This document shows positions 1-64,000 of a stretch of DNA of 64,000 nt, piece after piece. The notes beneath the pieces are model-generated. The model was not told where the DNA came from. It saw only the letters and a program-made list of their open reading frames with translations, and made no database searches. Origin of the DNA: Podarcis filfolensis (Eukaryota); NCBI GenBank assembly GCA_964270895.1, contig OZ185435.1; one strand, 5' to 3'. A program made the position numbers and the translations under genes. The first letter of the stretch is position 1; the number at the start of each line of letters is the position of its first letter.

Positions 1-82
1 AGGGGAAGAGAGAGTTGCCAAAAATGCCCACGATCCCAGTTCCACTGGATCAAAGAGCTTTCTAACAGAGGCAGATCACCAA
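1..82 (-). CDS. Candidate internal coding exon, running off the window start: (I)GDLPLLESSLIQWNWDRGHFWQLSLP...
   Basis: Minus-strand acceptor ttttgcttttaattactttgggctatatccag| (AG at 84-83). Only one of three frames is open, and it matches the phase-1 end of the 195-252 candidate exon. Protein not recognised. Confidence 0.3.
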
Positions 83-194
83 CTGGATATAGCCCAAAGT
101 AATTAAAAGCAAAAGATTTCACACTAGTTCTGAGCACCCCAGAGGCGATGTAAAATGCAATGTGAGGTGACAATTCTCACCCCTAAATACTCAC

Positions 195-252
195 TTGCTT
201 TCAAGGTTGACCCAGTAGTATTGCCATTTGATTCAACAGGGTTGTTTCCCAA
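195..252 (-). CDS. Candidate 58-nt internal exon, LGNNPVESNGNTTGSTLKA(+a)
   Basis: Minus strand: ggttgacattttaaaatag|TTG...GCA A|gtgagt. Strong donor at 194-189 and a 112-nt intron to the next candidate exon, with compatible phase. The acceptor is weak. Confidence 0.28.
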
Positions 253-281
253 CTATTTTAAAATGTCAACCACAAGCTAAG

Positions 282-571
282 TGAAATATACTCAGAGTCG
301 CAAAGTGATTTCATGCTCTTTATTCAGCTCATAGTGGTGAGGAGGAATGAATGGAAGTCCCCTCAAAGTATCTGCTTTATATACATTACTTACACAATGG
401 GCTGCACATGATTGGCTAATTCCGGAATTCTACTGTAAGCCAATCAGGTTGTGGATTCACTTCTATCTGGAGCATGATTGGGTGGTTCCTTCCAACCAAT
501 CATACTGCTGGATTGTTCTAGGACCAATCAGACTGCTGCAGTTTGGATCCTATTCAACTCAATATATAACA
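282..571 (-). repeat. 3' LTR (290 bp)
   Basis: TG..CA termini. Matches 4794-5123 except for 3 substitutions (337, 423, 511) and a 40-bp indel. Minus-strand TATATAAA at 383-376, AATAAA at 324-319, and five CCAAT/ATTGG boxes. Confidence 0.96.
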
Positions 572-583
572 CCCCTCCCCTCT
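572..583 (-). promoter_or_regulatory. Polypurine tract (AGAGGGGAGGGG)
   Basis: Purine run directly 5' of the 3' LTR on the minus strand, overlapping the pol stop codon. Confidence 0.9.
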
Positions 584-3500
584 AAGTTCCAGTCCTGCCC
601 GGGAGGTCGCATTCATAGTCCTCAAGGTACACCGGCGGCCTACGTGTGCGTTGCGGCCTGGGGTGTTCCCTGGTCCGGGGTTCAGGTTCTGGCTTATGTT
701 CCAAGGATGCTGGCTGTGATGGGGCTGTTTGGTCTGGCGCAACCGGCTCGCTCAGTCGTGGTTCTGGTTCCGGCGTCCTTTCGGCCTCACGGGTCCTCTC
801 TGTATTTACTGATTCTGCCACTCCTGCTTGCCCCTGCTGCTCTATGGGCCTAACTGCCCCACTGTTCCCTTGGGACTCCTCTGATCTGTCCTCCTCCTCC
901 TGGTTTTCTCCCGGGAATCGTTGCCGTATCTGGTCGCAGTGGCGGCGCCAGCATTGCCCCCCATCTGTTAGCACCTCGTACGACACGGGGCCAGTGACCC
1001 TGGTGACTGTGGCGGGTACCCATGCAGGGCCTGCCCCAAAATTCTTTGCATACACTGGGTCCTGGGCCTCGAAGGTCCGGGGGTTCCTGCCTTCCCCCAC
1101 CACTACCTCATCCTGAGCTCTATCGGGGTGAAGGCGGTCCAATCTGATTGCAAAGCGCCGACCCATTAGTAGTTCAGCGGGGCTCCAGCCAGTCGTTGAG
1201 CTGGGGGTGCTGTGCTGTGCTGTGCTAGAAGGAATGTGGCAAGGCGGTACTCCCAATCCCCTTGCGTCATGCGGCGAAGGGTGTCCTTGGTGGTCCGCAC
1301 CATGCGTTCTGCTTGGCCATTGGTGGCAGGGTGGAATGGCGCTGAACGGATGTGGCGGATGGCGTTCTGCGCTGTGAAGGTCTGGAATTCTCCTGACGTA
1401 AATGCAGTCCCGTTGTCTGAGACGAGAGTGTCAGGGAGCCCGTGGGTTGCAAACAGCCTGCGTAGTACCCGGATGGCTGCAGACATAGAAGTGGACGGTA
1501 CCAGTGTGACTTCCAGCCATTTGGTGTAGGAGTCCACCATTATGAAGAATGTTTTCCCCTGAAAGGGGCCAGCGAAGTCCACATGCAGGCGTGACTATGG
1601 TGCTCGGGCAGACTCCCAGGACTGGACTGGGGCCCTTGGGGGATCTGGGCGGGATTCTTGGCAGGCCTGGCAGTGTTTGACCCAGGCCTCTATCTCTCCG
1701 TCGATCCCCGGCCACCACACATAACTCCTGGCAAGGGCCTTCATTCTTACTACCCCTGGGTGTGTCTCGTGTAGAGCTGTGAGGACCCTTTTGCGGAGGG
1801 GCTGGGGAACAACGACCCTGCTTCCCCATAACAGGCACCCCTTGTGGGCCAACAGTTCATGTTTGCAGGTTGTGTAGCTGGCGAATTCTGGCCCGGGGCT
1901 GCTGCTGGGCCATCCCTTCCACACCCAGTCCAGGACCCGGGAGATGACCCTATCTTTCTTGGAATGGTGTGCAACTTCTTGTGCCTGAATGGGGCGGTCG
2001 GGAAGCAGCACCAGGCTCATAACCTCTTGTGCAGGTTCTGGGTCGGGGCCTGTTTCCGGTAGTGGTAGCCTGCTGAGGGCGTCCGCATGGCCCATCGCCT
2101 TCCCAGGGCGGTGAATCAGTGCATACTGGTAGCTGGCAAGGAAAATTGACCACCTGAGGATGCGAGGAGACAGCACTTGGGGGGGGTCTGCTTTTCGGGG
2201 GCAAACAAGCCAAGCAACGGCTTGTGGTCAGTCACCACGGTGAAGGGCCACCCGTACAAGAAATCATGGAATTTTTTTACTCCCTTCACGATTGCCAGAC
2301 CCTCCTTGTCAATTTGCGAGTAGTTCCGCTCGGTTGCGTTGAGTGTCTGGGAAAAGTATGCCACCGGTACCTCTCTTCCATCCGGGAGTTGGTGTCCCAG
2401 GACAGCACCAATGCCACAGGGCGAGGCGTCGCATGCTAGCACCACCGGCAGCCTCTCGTCGAAGTGTGCCAAGACCGAGTTTGAGACAAGCAAGTCCTTG
2501 ACTGCCTGGAATGCGGCCTCCTGGCGCTGGCCCCACACCCAAGGGGCCCGCTTGTCCAGGAGTCTGTGTAGGGGCTCCGCTACCGCTGCCTTGTGGGGAA
2601 GGAAGGAATGGTAAAAGTTCAATAGTCCCAAGAAGGCCTGAAGTTCAGTCTTGTTCTTGGGCGCTGGGGCATCACAAATGGCCCGTACCTTGTCCCCAGT
2701 CGGGTGGACCCCTTCTGCGTCCACCATGAATCCCAGAAAGTCCACCTGAGGCACTCCTAGTAGACATTTTTCCCGCTTCACCTTGAGACCCACCGTCTGG
2801 AAACGGTGCAGAACGGTGCGGAGGCGGTCTTCAAACTCATCTGGTGTGGGCCCAGCAATCAACACATCATCGAAGAAGGGGGTGACACCAGGAATCCCTT
2901 TAAGGAGAGAGTCCATTAGATTCTGGAATATGCCTGGTGTCACGCTGACACCGAATTGCAGCCGCTTTACCCTGAACGCTCATCTGTGCGTCACAATCGT
3001 CTGTGCCTCTGCTGTGGCCTCATCTACTGGCAGCTGTTGATATGCTTGGGCCAAGTCCAGCTTGCCAAAAATTTTCGACCCAGCCAGGGTGGCAAGGACA
3101 TGGCTGACCACTGGCACTGGGTATGCATGGGCTGTGAGGGCCTTGTTTATGGTACATTTGTAGTCTGCACAGATGCGGACCAAACCATTAGGCTTGACGG
3201 GTGTGACGATTGAGGTTTCCCAGGGGGCATTAGGCACCGGCTCCAGCACTCCTTGCTCCACGAGTCGGTCCAATTCCTCGTCTATACGGGGTTTCAGGGC
3301 GAACGGGACCCGGCGGGCCTTGAGCCTGACCGGTCGTACTGCGGGGTCAAGCTGTAGAGCAATGGGGGGGCCCGTATACTGTCCCAATTTCCCATCGAAA
3401 ACCCCCGGAAATTCCTTGCATATGGCGTCCACATCCACTTGTAAGCTCGTGTGGTTCACCCCGGTGACGGCTAGCCCCAGTGGTCCAAACCATGCCAATC

Positions 3501-4668
3501 CCAGTAAGCTAATGTAGGGGCCCTTGACCACAAGCAAGTCCAGTTGCTGCGTCCACCCTCGGTATTGCACCCTGAAGGTCCCCACCCCCATTGTGGGGAC
3601 CTTACGTTTCTGGAAGTCCCGGAGGGTGAATGGGGCCGGCCTGAGTTTGGGACCCCCAGTAGGACACAGTTTCCTTAAGGTCCTTGCCGAGATTATGGAT
3701 AGAGTTGAACCCGTGTCAAGCTCCATGCGGCATGGGGCCCCCTCTATCTGTACCTCCACATAAATTTTCTCTATGTTGGGGTGGGGCAACTGGTATACCT
3801 GGAAGTCCGTGAGCTCCGTTGAGTTGCCTTGGTGCGTTGGGCCCCGGGACCTGGGGCTCTTGGATTGGTCATCTGATGCCTGGCGTCGGGTGGGCCGAGC
3901 CCGACACACCCGGGCGATGTGTCCCAATTTTCTGTACTGCCTGCACTCTGTGTTGCGGAAACGGCAGGTCCTCCTCTCGTGACTTTCTCCACAGCTTGCG
4001 CAGTTCCCTCCTTCTCGTCGAGGCAGCTGTGGTATGTGGGCTGCTTGAGTGCGCTGCTGTACTCGGTGTACCTCCTCCCTGTTGGATCCTGAGTCGTCGG
4101 TGAGGTCTTCGTGGTGAACCCTCGGTTGGGACGGCTGGCTCGGCCGTGCCTCTTGCGTCGACCTATCGGCAGCTTCCGTTGCCAGGGCCTCCTCCAGAGC
4201 GACCTGGAACGTTAGGTTCTTCTTAGCGTAGAGGCGTCGTTGCAGCTTCTCATCCTTCAGGCAACCGACGAGGCGGTCCCGAAGCATGTTCTCCAGCTCT
4301 GAGAAGTTGCAGAACCAGGTGGCTTGGCGGAGAGAGGTCACAAACCCAGTTATGGTTTCCCCAGGGGCTTGCCGCTTTGCGCAGAAGGCATTTCGACGAG
4401 CCACTACTGAGGGCTGTGGCGAAAAGTGCCCCTTCAGATGTTCCATTATTGTTTTGTATGGAACAGTAGCGACATCTTCAGGCGCAAGGAGAGCCCGGGC
4501 GATTTCAAACGTCTCCTCTCCGCAGACGCTGAAGAATATTGCCCTCTTCTTGGCGTCTTCTTCATCGGTGACCCCTTTGGCTTCTAGGAGGAAGGTGAAA
4601 CAGGAGGCGTACGCTTCCCAGTCTCCAGATGCTGGGTTGAACGGCGAGAAGCTGCTGTCGGTTGCCAT
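582..4668 (-). pseudogene. Disrupted gag-pol polyprotein (single ancestral ORF)
   Basis: Gag with zinc knuckles CASCGESHERRTC and CRQYRKLGHIARVC, protease LDTGST, RT (RICADYK, FFDD), RNase H (CDAS, TDHKPL), integrase (HETH..CQAC, D-D-35-E). Lesions: TGA at 2982-2980, +2 nt in the G8 run at 2179-2186, TAG at 1597-1595, and +5 nt in the (TGTGC)n repeat at 1206-1225. Confidence 0.95.
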
Positions 4669-4774
4669 TCTGGGTTCCTTGTGTCCCGGAGCTGAAGCCT
4701 GGATACACGGTGCGAGGCAGCGGTGCGGCAGGTGGCGGTGCTGCGGTGCTGTGTGTGGCAGTCAGCTCAGCAGG

Positions 4775-4792
4775 ATCCCACCTTCGTCGCCA
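4775..4792 (-). promoter_or_regulatory. Primer-binding site for tRNA-Ser(GCU)
   Basis: Minus strand TGGCGACGAAGGTGGGAT, 1 nt from the 5' LTR. It is complementary to the 3' 18 nt (ATCCCACCTTCGTCG-CCA) of vertebrate tRNA-Ser(GCU) as recalled. Confidence 0.85.
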
Positions 4793-4793
4793 G

Positions 4794-5123
4794 TGAAATA
4801 TACTCAGAGTCGCAAAGTGATTTCATGCTCTTTATTCAGCTCATAGTGTTGAGGAGGAATGAATGGAAGTCCCCTCAAAGTATCTGCTTTATATACATTA
4901 CTTACACAATGGGCTGCACATGATTGGCTAATTCTGGAATTCTACTGTAAGCCAATCAGGTTGTGGATTCACTTCTATCTGGAGCATGATTGGGTGGTTC
5001 CTTCCAACCAATCATACTGCTGCATTGTTCTAGGACCAATCAGACTGCTGCATTCTGAATCCTATTGTTCTAGGACCAATCAGACTGCTGCAGTTTGGAT
5101 CCTATTCAACTCAATATATAACA
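4794..5123 (-). repeat. 5' LTR (330 bp) with an internal 2 x 40-bp tandem
   Basis: TG..CA termini. Tandem units at 5024-5063 and 5064-5103, each with a CCAAT box. Confidence 0.96.
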
Positions 5124-6619
5124 CCAAGTATTGGGCAAACCTGAAATCTGTCTACATTTCATTCAGGTGGCCTGCAGATTGCAGTGAGGCAGAGGATGTT
5201 TCAATAGCTCTCATCAATGATGCCTCATTGTCCTCTGGGGGAATCTGTGGTGGGGGATATGGAAAGGGATGTTCTTTCTTTGACCCATTCATTGAGTAAC
5301 CCTGAGCTTTGTTAAAAGCTAGCCTAGTAGCTGTGGAACAAGAGAAGGGCAAAGAGGAGACCTTAGATTGCTGGGGGGCAGAATGTCAAGACTCCTGGGC
5401 TCTTCCGCTTGAATGAAGTTGAGAAAATGGATTGTTACCATGGCTGCTCTTTTCACAGCCAGCTTCGGGGCATCGTGGACCCTCCACCATGAAAATGAAC
5501 CTTCTGTCTGGTAAACTGATGCGCTGCCTCCAGGACAGCAGCAGATCTGAGGTGCAAGGCCTTCCCTTCTCCTCTGCAGGCTTGGATCATTTCACATTCC
5601 ATACAGCCTGACACTGGGGGGCGAGGGTGGGGGGAGGAGAGGATACTTCAGAGGCCAAAACGCATTTCCCTGAAAGCCTCTTGGAATCCAGTAAAATCAG
5701 TAGGAAGATTAAAGACGAGGAAGGTCACAACAACCCTTTCGAAAGTGCCAAGAACAAGCTTTTCTCCACTTGCAAATGAAAGCTTCCATGTGCTATGCTT
5801 TCAAGCTTTTTTTCTGAGACAATTAAATTTGGAGGGAGGGGGCACTGAGCGCTGGTGATAGTATATTGAATATATATAATTTCTACAGTGTGGAAGAAGT
5901 TGAGGGGGGAGTAGCCTAGCTGAAGGGGATAAAAATTTCCTTGAAACTTGCCATCGCCATGATGTCAGACTCATCAATCCAGAGGTTCCCATGGTTCTAG
6001 CCAAATCATATACGCGTCCAAGTTAGGCTCACAATATTGACATGGCCAGGATGTTTAAAGTCACACTTACGGTGCCTGTGGGTCCTCTGTTTGAAGGAGT
6101 TGTCCTCTGAAGGGCTGTCCAGTTATACGTAAGACAGGAAACCAAAGGTCTTGAATTTGCCTGCCAATGACTAGGAGCTGGACTGCAGATTGAGCAAACG
6201 CACATGTCCTCTGGTTCCAGTATGGTGAGAGGTATTGTATTTCTGTTTAATTTATTATAATTATTTCTAAATTTCCATCTACACCTATAAATTAGTTTTA
6301 GGCAAGCTTTATGCAAATTTGTGCACTAGCTTGTCTTTCTTGGACAGCTGATCCATTTCCTCTTTTGGGGGTAGTGTAAGCAGAGCCCTAAACACATCAG
6401 GCAATGGAGTATTTTTGAATGCTGGAAAAAATATCAATTTTCCACAATGGATGTGCTAACAGGACACTCTTCAACCCTTGAGTAAGCATTCCAACTTTAG
6501 GTGGGGGGATTTTATGGATACCAATTCCAGCATCAGATCAATTGATAAGGAACTACAGATATATTGACACCTCCAATACCAGGAGTTTCTTTATTTTAAT
6601 AAATCCAATAATGATAATT

Positions 6620-7008
6620 ATTTTTATTTTTATTATAATATTATAATAAAATATTATTATTATTATTTTATTTATACCCCGCATATATCAGAACATACTA
6701 AAACATCAAACATTAAAAACTTCCCAATACTGCCTTCATATATCTTCTAAAAGTCAGATAGTTGTATATTTCCTTGACACCTGAAGGGAGGGCATTCCAC
6801 AGGGAGAGTGCCACTACCAAGAAGGCCCTCTTCCTTCCCTGTAACCTCGCTTCTCACAGTGAGGGAACCAGCAGAAGACCCTCGGAGGAGGACCTCAGTG
6901 ACTGGGCTGAACGATGAGGGTGGAGATACTCCTTCAGATATACTGGGCCGAGGCCATTTAGGGCTTTAAAGGTCAGCAGCACCACTTTGAATCGTGCTCA
7001 GAAACGCA
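6620..7008 (-). mobile_element. L2-type LINE 3' fragment with AT-rich tail
   Basis: Shares cttctaaaagtcagatagttg...ttccttgaca...gaaggccctc...ccctgtaacctc...gagggaacc with 61385-61680. Boundaries approximate. Confidence 0.7.
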
Positions 7009-7296
7009 TCATTGTCCGGATAGAATGCATGGTCCACAAATGTTTTCTCCCTCTTTGCAATGGCTTCTGAGGTTTTCTTCATTTTCATAACAAACCACAG
7101 AGTGGTGAAAAGAGGCAACCATAGAACCCCTGTTCTATTGGCATGGGGTTAAGAAGTTAGTCCTACCTATTCTTCCATCAGATACTGCAACATTTTATCA
7201 CTGCTTCTGTATTTCAGCAAGGAGGTGGCTAATCTGTTCTCATTTCTGGCTTTTCGGGAAGAGGTTTGTGTTGCTTTAAGCCTTTGGTGCCCTATA

Positions 7297-7409
7297 CAGT
7301 GGTACCTCAGGTTACAGACGCTTCAAGTTACAGACTCCGCTAACTCAGAAATAGTACCTTGGGTTAAGAACTTTGTAACCTGAAGCGTATGTAACCCGAG
7401 GTACCACTG
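7297..7409. mobile_element. Short Tigger/pogo-type MITE with two left-type ends
   Basis: TIR CAGTGGTACCTC(A/G)GGTTA, TA on both sides. Confidence 0.85.
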
Positions 7410-7448
7410 TATAATAAAACGCCTATAGCATGAAACTGAAACAAATTA

Positions 7449-7597
7449 CCATATTTTTCCGTGTATAACACGCCCCCTATTTTTTGGGACTCAAAATTAA
7501 GAAAATGCACTGTGCACTATCCATGTATAAGACGACCCCTTATTTTAAACATAAAAAATTTAGGAAAAAATATAGTCTTATACACTGAAAAATATGG
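7449..7597. mobile_element. Tc1/mariner (Tc2-like) MITE
   Basis: TIRs ccatattttt c / g aaaaatatgg, TA flanks, and an internal gtataagacg motif. Confidence 0.7.
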
Positions 7598-8823
7598 TAA
7601 TTATCAAAGGTATAAACACATCCCTGAGCTGGTGTGTTGTCACTTACATGACTGAACCTCTAGAATATCTCTGCAATTAATAGATGGCATATCAAGAAAC
7701 AGGAACAAGACCATGTTTAACTGAGAGTTTTGGTTTTTTGGTTTTTCTCTCTGGGTGTCCAGCCAAGTTTCCTTCAGCTTTGCAAAAATGTATCGTCTGC
7801 TCTGGTGTTTAAAATCCAGCAGATGAGATCCACTGGGGCATTCAGAGGCAATGCTATGGTATCTCACTATTTATTTATTTATTTATTTGTTTGTTTGTTT
7901 GTTTGTTTGTTTATTTTAAAAAATGCACCTCAAGCATATTGAAACATATGGATATTTAAAAAAATATATCACTCTGGCTTCAAATATTTATATCTTTCAA
8001 AATATAGAGAAGACAAGTCATTCCTTTTCAAAAAAAATAAAATAAAAGAGTAATATCTAACTGTGATGTTCAGTTACTCAAGGAAATATCTTGCCTAGTC
8101 AGTGTCACCTGCCAGAGGTTCCTTACATATAAATATAGAAAAACTTTACCACTGAACAAGGTGATCACCTTTGCATTAATATAGACATCCAACCAACCAC
8201 ATGGTACAAAACCTTACTCTGTCGCAATTTGTTCATCTCTATTCTCCCCTGAATGTGCTATGAAAGGACATGTCAGTTCAGAACCTATCCACACTTACTG
8301 GAGCACGCTTCAAAGTGCCTAAATATACTCTTTTTTCGAGAGAGAGATTCTTTGGTCACAATTTATGCAACTCAGTTTGCCACGCAGAACTGCTGGAGGT
8401 TGTTCCTTTAGGGAAGATGGGGTGCTGCCTCACCGACATAATTCTGTCTTCAACCAGCTCCCACCTGCCTGCCTTCATCGTGACATTCAGCTCAAGGGTT
8501 GACACTGGCTGTAAGCTTCCTCCTTCTCCATCTCAGTGTTGCCTTTGCAGAACTCTGCAGGGAGAAGGATGAAGACAAAGCTAGAATTAGTTGGCCCTGC
8601 CTATCATTGGCTCTATCTCTGGCTACTCTCGGCCAGTCCACCTTCCACCCTGCCAGTCCCAAAGGGCACCAGCCACCACTGCCCAGAACTCTTTCTCCAT
8701 TGTGTGTAAGCCCTTTAGAGCAGGGATGGTCAATTCACAAGAGACTGCGATCTACTCACAGAGTTAAAAACTGGCAGTGATCTACCCCCTTTTGGGGGGT
8801 TCAGGTCAAAGTTTAGGAAGGAA

Positions 8824-8971
8824 CAGTGGCGTAGCGTGGGTTGTCAGCACCCGGGGCAAGGCAAGTAATTTGCACCCCCTAACCCGTGGATTTGCGCCCC
8901 CTAACCCTAACCCCCAGATGTTGCGCCCGGTGCGGCCGGCCCTCCCCTGCACCCCCCACGCTACGCCACTG
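8824..8971. mobile_element. hAT-type MITE with CCCTAA motifs (copy 1)
   Basis: 17-bp TIR CAGTGGCGTAGCGTGGG and perfect 8-bp TSD GGAAGGAA. Confidence 0.92.
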
Positions 8972-10505
8972 GGAAGGAAAGCCCTGTTTTGGGAGGTTCA
9001 GGTCCTGTTGGACATGCCTGCTTTAGAGGAAATGGTGCTGGGGAAATTGGCAAAAACACACACCCTGCGATGTGGGAGTCCTTCTTCTGTGGCCAACACA
9101 GTGGACAGTACAAGGGGTCTCTGTGAAGCCTTCCACATATGTAAAGGAACCATCCATTTGTGCTAGGAATTTGGACCATAATCCCCATGGTGAACCAATA
9201 TTCACTATTTATGGATATTGCGTTTTTCTAGGGTTCCTAAACTGTTCTGAAATGGGGGAGAGAATGTGCTGATGACACTTCACTAAATGTCTGGATGTTT
9301 AAAGGATCTCACCACTAAATCCCCAGGTTAAAATGACTGTGCTAACCAAATGAGAAATGGTAAGAACGAGAAGAAGAATACCGCTTTGCTTAGGGAGTAC
9401 AGGAAAGGTCCTTTGGGCATAGAAAGATACTGGATAATGAATGAACATTGTATTGACAGCTCTAAATAGAAGAGCCCATTTTGCAAATTAGCATGAGGAG
9501 GGGCTTTTCTGCAGTGATGCAAATGGCAGCCAAGTGAATACAGCAGATTAAGAATTCAGGAGAGAGCATGTTGGGTCTAATTATATAGAGACCAGATTTG
9601 CCTGTCCTTTTCCTGCACCACCACTTAACTAGGCGTCTACAATCAAATGCCATTTAGATTTGAGGGAGGGGGCGAGAAAACCTTTCCCTGACAAAGGGCA
9701 ATGATACATAGCGGAGAGAATGTAACATTATTATATTGGATTCAATACTGGAGCTGAATGCATCGTTTGTACTGACATTTCCCAGCTTTGCATATCTTAA
9801 AACTGAAGTTTTTAGAAACTCATGATTTTGCGTGTGAAAAAACCAGTACTGAAATCATGGTGATGACATACAACTTTCCATTTTAAGACCCAAATAAGTC
9901 TATTAAAAATACACTGCAGTGTCCTGGCTTTTTAGAAATGTTGCGTCAGATTCCCTTAATGTTGAATATGTGGAATCAGCTGAATTTTGAAAGCAATGGA
10001 GGACTGTGAAATGAGGTACAGTGTAGAAAGAAATGGGATATACTTTGATCTACATTTCAGAATTAAAGAAGAGTCTTCAAGTTAGCTTGTCCTGATGTGT
10101 TTTGGGGGGATTAGCCTTCTGAAACTATTACATATGTTCTGATTTCTGCTCTATAGAAGGGTTTGGGAAACATGTGGCCCACACTCAATGTTGAAACCCA
10201 ACTCATTTTCGCCCCAGCCAGTCAAAACTCTTGGGAGTTGTAGTTCAGAAGCATCTGGAGGACCACTAAGTTCCCCACAGCTGCTTTCTGGAGTCTTGTG
10301 GCCACCACAGGATAAAAAAAAGCAGATACATAATTTTATATGTAATGGTATTTATTCCACCACCACTGTGAACTGGTGCCACTTTTAACAAGGTAACAGT
10401 GGATCCTATCCTGGTTCCCAACTGCATTACCTCTCACCAGCTCAGTTTAGATACATGACTGCCTTTCTCCCAAACCTCTTAACCCATACTGACCTGCATC
10501 TAAAT

Positions 10506-10830
10506 TATGGGTAGGCAAACTAAGGCCCGGGGGCCGGATCCAGCCCAATCACCTTCTAAATCTGGCCCGCGGACGGTCCGGGAGTCAGCATGTTTTTACA
10601 TGAGTAGAATGTGTCCTTTTGTTTAAAATGCATCTCTGGGTTATTTGTGGGGCCTGCCTGGTGTTTTTACATGAATAGAATGTGTGCTTTTATTTAAAAT
10701 GCATCTCTGGGTTATTTGTGGGGCATTGGAATTCGTTCATTCCCCCCCCAAAAAAAACCATAGTCTGGCCCCCCACAAGGTCTGAGGGACAGTGGACCGG
10801 CTCCCTGCTGAAAAAGTTTGCTGACCCCTG
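10506..10830. mobile_element. hAT/Charlie-type MITE (copy 1, with an internal tandem duplication)
   Basis: Ends (t)atgggtaggcaaac and gtttgctgacccctg. 8-bp TSD ATCTAAAT fits the NTCTAGAN-like Charlie target. Confidence 0.88.
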
Positions 10831-11062
10831 ATCTAAATTATATTTTCACCATTCACACATTTTCCTAGTTGCTCCACTTCTTCTATCTAGAAGCTTTCTT
10901 GGGTTCTGGGCTGATTCACATATTACGACTTTGAGACATACAGTTGATTCATACATGTCCCACCTGAACACCTCAAGAACCACTACTGGGATCACGGCAG
11001 GGCTGTTTGTGTTGAAATGGAGCCGCCTTGTAAGTAGCAAGCATGTGGCCACACTGATTCCT

Positions 11063-11196
11063 GGGATAGCTCAGTTGATGGAGCATGAGACTCTTAATCT
11101 CAGGGTTATGGGTTTCAGCAAAAATATTCCTGCATTGCAGGGGTTGGACTAGATGACCCTCGTGGTCTCTTCCAACTCTACATTTCCATGATTCTA
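11063..11196 (+). mobile_element. tRNA-Lys-derived SINE with CR1-type tail
   Basis: Head tagctcagtt..gagcatgagactcttaatctcagggt resembles tRNA-Lys(CUU). Tail ggactagatgaccct..ttccaactcta..atgattcta. Confidence 0.85.
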
Positions 11197-12867
11197 TAAC
11201 TGTTCAGAAACTGCAGGCATGGGGGAAGTAGTCCACAGTTTCACTCTCACATTGGATTGCTTGGCCTGCCCACTGGATTACTGCTAATCCATGAGAATGA
11301 AATGTGCTAATGCACACGGTTTTTCTTCCATACATATTTGCATTCTTCAAGTGGGACTTTCAAAACCAGATAGTGCACTAGGTGAGGGAGAAAGCGGGTT
11401 GCATGCAAAACCCATTCACACATGCCGTTATTCAGTGTTGAGAAAGTCTAGTGCACCCATACCTGGAAAGCATAATGTGTGAACTGATTGCAGCTGGTGC
11501 ATTTTTCCGTTGAGTTTGCACTTCAAAAGTCATTTAGAGTGAATGATGCTGACAGGGTTTAAAGAACTCAAACATGCCTTTAAGTCAAGGCATCCTGTGC
11601 TTACATAACAACTGAAATATGCCAATCACAAAAGTGGGGTGATTTTAGATTTCACACACACACTTAGACATGCACACAGCTGTATTCTCCCCACTCCTCC
11701 ATCCCTTTTGAAGAGATTCTCGCTGCATTCTCTCTCTCCCCCCACCCCGCCCCTGCCTTCATTCTTTTTGAACAGATATAACCATTCCTGTCCCCATCTG
11801 AGTTAAATACCAGGGTATCCTTTTCGGCAGGCATCTAAGCTAAATCTAATCAAGCTGTGTCACAATTCTGTCAAGGCAGGTTGCTCTCTTTTTGGCCTTG
11901 AATAATTGGAAGAATGTTGGCACTTGTGCCTGGGCCATGAGAACGTGACCCGGGTTGATATTTAATCTATTCCAGTGCTAGGCTGCACAAGGTCTGGAGC
12001 CAAAGTCAGGCCTCAGGAACAGTGTGTTAGACATCAGCAGCACTCATTTTACCTTGAAATAGATTCCATTTGATGCATCATTACACTGCTCCAGGAGAAT
12101 GCTTTAATGAGACGGATACATACACTGGAAAGGATTAAATTGTTGTCCTTTAAACTTTTTGCTTTGCTAGCCTAATCGTTACAAGGTGTTGGGAAATACC
12201 TGGAGAAGGCAAAAGGTTAGGGAGTCAATCAAAAATCTCTAAAACCAAAAGTTCTGTAATTTGGGTGTTTTCCGAGGACTCACAGAAAAGGAAAGTATTT
12301 CTTCTGTGCTTAATTCATTCTCTCTCTCTCTCTCTCTCTCCTTTATAAAATACATACTGTGTGTGAGCTCCATTCTGGACAAATCAAAACAGCTATCATT
12401 AAGCATATGCAAGCTGATAAAGCAAAAACACCTGACTTTTGTCAAATCATGACTTGGATTTCATCCCCACCCATCCCAAAGGCTAAAACATAAAATGATA
12501 TCCATGGACCAAAACCAGACATACTCGTTGAACACCCACCTAGTTTCCCAGGGGATGCTCGCTTTCTGAATTTGCAAGTTTTGCAGTGGGGAAGGCTCCC
12601 ACTCTAACTGGTTTTGTGCGCTGACTACAAGAGATCTTGAAATATTATGTGTCAGCACTCAGTGTGATCTACAGCTCAATTAAATTAGGAATCCTTGTAT
12701 TTTAGAGAGCCAAGACAAAGTCCTACACAGAGTAGAAGACTCATTAGAATTAATAAACCTCAGTTAGTCATGTCTATTAACTTTGAGGTTTTCTTAGTAT
12801 ATAAATATTGCAAAAAAAAACAAAACCGTCAATGGGTCTGCTGCAAATAAGACTAGCAATGAATATC

Positions 12868-12972
12868 GCCCTAGGTCCCAGGTAGGTCTGGGAGAGACTC
12901 CTGCCTGAACCCCTGGAAAGTGCTGCCAGTCAGTGTTGACAATACTAAACTAGATAGTAGAGGGCAGCTTCC

Positions 12973-13010
<38 letters not shown>
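12868..13010 (+). mobile_element. 5'-truncated tRNA-Ala-type (Squam3-like) SINE ending in (ATT)n
   Basis: Body gggagagactcctgcctgaa..gctgccagtcagtgt.gacaatact, followed by about 12 ATT repeats. Confidence 0.75.
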
Positions 13011-13011
<1 letters not shown>

Positions 13012-15845
13012 GTTCATTGATTGTGGAGACTTAACCCTGGTGTCTTTCTCAACAGGTTGGGAAATAGCCACATGTATTCAGATGAATGCATTTTTTGTAT
13101 CATGGCATGAAAACATGCTTCCATTTTGTTCTTTCATGGCTTATATAAGCCTTTCTAACCCTTCAGGAAAAAGGAAATGCCATACTGTTCTATCGGTTAT
13201 TCCTGCTGAGTAATCTGAAGTCCCAGCATGTGTGGGTTGTTTCATTCACTGCTCCATGCAGATTTCAAGGTAATAAGGATCCTGCTGGGGGGGGGGGAGC
13301 TGGAGAGGGGGGGAGGACGACAATAATCAGAGATTGTTCTCCTGCCTACCCATTCCCCAACCCCCCACAGAAGAAATTATAACTTTCTTTTTGGATATTA
13401 TCAAGGGAATCTCCTTGAATGTTTGGTTGATCAAGTTTTTAAAGGTAGTTGGTTTTTTTAAGACTACGAAGAGATTCAAAGCTACGTATTTGATTTCAAC
13501 TCTTTTAGCATTTCATTATGTATATGAACATAAGCTGTGTACCCATTGCCAGAAGAAAACGCTGCTAGGTCATTCTTTTCCTCAATTCAGCTGGTTTGAG
13601 GGGAAATGGATCACAAGAAATGGCAGGATAGAGGCAGGATACAGCACTTCCCAAACCAGCGGTGGGTGGGAGCACACTGGAAGCAGAGTAAATGCGGGTA
13701 TATGGCCTGTATGGATAATTGACATTAATGAATTAATCCACTAATTCGTAATCATTTCAGCATCCTGACTTCCCAGAGTCTCTTCAGCTGCTCAAGCAGC
13801 ATCCAAACTGCACCCAGATGAAGACTGCATGACAAAAATGAAAAGTCTTATGGTTCTGACTGTCATGTGCGATGTGATGAGCACAAAGCCCCAGGGTCTC
13901 TGATTCTGGGAGCAGTTTTCAAACAGGCAACCCTAGGGCTAGTGTTCCTGACCATCTCTGCGGACGGTTTGCCAGGCCAGGGCCAGACATGAGTCACTCC
14001 TGAAGCCCAAGCCAAACGGCGTGTTGTCTAACACTGGATTCCTGAGGATAATAGTTGGAGCGGGAACCTAAAATGCAGTAGGCAAAAAGTAGGTGGAAGT
14101 GAAAGGAGCAGCAGGAAATGATGCGGACTTGGTGAGGGGGATGGGATGCAGCTGTCATTCAAAAAATGTTGAGCTTATTATATAAAGAAAAGCGGGCTCT
14201 ATATTTCTAAATTAAATACTGCAGGTGTGTCTGCCATGGCATTCGTTGATATTTAACTGGAAACTTTATTGATAGTTTTTACCGATGCATTTCTTTGTAT
14301 TTTTTGTTTTAAATGTTGTATATACGTTTTCATTTTTATTGATGATCTTACTGCATTTTATGTCAACTGCTTAGGGATTCTGCATATTAAGGGATGTATA
14401 AATATTTTCAAAATATATTTTTATTAAAGATTTCTTGGTTCACAAAGGATGCGCAATGTCTCTTTTTTCAAGTTACATTTTATACAGACCAGTTTCATGC
14501 ATAAATATGTTTTTTATGGTGGTGGCGGCGATTATGATGTGCAGGGTGCCAAAGGGCCCTTTGTCTTTCCTCTTCACATCAACTCTTTAACCATGGACCC
14601 GGTTTTAAAAAAATAAAATGCAAATGGGCTGCTTGAGCCCAGCTGATTTACAGTGCCAAGAGCTGTTGCCACATTGAAAGGACACGCCATAAGAAAGCAC
14701 TTACTTTTGTCTCCTCTGCATCGGCTACAGGCTGCTGCCCTTGTGGAATTTGTCACCACCGTTAAGGATGACCCTTAGCTTGTTTCATGCCTGAGTGATA
14801 GTTCATTTGCTCTTAATCTTTAATAACAAGGTGACCATTGTATCCCATGCATCCAGAGCATCCCAATCTGAGCAAAGGCCATTTCCGCATTAAATGAAGG
14901 ATCATCATGATAAGTAGGACTCCCTGCACCATATTTCACCACTCCTGTATTATCACCCTGATCAGGTTCTCCGCACTGTAGCACCCTTTAGTCAAGCCCA
15001 AATGCCTTTCCTTCCATTTTCTACTGACCCATTCTGGAGATCTGAACAATAGCAGAATAGAAGCTTTGTTATGGAGCGGAGTCCTGAGAGATTAATCAGG
15101 TACATTACTGATTAACCCTGCCGGCTTTGGAATGTCAAATACTTCCTTTCTTTTAACTCTACAGCATGGGAGGAACAAAGTGTTCGTCCCAGATGAACTC
15201 CCCCAAACAAATTTCCACTTAGGTTGTTACTGAAGACCAACACCTGTTTTCAAGTCAATTCCTGGGCTCATTCACTCTCTCCATCTAGATTTGTTCTTGT
15301 GGATTTATTTATTTATGATTTTAGTCTGCATAGAAGCTAGAGCACTGCTTGCATGTAAATACTCCCCCCCCCCCTTTTGAATGTTGGTCTTGCTAGCAAA
15401 AATTCATTTTTGGTGCCTCTGTAAAACAACCTCTCTAGGCCTTTCATTTTAGACCAGGAAGAAAAACGTTCACCCCTGGAGGTTTATCAGATTGTTGTCA
15501 ATAGATGTGCTCTGAATGCATTGGCAAAATTAGCACCCCAAAACAGGTGAAAAACTTGTTTTGCAAAGGCAGCACCCAAAAACAGAATGAAATGCTTCAT
15601 GCGATCAGGATGGGGGGGTGGAGGAGCTGCAAACCCAACTACAGGCTGATCCACCAATGAATTAAAGCAGAATTCTTGGGTTTTAAATTGGTGTACAGCT
15701 TGATCCTTAAAATATGTCTGACACAGCTGTCGTGGCATTTTGTACAAGACAGGTCTACTTTTATATGCTGTACATCATTTGCAATCCCATTATCACTCCC
15801 TTTAAGAGCAAACTCCGGTGGTGAGTGCCAACAGGAATGGAAGCT

Positions 15846-15991
15846 GGGATAGCTCAGCTGGGAGAGCACGAGACTGTTAATCTCAGGCTGGTGGGTTTGA
15901 GCCTCACACTGGGCAAAAGAATCCTGCATTGCAGGGGGCTGCGCTTGATGACCCTCCTTAGTCCTTCCAGCTCCATGATTCTATGATTCTA
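15846..15991 (+). mobile_element. tRNA-Lys-derived SINE with CR1-type tail
   Basis: Same head and tail as 11063-11196; ends in (ATGATTCT)2. Confidence 0.85.
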
Positions 15992-16571
15992 AGGAGATCA
16001 TGGCCACTGAGAAACAAGAGGGAGGAATCAGCATGCTCAGAGAATCCTGAATTTTGCAGAAGTATTAATTTAAAATAATAATAATAATAATAGCCTGGCT
16101 ACAATATTTGGTTGCAACAATTTACTATTAATTATGGTGCATGTAGGTTGACTTTGCATGTTCTTTCCTTCCTGTGGTGTCATTGCGCACTCACTCAACA
16201 GGAGATGTTCTACTCATGCATTGTAAAGGTGGACATACCAGACCCTGAAAAGAATGATCAGAGCCTGCCAGATCATCAGTACAAAGAACCTGGAAGGTGG
16301 AAATCTGGGTGGGTGTCATGGCTACCTGAACAGAATGTTTATACACAATCCTGAGATCTGCCCATTGGACAGGTCTCCTCCCATGCTCTGCTGTTGCCCA
16401 TTTCTGTGCTGTGTTTGCCTTTGACCCTTTCCGCCATGATGTTTTTGCAGTGATGCCCATCTGTCCTGGACAGAGGCACTCATGAGATGGCCATTATTAT
16501 TGGGCTTCATCAGGACAACTTGCTTAGTGATTAACTCAGAGGTTTAATCCCATAAATGGCGTAGATGCATG

Positions 16572-16706
16572 CAGTGGCATAGCATGGGGGGTGCAGGGTT
16601 AGGGGGCAACATCTGGGGGTTAGGGTTAGGGGGCGCAAATCCACGGGTTAGGGGGCGCAAATTACTTGCCTTACCCCGGGTGCTGACAACCCACGCTACG
16701 CCACTG
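16572..16706. mobile_element. hAT-type MITE with TTAGGG motifs (copy 2, inverted relative to copy 1)
   Basis: Same TIR family, perfect 8-bp TSD GATGCATG. Confidence 0.92.
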
Positions 16707-17164
16707 GATGCATGCTTTCTTTGCTGCTGGTTGTTGTCTTGCATATCGTGTCCATAGCTAAAAGGAGCGTATGTGAACACCCAGCAACATCTTGGCATTT
16801 TTGTGCTGGAGGAAATTGATATTACATGCCAGATTCTTTCCAACGTCCGTCTACCGGAAGAATCGCACTGTTTCGACGGAACTAGCTTGCAACACTTTCT
16901 AACTCTTACATACAGCTGACAGGAACTACCGAGGGTAGTATTCTTGTTTCCTGATAATCTGAAGGATCATTTTATCTGCAATTCATCTTGAAGGATTTAG
17001 ATAAATTGCAGGGAAATTTGTACTGGAAGTAAGCACAACAGCATAATGCCCTTAAGTACAAGCTCACTGACTGAGCCATTAATGGGTTGCTTTTCTTTGA
17101 TCATGAGTAAATCTTGAATACACGCATAAACCATTATTTTACAATGGAACGTAAACATCAGATT

Positions 17165-17255
17165 AAGGCTGCAATTCTATACCCATTTACTTGAAAGTAA
17201 TTCCCATTGCACTCAACGGAACTTACATCTGAGTAGATATGTATAGACTTGTGTT
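17165..17255. mobile_element. Short palindromic MITE family (ggctgcaatcct...aggattgcagcc-like), possibly PIF/Harbinger
   Basis: Degenerate relatives at about 25440-25555, 29749-29845, 55880-55962 and 58830-58880, some with TAA/TTA flanks. Confidence 0.5.
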
Positions 17256-17487
17256 ATAAATTATTTTTCTGTCACGGTCTAAATACCTGCATTTAATTTT
17301 TACAATATAAACAGAAAAATGTGTGCTGTTGCATTAAAAAGTTACATTTTTAAAAGGGGGGGGATGTTTCAAAGATATGAAATCACATTCTTCTGGTTTA
17401 CTGTTCAGTTTCAGACTCCATATAGATAACTTATTTTCCTACAACTGCCACAGTGTTGTTTTGCCCCAAGATATTATTCAGAATTCT

Positions 17488-17560
17488 TTCCAGTAGCACC
17501 TTAGAGACCAACTAAGTTTGTTATTGGTATGAGCTTTCGTGTGCATGCACACTTCTTCAC
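17488..17560 (-). mobile_element. Penelope-like short insertion with truncated hammerhead motif
   Basis: ccagtagcaccttagagaccaactaagtttg..gctttcgtgtgcatgcacacttcttca, flanked by the 12-bp duplication ATTCAGAATTCT (17476-17487, 17561-17572). Confidence 0.75.
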
Positions 17561-18158
17561 ATTCAGAATTCTGCATTTTATCTGTAACCCCCCTCCCACA
17601 CCCCATTTGCATTAATAGAATACAGTTTACAGTACTAACTGTGGGGAAACAATTAAATTAGCCCGAGGACTGGCCAGTTTTAAGTAAATTGGGCAGGCAA
17701 GATCAGCCCATTGTGTTTGTAAGACTTCAAACACACACCAGAATCTTTCCCCTTCCCACTCCCCAATTATTTTTGCATAATCCAGAGGAATGTAACAAAC
17801 AAAAGCCCTCTCAGAAGTCAGATAGCTTTCAATTTGAGTTGTAGGTAATCAGTGAAAGAGAGAGAATCCTGGAGAGAAGGTAATTTGTCTTGAGCTGGCA
17901 GTTGGAGATGGATGTGCTCTGGGGGTTATCTGTAGTGTCAGCTCAGCCAGAGATGGACTGAACTCCATGACTCTTCCCTGAAATCTGAATCAATGGGTAT
18001 TTGTAGCGTCCATCTCTACCTAGTGTGTCTGTATCAAATATCGTCTCGATGCTATTGAACTCAATAACTTAAGTGTGTTCGCCCATCGCATTTTTGCATA
18101 TCTGTTTCATTTAGCATAGATAATTGTCAAAATATAGAAAAAAATAAAAATAAATTGT

Positions 18159-18231
18159 CCAGTAGCACCTTAGAGACCAACTAAGTTTGTTCTTGGTATA
18201 AGCTTTCGTGTGCATGCTCACTTCTTCAGAT
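18159..18231 (-). mobile_element. Penelope-like short insertion (second copy)
   Basis: Near-identical to 17488-17560, flanked by AATTGT (18153-18158, 18232-18237). Confidence 0.75.
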
Positions 18232-18232
18232 A
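18195..18232 (-). ncRNA. Minimal type I hammerhead ribozyme motif
   Basis: Minus strand TAT-CTGAAGA-A-GTGAG-CATG-CACAC-GAAA-GCTT-ATA. It has the CUGANGA and GAAA core, helix II, palindromic AGCT at helix III, and a short helix I. Confidence 0.7.
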
Positions 18233-19430
18233 ATTGTATTAGGGTTCAGAGATTGCAGATACCCATAGACAGATGGGTATTATTATTTTTTTACTGGACC
18301 AAAATAAATGCAATTTTCTGAAGTTCACGGAACTATTCATCTGATTTCTGCATAAATAGCTTCGTTAAAACACACATACTGTAGTTCAGTTCTCCCTGAG
18401 GCATATATGTATGTATCTATTGCATTAAATGCTGATGTGCATTTAATGTTGTATGTAATTTGGCATCAATGGAAGCTTTCCAACTGAGGGTGGGCTAACA
18501 TTAACTTGCGGGTGGGGGGGAGTTTTGGTACACAAAGAAGGAGTCAACTCTCCCTCCCATTGTTCTTATCCTGCTAAGGGGCCTCAGCCAATGATATTTG
18601 AAGAACTGAGGGGGGGGGGTCCATGTTAAAGGATTAAATGTCACATGTAGTTTGGTCCTTTGAAACCAATTTTTTCCTTCGGTTTGATTTCCTGTCCCAG
18701 GCCAGTTGCATTTTTTTTTTGCTCCCAGTCTTTGCTGGATTGGAACAACTGGTGTTGATGATCAATAAACCTACTTGTGGGTTGTGTTGCATATAGATAT
18801 AAAGTTGGTTTAAAATTGTTAACGTGCTCAAATGCATGCTCTGGTGAAGTAGAGCATGAGATACAAACAAGTCTAAGCTACCTAGTAAAAAAGTCCCAGT
18901 TTAAATGACTGGGAGTTAATTCTTTAAATGGAAGAAAAATAAATTGTTACCTTAAGTAGACAGGTGGGACCTGCAACAAAATATTGCAGGAAGAAGTCCT
19001 CCAGCCCTGTGTTCAGCCAGCCATGCCTTCCTCCGTGACATTCCATTCCATTACCCCACCACACAATCCATTTTTTTCTCTTCCAACAGTCAGGCTATCC
19101 TCTGAGCATCAGTCCTTACTGAGCTATTTTGAGTGTTTTCGCCAAAAGTGTTTTTTTTGTTTTGTTTTGTTTTTTAGTGGGGAGACTTCTGCAAAGATTG
19201 GAATTCCCTTAAGGCTACAGATACTTCCTTCTTTTGTATAAATATTGCTGTTTTGGCAACATAAGGACTTACCCACACCTCAAGCAGTGTGTGCTTTCAA
19301 AAATAGCATAAAATGGAAATGTGGGTGCCCTAGAGTCATGTCAGATGGCTTGTTTGAATGCATGACAGTATCCAAAATGGCATCCCTTGTCATAGAACTG
19401 TACAGTTGGAATTCCAAGGACCATCTAGTC

Positions 19431-19679
19431 CAGGGGTCAGCAGACATTTTCAGCAGGGGGCTGGTCCACTGTCCCTCAGACCTTGTGGGGGCCGAGCTAT
19501 ATTTGGGGGGGGGGAATGAACAAATTCCTATACCCCACAAATAACCCAGAGGTGCATTTTAAATAAAAGGACACATTCTACTCATGTGAAAACATGCTGA
19601 TTCCCTGACTGTCCGCAGGCCGGATTTAGAAGGCGATTAGGCTGGATCTGGCCCCCGGGCCTTAGTTTGCCTACCCATG
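19431..19679. mobile_element. hAT/Charlie-type MITE (copy 2) nested in a CR1/SINE tail
   Basis: Ends caggggtcagca and ctacccatg, perfect TSD ATCTAGTC. It interrupts catagaa..gttggaa..ccatctagtccaacccc (about 19390-19697). Confidence 0.9.
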
Positions 19680-20617
19680 ATCTAGTCCAACCCCTTACAA
19701 GGCAGGAGTCAAAACTACAGAATGGCCATTAAGCACCAAGATATGTTTTATATGAATAAGGATCTGGGTATGTTCACCACATTAAGTCTTGGGCCATCAT
19801 GAATTACACTCACACACCTATAGGGGAGTGTCCGCTACAAAATTACATAAAGTCAGATCCAGCCAAATGCTTGTAGTGAAATAAATAGGGATTTGGGGGT
19901 TACACCCAAAATCAAATCTAGGAGAGCATCCTCTTCAAAATGGCATAGAATCCTGTCCAGACCAATGCTTTCAAATTTACATTGTCACAATAAAAAGAGG
20001 AGAGCTTCTTTTGGGAACAGGAAAATTTGTTCCCCTTTTTTGAAGGAAAAAAACCCCAGTGGTAGCTGATTTGATGCTTTAGGCAATAATTTCTTCTTTA
20101 TCTTTGAAATAATGCACAAACAGCCATAAGAGTTATGGGGAAGGGCAGGAGCTGGAAAGGAGCACTTAAATAGTAGAGTGAAATCCACTGCAAATTCATC
20201 ACAGGAAAGGAAGTGGGGCGGGCGGAATGGCAGATAATGAAATGTGGCCTTTTAGCTACAGGCTGTTTGCCAAGGAGACTAGTGTTTTCTGAGCAGAAGG
20301 TGACCCACTTACCTGACCGGATGGGTCTGAAATGTACAGAGAGGCCCAGGGTGCACACATCTGAAGTGTTCGGTGGCATGAACAGCTGTTCCAGAATCTC
20401 ATCCAGCCTGCTGCACTTTCCCCAAATATCAGTGTTTTCCTGGTGAGTTGTCAGTGATGACTTTTTCTGTTCCCAGAGGCTTAGCCCTGTCAGTCTTTCG
20501 CAGCGAACAACAGCAAAGGGCCTCGTAGCATTCACACATTTATTTGTATTATGGCATAAATTTTCATAGACTACAATCCATCTCATCAGATGCATGAAAC
20601 ATTATCCTGAGCTAGAG

Positions 20618-20620
<3 letters not shown>

Positions 20621-20659
<39 letters not shown>
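20621..20659. repeat. (GT)n microsatellite
   Basis: About 20 perfect units. Confidence 0.98.
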
Positions 20660-20661
<2 letters not shown>

Positions 20662-22062
20662 ACCCTTGGTGTTTTGTTTGGTTTTTTGGTTTGAGGGGAG
20701 AGGATTGCAAAAGGTGAGGTCAGAAGGAAATGAAATTGTGGACCTCACATGCGCATTCTTAACACGTCCTTTTCTCAGGCAGCCCAGGAGGCTCACAATA
20801 TTAGAATTTACAGCATTGCACTGCCTTTGCATTTCCCTCTGCCCAGCTTGGACTGTACTCTGTTCCAGTACAGCTGCCTGCAAACACTCCCATTGTCACC
20901 ATATTCTTCAAACAACAAATAGACACCAGGTGATTAAGCTCTGCAAACAAACAGGGCTTTCCCAGCAACAAATCAACACCTCTCCGTGTCTGGTATTTGT
21001 GGAATTTGATAAGCCACCCACTCTGCCCCCCCTCCCCATTCTTGTTATGTCTCAGTCCTCAGACTTCTTCATCTTTTATCCTCTCCTTCACCCTGTTTCC
21101 AAAGGAAGGCATTCATAGTTAATTAACTGCTGAAATAGTGCAAGGAGCTGGGAGATCTTTTTTTTTTAAGGGAGGGGGGAGAAGGAACAAGGAACAACGG
21201 AGTGGTGGGGAATGAAGCTTTACTTCTGAGTTTGAAAGCATTTGAAAGCTCTTGAAGCTCAAAAACAAAGCACAACACCCAGAAGTGGCCACAGAAAACA
21301 TCAAAAAGGTAAACAAAGAAAGAAAAGAGAGTGGGGAAAATCACCACCCAACTTCTCCTTCATGCTTTCCAGAGATCTGTGTTCTTGATCAATTAAATGA
21401 GAGCGCCAAAGTTGTGCCATTTCTAATGTCTTTTAAAAAACAACAACCTGTATACTATGTTTTGGGGGTTTTTTGTCCTGTGCAATGAGATCACAGGGCT
21501 CAGTTATATGCTGTTAAATTCCTACTTGAAATATCTTTCTGTTTAAAAATTGCTCTAAACTGATGTGCATATATATATTTTTTTCCTTCCACTTCTTCTG
21601 CAAAGGGCACAAGTTGCATGCCTACACACACACACATTTTGTTCTCACAATTACCCTGTAGGGTAGTTGAGGCGAGAAGTGGGCAGATTTTTGCTTGTTG
21701 ATCCTGAGTTTCTATAGACTGGATGATACGTGCTCCATCACATGGAAAGAGAACACAGCTCCTACAGAGATGGGACACTGGGGAACCTGAAGCTGACTAG
21801 ACTCAAGGCAAAGTCTGGTAAAGCCCTGTGGGTTTCACCTTAGCAATGAGCCCACCAATTTTCCCATTATGTCTTTGGGTAGGGATATCCAATATGAAAT
21901 GTGCACGACTCTTCTCAACTACAACTGGTGTTTTCCATGCGTGGTTTTGCACATGCCCCCTTTAAATGCTCATAAGCATCAACCTGGTCAGTGTCTGCGT
22001 GGAAGACCTCCTGGGAATCCTGTATCTGCAGCCTTGCATTTCAGGGTGAACAAAAGCTGGGA

Positions 22063-22279
22063 TATAAATGTAGCCATGGTCAACACACCCATAAAGCAAG
22101 GTTAGGCAACCACCTCAGGTGGCAGGGGCCACAGGGGACAGCAGATCCTGCCTCCAATCAATGTGTCACCTGCTGCTGCTGCTGCTGCCGCCATGGTGGC
22201 AGAAACAGCTGTGGCGTATCCTTTGGAGGCCAGATCCAAAGCCTGCCTTCAGGGAACCTACTGTGAACTGAATGTGAGT
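22063..22279 (+). promoter_or_regulatory. TATA box, (CTG)n, perfect Kozak ATG and splice donor; candidate first exon, possibly inside an LTR-like repeat
   Basis: TATAAA at 22063, GCCGCCATGG at 22187-22196, 27 open codons (MVAETAVAYPLEARSKACLQGTYCELN), then |gtgagt at 22274. Confidence 0.3.
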
Positions 22280-22449
22280 AAACTTCTTATTACTTTTAAT
22301 AGAAGACTGCTGTGTCTTTATTATTTTTAAGAGGGAACAAGGGATTTACCAGGAACAAACCCAATATGCACAAGCCAGATTGGATTGCTTAACTCAAGAG
22401 ATTCAAACAAATCTACCAACTAGCTTCCTGCAATATACAGGGGAATGTA

Positions 22450-22675
22450 CAGTGGTACCTCGGGTTACAGACGCTTCAGGTTACAGACTCCGCTAACCCA
22501 GAAATAGTACCTCGGGTTAAGAACTTTGCTTCAGGATGAGAACAGAAATTGCGCAGCGGCGGCATGGTGCCAACGGGAGGCCCCATTAGCTAAAGTGGTA
22601 CCTCAGGTTAAGAACAGTTTCAGGTTAAGAATGGACCTTCAAAACGAATTAAGTTCTTAACCTGACGTACCACTG
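22450..22675. mobile_element. Tigger/pogo-type MITE, family A
   Basis: TIR CAGTGGTACCTCGGGTT, TA flanks. Confidence 0.9.
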
Positions 22676-22823
22676 TACTCTGCTACCAGCTCACTAGCAT
22701 GAGTGAGGAAGGATAATATTTAATCAATATATCCTCTCCTACTATCCACAACATTCCCACACAGGCCTCTCTCTCAAGCTCTTTGGACTCTCTCTAGGCC
22801 CTCCCTGAATTCTTTGACAGCCT

Positions 22824-22933
22824 GGATAGCTCAGTTGCTTAGAGCATAGTGCTGATAATGACAAGGTTGCAGGTTCAATCCCCGTTGGACTAGATGATCC
22901 TCAGAGTCCCTTCCAGCTCTACAATTCTATGAT
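22824..22933 (+). mobile_element. tRNA-Ile-derived SINE with CR1-type tail
   Basis: Head tagctcagttgcttagagcatagtgctgataatgacaaggttgcaggttcaatccccgt resembles tRNA-Ile(AAU). Same tail as the Lys SINEs. Confidence 0.78.
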
Positions 22934-23744
22934 ATTTGGTCTGGCAGAAATGTGTCCTTAAACAGTAACAGTGCTTTGCTTCCTTGGGAGGAGAAGGGTT
23001 GTGTCTAAACCTCTGGCCTTTCTGGGGCTAAAATATAGTCTATGGTACTGTACACATCCATTGCTCCACCAGCATTTGCCTCTGCACCCACCTCTCTCCG
23101 AAAACCCGACAAATCACCTGGGAAGTATGCCATAACACAAATTGCTGTCATTCTTTCTTTCTGTGTGTCCAAGAATAAACTAGGTATAGTCGTTCTCGTT
23201 TTGCTGATTGTCCCTCCAACGTCGGCAATAAGCATTTTTGAAGCATCTGTTTGTAGAACTCTATAAAACCTAATCTTTTTTTAAAAAAAGGAAGTGGGGA
23301 GAAAGAAAAGAGTATGCAGGTGATGTAAGCTAAAAACAACTTTATCCTGAATGATATCTTAAAAAAAAAAAATGAAGATGAAGGGAACAGATCTTGGCAG
23401 TGGTGAATGAGACAACCAGACTGCAGTTCCTGGAAAAGAAGGCATGTTATCTGTTATCTGTTGTCTACACAGTGACAAATCTACAAACCAACTCATCTGA
23501 GGCAGCTGCACAATCATTTTGGAGTCATCCAGAAAAAAGGAGGCCTGTGGCAGTACCTTCCTTCTGCTGCTTCCCTGATGTATTGGGTAAAACAAATCTA
23601 TCCAGTCCTTCTGCTATAAGGGGATGTTGTGTATATATGTGTGTAGGCTGATATTTTTAGATAACTGCTTTTTCAACCGAAATAAAAATACTGTTTTTCT
23701 TTTTTACAAAGCCCAAAGTGTTTCAGAAAGAGACATCAAAGCTA

Positions 23745-24042
23745 TCATGGAAAACTTTTAATGCTTTTCTCCCCTTCTTGTATGTGCCCTTGTGTTGAAG
23801 ACTTTTTGTCTATCTCCCCTAAGATCTGCAGGAGTTTTTCCTGATTTATAGCTACAGTCTTGCCGTCAGGCTGGTGTCGTTTCACAGGCGCTCGTCCCGC
23901 TTTCTGCATTTTCTTGACCTGATGGAAAAGATTCGCTCCTGGTAGGGACTCCAGAACGTACGCATCTTGTCTTTCAATTCCAGCTGGGGTGGCCTTCAAG
24001 GCTGGTTGCAATTTTACCATAGTTAAGCTTTCACGCAAATAC
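23745..24042 (-). CDS. Candidate terminal coding exon (98 aa, YLRESLTMVK...EKSIKSFP*)
   Basis: Acceptor cccacccctccccag|. One open frame of 99 codons ending TGA TAG, with retained CpGs and a hydrophilic, protein-like composition. Not recognised. Confidence 0.4.
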
Positions 24043-24614
24043 CTGGGGAGGGGGTGGGTTTGTATAACAGAGGCCAGAAGACCCTTAAATCCATCATGGC
24101 AGGAGCTCAGATTCCAAAGAATTAGAACATCCAAGGAGTCCTTTCAGGAACTTTAAAAGCCAAATAAGCCAACTTGCCAGAGGTTTAGCTATTAAGCTGT
24201 CTATCGGGTATAGTGTTACATTACACAGATAAAGCTCTTTCCTGTTGCTGCCCTTTGCAATAAAGTTCCACTTAGTCCATTTACACAAAGAACTAGATTC
24301 AAGGCTCAGACGCTCCAGTAAAACTCCAAAGCAACTCTATGGAAAACACTAGGCTTATTCCGAATTAAATATTAGGAAGAGGCATTGAATATATTCTTTA
24401 ATGCTCCTCTTTTTAAAAAATGTTATTTCAAATTAAAGATGATCACGGAATAAACAGACATAAATACTGCACTGAAATAGGTCCTTCCTCTTTCCAAGCA
24501 AAAGTTAGATCAATGATAATAATGATGTAAGTCATTTTTACTGGTTTTCGTACATGTAATGTATAACAAAACATAACTAGAAAAATTAGCATAGACATAA
24601 ATAATGATTCATTA

Positions 24615-24830
24615 TTATTTATTGACACCTTTCCTCCAAGAAACTCTAGGTGGCATACAGGGTTCCCCCCCCATCACATTTTATCCTCCCAACAACCCTG
24701 TGAGGTAGGCTAAGAGACAATGGCTGGCCCAAGGTCACCCAGTGAGCTTCATGGTCAAGTGGGAATTTAACCCTGGTCTCCCAAGTCCTAGTCCAGCACT
24801 CTAGCCACTAAACCACAGTGACTCATTTAA
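24615..24830 (-). mobile_element. MIR/CORE-like lizard SINE; relatives at about 21650-21770, 31062-31260, 34690-34825 and 62805-62920
   Basis: Shared cacaacaaccctgtgaggtagg..tggcccaaggtcaccca motif. Confidence 0.65.
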
Positions 24831-25068
24831 TCAAAACACACACCTCATCTCTCCAGTGATCAGGTAAGTATTCATGTCTTCATCTATTTAGTTTTACTAC
24901 AGGATTCTCCCATCTTATTGTCTCAGGGTTGTATGGAAACATCCGCCCACAGCAAGATCTTCTCCAACTAATGTATCAACAAGTATAGAGCTAAATAATT
25001 AGGATGTGGAAGCAAAAGAGGAGAAGGAGTGTTAATTTGCCACTTTCTCCAAAGATTTAGATTTTATA

Positions 25069-25280
25069 CAGTCGTACCTTGGATCTCGAACACCTTGGCT
25101 CCCAAACAAATTAGCTTTCGGAAGTGAGTGTTCTGGGTTTCGAACATTCTTTTGGAAGCTGAAAATCCGACAGGGCTTCTGTGGCTTCTGATTGGCTGCA
25201 GCCGTGCTTTCGTTTTCAAACATTTTGGAAGTCGAACGGACTTCTGGAATGGATTCCGTTCAACTTCCAAGATACGACTG
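25069..25280. mobile_element. Tigger/pogo-type MITE, family B
   Basis: TIR CAGTCGTACCTTGG / CCAAGATACGACTG, TA flanks. Related to 41798-42044. Confidence 0.85.
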
Positions 25281-26122
25281 TATTCTTCTTTTAGAAGATT
25301 CAAGGATAGGACATTGCGTTGCATACAGTAAAGGCACAAATAGTCAGTGCATAGCTCAAAGTCACCTATGCTCCATGTGTCCTCTTCTTTGGCTCTCAGT
25401 CACTTTTTTAAAAATGGAAGAAGCTTGTCCTTTGTGGATCAGCAGGTCTGAATCTAACCCTTTAGGGTTCAGTCCCACATACACTTCCTGGGGAATAAAG
25501 CCCATTGAGCTCAACAGGTTTTCCTTTCAAGTAGACATGCATTGGATTGTGCTGCAGTTAGATGAAACAAATAGGCTTTCAACAAATGGTATTCACTTTC
25601 ATGTTTTCAGTGGAAAATGAGAAGCACTCTGACATATAGTCAGCCCCACTTAATTATGCTTGTCTGTTATATTTCCCATGATAACTATGCATGGTATTTA
25701 GATACATGCTGCCACTTCCCATTTTGAGTGATTAAAACTACCCCTGAGGTGGGTGAAAAGATTTCATTCAGTGTACATTTTAAATGTCTCCTGGTGTTTT
25801 ATCTTTCTGCTGGCAAGGAGGGCAACATTCTCCAAGCCTCTAGTCAGTTGCAACAATGCTGGATCTCAGAGTCATCTGCAGCAATTTGGAAATTTCATCA
25901 ATGCTGCACCTTTCGGACACTTCCTTGGTGTGCTTGCAACAGATGAAATCCGAGTCAGTAAAGTTACCTTCTAAATTAATGCTTGGACCCCACCCCCCGA
26001 AAAGGTAACTGAATCTTCAGAGGTTGCGGAGAAATCCTACCAAAATGATACAAAGCCGAGCACAAATTGTATGGGTTATGTATACAACCCTGCTTGATGA
26101 AAGCAGGCAAAAGGAAACAGTA

Positions 26123-26336
26123 CAGTGGTAGCTCGGTTTTCGAACATAATCCATACTAAAACTCAGCTCAGTTTTTGAAAACTCAGTTCAGAAGCCTCAA
26201 AATGGAAAACTCAATATGGAAGCTGCGTTTCCAGTTCGACTTCCGAGGCACATTTGAAAACTGAAGCATTTAATTCCGGGTTTACGAAAACTGAAATGTT
26301 TGTCGACGGAGACATTTGAAAACCAAGGTACCACTG
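26123..26336. mobile_element. Tigger/pogo-type MITE, family C (older)
   Basis: TIR cagtggtagctcggtttt / aaaaccaaggtaccactg. Confidence 0.75.
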
Positions 26337-26516
26337 CATTACAAACAGGACTGAGGCAAGGTTCTCTGGCACATATTTCTGGGTGTAAAAGTGTTGGGTT
26401 GCAAAGCCCCTCCCCACTGAAGACCTACCCCTTTTTGATGCCTATTCATGGTTACATCAGAACTAAAGAGTCTTGCTGGATCAAGCCCATGGCTTTCTGC
26501 ACAAAAGATGATATTA

Positions 26517-26742
26517 CAGTGGTACCTCTGGTTATGAACTTAATTCGTTCTGGAGGTCCGTTCTTAACCTGAAACTGTTCTTAACCTGAGGTACCACTTT
26601 AGCTAATGGGGCCTTCCACTGCCGCCACGCCGCTGCTGCATGATTTCTGTTCTCACCCTGAAGCAAAGTTCTTAACCCGAGGTACTATTTCTGGGTTAGC
26701 GGAGTCTGTAACCTGAAGCATCTGTAACCTGAGGTACCACTG
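26517..26742. mobile_element. Tigger/pogo-type MITE, family A
   Basis: TIRs and TA flanks; next to a CR1-tail remnant. Confidence 0.9.
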
Positions 26743-27401
26743 TATGCTCCAAGACAATATTTTCTTTTATACTATTTCACATGCCCTGGAAGTAATCTCT
26801 GGTATCCCAAACAGGCTCAGAGCACTGGATAGTTTTTGTCTTCTGCTTATGCTTTCCAGTTTAGGATTACCCCTTATGTATTTGACAAATTGGTCCACAA
26901 AAGCTGAAGCCATCATTTAAGGTGTCACAATGCACCTTTTCTCCTCCTGTCTTTCCAGATGACAGCGAGGAAGAGAAGAGCAGGGCTCAACAGCTCTAGG
27001 GGTTGGCAATGGGCCCTTTGCTAGGGGCTCAGGAGGTGCCTGTCAGTGCCCATCGCTGATGCCATCCCTGAGCTTTTGTTCAATGCCTTAGCTCATAGCC
27101 CATATTAAAAATGAGCACTGTTTGAAACAACGGTTTAAATTATTGAATGGCTGTTTCAATCACTAGCTGCATGCCACAAAGCTACAAAGGCAATACAAAG
27201 AAAGAAAATCAGATAAAACTACTATTTATTGTGAAAAACAGGTAGTTTTAGGATTAAGCCAATATTTACTTTCTAATTCATCTGTAGCTATGAAGATTTC
27301 TTTTCAGATAGATAATGTTACATTACACAGACTATTTTTAAAAAAATATATCAAATTTTTACATTTCTCTCAGTCCTCCAAATACCTTTTGTGATCACCA
27401 T

Positions 27402-27404
<3 letters not shown>

Positions 27405-27443
<39 letters not shown>
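27405..27443. repeat. (CA)n microsatellite
   Basis: About 19 units. Confidence 0.98.
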
Positions 27444-27445
<2 letters not shown>

Positions 27446-27879
27446 ATATAACATTAGCCAGGATAATTAAGTTGTTTTGGCTGGCCACAGTAAGTCTGAT
27501 TGCTACATTTTTGTTCAGTTGTGTGTGTGTTTTTAAGGCACATCTCTAAAGCAGATTGCACTTGGTATGCTGGTCGCATTTCTATAGTTTCTCTCAAAGA
27601 GTGCCTTTAAAAAAAAAGACTTCCTCCCTTTCTTTGTCTCTTAGCTGCACTGCCAAGGTATTTGATGGTTACAGTTACTTTACTGAATGAAATTCAAGCC
27701 AGAGGAACACGCACAGAAATGAATTTATAGCTATTCAAGCCTCGTTTTTCTGTCATAAGATCCTTAAAGTCAACACAGAGCCAGGGAAGATAGCCTGTGG
27801 GCTATTGGGAGAAACCGCAGCACTCGTACAAGAATGATACAATTATAGCAGAATTCTCATATGGTCTGTTCAAAAAAAA

Positions 27880-28130
27880 AATCACATCATTTCCTATTTA
27901 AGAAAGGGAGAGGGAGGCAGAGAGAGGTTCAGGAAGGTATGAGACTGGAGGCAGGGGGGCAGTGAAATCATTCACAGCACAGACAGAGGCCTCACACAGA
28001 TCTTGCCTACGTCTGATTGGTGAGCCTCAGTAAAGCTTTAGCCAATGAGAAGCCTCGGATACCTGGCCATTCATGAAAGCCAGCATGGCACTGTTTTGTT
28101 TAAAGAACAGGAAGTGCGGTGAGGGAGGGA
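27880..28130 (+). promoter_or_regulatory. Promoter-like segment
   Basis: Inverted CCAAT pair (ATTGG 28016-28020, CCAAT 28042-28046), ETS core CAGGAAGTG at 28108-28116, forkhead-like TGTTTAAA and CArG-like CCTATTTAAG. It is followed by TE-free, UTR-like sequence. Confidence 0.45.
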
Positions 28131-28747
28131 GGTGGAGGCAGTCTGTTATCACTTTTCATCAAGGTTTCCATTGTAGCTAAGCAAAACTCTGAACTTTACA
28201 TTCTGACTTCATTTACTCAAGACATCAAAAAGCTCTGCTTCTTGAAAGATCTCTGGAATAGTGCTCAAGCGGCGTTTAATTCTAGGGGGCCACTTGTTTG
28301 TATATTGGAAATCAAATTCTCTCTTTACCAGTATGCTCTTGCCATGAAGTCATTTTTCTGTGCTGATTGAAATCATCTGTTTTCAGTTCTCTGACAAATT
28401 AATTGAACTTTCCTCTGACTCAGGGGCCTTCTGACTCTTGAAGCAGATTTTGTCTACATGCCGTCTCCCAGACGAACACAATTTAATCTCCTAGGCTTTA
28501 AATGAACTTTATGTTTCCAGAAAGCTAGTGAAAGAAGCATTTGTTCTGGTGATAGCATATTGCTGCTTTTTTTTTTTTTAACAAACGGAGAAAGAATAGA
28601 GGGTTATGGAATATTTATTTTACTGTGGCAGATAACTAGCTTTAAAATGCGCTAAGTCAGAGCCCGTGATGCGTAGTGACAGCAGCATTTAAAAATGCTA
28701 GTCATAAGAAAAAGGCAGAAGTAATTTCCTGGACGTGACCACGGGCA

Positions 28748-28905
28748 GGGCCATAGCTCAATGTCACAGCATGTGTTTTGCTTCCAGAATGCTCAAGGTG
28801 CAACCCCCAACAGCTCCAAAGTAGGGAAAACTCTTGCCTGAAATCATGGAGACTATCGTATGTCAGCACAACCAAAACTTCGCTAGCTGGACCTGCATTC
28901 TAAAC
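28748..28905 (+). mobile_element. tRNA-Ala-type (Squam3-like) SINE, degenerate
   Basis: Head gggccatagctca..ttgc..cagaa..aggt.caa.ccc. Confidence 0.65.
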
Positions 28906-29316
28906 GCAACCCTATTTCTATTGATGTAAATAAAATAAAAAAAGATGAATACCGTTTGGTACAGTGACTGTTTTGTGGTGGTTTCAAGCTTTTCTAAAGC
29001 CTGAATCCAAGAGTCTACTCATGAGCATCTGAGGCAAAAATAAGTCTTACTGAAATAAGCCGTTCTAAACCATCAGACATCCAGGCTTGTCCTCTGCCCT
29101 GAAACCACAAATCTTCATGCCCAAGCCAAGCTAGGTGTCTGGGTGAAATTTTGCTGTTTTGCAGCTGGCATTCTGCACATGCTCAGAGATAGTTCTGCCT
29201 ATGGGTCTTTTACAGCACCCTGGCTCTATGAACTGAGCCTAGACTTAAAAGAAGCCCTGCTTCTTGGATACAGGACGTCAGGGCACATAAGTTTTCACAA
29301 GAGGATGTTAGAGGAA

Positions 29317-29510
29317 GGGCCATAGCTCAGTGGCTTTGCATGTAGAGAGGCTCAGGTTTAAGCTCTGTCACCTCCAGGTAGGACTAAGCATGCCCCAGTT
29401 TGAAGCCTTAGAGAGCTACTGCCAGTCAGCTTAGAGGAGGCAAGACTGAAGCGCAGGTAGTGAGGAGCTTGATGGACCAGTGGTTGGATTTGGTTTAATA
29501 AGTCTGTTTA
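29317..29510 (+). mobile_element. tRNA-Ala-type (Squam3-like) SINE
   Basis: gggccatagctcagtgg..ttgcatg..tgccagtcag..gatggaccagtggt. Confidence 0.7.
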
Positions 29511-30518
29511 TCCCAGACACATATCTGCCATGTGGTTTGGGTGCCTGAAAGTCGCATCCTAGTAGGGAGGGAAATGTGCATTAGCTCTTAGTCTAATAGA
29601 TGTGGAAGATGTGGACGTATTATGGATTTATGGAGCAGAATCATCACTTTAAAAAATGTTGCGTTTTAAGCATTTTAAGCGCCATTCTTTCTAGTGGGAA
29701 GGACTCACTTAACTGATCCCTTAACAACCAGGTGCTTAAAACATCTAAAGGCTGCAATCCTGCACACGTTTATTTGGAAGTAAGCTCCACTACTGTCAAT
29801 TCAATGGGGCTTCTGTGTAGACATTTCTAGGATTGTGCTGTAAACACACACAGAGATAATACTTTTTTTTGTTGGTGGCTGATGTCAGTTAAATAATTTC
29901 GGAAATACGAGTTCCTTCTTTACAGGAACTTAACAGTGACTTCCTTTAGCGAAACCACAGGACACTGTTATTTATGTTCTTGTGTCACTTTCGCAAGTAT
30001 GGATCAGTACATTTTTGTCGTAATATTTTCAAAACCCTCAAAAATGCCCCACGAGACATGGAAGGAGCCATTTCCTTTGTCCAAGAGTCTAACAGAAACA
30101 TCTGGGGGGTCCCAACTTCTCCCTTCCATATCACTCAACTTCTGTTCGGTCTCCGGCCGTCTTGGACTTCCACCTCCCAATCGGCAACAGAAGCAGAAGT
30201 GATAAAATACAATCGGGTTGGTGGGGAAGCTATTCTTGCTCACCTTCCAGCTGTACTGGAAACGGCAAGAACAGGATATCTCATCAAAACAGCCTCTTGT
30301 TACATAACATCCACCCGAGTTTTGCAGAAACAAGCATTCTGGCTCCAAGAAGCTTCGCAGTAATATTTCCGAGCACTTATTTACATGAAACCTTTCGAGG
30401 TTCACTTATCGCTAGACAGAGTTTGCTGTCGGATGAGCCAACTGGCAGAGATGGAGCAAAGAGGCGTTTTGCTCATCTTGAAGAAATCAAACAGCTGAAT
30501 ACATACATATAAGGCCAT

Positions 30519-30690
30519 TCTTTTGAAGAACATCAGAGCCCTGCAGAATCAGGTCAAGGCTTCATCTAGGCCAGCATCCTGTTTCATACAGTGACCAGCC
30601 AGATGTCTCCAGAGGGTCTGCAAGCAGGGCGGGAAGGCAAGCGCCCTTCCCAGCATCTGTGTTGTGATAGAGACGGACAGACAGACAGAC
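30519..30690 (-). mobile_element. CR1 3'-end remnant
   Basis: gaacatcagagccctgc..catctaggccagcatcctgtttcatacagtgaccagccagatg, homologous to the region starting at 40576. Confidence 0.65.
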
Positions 30691-32804
30691 CTTCCACGCT
30701 CTGTGGTGGTTTGTCTCTCCTCCATGAATTTGGTGTGACCGTCACTGCACTCTGTGCATACCCAGAGGTTACAAACAAACCACTGGCTAGAAGTTTCTAA
30801 GCTGGGGATGGGCAAGCTGTGGCTCTTCGGTTATTGCCAGACTCCAGTTCTGATCAGCTTGTGGCCATCATTGTCTGTAGTCAAGGATGGTGGTAGTTGT
30901 AGCCCAGTTTAGCCACCCCTGTTGCCATGCTTCATTGTACATTCTTTGCAGTGAACTAGTACAATGAATGATTCTAGCACCTTACTTCCCAATCGTAAAC
31001 ATGCTGGGTTAGATCCAGAAATTTGTTTATGCAACAGAGCATTCTTGGCTCCTCCATCTGCTACAGTGTGGTTAGAGTCCTCAGCTAGGACCTGGGAGAG
31101 CACAGTTCAAATCTCCATTTAGCCATGAAGCTTAATGGGTGACCTTGGGCCAGTTATTCACTCACAGCCTAACCTACCTTATAGGGTTGTTGTGATAATA
31201 ACATGGGAGGGAGGACTATGTGAGCCACCTTGGGCTTCTTGAAGGAAAGATGGGTTATAATTGCAACTAACAAACAACATAACCCCACACATCCCTCCGA
31301 AAGCAACTCTTGAAGGCTGACCACAGTCCTCTGGGATAGTATAGAATGAATTGCACGAGGCTCTGGCAGAACTGGGAGGAGGAGAATTTGGCAGGCCTTT
31401 CCTGAACAAGGGGAAGGACTTTTCTCTCACACAAGACATTTCTGGATCAAAGCCACGAATTATATAAATTACTGTGGTAGACCGAATTTATCTGTAAATT
31501 GCCTAGGCCATAGCACATACACAGGAAGTGGAACAAGATTGCTCAGAAACACTACAATGACTTTTTGTGATAAGAACACCCTCCTTGCTCAATGCCTATG
31601 GCTTTTTTTTTTTTTTTTAAAAAAACCTTTTGCAAAGAAACTGAGGCATGACAATGTTGAGTTAGCTAATCTGAGTTACTTGATCCCTGTTCACTTCCCA
31701 CTTGCCTGGCGGGTGTGGAGGAATTTTTTCCCTTTGCATTTGACGGCAACCCTAACTCTTAACACACCAACTGCCCTTCAAAATTCACGCTTCTCCAAAT
31801 TTTGCCATGCACTTCTCCAATGCCAAAACACATACAGAAGAGCATATGTCAGAGGGAAGTGCACACAAATTGTTAGTGAAAAAATGTACAAAAATGCATA
31901 TTGTTAGAGGCCACCTTAATCTCTGCCAAGCGGTAGCAAAACTCCAGGAGAGGGTTCCAGGCAGTCGCTCAGGGTTGTTTTTGCTGGAAAATCGAGGAAG
32001 AGCCAAGTCTGCAGTGTCTTAGAAATATGGCTTATTCACACATATTTACACCTGAGTTTTATGGAGGGAGAGTTCATAGCATTTACATTTCAAGTGGGGC
32101 TTGTCCTGCCCAGCAGCGCAGCATTGGATTCAGAGACACCCTAAGGGCTATACCCAAGTTTCTTTGTAACAGCCAGCCAGGGTGTCCTCTGCCCTTCTGT
32201 CCTTGCATGGATTTCTGCCCACTTCCTGCTCCTCCTTCCCATAACCCCCTGCTCCAAAAACCTCTGTTAGTACACCCTCTCTTCCTGTGGTGACATCATG
32301 CCTCCTGTTACCCTGGCAACCTCCTTCTCTCAATTCTTCTGTTTCTGTCCACTTCTCAGCTGGAGGGACAGCATCTGCATGGTCAATTGTTCTTAATGGT
32401 CTGGTACTTAGTTGTCCTTGTTTTATAGCAAGGATCTCTTGAACAGTTCAGGAAATCTGGTTCAGCCTGCATTTTTCACCTGCCTGCCACCTTCCCTTCG
32501 CACTCCAAAAATCAGCTAAATTTTACCCCTTTCTTAAATTTAGGATTATAGGGAATCTGCCCTGCCACCACAAATTCATAACCCTATGGCAGGGGAGATG
32601 GCTTGCAAAAAGTGGTAAATTAGGAGAAACGGCTTATCCACATTAAAGAAAAATATTGAGGAAAAATATGTATGTATGCTTTTTTCAGTCTTTAGCACAG
32701 GAGAAATTTACATGTGGATTTTAAAAATAAAAAAGTGCAAACTGCTCTAGAAATGGAGCAAACTGTGCTAAAGACTGAAAAAAGCAGAACACGGGAATAT
32801 AGGT

Positions 32805-32955
32805 TAGAATGCAAGAAGCAGTCATATATTGGGTCTGAGCAGGTCCATCTAGGTCAGTATTGTCTACATTGACTGGCAGTGGCTCTTTATAGGAGAAACT
32901 GAGAGGAACCAGCATGGGCAGGTTTCTTCATCTTTGCTGTGTGCCGAGTGCTCGT
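32805..32955 (-). mobile_element. tRNA-Ala-type (Squam3-like) SINE
   Basis: Reverse complement of the same body (gtccatctag.tcagtattgtctaca.tgactggcag). Confidence 0.7.
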
Positions 32956-33599
32956 CTGAGTAACTCTGAGTCAAGGCAAACAGGATGGTCCAATGCAACT
33001 GTTTTTGCTTTCTAGTTGCATTCACTGAATGTCTTTGTGCTCTGGCCGTCTTCATGCATTTTATCAGGGTAGTAATGGATCCCTGAATATACTTATTCAG
33101 TCAATATTTCCTTTGCATTGGTGGCAGAAGGGTCGTTTGAACAACGAAACCATTTACTTACTTTTTTTGGCTATCCCCATTGTGTGGGGTTAGGCCTCCA
33201 GAAGTATAGTGAAGAAGATGCTTTGATTTAAGGATGGAGACTGTGATGGGTAGCAGGAAAAGAAACTGTCCTTTCGGTGCCCAGACAAAACAAACTTAAT
33301 GTGCCTGTTTCTAGCAATAAACTATGCAAACCTGGACTACCACAATTCTCTAGTTTTGTAGAGTTTCTTGCAGTGCTTCAGCCAAACTATAGAGGGCAAG
33401 CTGAATGAGACCAACAGTCTGATCCCATGCATATTTAGTACATACTTAGAAATCTATCAATTTCAGTGGCTTCGATTTCCATGAATGTGTGTGTGTGTGC
33501 ATCCTGACTGTTTTTGTTTTCACATTTCTCTCCAAAGCATCCAGTTTGCTTTGGAGTCCCTGTGTAAGCAAAACCACTTGGTTTCTGTGGCTTTTCTAT

Positions 33600-34228
33600 G
33601 AGGAAAGAGAGTTGTTAACAATTAAAACGATGGGTTTTTCAAGAAACTGTGTTGGTCCGATCCAAACCCCATAGAAAGCCGTGGGATTCTTTCTGTCAAC
33701 TTGTGTGATCTCCAGATCATGCGCCCAGCGATTAGGGACCTCAGAACAGCTCTGATGCGTTTCGCAAAAGCCATCCAAGCCGAGTTTTAGAATGGACTCA
33801 CATGCTGTCAAAGTTGATGACTCAGAAGTAAACTTTCTCGCAGTGTCGCTCTTGAGAAACAAATGCCTTCCCTTTCAGTAAGCGATACAATATTTCTGGC
33901 TCATGAATGGCAATACCAGATTGCATTTTCAGTCTTCCTTTGGCACGGGAGGAACTTTGTGTAATGCTCTGCTTAACTACTCAGGGTCTAGTTTGAGCAG
34001 CCTACACGGAGCTGTTCTTTGTTTCTTTTGTAAACCTTCAGGATGCAGCTTTTTAATGACGTGCGGAACTTTGGGACATTAGGAGATGGAACATAACCGC
34101 TCAAAGCTGTTGGGTTTGTCACTTTGGATTTGTTACATAAGGCCGTGTTAATGTGAATGAGGCTTTTTGATTATACAGCGCAGACTGTGGGAGAAATTCT
34201 CTGATGTCTGTCTAAAGCAGTGAGCAGA
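33600..34228 (+). other. TE-free CpG-retaining island; candidate 5' exon(s), including ORF MDSHAVKVDDSEVNFLAVSLLRNKCLPF (33792-33877)
   Basis: Many CpGs. agaATGG start with donor ca|gtaagc at 33878, and a second donor gca|gtgagc near 34229. Confidence 0.3.
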
Positions 34229-34512
34229 CTCCTTGATTATTAACATATTGGTTGTATTCCTATTTCAGACATTTGCTTAGAAATATGGGAACAGCTAGGA
34301 GACCGGGTGATGGGGGGGGGGGGAGAGAGAGAGAGAGCAAGATATTTGAAGATTCAGTCTAGAAAACCAGCCTAACACAAAAGAGTGTGTGTTCTTAGGT
34401 TGTGCTTTCCCTTGCAAGTAAAATTGGGAGAGCTGGTGATTTTTGTTGTGTTTTTTTTTTACAGTCTTTGCCTGCTGTAGTCAGACTGTTTACAACTGCA
34501 CTTTCTCTCTTT

Positions 34513-34514
<2 letters not shown>

Positions 34515-34548
<34 letters not shown>
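34515..34548. repeat. (CA)n microsatellite
   Basis: About 17 units. Confidence 0.97.
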
Positions 34549-34549
<1 letters not shown>

Positions 34550-35184
34550 ACAACAACGGGAATCATTCTCACCAGTGAATGAATTTGAGTACTGTAGGCT
34601 TGAAGTTTCACTGGCCCACCCACTGTGTATGGATGCCCACTTTGGATTGGGCAGAACTGCTTTATACATTCTTATACCATTATTAGAAACTGCCTGGCTC
34701 AGCCATGCTGCTCTGATGTTGTGGCACTCTCACCCTAACCCTACCTCACAGGGTTGTTGTGAGGATAAAACAGGGAAGAGGAGAAGTGTTTGTCAGCACC
34801 AGCTCATGGGAGGACAGGTGGAGTCTAAATGTATTTAATTAATTTATGGCTGTTACAGTACAATGCCAAGGCTTCCGTTTGACAGCTTTCCCTTAAAGGA
34901 CTTTCAGTTCCACATAGCTCTCCTTTGTGTGCCAATCTTCTTTCCCCCAACTGTTTCTGTACATTTTCTCTTCTATTTCTGATTCTCATTGACTGGTCTT
35001 AAAATAGTCCTCAGTCTCCATTCTCCACCCACAAAATGGGAGTAGTAATGACCTACTCATCTGTAGGGGAAAATATTGAACTTAACTGAGCTTGGAATGA
35101 AATGCATTTGCTAATTAAAGATGCTATATAAACAACATATGTATATAGAAAGTACAAATGAATAAATAATCCTTTTACAATTGT

Positions 35185-35452
35185 NNNNNNNNNNNNNNNN
35201 NNNNNNNNNNNNNNNNNNNNNNNNNNNNNNNNNNNNNNNNNNNNNNNNNNNNNNNNNNNNNNNNNNNNNNNNNNNNNNNNNNNNNNNNNNNNNNNNNNNN
35301 NNNNNNNNNNNNNNNNNNNNNNNNNNNNNNNNNNNNNNNNNNNNNNNNNNNNNNNNNNNNNNNNNNNNNNNNNNNNNNNNNNNNNNNNNNNNNNNNNNNN
35401 NNNNNNNNNNNNNNNNNNNNNNNNNNNNNNNNNNNNNNNNNNNNNNNNNNNN
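35185..35452. other. Assembly gap (268 N)
   Basis: Run of n. The ORFs at 35175 and 35181 are artefacts of it. Confidence 1.
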
Positions 35453-35621
35453 CCATAATGTTCAAATTGAGGGAAATGCTTGCCTGAACAGATGTTTATT
35501 CAAGAGCCAGCAGAATGTCAATATGGATTAAGCCTCTCGTATTTCATCAGGGAGGGCCTTCCACAACACTGGTGTCATGAGTGAAAAATCCCAACACTGT
35601 GTTACCACAAATCGATAACCA

Positions 35622-35815
35622 GTGCTTTTTTTGTCAGGGGGCACTCAAGGGCACACAGTACCGGTGCCTCTTTTTGTTATTGTTAAAAAGTGTGGCGCTT
35701 ACGGTAACAGCTTCATGATGAGTACCAGCATCTCTCTCTTGTTGTTGTTAAAAAGTTTGGCATTTACTGCAGCCACTTCATGGTGAGTACCGGCATCTGT
35801 TTTTCGGGGGGGGGG
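35622..35815. mobile_element. DNA-transposon-like fragment starting cagtgctttttt, with 2-3 degenerate units of about 60 bp
   Basis: Repeated gagtacc.gca.ctc..tttgttattgttaaaaagt.tggc unit. Confidence 0.45.
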
Positions 35816-35896
35816 GGACACCATCACAACCAGTGGGTCTTTGCAAAACTAGCTAGGCAAAATTTGGGTCCTTCCCCTTTGCTTCTTATCAAAGTG

Positions 35897-35929
<33 letters not shown>

Positions 35930-35961
35930 TCCCTCTCCCTCTCCCTCTCCCTCTCCCTCTC
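35897..35961. repeat. Compound (CT)n-(CTCTCC)n microsatellite
   Basis: Direct reading. Confidence 0.97.
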
Positions 35962-36934
35962 ATAGCTCTTCATGTCTATGCAGCGGAGCAAATGGCAAGC
36001 TTTCTTTTGCAAAAGTGGTGACAAAAATCTGACACATTAAATCAATGACAGCAAAGATTCTCAAGACTCTAAGAAATCTGGGAAATATGTCAAGCATCTA
36101 CTATCTGGGCACTACAGTCTTGCTTGAAACCTACCTGGAGGCTAAACAGCTGATTAGAGGTAGGAACATGCTTAAGTGCCTTGCTGGGGGATAGGGGAGA
36201 AGGTGCTGATGCAGCTGGGCCATCACTTGCCATGCAGCTCAGCGTCGCCTTTTGCAACTAACAAGAAGTTCTTCATTTTCCAAGCTGTGTTGATGGCTGC
36301 AGAGCAAAGAATCCCAAGCCTCTGACCACACACTAAAATAGTTTCTCAGGACGAGTCATAGCAATCTTAAATGTTTTTGGTCGGAAATAGCTTCAGAGGG
36401 TATTGGTTGCTGCTGTATCCTGTCCCCAGTTCCTTACCAGCTCACAGCGCTTTCATTTTGATTAATAACACTGCACATTTTTGGATGTCTTAGTCACCGG
36501 AGAAGCAGCACATAGCTTTGGTGCTACTCAAGTGTATTCTCTGCCCCCCCCGGGGGGGGAGGGAGGGAGCTTATCACTTGCATTAATTTACTGTTAGGAT
36601 TGTTTGGTGTGTTTTTTTAAAGAAAGAAAGAAAACAGAAAGAGCTTTCACTTTTCACTAGTTTGTGAGCCCACCCTGCATTTCCCCTGGATGGGCTGATG
36701 TTCATTAGGTAGGACACACGCTAGCACTAATGTGGAAAGTTAGAAACCAAAGACAACTTGTCCCTGTGCCCAAAAGTGACTCATTGTCCCTTTCCTTGCT
36801 CCAGCCAAAAGCAGATTCAGAAGCTGTGAGAGTTTCCTGAAGATAAGAGATAAATCGAAGGAAAACCTGGCAAAAAGAATGGAAGAAAAAAAGATGATGG
36901 TCTCGTTTCAAGATAGCATTTCCTTCAAAGCCCC

Positions 36935-37448
36935 TCCATGCTAATTAACCATTCTGTGCATATTTTCAACCACATTAAGGGATTTCCTCATCAAAATAAA
37001 CTTCCTCCTTTGCTATCTTCTCTCTCTCTCTCTCACTCTCTCTCGGCATCTGGGATTGCAGTTTTGCTGCAAGAATCAGGGTTAAAGAGCCGAATGCTGC
37101 TTGTATGTGTGTGTGTTTATATATTCATTGAAGCCTTGCCAGGATAGCCCTAGAATCCCAGCGCCTGATCCAAATCCTATTTCGGCTAATGGGATCTTTG
37201 CTGTGTACTTCAAGGGAGGAGAATCGAGCTCCTAGCCTTGTGTGTCCAGATTGTTTCACTTACGCTGCATAATGTGCTGCTAATAAACTGCAGATGGACT
37301 CCAGCCGGAAAAATTCCAATGCCAGGCCATTTGCAAAACTTGAAGGTGTTCACACCTACAAATGTATCCCGAAAACAAGCTGCTTATTTATAGCATGCAT
37401 GCACCCAAGAGCAATTGTCTGGCTGAAAAGCACACTAATAAGGTATAA
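36935..37448 (+). other. Promoter- or first-exon-like segment
   Basis: CTAATTAA at 36941, a CT tract and a UTR-like stretch. ORFs from ATG 37294 (phase 2) or 37362 (MYPENKLLIYSMHAPKSNCLAEKHTNK, phase 0) end at donor ag|gtataa (37443). Confidence 0.28.
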
Positions 37449-39419
37449 TTTATTTTCTTTTTTCCCCAGCGTGGGATGCCACTCATGATCTTATATGTTT
37501 TCTCTTATCGCAGTATTCAGCTATAAGCACTCGTCCATCATTTCCACCCAAGCATTGACTGAAATATCCTGAGTCCATTTAACCGAATAATCCTTAACTT
37601 GTGCTGACTCAGTGCCATGTTTTAGCAGGGTTCGCCCCCCCCAAAAAAATTTATAGGATTAATATTGTTGAAATTAACTTTTCAAATTCAATCAATGTAC
37701 GGTATATGTTTTAAAATATCCAGTCAGAAGGGATCTGATTTGAAAATATTGATCCCAAGGAAGGCTCTTCCCATTAGTCCTTTTATTTGACAATGCAGTA
37801 TCATTCCATTTTGTTTTGCCAAATCTTTATATCTGAAAGAATTATTCTGTTTTCCCAGATCTGTTTTAATTAACTGTTATATTAAGTTGTGCTTTATTGT
37901 TGCAAACCACCCTCAGAGTTATATAAAAGGCAGTATAAAATATTTTGAATAAAGAAATAAACATATAAACCTTTGCCTGCAAATAGGTCTGAAATTTAAT
38001 ACATATGTAAGTATGTTTAGGCTGTGCCTAATAGAAAGTCCTCACAAAGTGGATTACGTGAAACAAGAATATACAGCAAAAAATACAATATCACAATGGG
38101 GCATGCAACAACTCTTCAAAAATCCAGCCGCAGGCCAGTACCATACCATGAAAACCACCTAACACAACTTCAGATCAGCAGAAAAAGTTGTTTTAAGAAA
38201 AAGTGGCTTGAGATAAATCCTGTGTAAATGATGGAGTCTTAGACACAGTAGCTGGGAGGGACAGTATGGGGACAACACCAAAAAGGTCCTGCTTCTTGTG
38301 CCTACCAAGGCATCACATTACTACAGTAATGATTTAGGATGCCACATAAGTACCGACACCTTTAGAGAAAGGATCAAAGGCAGAGTAAAGCTGAGATATT
38401 TCATAACACTATCTCAGGTTTCCTCTGCCTTTCCTCCTGAGGGCAGAAAAATGTGTTTCTGTTGGTGATGGGGACAACAAGTGAAAGTCTCAGGGTCCCC
38501 AATTTTCAGTTCCTTCTCTTTCAGCTTTAAGATGATGCTTCTCTGCTGTCTGTACCAGCAGATAGTTTCAAGAGAATAAGGCAGACAGACTTGGGGAGAT
38601 TTTGTTCTGCAGGCAGTATCAATCATAGATGATGCTGCATAAATGATACCTGCTTGACTGTAAGCCAATTAATAATTGGTGATGATGTATTTGTTTATTG
38701 CACGAACGTGAAGAAGAAATTATATGATTTTTAAAAATGCACACTGTTAAATTTTTGCTCACATGATAGTTTAGGAACTTTGTAAGTTGCCTAAAGGGTT
38801 CAGTGTAGGCAACTCATAAATCTAATGGATAAATACATATAATTTAACTTGATTAGATTTTTCAAGCTGAGCTGGAAGGGTTGGAAGATAAGAATTACTA
38901 TACTAGAGGACTTCTTAAGACTATACTATACTTTTAAGGAACAGTTTAATAAGGTTTTCCATAGCAAAAACACACACACAAAACATTAAAACCCCAGAGT
39001 ATATATATATTCAGTTACAGCACACGTAAGAGCAAAACAAGTAGACAATAGAAAATCTCCCACAAATATACAACCCATAATTCACAAACACTAAGTGAAG
39101 CAGTCAGGGAACCATCATATACGTAAGTAATCAATTAGCCAAGCATAAAGGGAAGTTAACTCAGTAAGCCTATAATATCACTGCATAAAGCCACATGAGT
39201 TGAGGGAGAAAGCGAGTCATGCTCTATGACCAAAACATATGAAATAAAACAAAGCCATTTCACATAAAACCTACTTTTCCCCCTCCTTGGATTCTTCCAT
39301 TTCCTCAGCTGAAAAGTTAGTCTTTCCATAAGGGCCACCAAGCAAATATGAGAATGTCACTCCTTCATCAAATTGGCTGTTAACAATTCCCAATTTCACT
39401 ACCACCATAGAGACTGCAA

Positions 39420-39881
39420 AGATCACCAGTGTCGAAGCAATGATTCTTCAACATCAACTTCGTTGGACTGGTCATGTTGTGTGGATGCCTGATTATCATC
39501 TTCCAAAGCAATTACTCTATTCCGAACTTAAAAATGGGAAGTGTAATGCTGGTGGTCAACAAAAGAGGTTTAAAGACTCTCTCAAGGCAAATCTTAAAAA
39601 ATGTCGTATAAACACTGACTGGGAAACACTAGCCTGTGGGTGCCCCAACTGGAGAACAGCCTTTACCAAAGGTGTCATGGACTTTGAAAAGGAAGAAACA
39701 TTTGGCAAACCCTCACTGTGATCAACTCATGCCCAGAAACCTTGTCCCCACTGTGGAAGGATGTGTGGATCCAGAATTGGCTTCCACAGTCACTTATGGA
39801 CTACTCACTGTTAAGACCATATTCATGGAAGACAATCTTACTTGGCTATGAGTGATCGCCAAAGAAGAAAAAGAAGAAGAA
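39420..39881 (+). mobile_element. 5'-truncated RTE-clade LINE with (GAA)n tail
   Basis: Encodes ILQHQLRWTGHVVWMPDYHLPKQLLYSELKNG..KRFKDSLKANL (RTE RT C-terminus). TSD AGACTGCAA at 39411-39419 and 39883-39891. Confidence 0.88.
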
Positions 39882-40575
39882 TAGACTGCAATAAAAAAGG
39901 AAACCAACAAACTCTTTTCGTTTCCATCATCTGAGTGCCATAAGTGGATCTGGTGTCAACAGCTGCCCCATAATCAATCAGAGATCCTTTTTGACAATTA
40001 CCTACTTTACAGTTTCTGATGAAAATGCACAGGAGCTTAAGGTCCTATGATGATCTGTAATACTGAATAAACTAGCATTAATTATTGTCATTTTCAAAGG
40101 CACTTGTTTTCAGATACGCCCTCGTGAATAAATGCAGCTATTCTACTATCAAAACAAAATAAGTGGAATTAAACCAAAAACAACAAATAATGAGTATGAC
40201 CTGAAAATCTCAAATAATTCTATAGTAAATGGTAAAAGATTTCTGGCCTCCATGCAAGGGAAAATCTGTGGAAGAATATAACACCATTGAATCTTCAATG
40301 CTGTTTCACTTGTGGTTTATGTTAAATATTAAATCATTGTCAAATTATTATTATTTTAACATCCCACTTATGCATGTACTCCAGGATGACTCATTGCCCA
40401 TCACTTAAAGTTACAATGATCTGAAATTTACAAAGGGAATTAGGCTTAGAACCGCAGCCTGCCATTGTTTTGTTAGAAGCAACCACTTAGGGCTTTGAGG
40501 TTGACTAAGAATTACTGCGGAACACAGCACACAAAAAACTCTTTCATTGCTCATAACCAGCAGAGGTGAATTATT

Positions 40576-41197
40576 AAGAACATAAGAAGAGCCTGCTGGA
40601 TCAGGCCAATGGCCTGTCTATTCCAGCATCATGTTCTCACAGTGGCCAACCAGATGCCTGTGGGAAACCTGCAAGCGGGATCTGCGCACAAGAGCCCTCT
40701 CTCCTCCTGTGGTTTCCAGCACCTGGTATTCAGAAGCACTGCTGCCTCCAACTGTGAAGGCAGAGCACAGCCACCATGACTAGCAGCCTTTGATAGTCCT
40801 CCTTCCATGAATTTGCCTCATCCTCTTTTAAAGTCATCTAGGTTGGTAGCCATCCCTGCTTTCTGTGGAAGTGAGTTCCACACTTTATGCAGTGCATGAA
40901 GAAATTCTTTTATCTGTCCTGAATCTTCCAACATTTAGCTTCATTGCCCATGAGTGTTATGCGGAGGGGATCTTCTTCTTCTTCTTCTTCTTCTTCTTCT
41001 TCTGTCGTTTAGTCATGTCTGACTCTTCGTGACCCCATGGACCAGAGCACGCCAGGCACTCCTGTCTTCCACTTCCTCCCACAGTTTGGTCAAACTCATG
41101 CTGGTAGCTTTGAGAACAATGTCCAACCATCTTGTCCTCTGTCGTCCCCTTCTCCTTGTGATGTCCACAAGTTTTAGTGTTATGCAGAGGGGAATTT
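40576..41197 (-). mobile_element. CR1 LINE 3' fragment interrupted by BovB
   Basis: Starts aagaacataagaagagcctgctggatcagg; resumes after BovB at atgtccacaagttttagtgttatg. Confidence 0.82.
40971..41160 (-). mobile_element. 5'-truncated BovB (RTE) LINE with (GAA)n tail
   Basis: Minus strand ggagaaggggacgacagaggac.agatgg..catgagtttga.caaact..gcctggcgtgct..gtccatggggtc.c.aagagtc.gaca.gact. Flanked by agtgttatgc(g/a)gagggga. Confidence 0.88.
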
Positions 41198-41797
41198 TCT
41201 TGTTCTTCTTCTTCTTTTTATTTATTATTATTTAAACCCGCTCACCTGGCTGGGTTTCCCCAGCCACTCTTGGTAGGCTGTCATTATCCAATGAGTCCTA
41301 TTCACTCCTTTCCTTCTGTGCAGTTAAGAATCACATGACGGGCAGAGTGAAGTGATGCCCAGTGGCCTCCTTTTGGCAGGACCTGCCCCATTTATCCACA
41401 CGTTGGGGAAGCTTCTGGAATGGGGCGTAAACTCCCTACAGAAATTATTCCAATGCTGTGGGGAGCAGCAGGGTATGTGACAGAAGGACCCCAATGAGAA
41501 TGGACCCAATGTCTCCTTCAAGTGATTTTTAATTGTAAGAGGGGGAAAGGGGTAAACTAAGCTCTGGTTTTATTTCATAGCATAACTATTCCTTCCCCAC
41601 AGTCTTCTTGCACCTGATTCTTCTGTAAGCAGACCTCAACATAACATATCCACAATATAATCGCAGTGAAGCCAGTGATTCCAACTTTGGTTATGTCAAG
41701 ATTCTGCATCATGTGAGCATGTGTTAGATTTATGTACGTCCATTTACTATGTGTCAGCTATAAAAGAAAAGAAAAGTCAATCCCATGCTAAGAACTG

Positions 41798-42044
41798 CAG
41801 TGGTACCTTGGTAGTTGAACGGCTTGGCTCCCAAACAATTCGGCTCCCAAATGTCACACACCTAGAAGTGAGTGTTCCAGTTTGCAAACTTTTTTGGAAG
41901 CTGAATGTCCCACAGGGCTTCTGTGGCTTCCGACTGAGTGACAGCTCCTGCAGCCAATTGGAAGCCACGCTTTAGTTTTTGAACTGTTTCGGGAGTCGAA
42001 CAGACTCCCGGATCGAATTAAATTCGAGAATCAAGGTACCACTG
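41798..42044. mobile_element. Tigger/pogo-type MITE, family B
   Basis: TIR cagtggtaccttgg / tcaaggtaccactg; internal similarity to 25069-25280. Confidence 0.85.
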
Positions 42045-44869
42045 TATTAGGATTTGAGTCAAAAACCTCCAGCGTTCTAATGCCTTTATGTAAATGTTGA
42101 AAGAAACAAAGACTTTAAGAAACAAAGACAGAGTCATGACCCATCAAGACTGACCATCAGCAAAGCAAAGGCTGGGCCAGCTGCAATTGTAGTTAGTAAG
42201 ACAAAATATTAGTAGTTTTGGTTTAAGATTGCAGTTTGCCTGTGTAAGCAAACAGGAAAATTTTTCACTTTTGCAAGCTTGATGAGAGGGACAGAGCGCA
42301 AGGCTTTCTGTCTCTTTTACATGTAGAGAGGATCAGATGTTTGGAGTCTCTTTGAATCCAAGGCTGCAGCAGTAGAAGGAACAGGATTCCCTTCAGGTGT
42401 AATGCTGTGCATTCCAACATCCTAGGCTCAAGTTGCATATATATGTAAATAAACCATATATCATAAAGACTCCACAGTCCCCGCTGTGCCTCTTCGTCAC
42501 ACAGACCCTGGTAAATGTGCCTGGTACCCCTGGAATCCTGCACCACTTAGAGATTGGGGTGGCATGTAACACTATATTTTTTCCCCAAATGTTAGAATGT
42601 AAAACAAATGTAATTCTGATAGAATATGACACACATCCCAAGAAATTAAGATATTTCCAATATGTCAGTCTTGACATCAGTCAAGATTCTATGATTCTTT
42701 AATTGGTTCCCACAAATGTACATATCCAAGTGGAATTTGCATTTCAACCTAATATTGTCCATATGTATTTCTCCAAAGCTATTCTTCTGCGGAACAAGAA
42801 TGCAGCATCAGCATTTGTCTTCAGATGCAGTAGGCAAACATCTTTGGTCCTTAGCTTTGCAAATGCCAAACATGCCAGATATTCCATCTTTCGCGAGAGA
42901 TAATCCTTTGAGTCAAATCTTCACTTGCGATGCAATATAAGAAGCATTCCCCTCCCCACCCTATTTCCTGCAACAATTAAGTAAAGTCTCCAGGGGAAGC
43001 CCACTCTCTTCCCCGCCTCATCCTCCCTTTGAAAGTGGCGTTATCAGATGAGTCATATGCCTGTTTTTATGCACTAGTGCACATGTTGCAGATCCATTAT
43101 GAATTCATGCTTCAGCCCATGACTATGAAGTCAGAGGGAATAGCAAAGAGGCAGCTGCTTAGATCAAGCGGCAGTGTCGGTCTACCCTAAGCTTGCAGCC
43201 AAAATCAACAGTGTCTCTTTTACAGTTGATCTAGGGAATGATGTTACATAAATGGGATGTTTGAACTAATGACTAAGTCAAATACAGCTGGACAATCCCC
43301 CCTCCCACCGCCAACCCCCCCCCCCCCCATTCTCAAAGAAATTCAGCTGATGAAGTTACACTTGCAGTCTTGTTATGTAAATCTAGAGCTGGAAGGCTAG
43401 TTTCAACAAGATGTGTTTCTTCCTCTTAATTTCTTTTGTACCATCTTCTGGAACACACACTACACATACACACAAACACATAGTGGGTTTGGGGAAACTC
43501 TCAGACTCTTCAGTGAGCAAGTACCTTTGCTATTTTTTCTCTGTCAGGGCCCCCTTTGTACTGGGCACACACCCAACATCTATCTCTTTAGCGATGTGCA
43601 CTTATGTGCTGGTTATGCTATGGGAGGGTTTGTATATACAGTGCATTTCCCTTCACAGACTTCTGTGCAAAAGACGACTTGAAATCCACAGTAAGAGCTT
43701 CACACATAATGATTGTACAAGGGGTGTTGGGCCATGTATTTATATGGTATACATGATGTGCAGTCAGTTTTCACTCCCTAGTGTGTATACATGAAATGAA
43801 ATAGACATATCTTGAGGTGTGGTGATCAGTAGGGATGGGGAAATTGTGCCAATGTTAGTGGACTACAACTCCCATCAATCTTGACCATGGACCAGGCTGG
43901 CTGGAACTGAGTGATGGGAGCTGATGGGAGTTGGAGTCCAATAACATCTGGAAGGCTACATTTTCCCGTCCCAAATCTTCAGACAGGTTTCCAGAAATTT
44001 ATTTCATGAATTCTATGGTGTGTGTGTGGGGGGGGTGTAAATATAAAATCTGGAGCACCTTATATTACACAATCAAGTAGTGTAAGGCATGTATTTCTTT
44101 TTATCCATTATGAGGCAGGCTGTCTATTAATTTTTCATGGGTTTAGCACAGACCAGTTTCTCTTTTTCTGACTGAATAATAAATGTTCTGCTAAAACAAG
44201 CAGGACCTAAAATCATTATCCCGAGAGTACAAAATCACCTTCCCTCATGCTGGAAATGAGTTTAAAGAATTAATGTTTTTCCTAAAATATGGAATGCATT
44301 TGTTCGTGAAACACATGTTCCCATTAACATCCTCTGGTTCCTGACTATCTGCAAAGTTACTATAAAATGCTTTTTAAGGTGCAATGCTGCAAAAAAATAT
44401 TTGTAGAACTGCAGACACACTTTCATTCAATTTCTTTTAATATTACCTAGTCCGACTTCTGCAAGTTGTGTTTCTGCAGAACAAAAAAAGAAAGAGGACA
44501 AATTTCAGAGGGTATAGACTCTAAATACCTCACACACAAACCGCACACAGCATTGTCATATCAAATGTGGTGTGGGTTTTTTGGAAAGCATGTTTGTTGT
44601 CCAAGAGCTCCAAATCCACATTAACGGTGCACCCTGAATTTGCTAGCATGCCACTGAATCCAACCTGCAAAATAGGGACAGCCTAGAAGCTGTCATAGGC
44701 AATTCACATGGTGAATAGTTGTTGATTAACACCAGGTGATAGTCATGCCTTAATCCTATTGCAGTGGAGTCTAGTCCATTAAGACAAATAGAGCCCTGCC
44801 CCACCAACATCCCTTTGCCCTCAGTCAACCCCTACCTGCCTGCCTGCTTACGTACATCTAGCTGAGTGG

Positions 44870-45015
44870 GTGGCATCTCTAGATAGGGCTAGGAGAGAAA
44901 CCAGTATGAAATCCTGGAGAGCTTCTGCCAGTCAGTGTAGACAGTGTAGACTTCTGCCAGTCAGTGAGCAAGACAGACCAGTGGTCTGACTCATTGTAAG
45001 GGCAGTTTCCTAGGT
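44870..45015 (+). mobile_element. tRNA-Ala-type SINE 3' half with an internal duplication
   Basis: ttctgccagtcagtg occurs twice. Confidence 0.65.
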
Positions 45016-46682
45016 TCTCCATCAAGGAGCTACCCAGTCTAGCTTCCATAATAGAACTCTTAGGGAGACAAGTAATACATTACTGTGTTTCCTAAGTAAA
45101 AAAAAGTGCATTGAAGTGTGTAATGCATATGTGGCCTTAACATACAGGAAGAAATACTGTGTGGCTTTTCTTTGCCCATGGGAGATTTCAGTATTCAGTG
45201 ATTTCTCAGAGAGAAGCACATATTTGGGAAAAATGCATTTCGTTTTCCTCTGGCTTGATCAATCCTATGGTTTACAATGAATCTTTTAGATTTGAGATCT
45301 GGATAACTGCTTTCACAGGAATCCAAAGAATGGGGAAAGATACTGAGTAATGAAAATTACACTAAGCAAATAGTTTAGAAAGCCATAAGCTTCCCTGTCT
45401 CCATGAAGATGTACGTCTGCAGCTGGCTTCTACAGCTGTCATTGGCATACAAAATGAAATCCCAAAGTTCCGAGCCCACAAAGACTAGAAAGGGGAGGAG
45501 TGTTGATTCTGGTTACTGAGAAGCAAAAAGCCAGGCTGTTTCCAAAGGGTGGTGAGGTTTTCAGCTAGTAAATGTGTCTGGTAACTCTGAGAGAACCAGT
45601 ACAGGAGGCTGATACAACTCTGACCCTAAGGGCTCTGTAACCCAGTCATAGGAATTTCGGACATATTTTACAGAACTGGACTTTTGCATGCAAACTGGTT
45701 GGTGGTCAGGCAGGAAGGGGAGTGGGGAAGACCCTTTGCATCTTTCTACAACAAAAACATTTTATTTGATTTGCAATATGCTGCAGAAACACATTCAAGA
45801 AACCTAGGCAGTAGGATTCTAAGCCTCCATCAAAGCATGATGCAATGCTCTTTGTTGAAACTTTGTTCTCTCTCAGTAATGTACAAACTGGGAGTGGGTT
45901 CTAAGTTGAAGAGCTGGGACACAGCTATGCTTCCTGGAGCCAGTCACCAGAACTACCTTCCCATCAGCCTTAACCCTTCCCAGCAGTCCATTGCCTGAAG
46001 TCACCCCCCAAAACTTTTGCCTGGCTACGATACTGGAAATGAAGACATTGGGGAGAAGAGTTCCTAGGGAGGGAAGGTAGAAGGATTCACACCCCACATC
46101 TGCATATTTGTTACTCTCAAAACTGGGCCTATTTATAAATAATTAGAGGAGGCTAAATTTCTTACCGATCAGTCTATCGCCATCATGTATATCTGGAGCC
46201 TAACTACCAGAAGATAATTCGCTCCTTAGAAGATTCCTCTTGGTTGTCTGTGTTGGGTCCATACATGCAATATACATGTGTGTGGGTTCAGATGTAGACC
46301 TTGTAAAAGTCTACCTTGTGTTTTATTGGTGATGTTTCCTGAATCCTTTTGTGGTGATTTATGATGGTAAGCAGGAATGTATAAGAATGTATTTAAAAAA
46401 AACAATAATTCATTGTTGATGGGCAACATCAAGTCTGTCTTCTTAGGGTTGTTTATCTTGAGTGGACCAGCCAGCTCTTCAAACATAGGAATCCTTCAAA
46501 TAGAGAACTATGCTCTGACAGCTCCTCAAATACAGAATTGATTTCCGTAAATTAAGACACTTGTAACCATAAGTACACAAGCCTGAGGCTCATGCACCTT
46601 ACACTAAGCTATGACTTAAAGTGGGAATGTAGCCTACATGTATATTGAGGGGAGGGGTTTACTATCTGGAAAACAACACATG

Positions 46683-46849
46683 CAGTGGCGTAGCGTGGGG
46701 GTGCAGGGGGGCCGGCCGCACTGGGAGCAACATCTGGGGGTTAGGGTTAGGGGGCGCAAATCCACGGGTTAGGGGGCGCAAATCCACGGGTTAGGGGGCA
46801 CAAATTACTTGCCTTGCCCCGGGTGCTAACAACCCACGCTACGCCACTG
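46683..46849. mobile_element. hAT-type MITE with TTAGGG motifs (copy 3, longest)
   Basis: TIRs, perfect TSD AACACATG, and three 22-bp gggttagggggcgcaaatccac-type units. Confidence 0.93.
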
Positions 46850-48649
46850 AACACATGAAAGCTATCTTTCAAGAGAATATGATATGCAGAGTATCATATA
46901 AATCAATAATCTATACTTTATATAAAACATGTTCCAGTTTCAAAACATGTCAAAATAGATACAGGATGCCCTCAAAGCCCCAGACACTATCTATGAGTAA
47001 TTCCAAGTGAATACATTGATAAAACTGCTTGGTAGCTCAGATTGAATTGCAGTGGGACTAAATGCTAACTTTCATTCATGAATGACAATGTTTGTGTAGA
47101 ATATCATAATTGGATATTGCTTGCTAAATCTATAAAGTCATCTGTTATGTGAATGAGCCGCTGTTTTTCTAATGGGCAGGCTTGTTAGATGTATTCTGTA
47201 AATTCACCTCTTGACAACATAAAAGGAATTGTGGCATAAACTGGGTTCTTTTTTTAAATGTAACTTTTAAAAGACTATGACTGAAAGAGAGGGTTCTGCT
47301 TCCCCCTCCCCATTTTATATGATTCCCAAGAATGCAAAAAAAAAAAAACCTCTCCCACTCTCCACCCAATTTTTAGAAACACTTTATAAAAATACACGAT
47401 TCCCATGAACTGGAACGGAAGGCAAAGGGGTGTTAGTTTGCACATCAAACCCTAGCAACTCATAATGTGTCACACAATGGAAATTCTGCATAGCAGCCCT
47501 GCAATATACCACAGGATCTCATAAAAAAACCCTATAGTACTCTGCATAACATGCTGCTATTGGGAGACTACACCACCAAGTTTTTGCTCACTCAAACCCC
47601 AGGGTAGTTGAGAAATTTTCATGGAGCTTATAGTGATTTATAATGGGAAGCATAGGCTTTTTCAGCTACATTGTTCTCACTGACAGTGTAAAGAAAGAGA
47701 CCACTAAATCTCTTCTCATCATAACTAATGATTAAGTCAGCAGCTTTTGGGGCGAATACAGAATGCCCTTCTACAAAAACAAAGTATTCTATTGTAATGC
47801 ATTACATTTTTCTCCCAGAAAAAAAAATTCTTTTAAGTATCCCATAAGGCTTTTGCAATATCTTTAACTAGATCTTCTCTCATTGTCACCATATTGAAAT
47901 AAATGGAATGTGTCAGGCTGGGTAATGCCCTTTCAATAACTTTTTAGGAGCTCACTCAACAGTTTGGAAAGGGGGGGAGGATAAAGAAATGAAGCAAACT
48001 TTCTCAGGATCTTCGATGCCTTGAATGAAAGATTGGCTCACTAAGAGGAAAAAGCTTAGGCTGACATCAGTGCTAATAGGTGGAACAAGAAAGGATAATT
48101 CTGCTAAGTCAGTGTTACTTTACACATGTCCCAATAGCTTGAGAAGTAAATTACCCAATTAAAGAATGGGATTTGATGGCAATTCCCTGTGATATAAAGA
48201 TCTTATTTAAATGTCTGTAAATGGATCAAATACTAATAGCAGGGCTAATTCTGCATGCAGGTATGGAGAATTTGACATGCATTCTCTAGGCTATTATAAA
48301 GCATCTTACAATGTCATGCCATTGGGAACGAATTGTCCTGGGATCTTAGATAGGGGTCATAGTTCAGATTCAAAGAGTTATGATCATTTGGTCAATTTTA
48401 AAAGATCTCAATTTTTCATAAACCTTCCTTAATGCTGCCTGACAAAAGATAGCATCTACAGTATCTTCCTTCTTGTTGCTGATAGTCTGTGTACATTTCT
48501 AGCAACAATAGCAGGAATCCAGACATGAGAACATGTCTTTCAACATCTTTGTCTCACTTTATATTACTTTTTCCAAAGACATATTCAACACCAGCACAAT
48601 CTAGTTCTTACAACATACTAATATCCTTGGAGTAAGCAAGCATTCAACA

Positions 48650-48845
48650 GGGAATGCTGATTGTAATAAAAGATTTAGGAAGAAAACATGATATGAAGGC
48701 TGGCAACATTAACCCCGCCATATGGGAATTCCTTGCAGATGATTGCAATGCCTGGAGACAGGACAGGGAGGTTTTGTATGCACAGAAGTGACCAGAGGAG
48801 GAATGACCACTGGGAGTATAGCAGAGAGAAGAAACACCATGATGG
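48650..48845 (+). mobile_element. Old RTE LINE 3' fragment followed by an L2-like tail (to about 49020)
   Basis: Degenerate KRDMKAGNI..WE.LADD..AWRQ coding remnant. Confidence 0.55.
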
Positions 48846-49459
48846 ACCCTATGCCCTTTTAAAATGTGGCTCTTTTTTTGCGGAGAGGGTGTGTTACTGG
48901 GTTGTTGTTTTTATTTTGATTATATATATTGTGGTTTTTATGTTGATCTTTTCTGTGAACCGGCCTAAGACCTCCAGGTATAAGGTGGTATATAAAATCA
49001 ATAAATGATAATAATAACATAAAAAACCAGACACCTTCATCTGCCCTGCCTGCAATAAAACATGTCTCTCCCATATCGGTCTCTACAGCCACAGTTACAG
49101 GTGCTGTAACTCTCCAGTGGTTTGACATTACCCCATACCACTTTGATATATGGATCAGCTAAAGGATTTTGCACTTATAAGGCTATGTTCATGGTTGGAA
49201 TTTCATACAGTATTTATAAAAATGCTAAGAACCAGGATTTTGCTATCCTAAATCACAACTATCTTTCTCCTCTTCCTCCTAGTCAGATTTGATTTTCAAT
49301 GTCACACCTCCTTATTGCATTGGTAGTGTACCATTTATGATCATCCTAAAGAAGTAATAGACCTTTCAAACCTTAAGCTTCTCACCCTTTGAACGTCATG
49401 AAAAAACTGAGAGTGTCATGTGAAGGGTATTCTCTTTAGCACAGCATAAATGTGCTCAG

Positions 49460-49824
49460 GGGATGCGGGTGGCGCTGTGGTCTAAACCACTGAGCCTCTT
49501 GGGCTTGCCGATCAGAAGGTCGGTGGTTCGAATCCCCGCAACGGGGTGAGCTCCCATTGCTCGGTCCCTGCTCCTGCCAACCTAGCAGTTCAAAAGCACA
49601 TCAAAGTGCAAGTAGATAAATAGGTACCGCTCTGGCAGGAAGGTAAACGGCGTTTCCGTGCACTGCTCTGGTTTCGCCAGAAGCGGCTTAGTCATGCTGG
49701 CCACATAACCCGGAAAAACTGTCTGCGGACAAACGTCAGCTCCCTTGGCCAGTAAAGTGAAATGAGCACCGCAACCCCAGAGTCGTTTGCGACTGGACTT
49801 AACTATCAGGGTTCCTTTAACTTT
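49460..49824 (+). mobile_element. Sauria SINE, subfamily 1
   Basis: ggga(t)gcgggtggcgctgtgg..gttcgaatcccc..gtgcaagtagataaatagg. 13-bp TSD TAAATGTGCTCAG. Confidence 0.92.
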
Positions 49825-52639
49825 TAAATGTGCTCAGTTTCATTTGTTAAAAAGTCTCCACCTTTAAGCATTAGCTCTTAGGCTGAAGTGTGCCTGCTTG
49901 CTTTTTGCTGACCCAAGTTTGAAGTTTTAAAAAATGTACTAGGGAACTAATGAAATTGCTGGACATTCAAATGGGAAGGATGCAGCAAAAGGTTATGAAT
50001 GGGAGCCTGTACGTTTCTGACCAAAGAGGCCATTATATATATTAGGAACATAAACTGGAGAAATTCAAAGCATGCACAATTACCGGCTATATGCATGTGG
50101 GGCTGAATGTATGTGTATGAATACAATTGCACATGAATCTAATCAATACATTCATTCCTTATTAGAACATAATTACACATCCCAGGAGGCTGGAATTGAA
50201 AAGTCCCATTAACCCCTCGTGCCCTTTCCAGTTTTTCTCTGCCTTTCCCTCTAACAGACTTCTATGTCACTCCACTCATTAGAGGCTACTGTCTATGACA
50301 TTGTTACATAAATAAGGATGTCGATCTGTCAGAATGGGTCTCCCAGCTCAAGGGTGATGACAAATATCTGTCCCCCTGAATTAGGCTAAAGACAGTAGAA
50401 TACAGGACAGCTACTGTTGATTATTGGATAGTTAATGCATAGAGGACAAAAGGTGCTGAAGCTTGGTCACTTTTTGAAATCATTAATATGGATTTAGGCC
50501 TATTGTTTAAGAAAACTAGGTTAACAATGGCATGCTTATTTTTTTTTATTTTGGGTACTGCTTATATAGGGTTTATGGCTTCATAATGTCAAAGGCAAGT
50601 TCTTTAGCGGAGATCAGTGAAATGTATTGTTCAGCTATAGGAACAGCTGGGAACAAAGTTATAATGTATTTGCCAAACTCTTTAGGTGGCAGAGAATTTA
50701 GCTTCCTTAAGAAAGAAAGAAAAAACAAGACATACTATGGGTGGGGGAGGGAATAACTACAGGAAATCATATATCCAGTAGAACAATTTTCACTTTGGGA
50801 ACAGCCTTGGAGAACTATCACATGGTTTGCACTGTAAATGACTGCTTTATTACCAAGACTCTCTGAAATTTCACTCTGCCTTCAAACTATGTCTGCCATT
50901 TAAATAACAGGAAGGGGACAGAAAAGTTTTCGCAATCGAGAATCTCTTATTAGGCGAGCTTTTCCTTTTTAACACTCATCACAGATGTTGCAAGTGTTGC
51001 AAGCAACACTTAAAAATCAGAGTTGTATATTGGTGGGTTCCACAGGCAAGTGTTGCTGTTTGCAGAAACAGAATGCACAATGGAAAGAACCAATGACGCC
51101 AAATCTACAGTTTGATGACGTTTCCTAACTTCTGTGGCGTATATCAGGGGCAGTGAACATGAGGCCCAAATGTGTTCCACCAGGCCTCTCTGGCACTTCG
51201 AACTTGCCCCCACACTCCCCCTACTTCACACATGATTGTAATGTGTCCTTGGCACTCTCATAATGCCTCCTGATAGTTGGGATGAAGGATGAAGGGGTGT
51301 GTGAGTGTGTGTAGGAACTAGTTTACTGCACAAAGGTAAAGTTTTTCATTAGTTGATGTGCCCACTTTTGCCTCTGGCTCCACCCACCAATGGCATATGG
51401 CCCTCAGAAGGCTGCCCAGAGGTGAATTTAGCCTTCAGGCTGAAAAAAGGTTCCCAACGCCTGGTCTATGTATATTCAGGACCTTCTCAATGAACTATAG
51501 CAAACTCTTAAATGTTCCTGTTCCTCTTCAGGCTTTCATTTGTCCTCACAAGGTTAATTGTGTGGGCAAATGCTTCTGTCTCCTCCTCTGGCAACAATTG
51601 TGGACAGGCCACTGTTTTTGTGTTCCCTGTGAACAATTGACAATCTAGGCCAATTCAATCTAGGCCAATTTATATATTTAAAAGAATGTTTGCAGATTAA
51701 AATGAAAAGGTCGATTTATAGCCATGCCTTCGTCCGCATGACTTTTCCAGCCTTGCTCTGTGCAGGAGTGTGTCCTAAAAACACCGCCACACATCTCTCC
51801 AAAAGATGATTTGGCTTGAGAGTTCTTATGGACCAAGGCTTTGTCAGCCAATAATATCACCACATGAGCCAGCTCAGTAGTGTAGAGTAGCTGTAATTCT
51901 CTCCATGCTTCCCTCCCTCTAATTTCCTCCACCCTGAGGGAGCAACTGTTGCAAGGAGTATCTCCCTTTTCCTGGCACGGGGACACATGGAAAGTTTCTG
52001 CTAAGTTATTGTAGTCGGAATTCTCAATCATGTTGGGGATGCCAGGAACCAAACAACAATCTTTTGAGTCCAGCAGGATCAACAAGTCAGCCTGTTAAGC
52101 CACCGTGCCAGTTTTTAAAAAGCTGATTTTAAGTAGAGCTTTGTGAGCTGACTGCAGTTCATTCACATCTTTATCCAGACGCGGTGACAGAAACCTAGCA
52201 GGGAAAAAAAAATGAAGGCTGATCAAAACCAGGGATATGTAGAACTCCTAAATTTAATTTGGCTGGGAAATACTCAAAGGAATCTTTGCCAGCTTGGTGG
52301 GAAAGTTTAAGCATACATACTTGCCAAGAGCAAAGTTCACTTTAGGAATAGACAATAGCCCTTTTCACATGACAATACAGTGTGAGCAAATGTGCACATC
52401 GACCAGAGAGGATTGGGTTCCACCCCCTGACTTCCATGCATTCTTCTGAACCCGTGTACAGCACCTATGCATGTCCACATTGTACACGTCTGGGCCCTGA
52501 GCACAGAATCAGGTCCCCTGGCAAATCCAGAGTGAACCTCTTGTATACTACTTGTATGCATGCAGAGTCTGGGCACAGGTTCATGTGCAACCCTGACTCA
52601 CCTGGCACTACTTCCATGTGTTTATTAATTCCTGGATAA

Positions 52640-52860
52640 TCCTATGGAAGGGAGCACAGAAAAATAGTGGAAAACATTATTAGGGGTGAAATTATCAAGC
52701 CTATAGAAGCACAAGTCATGCCAAAGTAAGACAAGCATGGTAAATCCTGTCTCACTAACCTTTTTGGAGAGTGTCGGTAAGACTACAGAGCTAATGACCC
52801 AGTAGCCATTGCGTACTCAGCCTTAAGCAAACTTAAAAGTCCCTCACCAGCCCTGGAATA
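52640..52860 (+). mobile_element. CR1 reverse-transcriptase remnant
   Basis: Degenerate IIK.IE..QHG..GKSCLTNL..FESV..DPV.I.Y..F.K.F.KVPH. Confidence 0.65.
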
Positions 52861-52982
52861 AGAAGACAGGTCCTCTTATGGATCTAGGAGCAGTTGGTGC
52901 CGCAGAGCACCAATGTCTGCATACAAATCTGTGGGACAACTACCCTGGTGCTAGTCACCACACCTCAAAAAAAAAAAAAGTA

Positions 52983-53224
52983 CAGTGGTACCTCGGGTTA
53001 CATACGCTTCAGGTTACATACGCCTCAGGTTACAGACTCCGCTAACCCAGAAATATTACCTCAGGTTAAGAACTTTGCTTCAGGATGAGAACAGAAATCG
53101 TGCAGTGGCGGCGCAGTGGCAGCAGGAGGCCCCATTAGCTAAAGTGGTGCTTCAGGTTAAGAACAGTTTCAGGTTAAGAACAGACCTCCAGAACAAATTA
53201 AGTTCTTAACCCAAGGTACCACTG
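52983..53224. mobile_element. Tigger/pogo-type MITE, family A
   Basis: TIRs, TA flanks, three subterminal repeats. Confidence 0.92.
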
Positions 53225-53474
53225 TAGAGCAATATGCTCAGGGATTTGGACAGTGAGATGAGGTGAGGGCATTTAGCCTCCTGTCACTGACCAGCAGTGG
53301 AAGAGGCCAGGCAGCAGTGAGGTCAGTGTGGTGCAAACAAGGAAATGTTACATCACTGGTGGGTATATAGAGGTATGTCTTCATGCAGTGCAAAACTAAA
53401 ACTATGGGTGCTCACTTAGACTGCTTCAAAAAGAGAGGATAAGATTTATGATGGCTATCTGCTAACTCCAGTTT

Positions 53475-53610
53475 CAGAGTGAACACCAGTCATAGAAGAT
53501 GGGGCTTGTGTTCAGCTTCTTAGGGATCCCGTAGGCAACTATCTGGCCACTGTGGAAAATGAGATGCTGGGCTAGATATTCCTTTGGTCTGAATCAGCAG
53601 GTCTCTCACA
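53475..53610 (+). mobile_element. CR1 3'-end remnant
   Basis: ggcaactatctggccactgtgg..gatgctgggctagat..tggtctga.tcagcagg. Confidence 0.6.
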
Positions 53611-54051
53611 TTCTTCACAAAACTGACAGGTGGATTCATGAAACCTTTCAAGAAGCTGAACCAAACACTCAGAATGGACTGCTTAGGACCAAACTAGACA
53701 TGAGAGTGGTACCACTCAGTGTGGGTTGTGCCAGATATTCCTATTCTTTCACTGTGTGCACATCCCTTTAGAGACATGCAGAACAGGATGCTAAACCAAG
53801 AGAAAACCCCAAACCAGTTTTTTTTTAATGTTGCTTTTCTCTTGGAAGCTGTTGCTTCTGGTTTTGGAGCCTCACTGGGAGAAAAACAGCTGGAACAATA
53901 TGAAGGGGGAAAGCACACGCAGGGGAAGGATCCAGCACCACTACCCTCTTTCCAACCCAATACACTTTAAGCTTTCCCTCTCTCCCTCCCTCCCTCTCTC
54001 TCTGGATTCAGCCACAGCTTGATTCTAACATATGGGTTAGCTACCATCGTG

Positions 54052-54425
54052 GGACGCATTTTGTGGGACGCGGGTGGTGCTGTGGGTAAAACCTCAGCGC
54101 CTAGGACTTGCCGATCGCATGGTCGGCGGTTCAAATCCCCGCGGCGGGGTGCGCTCCCGTTGCTCGGTCCAAACGCCTGCCAACCTAGCAGTTCGAAAGC
54201 ACCCCCGGGTGCAAGTAGATAAATAGGGACCGCTTACCAGTGGGAAGGTAAACGGCGTTCCGTGTGCTGCGCTGGCTCGCCAGATGCAGCTTGTCACGCT
54301 GGCCACGTGACCCGGAAGTGTCTGCGGACAGCGCTGGCTCCCGGCCTATAGAGTGAGATGAGCGCACAACCCTAGAGTCTGGCAAGACTGGCCCGTACGG
54401 GCAGGGGTACCTTTACCTTTTACCT
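54052..54425 (+). mobile_element. Sauria SINE, subfamily 2 (young, CpG-rich)
   Basis: Full length with (ACCTTT)n tail. 10-bp TSD TACCATCGTG (54042-54051, 54426-54435). Confidence 0.94.
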
Positions 54426-55179
54426 TACCATCGTGTTTAGTTTGGCTCACAGGCTATTAATATTTGACTCTATAACTAGTCTCTATTCTCAGCATGAAGT
54501 CTTTGAACACACTTCAGGTTTTTTAAAAAGGAGAAAGGACAAGGTTCCACCAGAACTTCATATTTCCTGTAATTGAAATTGAAGCAGCATTCATGCCCTG
54601 CCAGGAGATCGTTTTAAAGGAGCAGAAGAATCATTGTCATCCGTCATAGTAATCGCACCATAATGTAAGTTGCCATTATCAAGGGCAAAACGCTTTGTGT
54701 TATCAGAGGAGAAAATGCTATGAGTTTCTGGCGTTTGACTATCTTCTTATTCATATTAACAGCTGCCTTCATTTGACACCAAACAGGATGCCAGATATTA
54801 AGCAATACTGGAGGACCTTGTTACTTTGAGCTAGAGAGAGAAATGAAGGGAATTGTTATCTTGGCCCAATGTTAATTTGACACTAGCTTGGGGAACACAC
54901 GCAAAGAAACACATACCACACGTTACGAAAATCCCCAAATCTTTGAAAAGGAATTGTAATCTAAATATGTCAAAGATACCAGTAGATAGTAAGGCCTACA
55001 TGATAATTTTTTTAACAACAGTTGGTAAAACCAATCGCTGGCACAGACCTCAGGGCTGTTGAAATAAATTCACAGAAACCTTTCTTGCTAATGCAGAAAA
55101 TGACGACAGCTGCCACAGCTGCTGAACTGCAGGAAAGTGGTAGCCAAGACTAATATTTCCCAGTGTGTTTCTAAAGAGC

Positions 55180-55183
<4 letters not shown>

Positions 55184-55214
<31 letters not shown>
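55184..55214. repeat. (GT)n microsatellite
   Basis: About 15 units. Confidence 0.97.
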
Positions 55215-55217
<3 letters not shown>

Positions 55218-55454
55218 GATCATGTAAATGTCTCATGGGCTCCTTTGATTTGCTAAAATGCAAGGGCTAAATTAAATATTGGGGGAAATGGTAGTGGGTG
55301 CCCTTGTAATTGAATAAATATTTCCCAATGTGTTTTGAATATCTTTATCAGGGACAATTGTTCACTGGCTTTGCTGATTTATTTGCTATTGTTGTTTCAT
55401 TTGCCAAGTAAAATATACTTTGGCATGAAGGCAAATTTACACACACAAATATGT

Positions 55455-55635
55455 AATTTTACTATTATTATTGAACAACAATAATAGTAGAAATTATATA
55501 TTATTATATATTAGTAGTATATTACTGTTATTACATAATAATTATATTACTATTACATACTGCTATGGTACTATTATATTGGCTATTATATTACTGATAT
55601 TATTATAATTAATATTTCTATATTACATTGTAGTT
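55455..55635. repeat. AT-rich low-complexity tract
   Basis: Degenerate (TAT/TAC)n and (ATATT)n. Confidence 0.8.
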
Positions 55636-57161
55636 GTTTGTTCTTATGATAAAAATATTGGGTTGGATCCAGATGGCTTAGTCATATTTGGTACCAGTGG
55701 GTAGAATCTAGGCATGGCTCTAACCTATTAAGCCTGTTGGACATTTCAGAGATTGTTGTGCTATTCTAAGGTGCCTTGTGAACCCTGATTTTGTACTATT
55801 ATTTTTGACAAATAATATAGTAAGGGAGCAATAACCCCATGGGTCATACCTGTCCCACAGGCTACTGGTTTTCCACCTCTTCTGTGCATATATACTCAGG
55901 AATAAGTTCCATTAAAGTCAACAGAGCTTTCTCCCTGCTAGGTAGATATAGGATTACAGCCTTAATTTCATTTGATAACAGTAAGTTCTTCTTTTCACAG
56001 ATTCTTTAGCTTCACTGTTCAGGACTAGAATGGAATTCATAGCACTTCAAGCAGTTGATTGTCAAGATCTGTACTAGTTTTTATTACTGATTTGAAGAGT
56101 TTTGTGTTACATTGTTGCTGTTGTTTTAAAAAAGTGACATTAGTTATTAAAAGCATTCTGGTTAACTAATATGCTGGTACTAAACTGCTGCTAATATTAA
56201 TTAGTTAATATTAATTAATTTTGCACACGGCCCTTCAGCCAAAGATCTCTGTGGAGTTCATGGCATAAAACATCTAGTCTGTATTTATCTTCTTCAAAGT
56301 TTTTGTGCAGAACCAATCAAAATGTGCACCTACTGCAGTGCTGAGGAAGAAACACTGGTGGTGTGCCCATATGAAACTGGACTGTGTTTGCATTAGGTTT
56401 TGAATGACTAGAAGTAGCTAGGCCATGCCTTTCTGCCTCATCATAAGTTGAAACTTTGTGTGTGTGTATATGTCATTATCCCTTTAAATCAGCTTCCCCA
56501 AATCAGCTGGGGCTGGTGGGAGCTGTAGTTCAAAACATCTGGAGGGCACCGGGTTGGAGAAGGCGCCTTTAAATGCATTCCAGATTTCTTGTCCCCAGTT
56601 ACCTGAGGGCAACTGAGATCATCCAGCAATGCTATTTATTACACAAGATTACAGTGACATGGAGACCTGCAGTCAGTTTGAATAACAAGGCATTTCAGAT
56701 AAGAAATTGCATCACAGGGAACACATTTCAGGAGGGAAAAATTCCAATCATTCAAGTCTAAGGAGTTGCTGACCTTCTGGCAAAGACTCTATGATAAGGG
56801 TAGGTCTCGGAGAGCTGGAAGAAAGGGCAATAACCCTGGTGCTTCAGCACTCATGCAATGCCCAAGCCATGCTGAGGCTGCAAATGTGTTTTCTGGGGTT
56901 AATCCCCTTTTTCCAGTGCTCCCCCCCAGTCTTTCAGCGTTTTATGTTTATATTGTAATGGCCATTGGCTACAGACAATAACCATAACTTGACTGAAACT
57001 GGGTTGCCATACTAATGGGCAAGAAGTAATAGAACCTGTGCAATACACAATAATTTGGTTACTAAATCCATAAATTTGTTAAGAGTAAATTTGGTACATC
57101 TGGCAAGCCCATGTAGAATGGGTGGGAATATGGGAGCCTAATCTGTTTCTTTACCACTAAG

Positions 57162-57272
57162 GTCAAACCTGCTATTGACCATTGTCCCAAATGGCAGCCG
57201 AATTGTTTACCAGACTTGTTGACGCTAGTCCAGCAAGAACTGAGGCAGATGTCACATACAAAGTGGAGGACG
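57162..57272 (+). CDS. Candidate 111-nt phase 0-0 exon (VKPAIDHCPKWQPNCLPDLLTLVQQELRQMSHTKWRT)
   Basis: tgtttctttaccactaag| acceptor and acg|gtatct donor. Only frame 0 is open throughout. Not recognised. Confidence 0.22.
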
Positions 57273-57832
57273 GTATCTGCTTGGAAGGCACTGATACAAG
57301 TGGTGTTGGTGACAATGCAAATAGTTATCCTTCCCATATTTACCCTTATTGCAATATTTGCCCTTATGACTATTTCTTTATTTGTGTTAAGTTTCAAGAC
57401 TTGCTTTTTTTGTTGCTACTCTGCAAAGAGCCGTGCATGCTGGCAGCAGTATATGAACTGGTCTTTCTCAGTCTGGTGTCCCCAATATATTTTGGACTAC
57501 AACTCACATCAGTCCTGCCCTGCCTGCTGTTCAGGCATGATGGGATTTGTGGTTCAGTAATATCTGGAGGGCACCCTGTTGAGTGTAGAGCAATATATAA
57601 AGAAGTTAACTTAGGGAACCTGATCAAATCTTGCTCACCGCATGATCTTGGCCTGTCACCAATTTTTAATAATAATTTTAAAAATCCAGAATGCATTGGG
57701 ATATAAATGTCAATGGAAATAATAAATCTATGGCTTCCCAAATGAGGAATATGGTAGAACCAGAGAATGATGACATTATTGTTTGTCAGTCACAGGCTGA
57801 ACAGGTGTTTTGGAGACGGAGGTTTCGAAGTA

Positions 57833-58058
57833 CAGTAGTACCTCGGGTTAAGTACTTAATTTGTTCCGGAGGTCCGTTCTTAACCTGAAACTGTTCTTAA
57901 CCTGAAGCACCACTTTAGCTAATGGGGCCTCCCGCTGCTGTCGTGCCGCCGGAGCACGATTTCTGTTCTCATCCTGAAGCAAAGTTCTTAACCTGAAGCA
58001 CTATTTATGGGTTAGCGGAGTCTGTAACCTGAAGCGTATGTAACCTGAGGTACCACTG
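57833..58058. mobile_element. Tigger/pogo-type MITE, family A
   Basis: TIRs and TA flanks. Confidence 0.92.
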
Positions 58059-58314
58059 TATCCTGTGTAAGCAGAAAGATACTTCCACTCGTGCAAGTTT
58101 TCTCTCCCTGATTTCCACAAAATTCCTACTCCCACTCAAGTATGCTGCAGTACATTCCATGCTGTTCCGAAAGATGTCCCAGTCCTCAGGAATAGCATGT
58201 CAGAGGTACAGAACACGGTACATAGCACTATGTAGCAACCCTACAATACTACGTAGCAGAGGTCTACTTGCACTTTTATGGATCTAGAACAACAATAATA
58301 CACCAGAGTTCTTT

Positions 58315-58738
58315 TTGGTAGCCATCTGTCTCAAGAGACAATGGGGTGTGCCTCCAGGAGTGAAGTCAAACAGCTGTGTTAGTGACCGGCTGCGTTAGTG
58401 ACCGGGGAGCACCAAAGTGACTTCCCTGAGGTGCAAGCTTGGGCAGTGTGTATGGAGGTCCTGGGCTGCCCAGATGACAAGACCTCCCTCTTGGTCTCAC
58501 TGATGTGCTCCAAAGGAAAACAGAGCAATATAGTTGGCATGAGCCTGGCTGCAGGAGTTGCCAGAAGGAGGCATACAAAGTGCTAGCCAACAGTCTTAGG
58601 GAGTCTACTCCAGAATTGTGTAGGGTTTACTCCTTAGCCTTTTCTCCTCCTGAAGATATCTTGCAAGGCAGCAAAGATTTAGGATCAGAGTTTTCCTTAA
58701 CCTGGATAGGCTACCTTCCCAGGTTGACGAGCCCCATC
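58315..58738 (-). mobile_element. Non-coding interspersed repeat, probably an RTE-related non-autonomous element
   Basis: Minus strand begins gatggggctcgtcaacctgggaaggtagcc and resembles RTE 5'-UTR-type lizard repeats. Family uncertain. Confidence 0.5.
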
Positions 58739-60738
58739 AAAGCATTTGTTTTCAATTTGTATAGCAGTGGTGCCAGAGTTGCCTCCCAGTAGAAGGACCA
58801 AAAATGTTTTGTGCAGTCAAAGATTGTTCATGTTTATTTGAGAGAAAATCCCACTGTATCCAATGGAACTTATTTCCAGATTTATATGCCTGTGTCTCTA
58901 GCTTTAGTTATTTACTGTACATCAACACCCATTCATATAAGATCACCAGTCTCTAAGTCCCATTTGTGCCACAGAACAAGTGTGTGGTCCTTTCCCCACC
59001 CCTCTCACCTGGCTTGTACATAGGAGAACAATTGCTAGAGTTGAGGCCGCCTACAGCTGGAAGCCGGAGGCAGAAGGTTGGAAGCTGCTGAACGAGAGAG
59101 TTGTCTTGCTCTGTGCTGGACTTTGGGGCACCCCTGGAAACCTAAAGGGGTGTAAATGCTGTGAGCCCTTCCATCCTATGAACTGACATTGTCAGGATTC
59201 TTTGAGCTGTGTGCTTTCAATGATCGGATGTACACAGCCTCTTCTCTCTCCATCCTACACCACTAGGAGAGCAAAGGGAACGTTGAAAATACACAATATG
59301 CAGTGTTTAATGGCATAACAAACTCACACAATCCTTCCATTCCACACCCACCCCACCATTCAATGGTGTCTCCACATAAGACAACAGAGCTATCTTGATC
59401 TAGACCAACTGTGACCTGTTCCAAAAATATTTTTTTAAAAAATGAATTTATTTATATATATGATAAATCATATGGTCTGAACAAAGAGGCCTGAATTGTT
59501 ATCCCGGAAGGCAAATGAAATAAACATGCAACAATAGAAGACATTGCTAGACAGAAGATGAAAAGAAGCAAGGCTATTAAAAAATTTGGCAATGGAGATA
59601 AAACATTCTGAAAACAAATGATGGTGGAAGAAATTCCAATTGTTGTGTCTATGACTGGTGTACTTCACTGAAATGTAGGTTGGAGAAGATTTAGGTAATG
59701 CAAAACATTGTTATAATTCCACAGAACTTACAACCCTCCAAATCTTTCATGTGTCACATTGTTTCATAAAGGCAAGATGCAATTCACCAGGTGAAATCTA
59801 GATGCCTGTACAAATGTAAGGATATATATATTCAAAATATAGATCTCCAAGTTGGCACATACCCTTGCTTTCAATCCACTAAGTAGCACAGATGAAGATT
59901 GTTTTGCATGTTATGTTTCAAATGCATTAATTTTTTATTGTCATGGACCACTTGAAAATGGTTGAATATGAATTGTTGAATATCAGCATTCAATATGTCT
60001 TCAACCACAGCTCCACAAACACATCACGGACCACCTGAATGACATTTGCGAACTACTGGTGGTCCGTGGATCACAGTTTGGGAACTCCTACACTAAACAA
60101 TGTGTGGAAAGATGTGCATAATGAACACACCGAACAGTAAAACTGAGTGTCATAGTTCACAAGACTCTGCAAGAGCCAAATTCCTGGGTACATAGACCAG
60201 AATGGCACATTAATAGCACAGCAGTACTGCAGATCTCCGGTTCCTTTTCTGCTTCCCACTTTATTCCTTTACTTTGGGACACAGGATTATAGCGTTCTGC
60301 ATTGCGACTCCTCTGCTCTGCCTAACCGGCAGCCCATTAGGAAAAAGTCACATGCTGGTGGCCACATCTCTTTCCAGTCATGTTCAGATGTGCTATTTGA
60401 TCATCAGAGCGGGAACAAACCTTGTGTGAAGTGATAAATGACAAAGCAGATCAAGGAAGTCACACTTCCCCCTTTCGCACTTCTGTGGGTGCATGATACG
60501 TCTTGTCAGTGGTGAGTTCCCCAAATACTAATCACACATCTCACAATGGGGCAGAAGCACAAGTTCCTCCTTCATACATCATCCAGATGCAAAAAGAGGA
60601 AGCATGACTCGGTTGCCTGTTGTCAATAATATGCAAATTTCCTCAGATAAAGGAGCAACCTGAGGGATGCCTTTAGCAACTCACTGAGGGCCGATAAGTT
60701 GAAAGCAAGTGAAAGCTGCAGCTCCATGGTTGCCTATA

Positions 60739-60980
60739 CAATGGTACCTCGGGTTAAGTACTTAATTCGTTCCGGAGGTCCGTTCTTAAACTGAAACTGT
60801 TCTTAACCTGAAGCACCACTTTAGCTAATGGGGCCTCCCGCTGCCGCCCTGCCGCCGGAGCACGATTTCTGTTCTCATCCTGAAGCAAAGTTCTTAACCT
60901 GAAGCATTATTTCTGGGTTAGCGGAGTCTGTAACCTGAAGCATATGTAACCTGAAGCGTTTGTAACCTGGGGTACCACTG
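60739..60980. mobile_element. Tigger/pogo-type MITE, family A
   Basis: TIRs, TA flanks, three subterminal repeats. Confidence 0.92.
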
Positions 60981-61384
60981 TACATACATCCTTACATTGT
61001 TGCCCTTCAAGAATGTACCCAAGTTGTGGACAATACATTTATCAATCCAACTCAGTCACCTGGAGGATGAAGGGAGCCTGTTCCACTATCCAGTTCTGTC
61101 ACCCAAGAGAACATGATATGACTGTCAATGGTTATAATGCAGGTGACTTCTTTTGTGAGTCGTTGTTCCTTAAGACTCCGTTTCCCTCACCAAGAGGAGC
61201 TGCAGTAGCAGGGAGAGGCAGGCTCTATTCTGTAATAGCCCCAATGGTTTAAAGAAATGCTGGAGGAAGCTTCCCAGTGTGCTACCAAATCAAATTTGTT
61301 TAAGGAATGGTGGGATGATGGGAACTGTAGTCCAAAAACAGCTGGAGACCCAAGTTTAGGAAACAGTGCACAAGATAATGATGA

Positions 61385-61685
61385 TGAAGATGATGATGAT
61401 AATTTATTTATACTCCGCCCATCTGACTGGGTTTCCCCAGCCACTCTGGGTGGCTTCCAACAAAAGATTAAAAGTACATTAAAACTTCTCTAAACAGGGC
61501 TGCCTTCAAATGTCTTCTAAAAGTCAGATAGTTGTTTATTTCCTTGACATCTGAGGGGAGGGCGTTACACAGGGCGGGCACCACTACCGAGAAGGCCCTC
61601 TGCCTGGTTCCCTGTAACCTCACTTCTCGTAGCGAGGGAACCACCAGAAGGCCCTCGGCACTGGAACTCAGTGTCTGGGTTCATC
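61385..61685 (-). mobile_element. L2-type LINE 3' fragment; a shorter tail lies at about 41215-41275
   Basis: ccgcccatctgactgggtttccccagccactctggg tail and a body homologous to 6620-7008. Confidence 0.75.
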
Positions 61686-62409
61686 TTTGCTACAACTGAG
61701 GCTAGAGTATTTAACCTGGCTTTAGATGGGACAAGCTCAGTCAATCAAGCCTGATTCACACAGGCTTGTATCAATCGTATATAGCCATTTCCCCCTTTAA
61801 GATAAGAGTCTTAAAGAGTCCCTTAACAAGTGGAAACACCCTGCTGTATCATTAAGCATCTTAATCTATTAACCTGCCAGTAATCCATACCCCTTAATCC
61901 TTAAAATTAGGGTATTATTTCCCTAGTATGTGCCATATGTGACACTTAAGTACTTTCCAGAAGGGGAGCTGAGTTAGCCTCAGTTGTAGCAAAGATGAAC
62001 AAAGAGTCTTGTGGGGCCTTGGGGATTCTTGGCTGTTTTTCCTTAAGTGCTCATAATTGCAGCAAGCAAAGAAAAACAATAAATATGAGTGGCTCATACA
62101 ATATGAGAAATTGTGTAAAGGCCCAGTGTTCAACTTTTTAATAGAAATAGCTGCAGTATAACTTTCCCACAAGCAACTGGACACTAGTATTTTTAGCCAG
62201 TTGAGGCCAGTGTATGTTAAGAATAGCAATTGCTACAGTGGGAAAATGCACAGTTTCTATTATGGGGGCAGCCAGAACAACAGCTGGCTGGCGATGCATT
62301 CATATGAAATATGCAATTATACAGAGCACATAAGAATAAATTTTATAAACTGTTTACAGTGGGAATTGTGAAAAGACAATGGCATATTGTGGCCTTCTTT
62401 TGGTCGTAG

Positions 62410-62496
62410 GCACAGTATTTGCCTTCGTGAATGGCAAAAGCCAAGGCCGCTCTGTTTATGGGACGCTTCCTGCAAAAGAGCCTTCAGTAGAACAAC
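62410..62496 (+). CDS. Candidate 87-nt symmetric exon (phase 1: GTVFAFVNGKSQGRSVYGTLPAKEPSVEQ)
   Basis: ccttcttttggtcgtag| acceptor and aac|gtaggt donor, length divisible by 3, retained CpGs. Not recognised. Confidence 0.27.
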
Positions 62497-64000
62497 GTAG
62501 GTATTTTCATTTGGACGGTATTGAGACAGATACCATCTGTGCATCTTGCTCAGACGCTGCAATATTTAGAAAGATAATCCAACTTAAACACAAGAAAGGG
62601 AGTCACAGATGATCTTCTTCATTTAGCTTTGTATGTATACTAGACTGAAATTTAGTGGGAAAGAGGTCCATTCCCAGGCATATGAAACTAAAACAGAGTT
62701 CCATTTCTGGAATCAGGTCATAATTTAAAATGACAACAAGCACATTGCTAGCCATTTTCAAAACCCTGAGATCCACTTAGTATGTTTTAAAAAAATAAAT
62801 CATTACTGCATTTATATCCTACCTTTTTCTCCAAGGAATTCAAAATGGCATACATGGGTTCCCCCCCCCCTCACAAGAACCCTGTGAGGTAGTTTAGGCA
62901 GTGACTGGCCCAAGTAAGTGTTGAGTTTCCTAGAAGAGTAACAACATCAAGTGGGAATGATGGCAGAGTCGTGAAACCTATAGAGAGTACTTCAAAGGAT
63001 AGCTATTACAAAAAATATATAAAACTTGGAAAGATGAAGGATGATACCATCATCAATTGTGCTATAAAAAGGATATGTTTGTCTGGTGTTTTATTAAAAA
63101 CAAAAACAAAAAACCCTGGTATGCCTGTTCTGCCCTCTATGTTGTCAGTGTGGCACTGTTAGTTTTAGAAAAAGGGTGAAATCAATACTATTATTATTTA
63201 TTAATATTTTGCTCTTCTGCACAGTACCAAAAAGGGGCCTAAGCATCAGGATTAGTAGGCACAGTTCAGGAGGATTTCATTCTTTGTGAAACTAATCTGT
63301 ATTAATTGATTTTCCCCTTGCTGTGGATTAATTGCAGCTCTTTATTAGAAATATTATCAGAAATAAATTATAGACCAGTATAGATTGTTAAGCCTAGATT
63401 TGAGTTGAATGAGGCTAATCAATATGTAAGGCCTGCGATTTAAAGTAGTTCATTAGGCCTCAGGAAAAGCTAAACAGTATATGTGAGAAACATCTCATCT
63501 GGAGCACTAGAAGAAGCTGTGTCCTTAAAAGGGAATAAATGCATTTGTAATTTATAATGGTTATCTCACATCAGATTATTCTATTCCCTTCCATTGTGCA
63601 CAAGGGTTAAGAAGGGAATTAACAAAAGTTGAAAGATGACAATGCAACGGGTCAGGTCTCAAAATGTTATGAGGCAGGCCATTTGTCTTATGTTAATTTT
63701 GGTACCCATGATGGGTTTGGGAAGAATTTAAATTGGGCCATTAAAACCATCATGTCGACAGTACTGCAGCTTCATTAAGTACATGGCATTCTAGGTAAGG
63801 CAGGCAGCTCAGTTTTGACAGCCAATCTCCTACCTGTGGACTATTGAATAAACGGCAACTGATAACATGACTATGTGATTTTGAGTGATACCCTGTATTT
63901 CAACCTCTGTTCCACAAACATAAGAGGAAATATTGATAACCAAGCTGATAGAGGTGCTGCAAGACCAAATCAAATGTATACAGCAAGCACTGCATGCTAA

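Follow-up and report, generated by a model that had tools for sequence, protein, structure and literature searches.

Two minimal-hammerhead inserts in Podarcis filfolensis DNA are probably independent front-end copies of a Penelope-like element, internally primed on a capped messenger RNA

The window, by which we mean the whole 64,000-nucleotide stretch of Podarcis filfolensis DNA analysed here, carries two short inserts that each hold a hammerhead motif. We read these inserts, with a probability of roughly 0.74, as independent copies of the front end of a Penelope-like element (PLE), made when reverse transcription was primed within the leader of a capped messenger RNA (mRNA) and ran off its 5' end; that they lie close together would be chance, and the pair is predicted not to cleave. 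The element, its hammerhead, dispersed single motifs, inverted repeats, and the tail are already described. Below, positions within the element are counted along the hammerhead strand (the minus strand of the window) with hammerhead C3 as 0, and the ribozyme cut follows +29. The features of the two inserts are as follows.

17476..17487: copy 1 left target-site duplication, 12 bp, ATTCAGAATTCT
17488..17560, minus strand: copy 1, a 73-bp PLE leader stub of the subfamily with a CUC cut triplet
17527..17560, minus strand: copy 1 hammerhead; helix II 17552-17539, predicted cut between 17531 and 17530
17561..17572: copy 1 right target-site duplication, 12 bp, ATTCAGAATTCT
17573..18117: spacer, 545 bp of single-copy host DNA that is not itself a repeat unit
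18118..18127: copy 2 left target-site duplication, 10 bp, AGATAATTGT
18128..18227, minus strand: copy 2, a PLE leader stub of about 100 bp, of the subfamily with a CUU cut triplet
18197..18232, minus strand: copy 2 hammerhead; C3 at 18229, helix II 18221-18208, predicted cut after 18200
18228..18237: copy 2 right target-site duplication, 10 bp, AGATAATTGT

A first-pass annotation of this DNA had described two hammerhead-bearing inserts in the same orientation, each about 73 bp long and ending at the hammerhead. Both are real, lie on the minus strand with their own target duplications, and finish at the 5' edge of the hammerhead; the length holds for copy 1 (73 bp) but not for copy 2, which spans about 100 bp (18128-18227). 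A 73-bp copy 2 was rejected, as the 6-bp AATTGT that would bound it is internal to the family and most of the top matches extend across the A/T tract. The two copies are the only family members in the window, and their hammerhead cores are 669 nt apart. Copy 1 stops short of both usual 3' sites of the family, at a microhomology with the target, and copy 2 ends at the first usual site, immediately past a U-rich tract. The first 5 nt of the right duplication of copy 2 also match the 5' end of the element, and its C3, U4, and 5' helix-I bases fall within that duplication; the junction therefore used a 5-nt microhomology. Neither window copy is clean at its 5' end, copy 1 beginning at +1 after a G and copy 2 being joined by microhomology. 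No tandem repeat was found within the 545-bp spacer, and a genome search with it, which passes over very common words, returns only the spacer itself.

The window holds other repeats. On the minus strand at 280-5066 there is an LTR retrotransposon with two 275-bp repeats that are 98% alike and several broken frames of gag/pol-like appearance, putatively Ty3/Gypsy. At least six copies of an element of about 230-250 bp with TACAGTGGTACC-type inverted ends are present (7294-7412, 22448-22677, 26515-26745, 52980-53229, 57829-58061, and 60734-60983); presumably this is a MITE, probably of the Tc1/mariner type, and insertions of it at a TA close to the ribozyme cut break up some PLE stubs (e.g., at locus L242). 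The tRNA-like heads at 11060-11120 and 15843-15915 (Rfam tRNA, 28-30 bits) probably belong to tRNA-derived SINEs, and a run of 268 N (masked or gap) occupies 35185-35452.

Judged by their sequence, the inserts are pieces of an endonuclease-bearing (EN+) PLE, since full-length copies with reverse transcriptase (RT) and GIY-YIG domains exist in the genome and the window cores differ from one of these, L164, at 3 and 4 of 70 positions. A protein search returned open frames of 927-929 aa in three full-length copies (L163, L164, and L165). L164 consists of a hammerhead-pLTR, a 928-aa frame (RVT_1, E 4e-10; GIY-YIG, E 4e-5), a second hammerhead-pLTR, and an inverted third, so that the marks of an EN+ PLE can be seen in it: a single ORF with RT and, at its C terminus, GIY-YIG, placed between hammerhead-holding pLTRs in direct and inverted arrangements. 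The optional tail of 30-40 nt is found in the family as two alternative 3' ends. Given the three open frames and the dozens of copies that score equally against a C-terminal query, the family has been active very recently. One young subfamily is marked by C for A at the N position of CUGANGA.

The first-pass annotation had proposed counting the family genome-wide. In the genome searched (1.5 Gb, 349 contigs), a 23-nt anchor from the element has 12,896 exact matches and its reversed control 0. Exact 32-mer matches that reach the hammerhead edge number 5,585 (reversed control 0), of which 2,081 continue 10 nt beyond it, a drop partly due to mutation. Longer copies run upstream past a TATA box into the end of the GIY-YIG domain.

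The earlier identification of the motifs as PLE-derived minimal type I hammerheads is supported by their sequence and by the description of such hammerheads in PMC4209133. It is on these two that the assignment rests, because the Rfam hammerhead models do not detect the motif: the model search that had been suggested gave 0 matches in the window or in the 900-bp region, the minimal form lying outside what these models cover. In the family and in copy 2 the core reads CUGANGA / GAAA / UH, A9 is followed by one additional base, and the pair G10.1-C11.1 is present. Copy 2 retains CUGAAGA plus the extra A, and GAAA-GCUU-AUA, as had been noted, but its helix II, also listed as kept, contains an A-A mismatch (18218 x 18211); helix I of this copy is 3 bp long, versus 4 bp in the full-length element. 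Copy 1 does have the perfect 5-bp helix II and the G in place of C3 (17560) that had been reported for it, and its helix I is just 2 bp; the C3 that a minimal type I hammerhead requires is thus missing from this copy. A helix I of 4-5 bp together with a paired helix II is seen in neither copy, the family helix I being 4 bp. In the cited passages of PMC11167929, a C3G change abolishes cleavage by the hammerhead of Poseidon from Anolis; copy 1 is predicted, from its sequence, to be inactive as an enzyme half.

The motifs resemble the minimal hammerheads known from PLEs in their conserved core, the extra base between 9 and 10.1, and G10.1-C11.1, and the family shares the palindromic helix III and the helix I of 4-5 bp. 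As here, those hammerheads occur mostly as dispersed singles or opposite-strand pairs associated with truncated PLEs. Work on them proposes cleavage and circular templates, whereas the copy ends seen here ignore the cut site.

The evidence for this comes from mapping both ends of the copies in 124 loci, all on contig C1, which yielded 158 arms (66 simple and 92 with an inverted partner). The first 100 anchor matches supplied 59 loci, after removal of 16 loci that belong to one repeated block where the contig begins and of 3 overlapping loci; a second search supplied 65 (25 of 30 places, 5 duplicates being dropped, and 40 further places, with the window's own skipped). The sample is anchored on exact words and thus biased toward young copies, and one locus, L174, contributes 6 related arms. 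Near the contig start (G000:C1 88,541-257,066), eight inverted stub pairs with an identical spacing of 105 bp, which probably go back to a single insertion multiplied within a repeated subtelomeric block, were entered as one.

Among the 41 simple arms that reach -1, 25 stop at -8..-1 where the background rate predicts 2.5 (p 1e-20). For the wider range -8..+6 the figure is 33 of 49, with 5.4 expected. The commonest stop is -4 and the next is -6. The TATA word begins at -37 or -35, that is, 29-33 nt ahead of the main stops. Stops within 2 nt of the ribozyme cut amount to 3/58 with 2.2 expected, and in both window copies the cut site is internal, the uncut hammerhead lying within the copy. The possibility, raised at the outset, that the inserts are random truncations of long Penelope copies falls away because the 5' edge of the ribozyme is strongly preferred as a boundary across the family. 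At the 3' side there are two preferred ends about 35-40 nt apart, one at +80..+106 (66/158) and the other at +126..+140 (70/158); of the remainder, 15 are shorter, 4 lie between the clusters, and 3 are longer. Of the 24 inverted events with two arms, 22 combine a short 3' end on one arm with a long 3' end on the other.

Head-to-tail stub dimers, with their units 141-190 nt apart, were also observed (L078, L120, and L172, and also L119). In these the downstream unit restarts at -4 or -6 and the length of the upstream unit varies.

The junction at the commonest stop has a second peculiarity, an extra G at -5, which both window copies lack. Ends at -4 are preceded by G in 13/22 arms vs 17/85 at other ends (p 6e-4), and in simple arms ending at -4 the figure is 9/12; ends at -6 show no excess (3/13). 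The element's own base at this position is T. Genome-wide, 1,972 exact matches have a next base that is not that of the element, and these comprise 1,314 with G and 658 with A or C, so that G accounts for 67% against about 29% expected from base composition. The flank can explain the G in two of nine simple cases (L193 and L078). In L1 and SVA elements, an untemplated 5' G has been attributed to copying of the m7G cap (PMC3287187, in the part cited). Non-templated addition is another possible source of the G, as is a fold-back of 1 nt through helix I, where the same base would be templated; a second base templated by such a fold-back is present in just 3 of 11 scorable G cases, which is about chance. 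In the papers surveyed and the passages cited here, we found no description of a 5' stop that is preferred in this way and accompanied by an added G; Lunse et al. 2017 and the supplementary Fig. S2 of PMC11167929 may have a bearing on this.

Three same-strand matches to the extra-G pattern lie exactly 85 bp apart at G000:C1 49,350,772-49,350,965. This is possibly a short tandem array of hammerhead units and a retrozyme-like candidate.

We infer, from the sequence of the copies, that transcription starts at the stop point and that the G is derived from the cap. The mRNA would begin 4-7 nt ahead of C3, with the hammerhead 4-6 nt behind the cap, and the priming sites would be present on it in two sets, one close to the 5' end and the other within the 3' pLTR. 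When the RT starts from the 5' set, it would copy just some 90-140 nt before running off at the cap, leaving stubs, whereas a start from the 3' set would give long copies that are truncated at random. The inverted form could result from priming on both nicked strands, which fits the tails of one short and one long arm; fold-back of the cDNA alone was considered for the inverted arms and fits this tail pattern poorly. Lacking the TATA box and, if the Anolis element is a guide, also the RT-binding sequence beyond the priming site, stubs would be dead on arrival.

Several of these steps have counterparts in vitro. According to the cited parts of PMC11167929, the protein of Poseidon from Anolis makes nicks in both strands of AT-rich DNA, its RT starts at two internal sites that bound the 'tail' and needs RNA beyond them, the template is uncleaved RNA, and a template cut at its 5' end gives shorter products. 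In other PLEs, the promoter and start site reside in the pLTR (PMC6765202, PMC8557442, and PMC3846280, in the passages cited). This layout is not universal among PLEs, since the promoter of Penelope in D. virilis is TATA-less and internal (PMC2377424).

One of the closest described systems, in the text of Frangieh et al. 2024 (PMC11167929) that we cite, is Poseidon of Anolis carolinensis (PAc), and the label 'Poseidon-type' would apply to the present family by resemblance to PAc as it is described there. Both have RT with a C-terminal GIY-YIG, a hammerhead at the pLTR/ORF junction with an ATG inside it, two internal RT start sites bounding a tail of 30-40 nt, an uncleaved RNA template, and AT-rich targets. 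They are different sequence families; in the young subfamily here, unlike PAc, the ATG in helix II meets a stop codon after 9 codons, and in the same text, Fig. S2 aside, neither an extra G nor a preference for 5' stops at the edge of the hammerhead is reported. The passages cited from PMC3846280 and PMC8557442 give EN+ PLEs an inverted pLTR and a one-sided tail, TATA and Inr-like pLTR motifs, and duplications of about 8-16 bp; the family here agrees, with 92/158 arms having an inverted partner and the tail on one side in the 22 inverted events counted above, although the window copies themselves are simple, non-inverted stubs.

The strongest competitor, which we consider unlikely, places the transcription start elsewhere and has RT halting at the 5' edge of the hammerhead through RNA or cDNA structure on a longer read-through template. 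Structure evidently shapes some junctions, with many of the inverted ones landing inside helix II (+8..+11), stops at 0..+6 being raised as well (8/49 simple arms), and a helix-I fold-back being expected to template G first. The main stop, however, lies beyond the entire structure and at TATA spacing, and the second base of the fold-back appears no more often than the near-chance rate given above.

The first-pass annotation had instead suggested a ribozyme-defined, SINE-like module that retroposes on its own. Several observations speak against it: the copies contain the cut site and show no preference for ending there, the stubs have no TATA box, their 3' ends fall at the two PLE 'tail' sites, and subfamily variants are common to short and long copies. 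A SINE would have an internal promoter or structural-RNA head of its own; no tRNA or other Rfam match was found within the inserts, and the TATA box lies outside the stubs. A retrozyme would be a tandem repeat with an intact hammerhead in two or more successive units and with unit ends set by ribozyme cleavage; at the window locus there is no array, the spacer is single-copy, and the core of copy 1 is broken, and in the mapped sample ends near the cut are at their expected level. Animal non-LTR retrozymes (bioRxiv 10.64898/2026.07.22.740005; PMC7229834, as far as the cited portions go) do share with these stubs a non-coding nature and type I hammerheads derived from the PLE pLTR, but the former of these sources describes tandem repeats with an intact hammerhead in every unit, in contrast to the unique spacer and separate duplications here.

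A variant of this idea, which we regard as improbable, is a SINE-like mini-element with its own short master RNA, mobilised in trans by PLE proteins. Most copies are indeed short, many with clean duplications; 18 of 33 simple short arms share at least 8 nt across their flanks (one of these is a tandem artefact), head-to-tail dimers occur (L078, L120, and L172), and both non-autonomous PLE derivatives (MRC1, in the part of PMC8557442 cited) and animal retrozymes (in the cited part of the bioRxiv report) are known. Yet the short copies show the variants of each long subfamily and lack the TATA box, the upstream units of the dimers end at differing positions (+157, +183, and about +135), and the 3' ends coincide with the PLE tail sites. 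In the 158-arm sample, haplotypes common to short and long copies number 31/11, 7/3, and 3/1 (short/long), and the GAC variant, which is young, is carried by 3 short arms and by the full-length copies L163 and L165. Some rare haplotypes in the sample are seen in short copies only, including the exact haplotype of copy 1 (2 short, 0 long; the long copy L082 is one base off). The best reading is that the stubs are by-products, neither a self-propagating SINE nor a retrozyme.

It is very improbable that the boundary is a splice acceptor, with the pyrimidine tract and CAG at -8..-6 closing an intron and the stubs deriving from spliced RNA: the sequence ahead of -5 does resemble a 3' splice site, and in D. 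virilis the intron ends at helix I (PMC4209133), but -5 is the end point of just 3/158 arms, and ends at -4, -5, or -6 are not preceded by any constant exon upstream.

Turning from the family to the pair in the window, copies 1 and 2 disagree at 3 of 70 positions, including two that vary between subfamilies, and because of these subfamily differences and the separate duplications they represent independent events. Roughly estimated from a density for which just 3-5 events were counted per 280-344 kb, chance alone would place 61-111 pairs on the same strand and within 700 bp across the genome. None of the 124 loci has a same-strand neighbour 250-1,500 nt away; the neighbours that were seen comprise three at 141-190 nt (tandems) and one at 2,770 nt. 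The closeness of the two inserts is likely to be chance.

Contigs of organisms B, C, and D run from unique flank into both inserts; by the differences listed, the G3 of copy 1 is unchanged in organisms B and C, and the helix II mismatch of copy 2 is unchanged in organism C and in another sample of organism A; both inserts and both defects therefore predate those splits. No empty-site allele was seen in the 4 contig sets.

The first-pass annotation had also raised the prospect that the two motifs dimerise in cis and cleave a host pre-mRNA. As a functional dimer, copy 2 would have to cut the CUC site of copy 1 on a minus-strand host transcript, this being the sole possible active site, and we think it highly unlikely. 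The copies are on one strand, 669 nt apart, with complementary AGCU, related organisms share both insertions, and the Anolis ribozyme is protein-assisted, so weak motifs might gain help. Against this, helix I of the dimer would consist of three A-U pairs and helix II is broken by the A-A mismatch, the reciprocal core lacks C3, both defects are also present in organism C, and even intact PLE dimers cleave poorly in vitro (PMC4209133). With the copies being from different subfamilies and both damaged, the spacer single-copy, and such pairs expected by chance, the proposal is not supported. Nor was a host gene found at the locus: there was no Pfam match above cut-off in 140 of 337 stop-to-stop frames of at least 55 aa, the 140 having been picked by a crude composition score that short exons would escape. 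The folding cost of the active dimer does not discriminate, being 18 kcal/mol for the window pair (15 with the mismatched pair forced) and 21 kcal/mol for L120, a natural intact tandem. On its sequence the window pair is likely inert. For cis-dimer cleavage, intact tandems that occur naturally, L120 among them, would be more promising than this pair.

One further idea is speculative, and we hold it to be improbable. With the PLE hammerhead directly behind the cap, copying of a cap-derived G may have produced more than 1,300 stubs with a better-paired ribozyme than that of their parent, and these could cut host RNAs. If this were true, cleavage by the hammerhead would decap the PLE message, the cap-derived G would lengthen helix I from 4 to 5 bp (GGUAU/AUACC), stubs transcribed in the sense direction could cut host RNAs, either in dimeric form or aided by PLE protein, and there would be a genome-wide layer of cap-made ribozymes.

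On our preferred reading of internal priming and run-off at the cap, the stubs, thousands in number, would seem to preserve at base resolution the transcription start and the RT priming points of a vertebrate PLE. Internal priming on RNA that is capped and uncleaved, hitherto shown in vitro, would thereby gain support in vivo, and the pattern speaks against templates that are circular or cut by the ribozyme as the source of most insertions. The same reading would also account for the abundant dispersed single minimal hammerheads of animal genomes without a new SINE.
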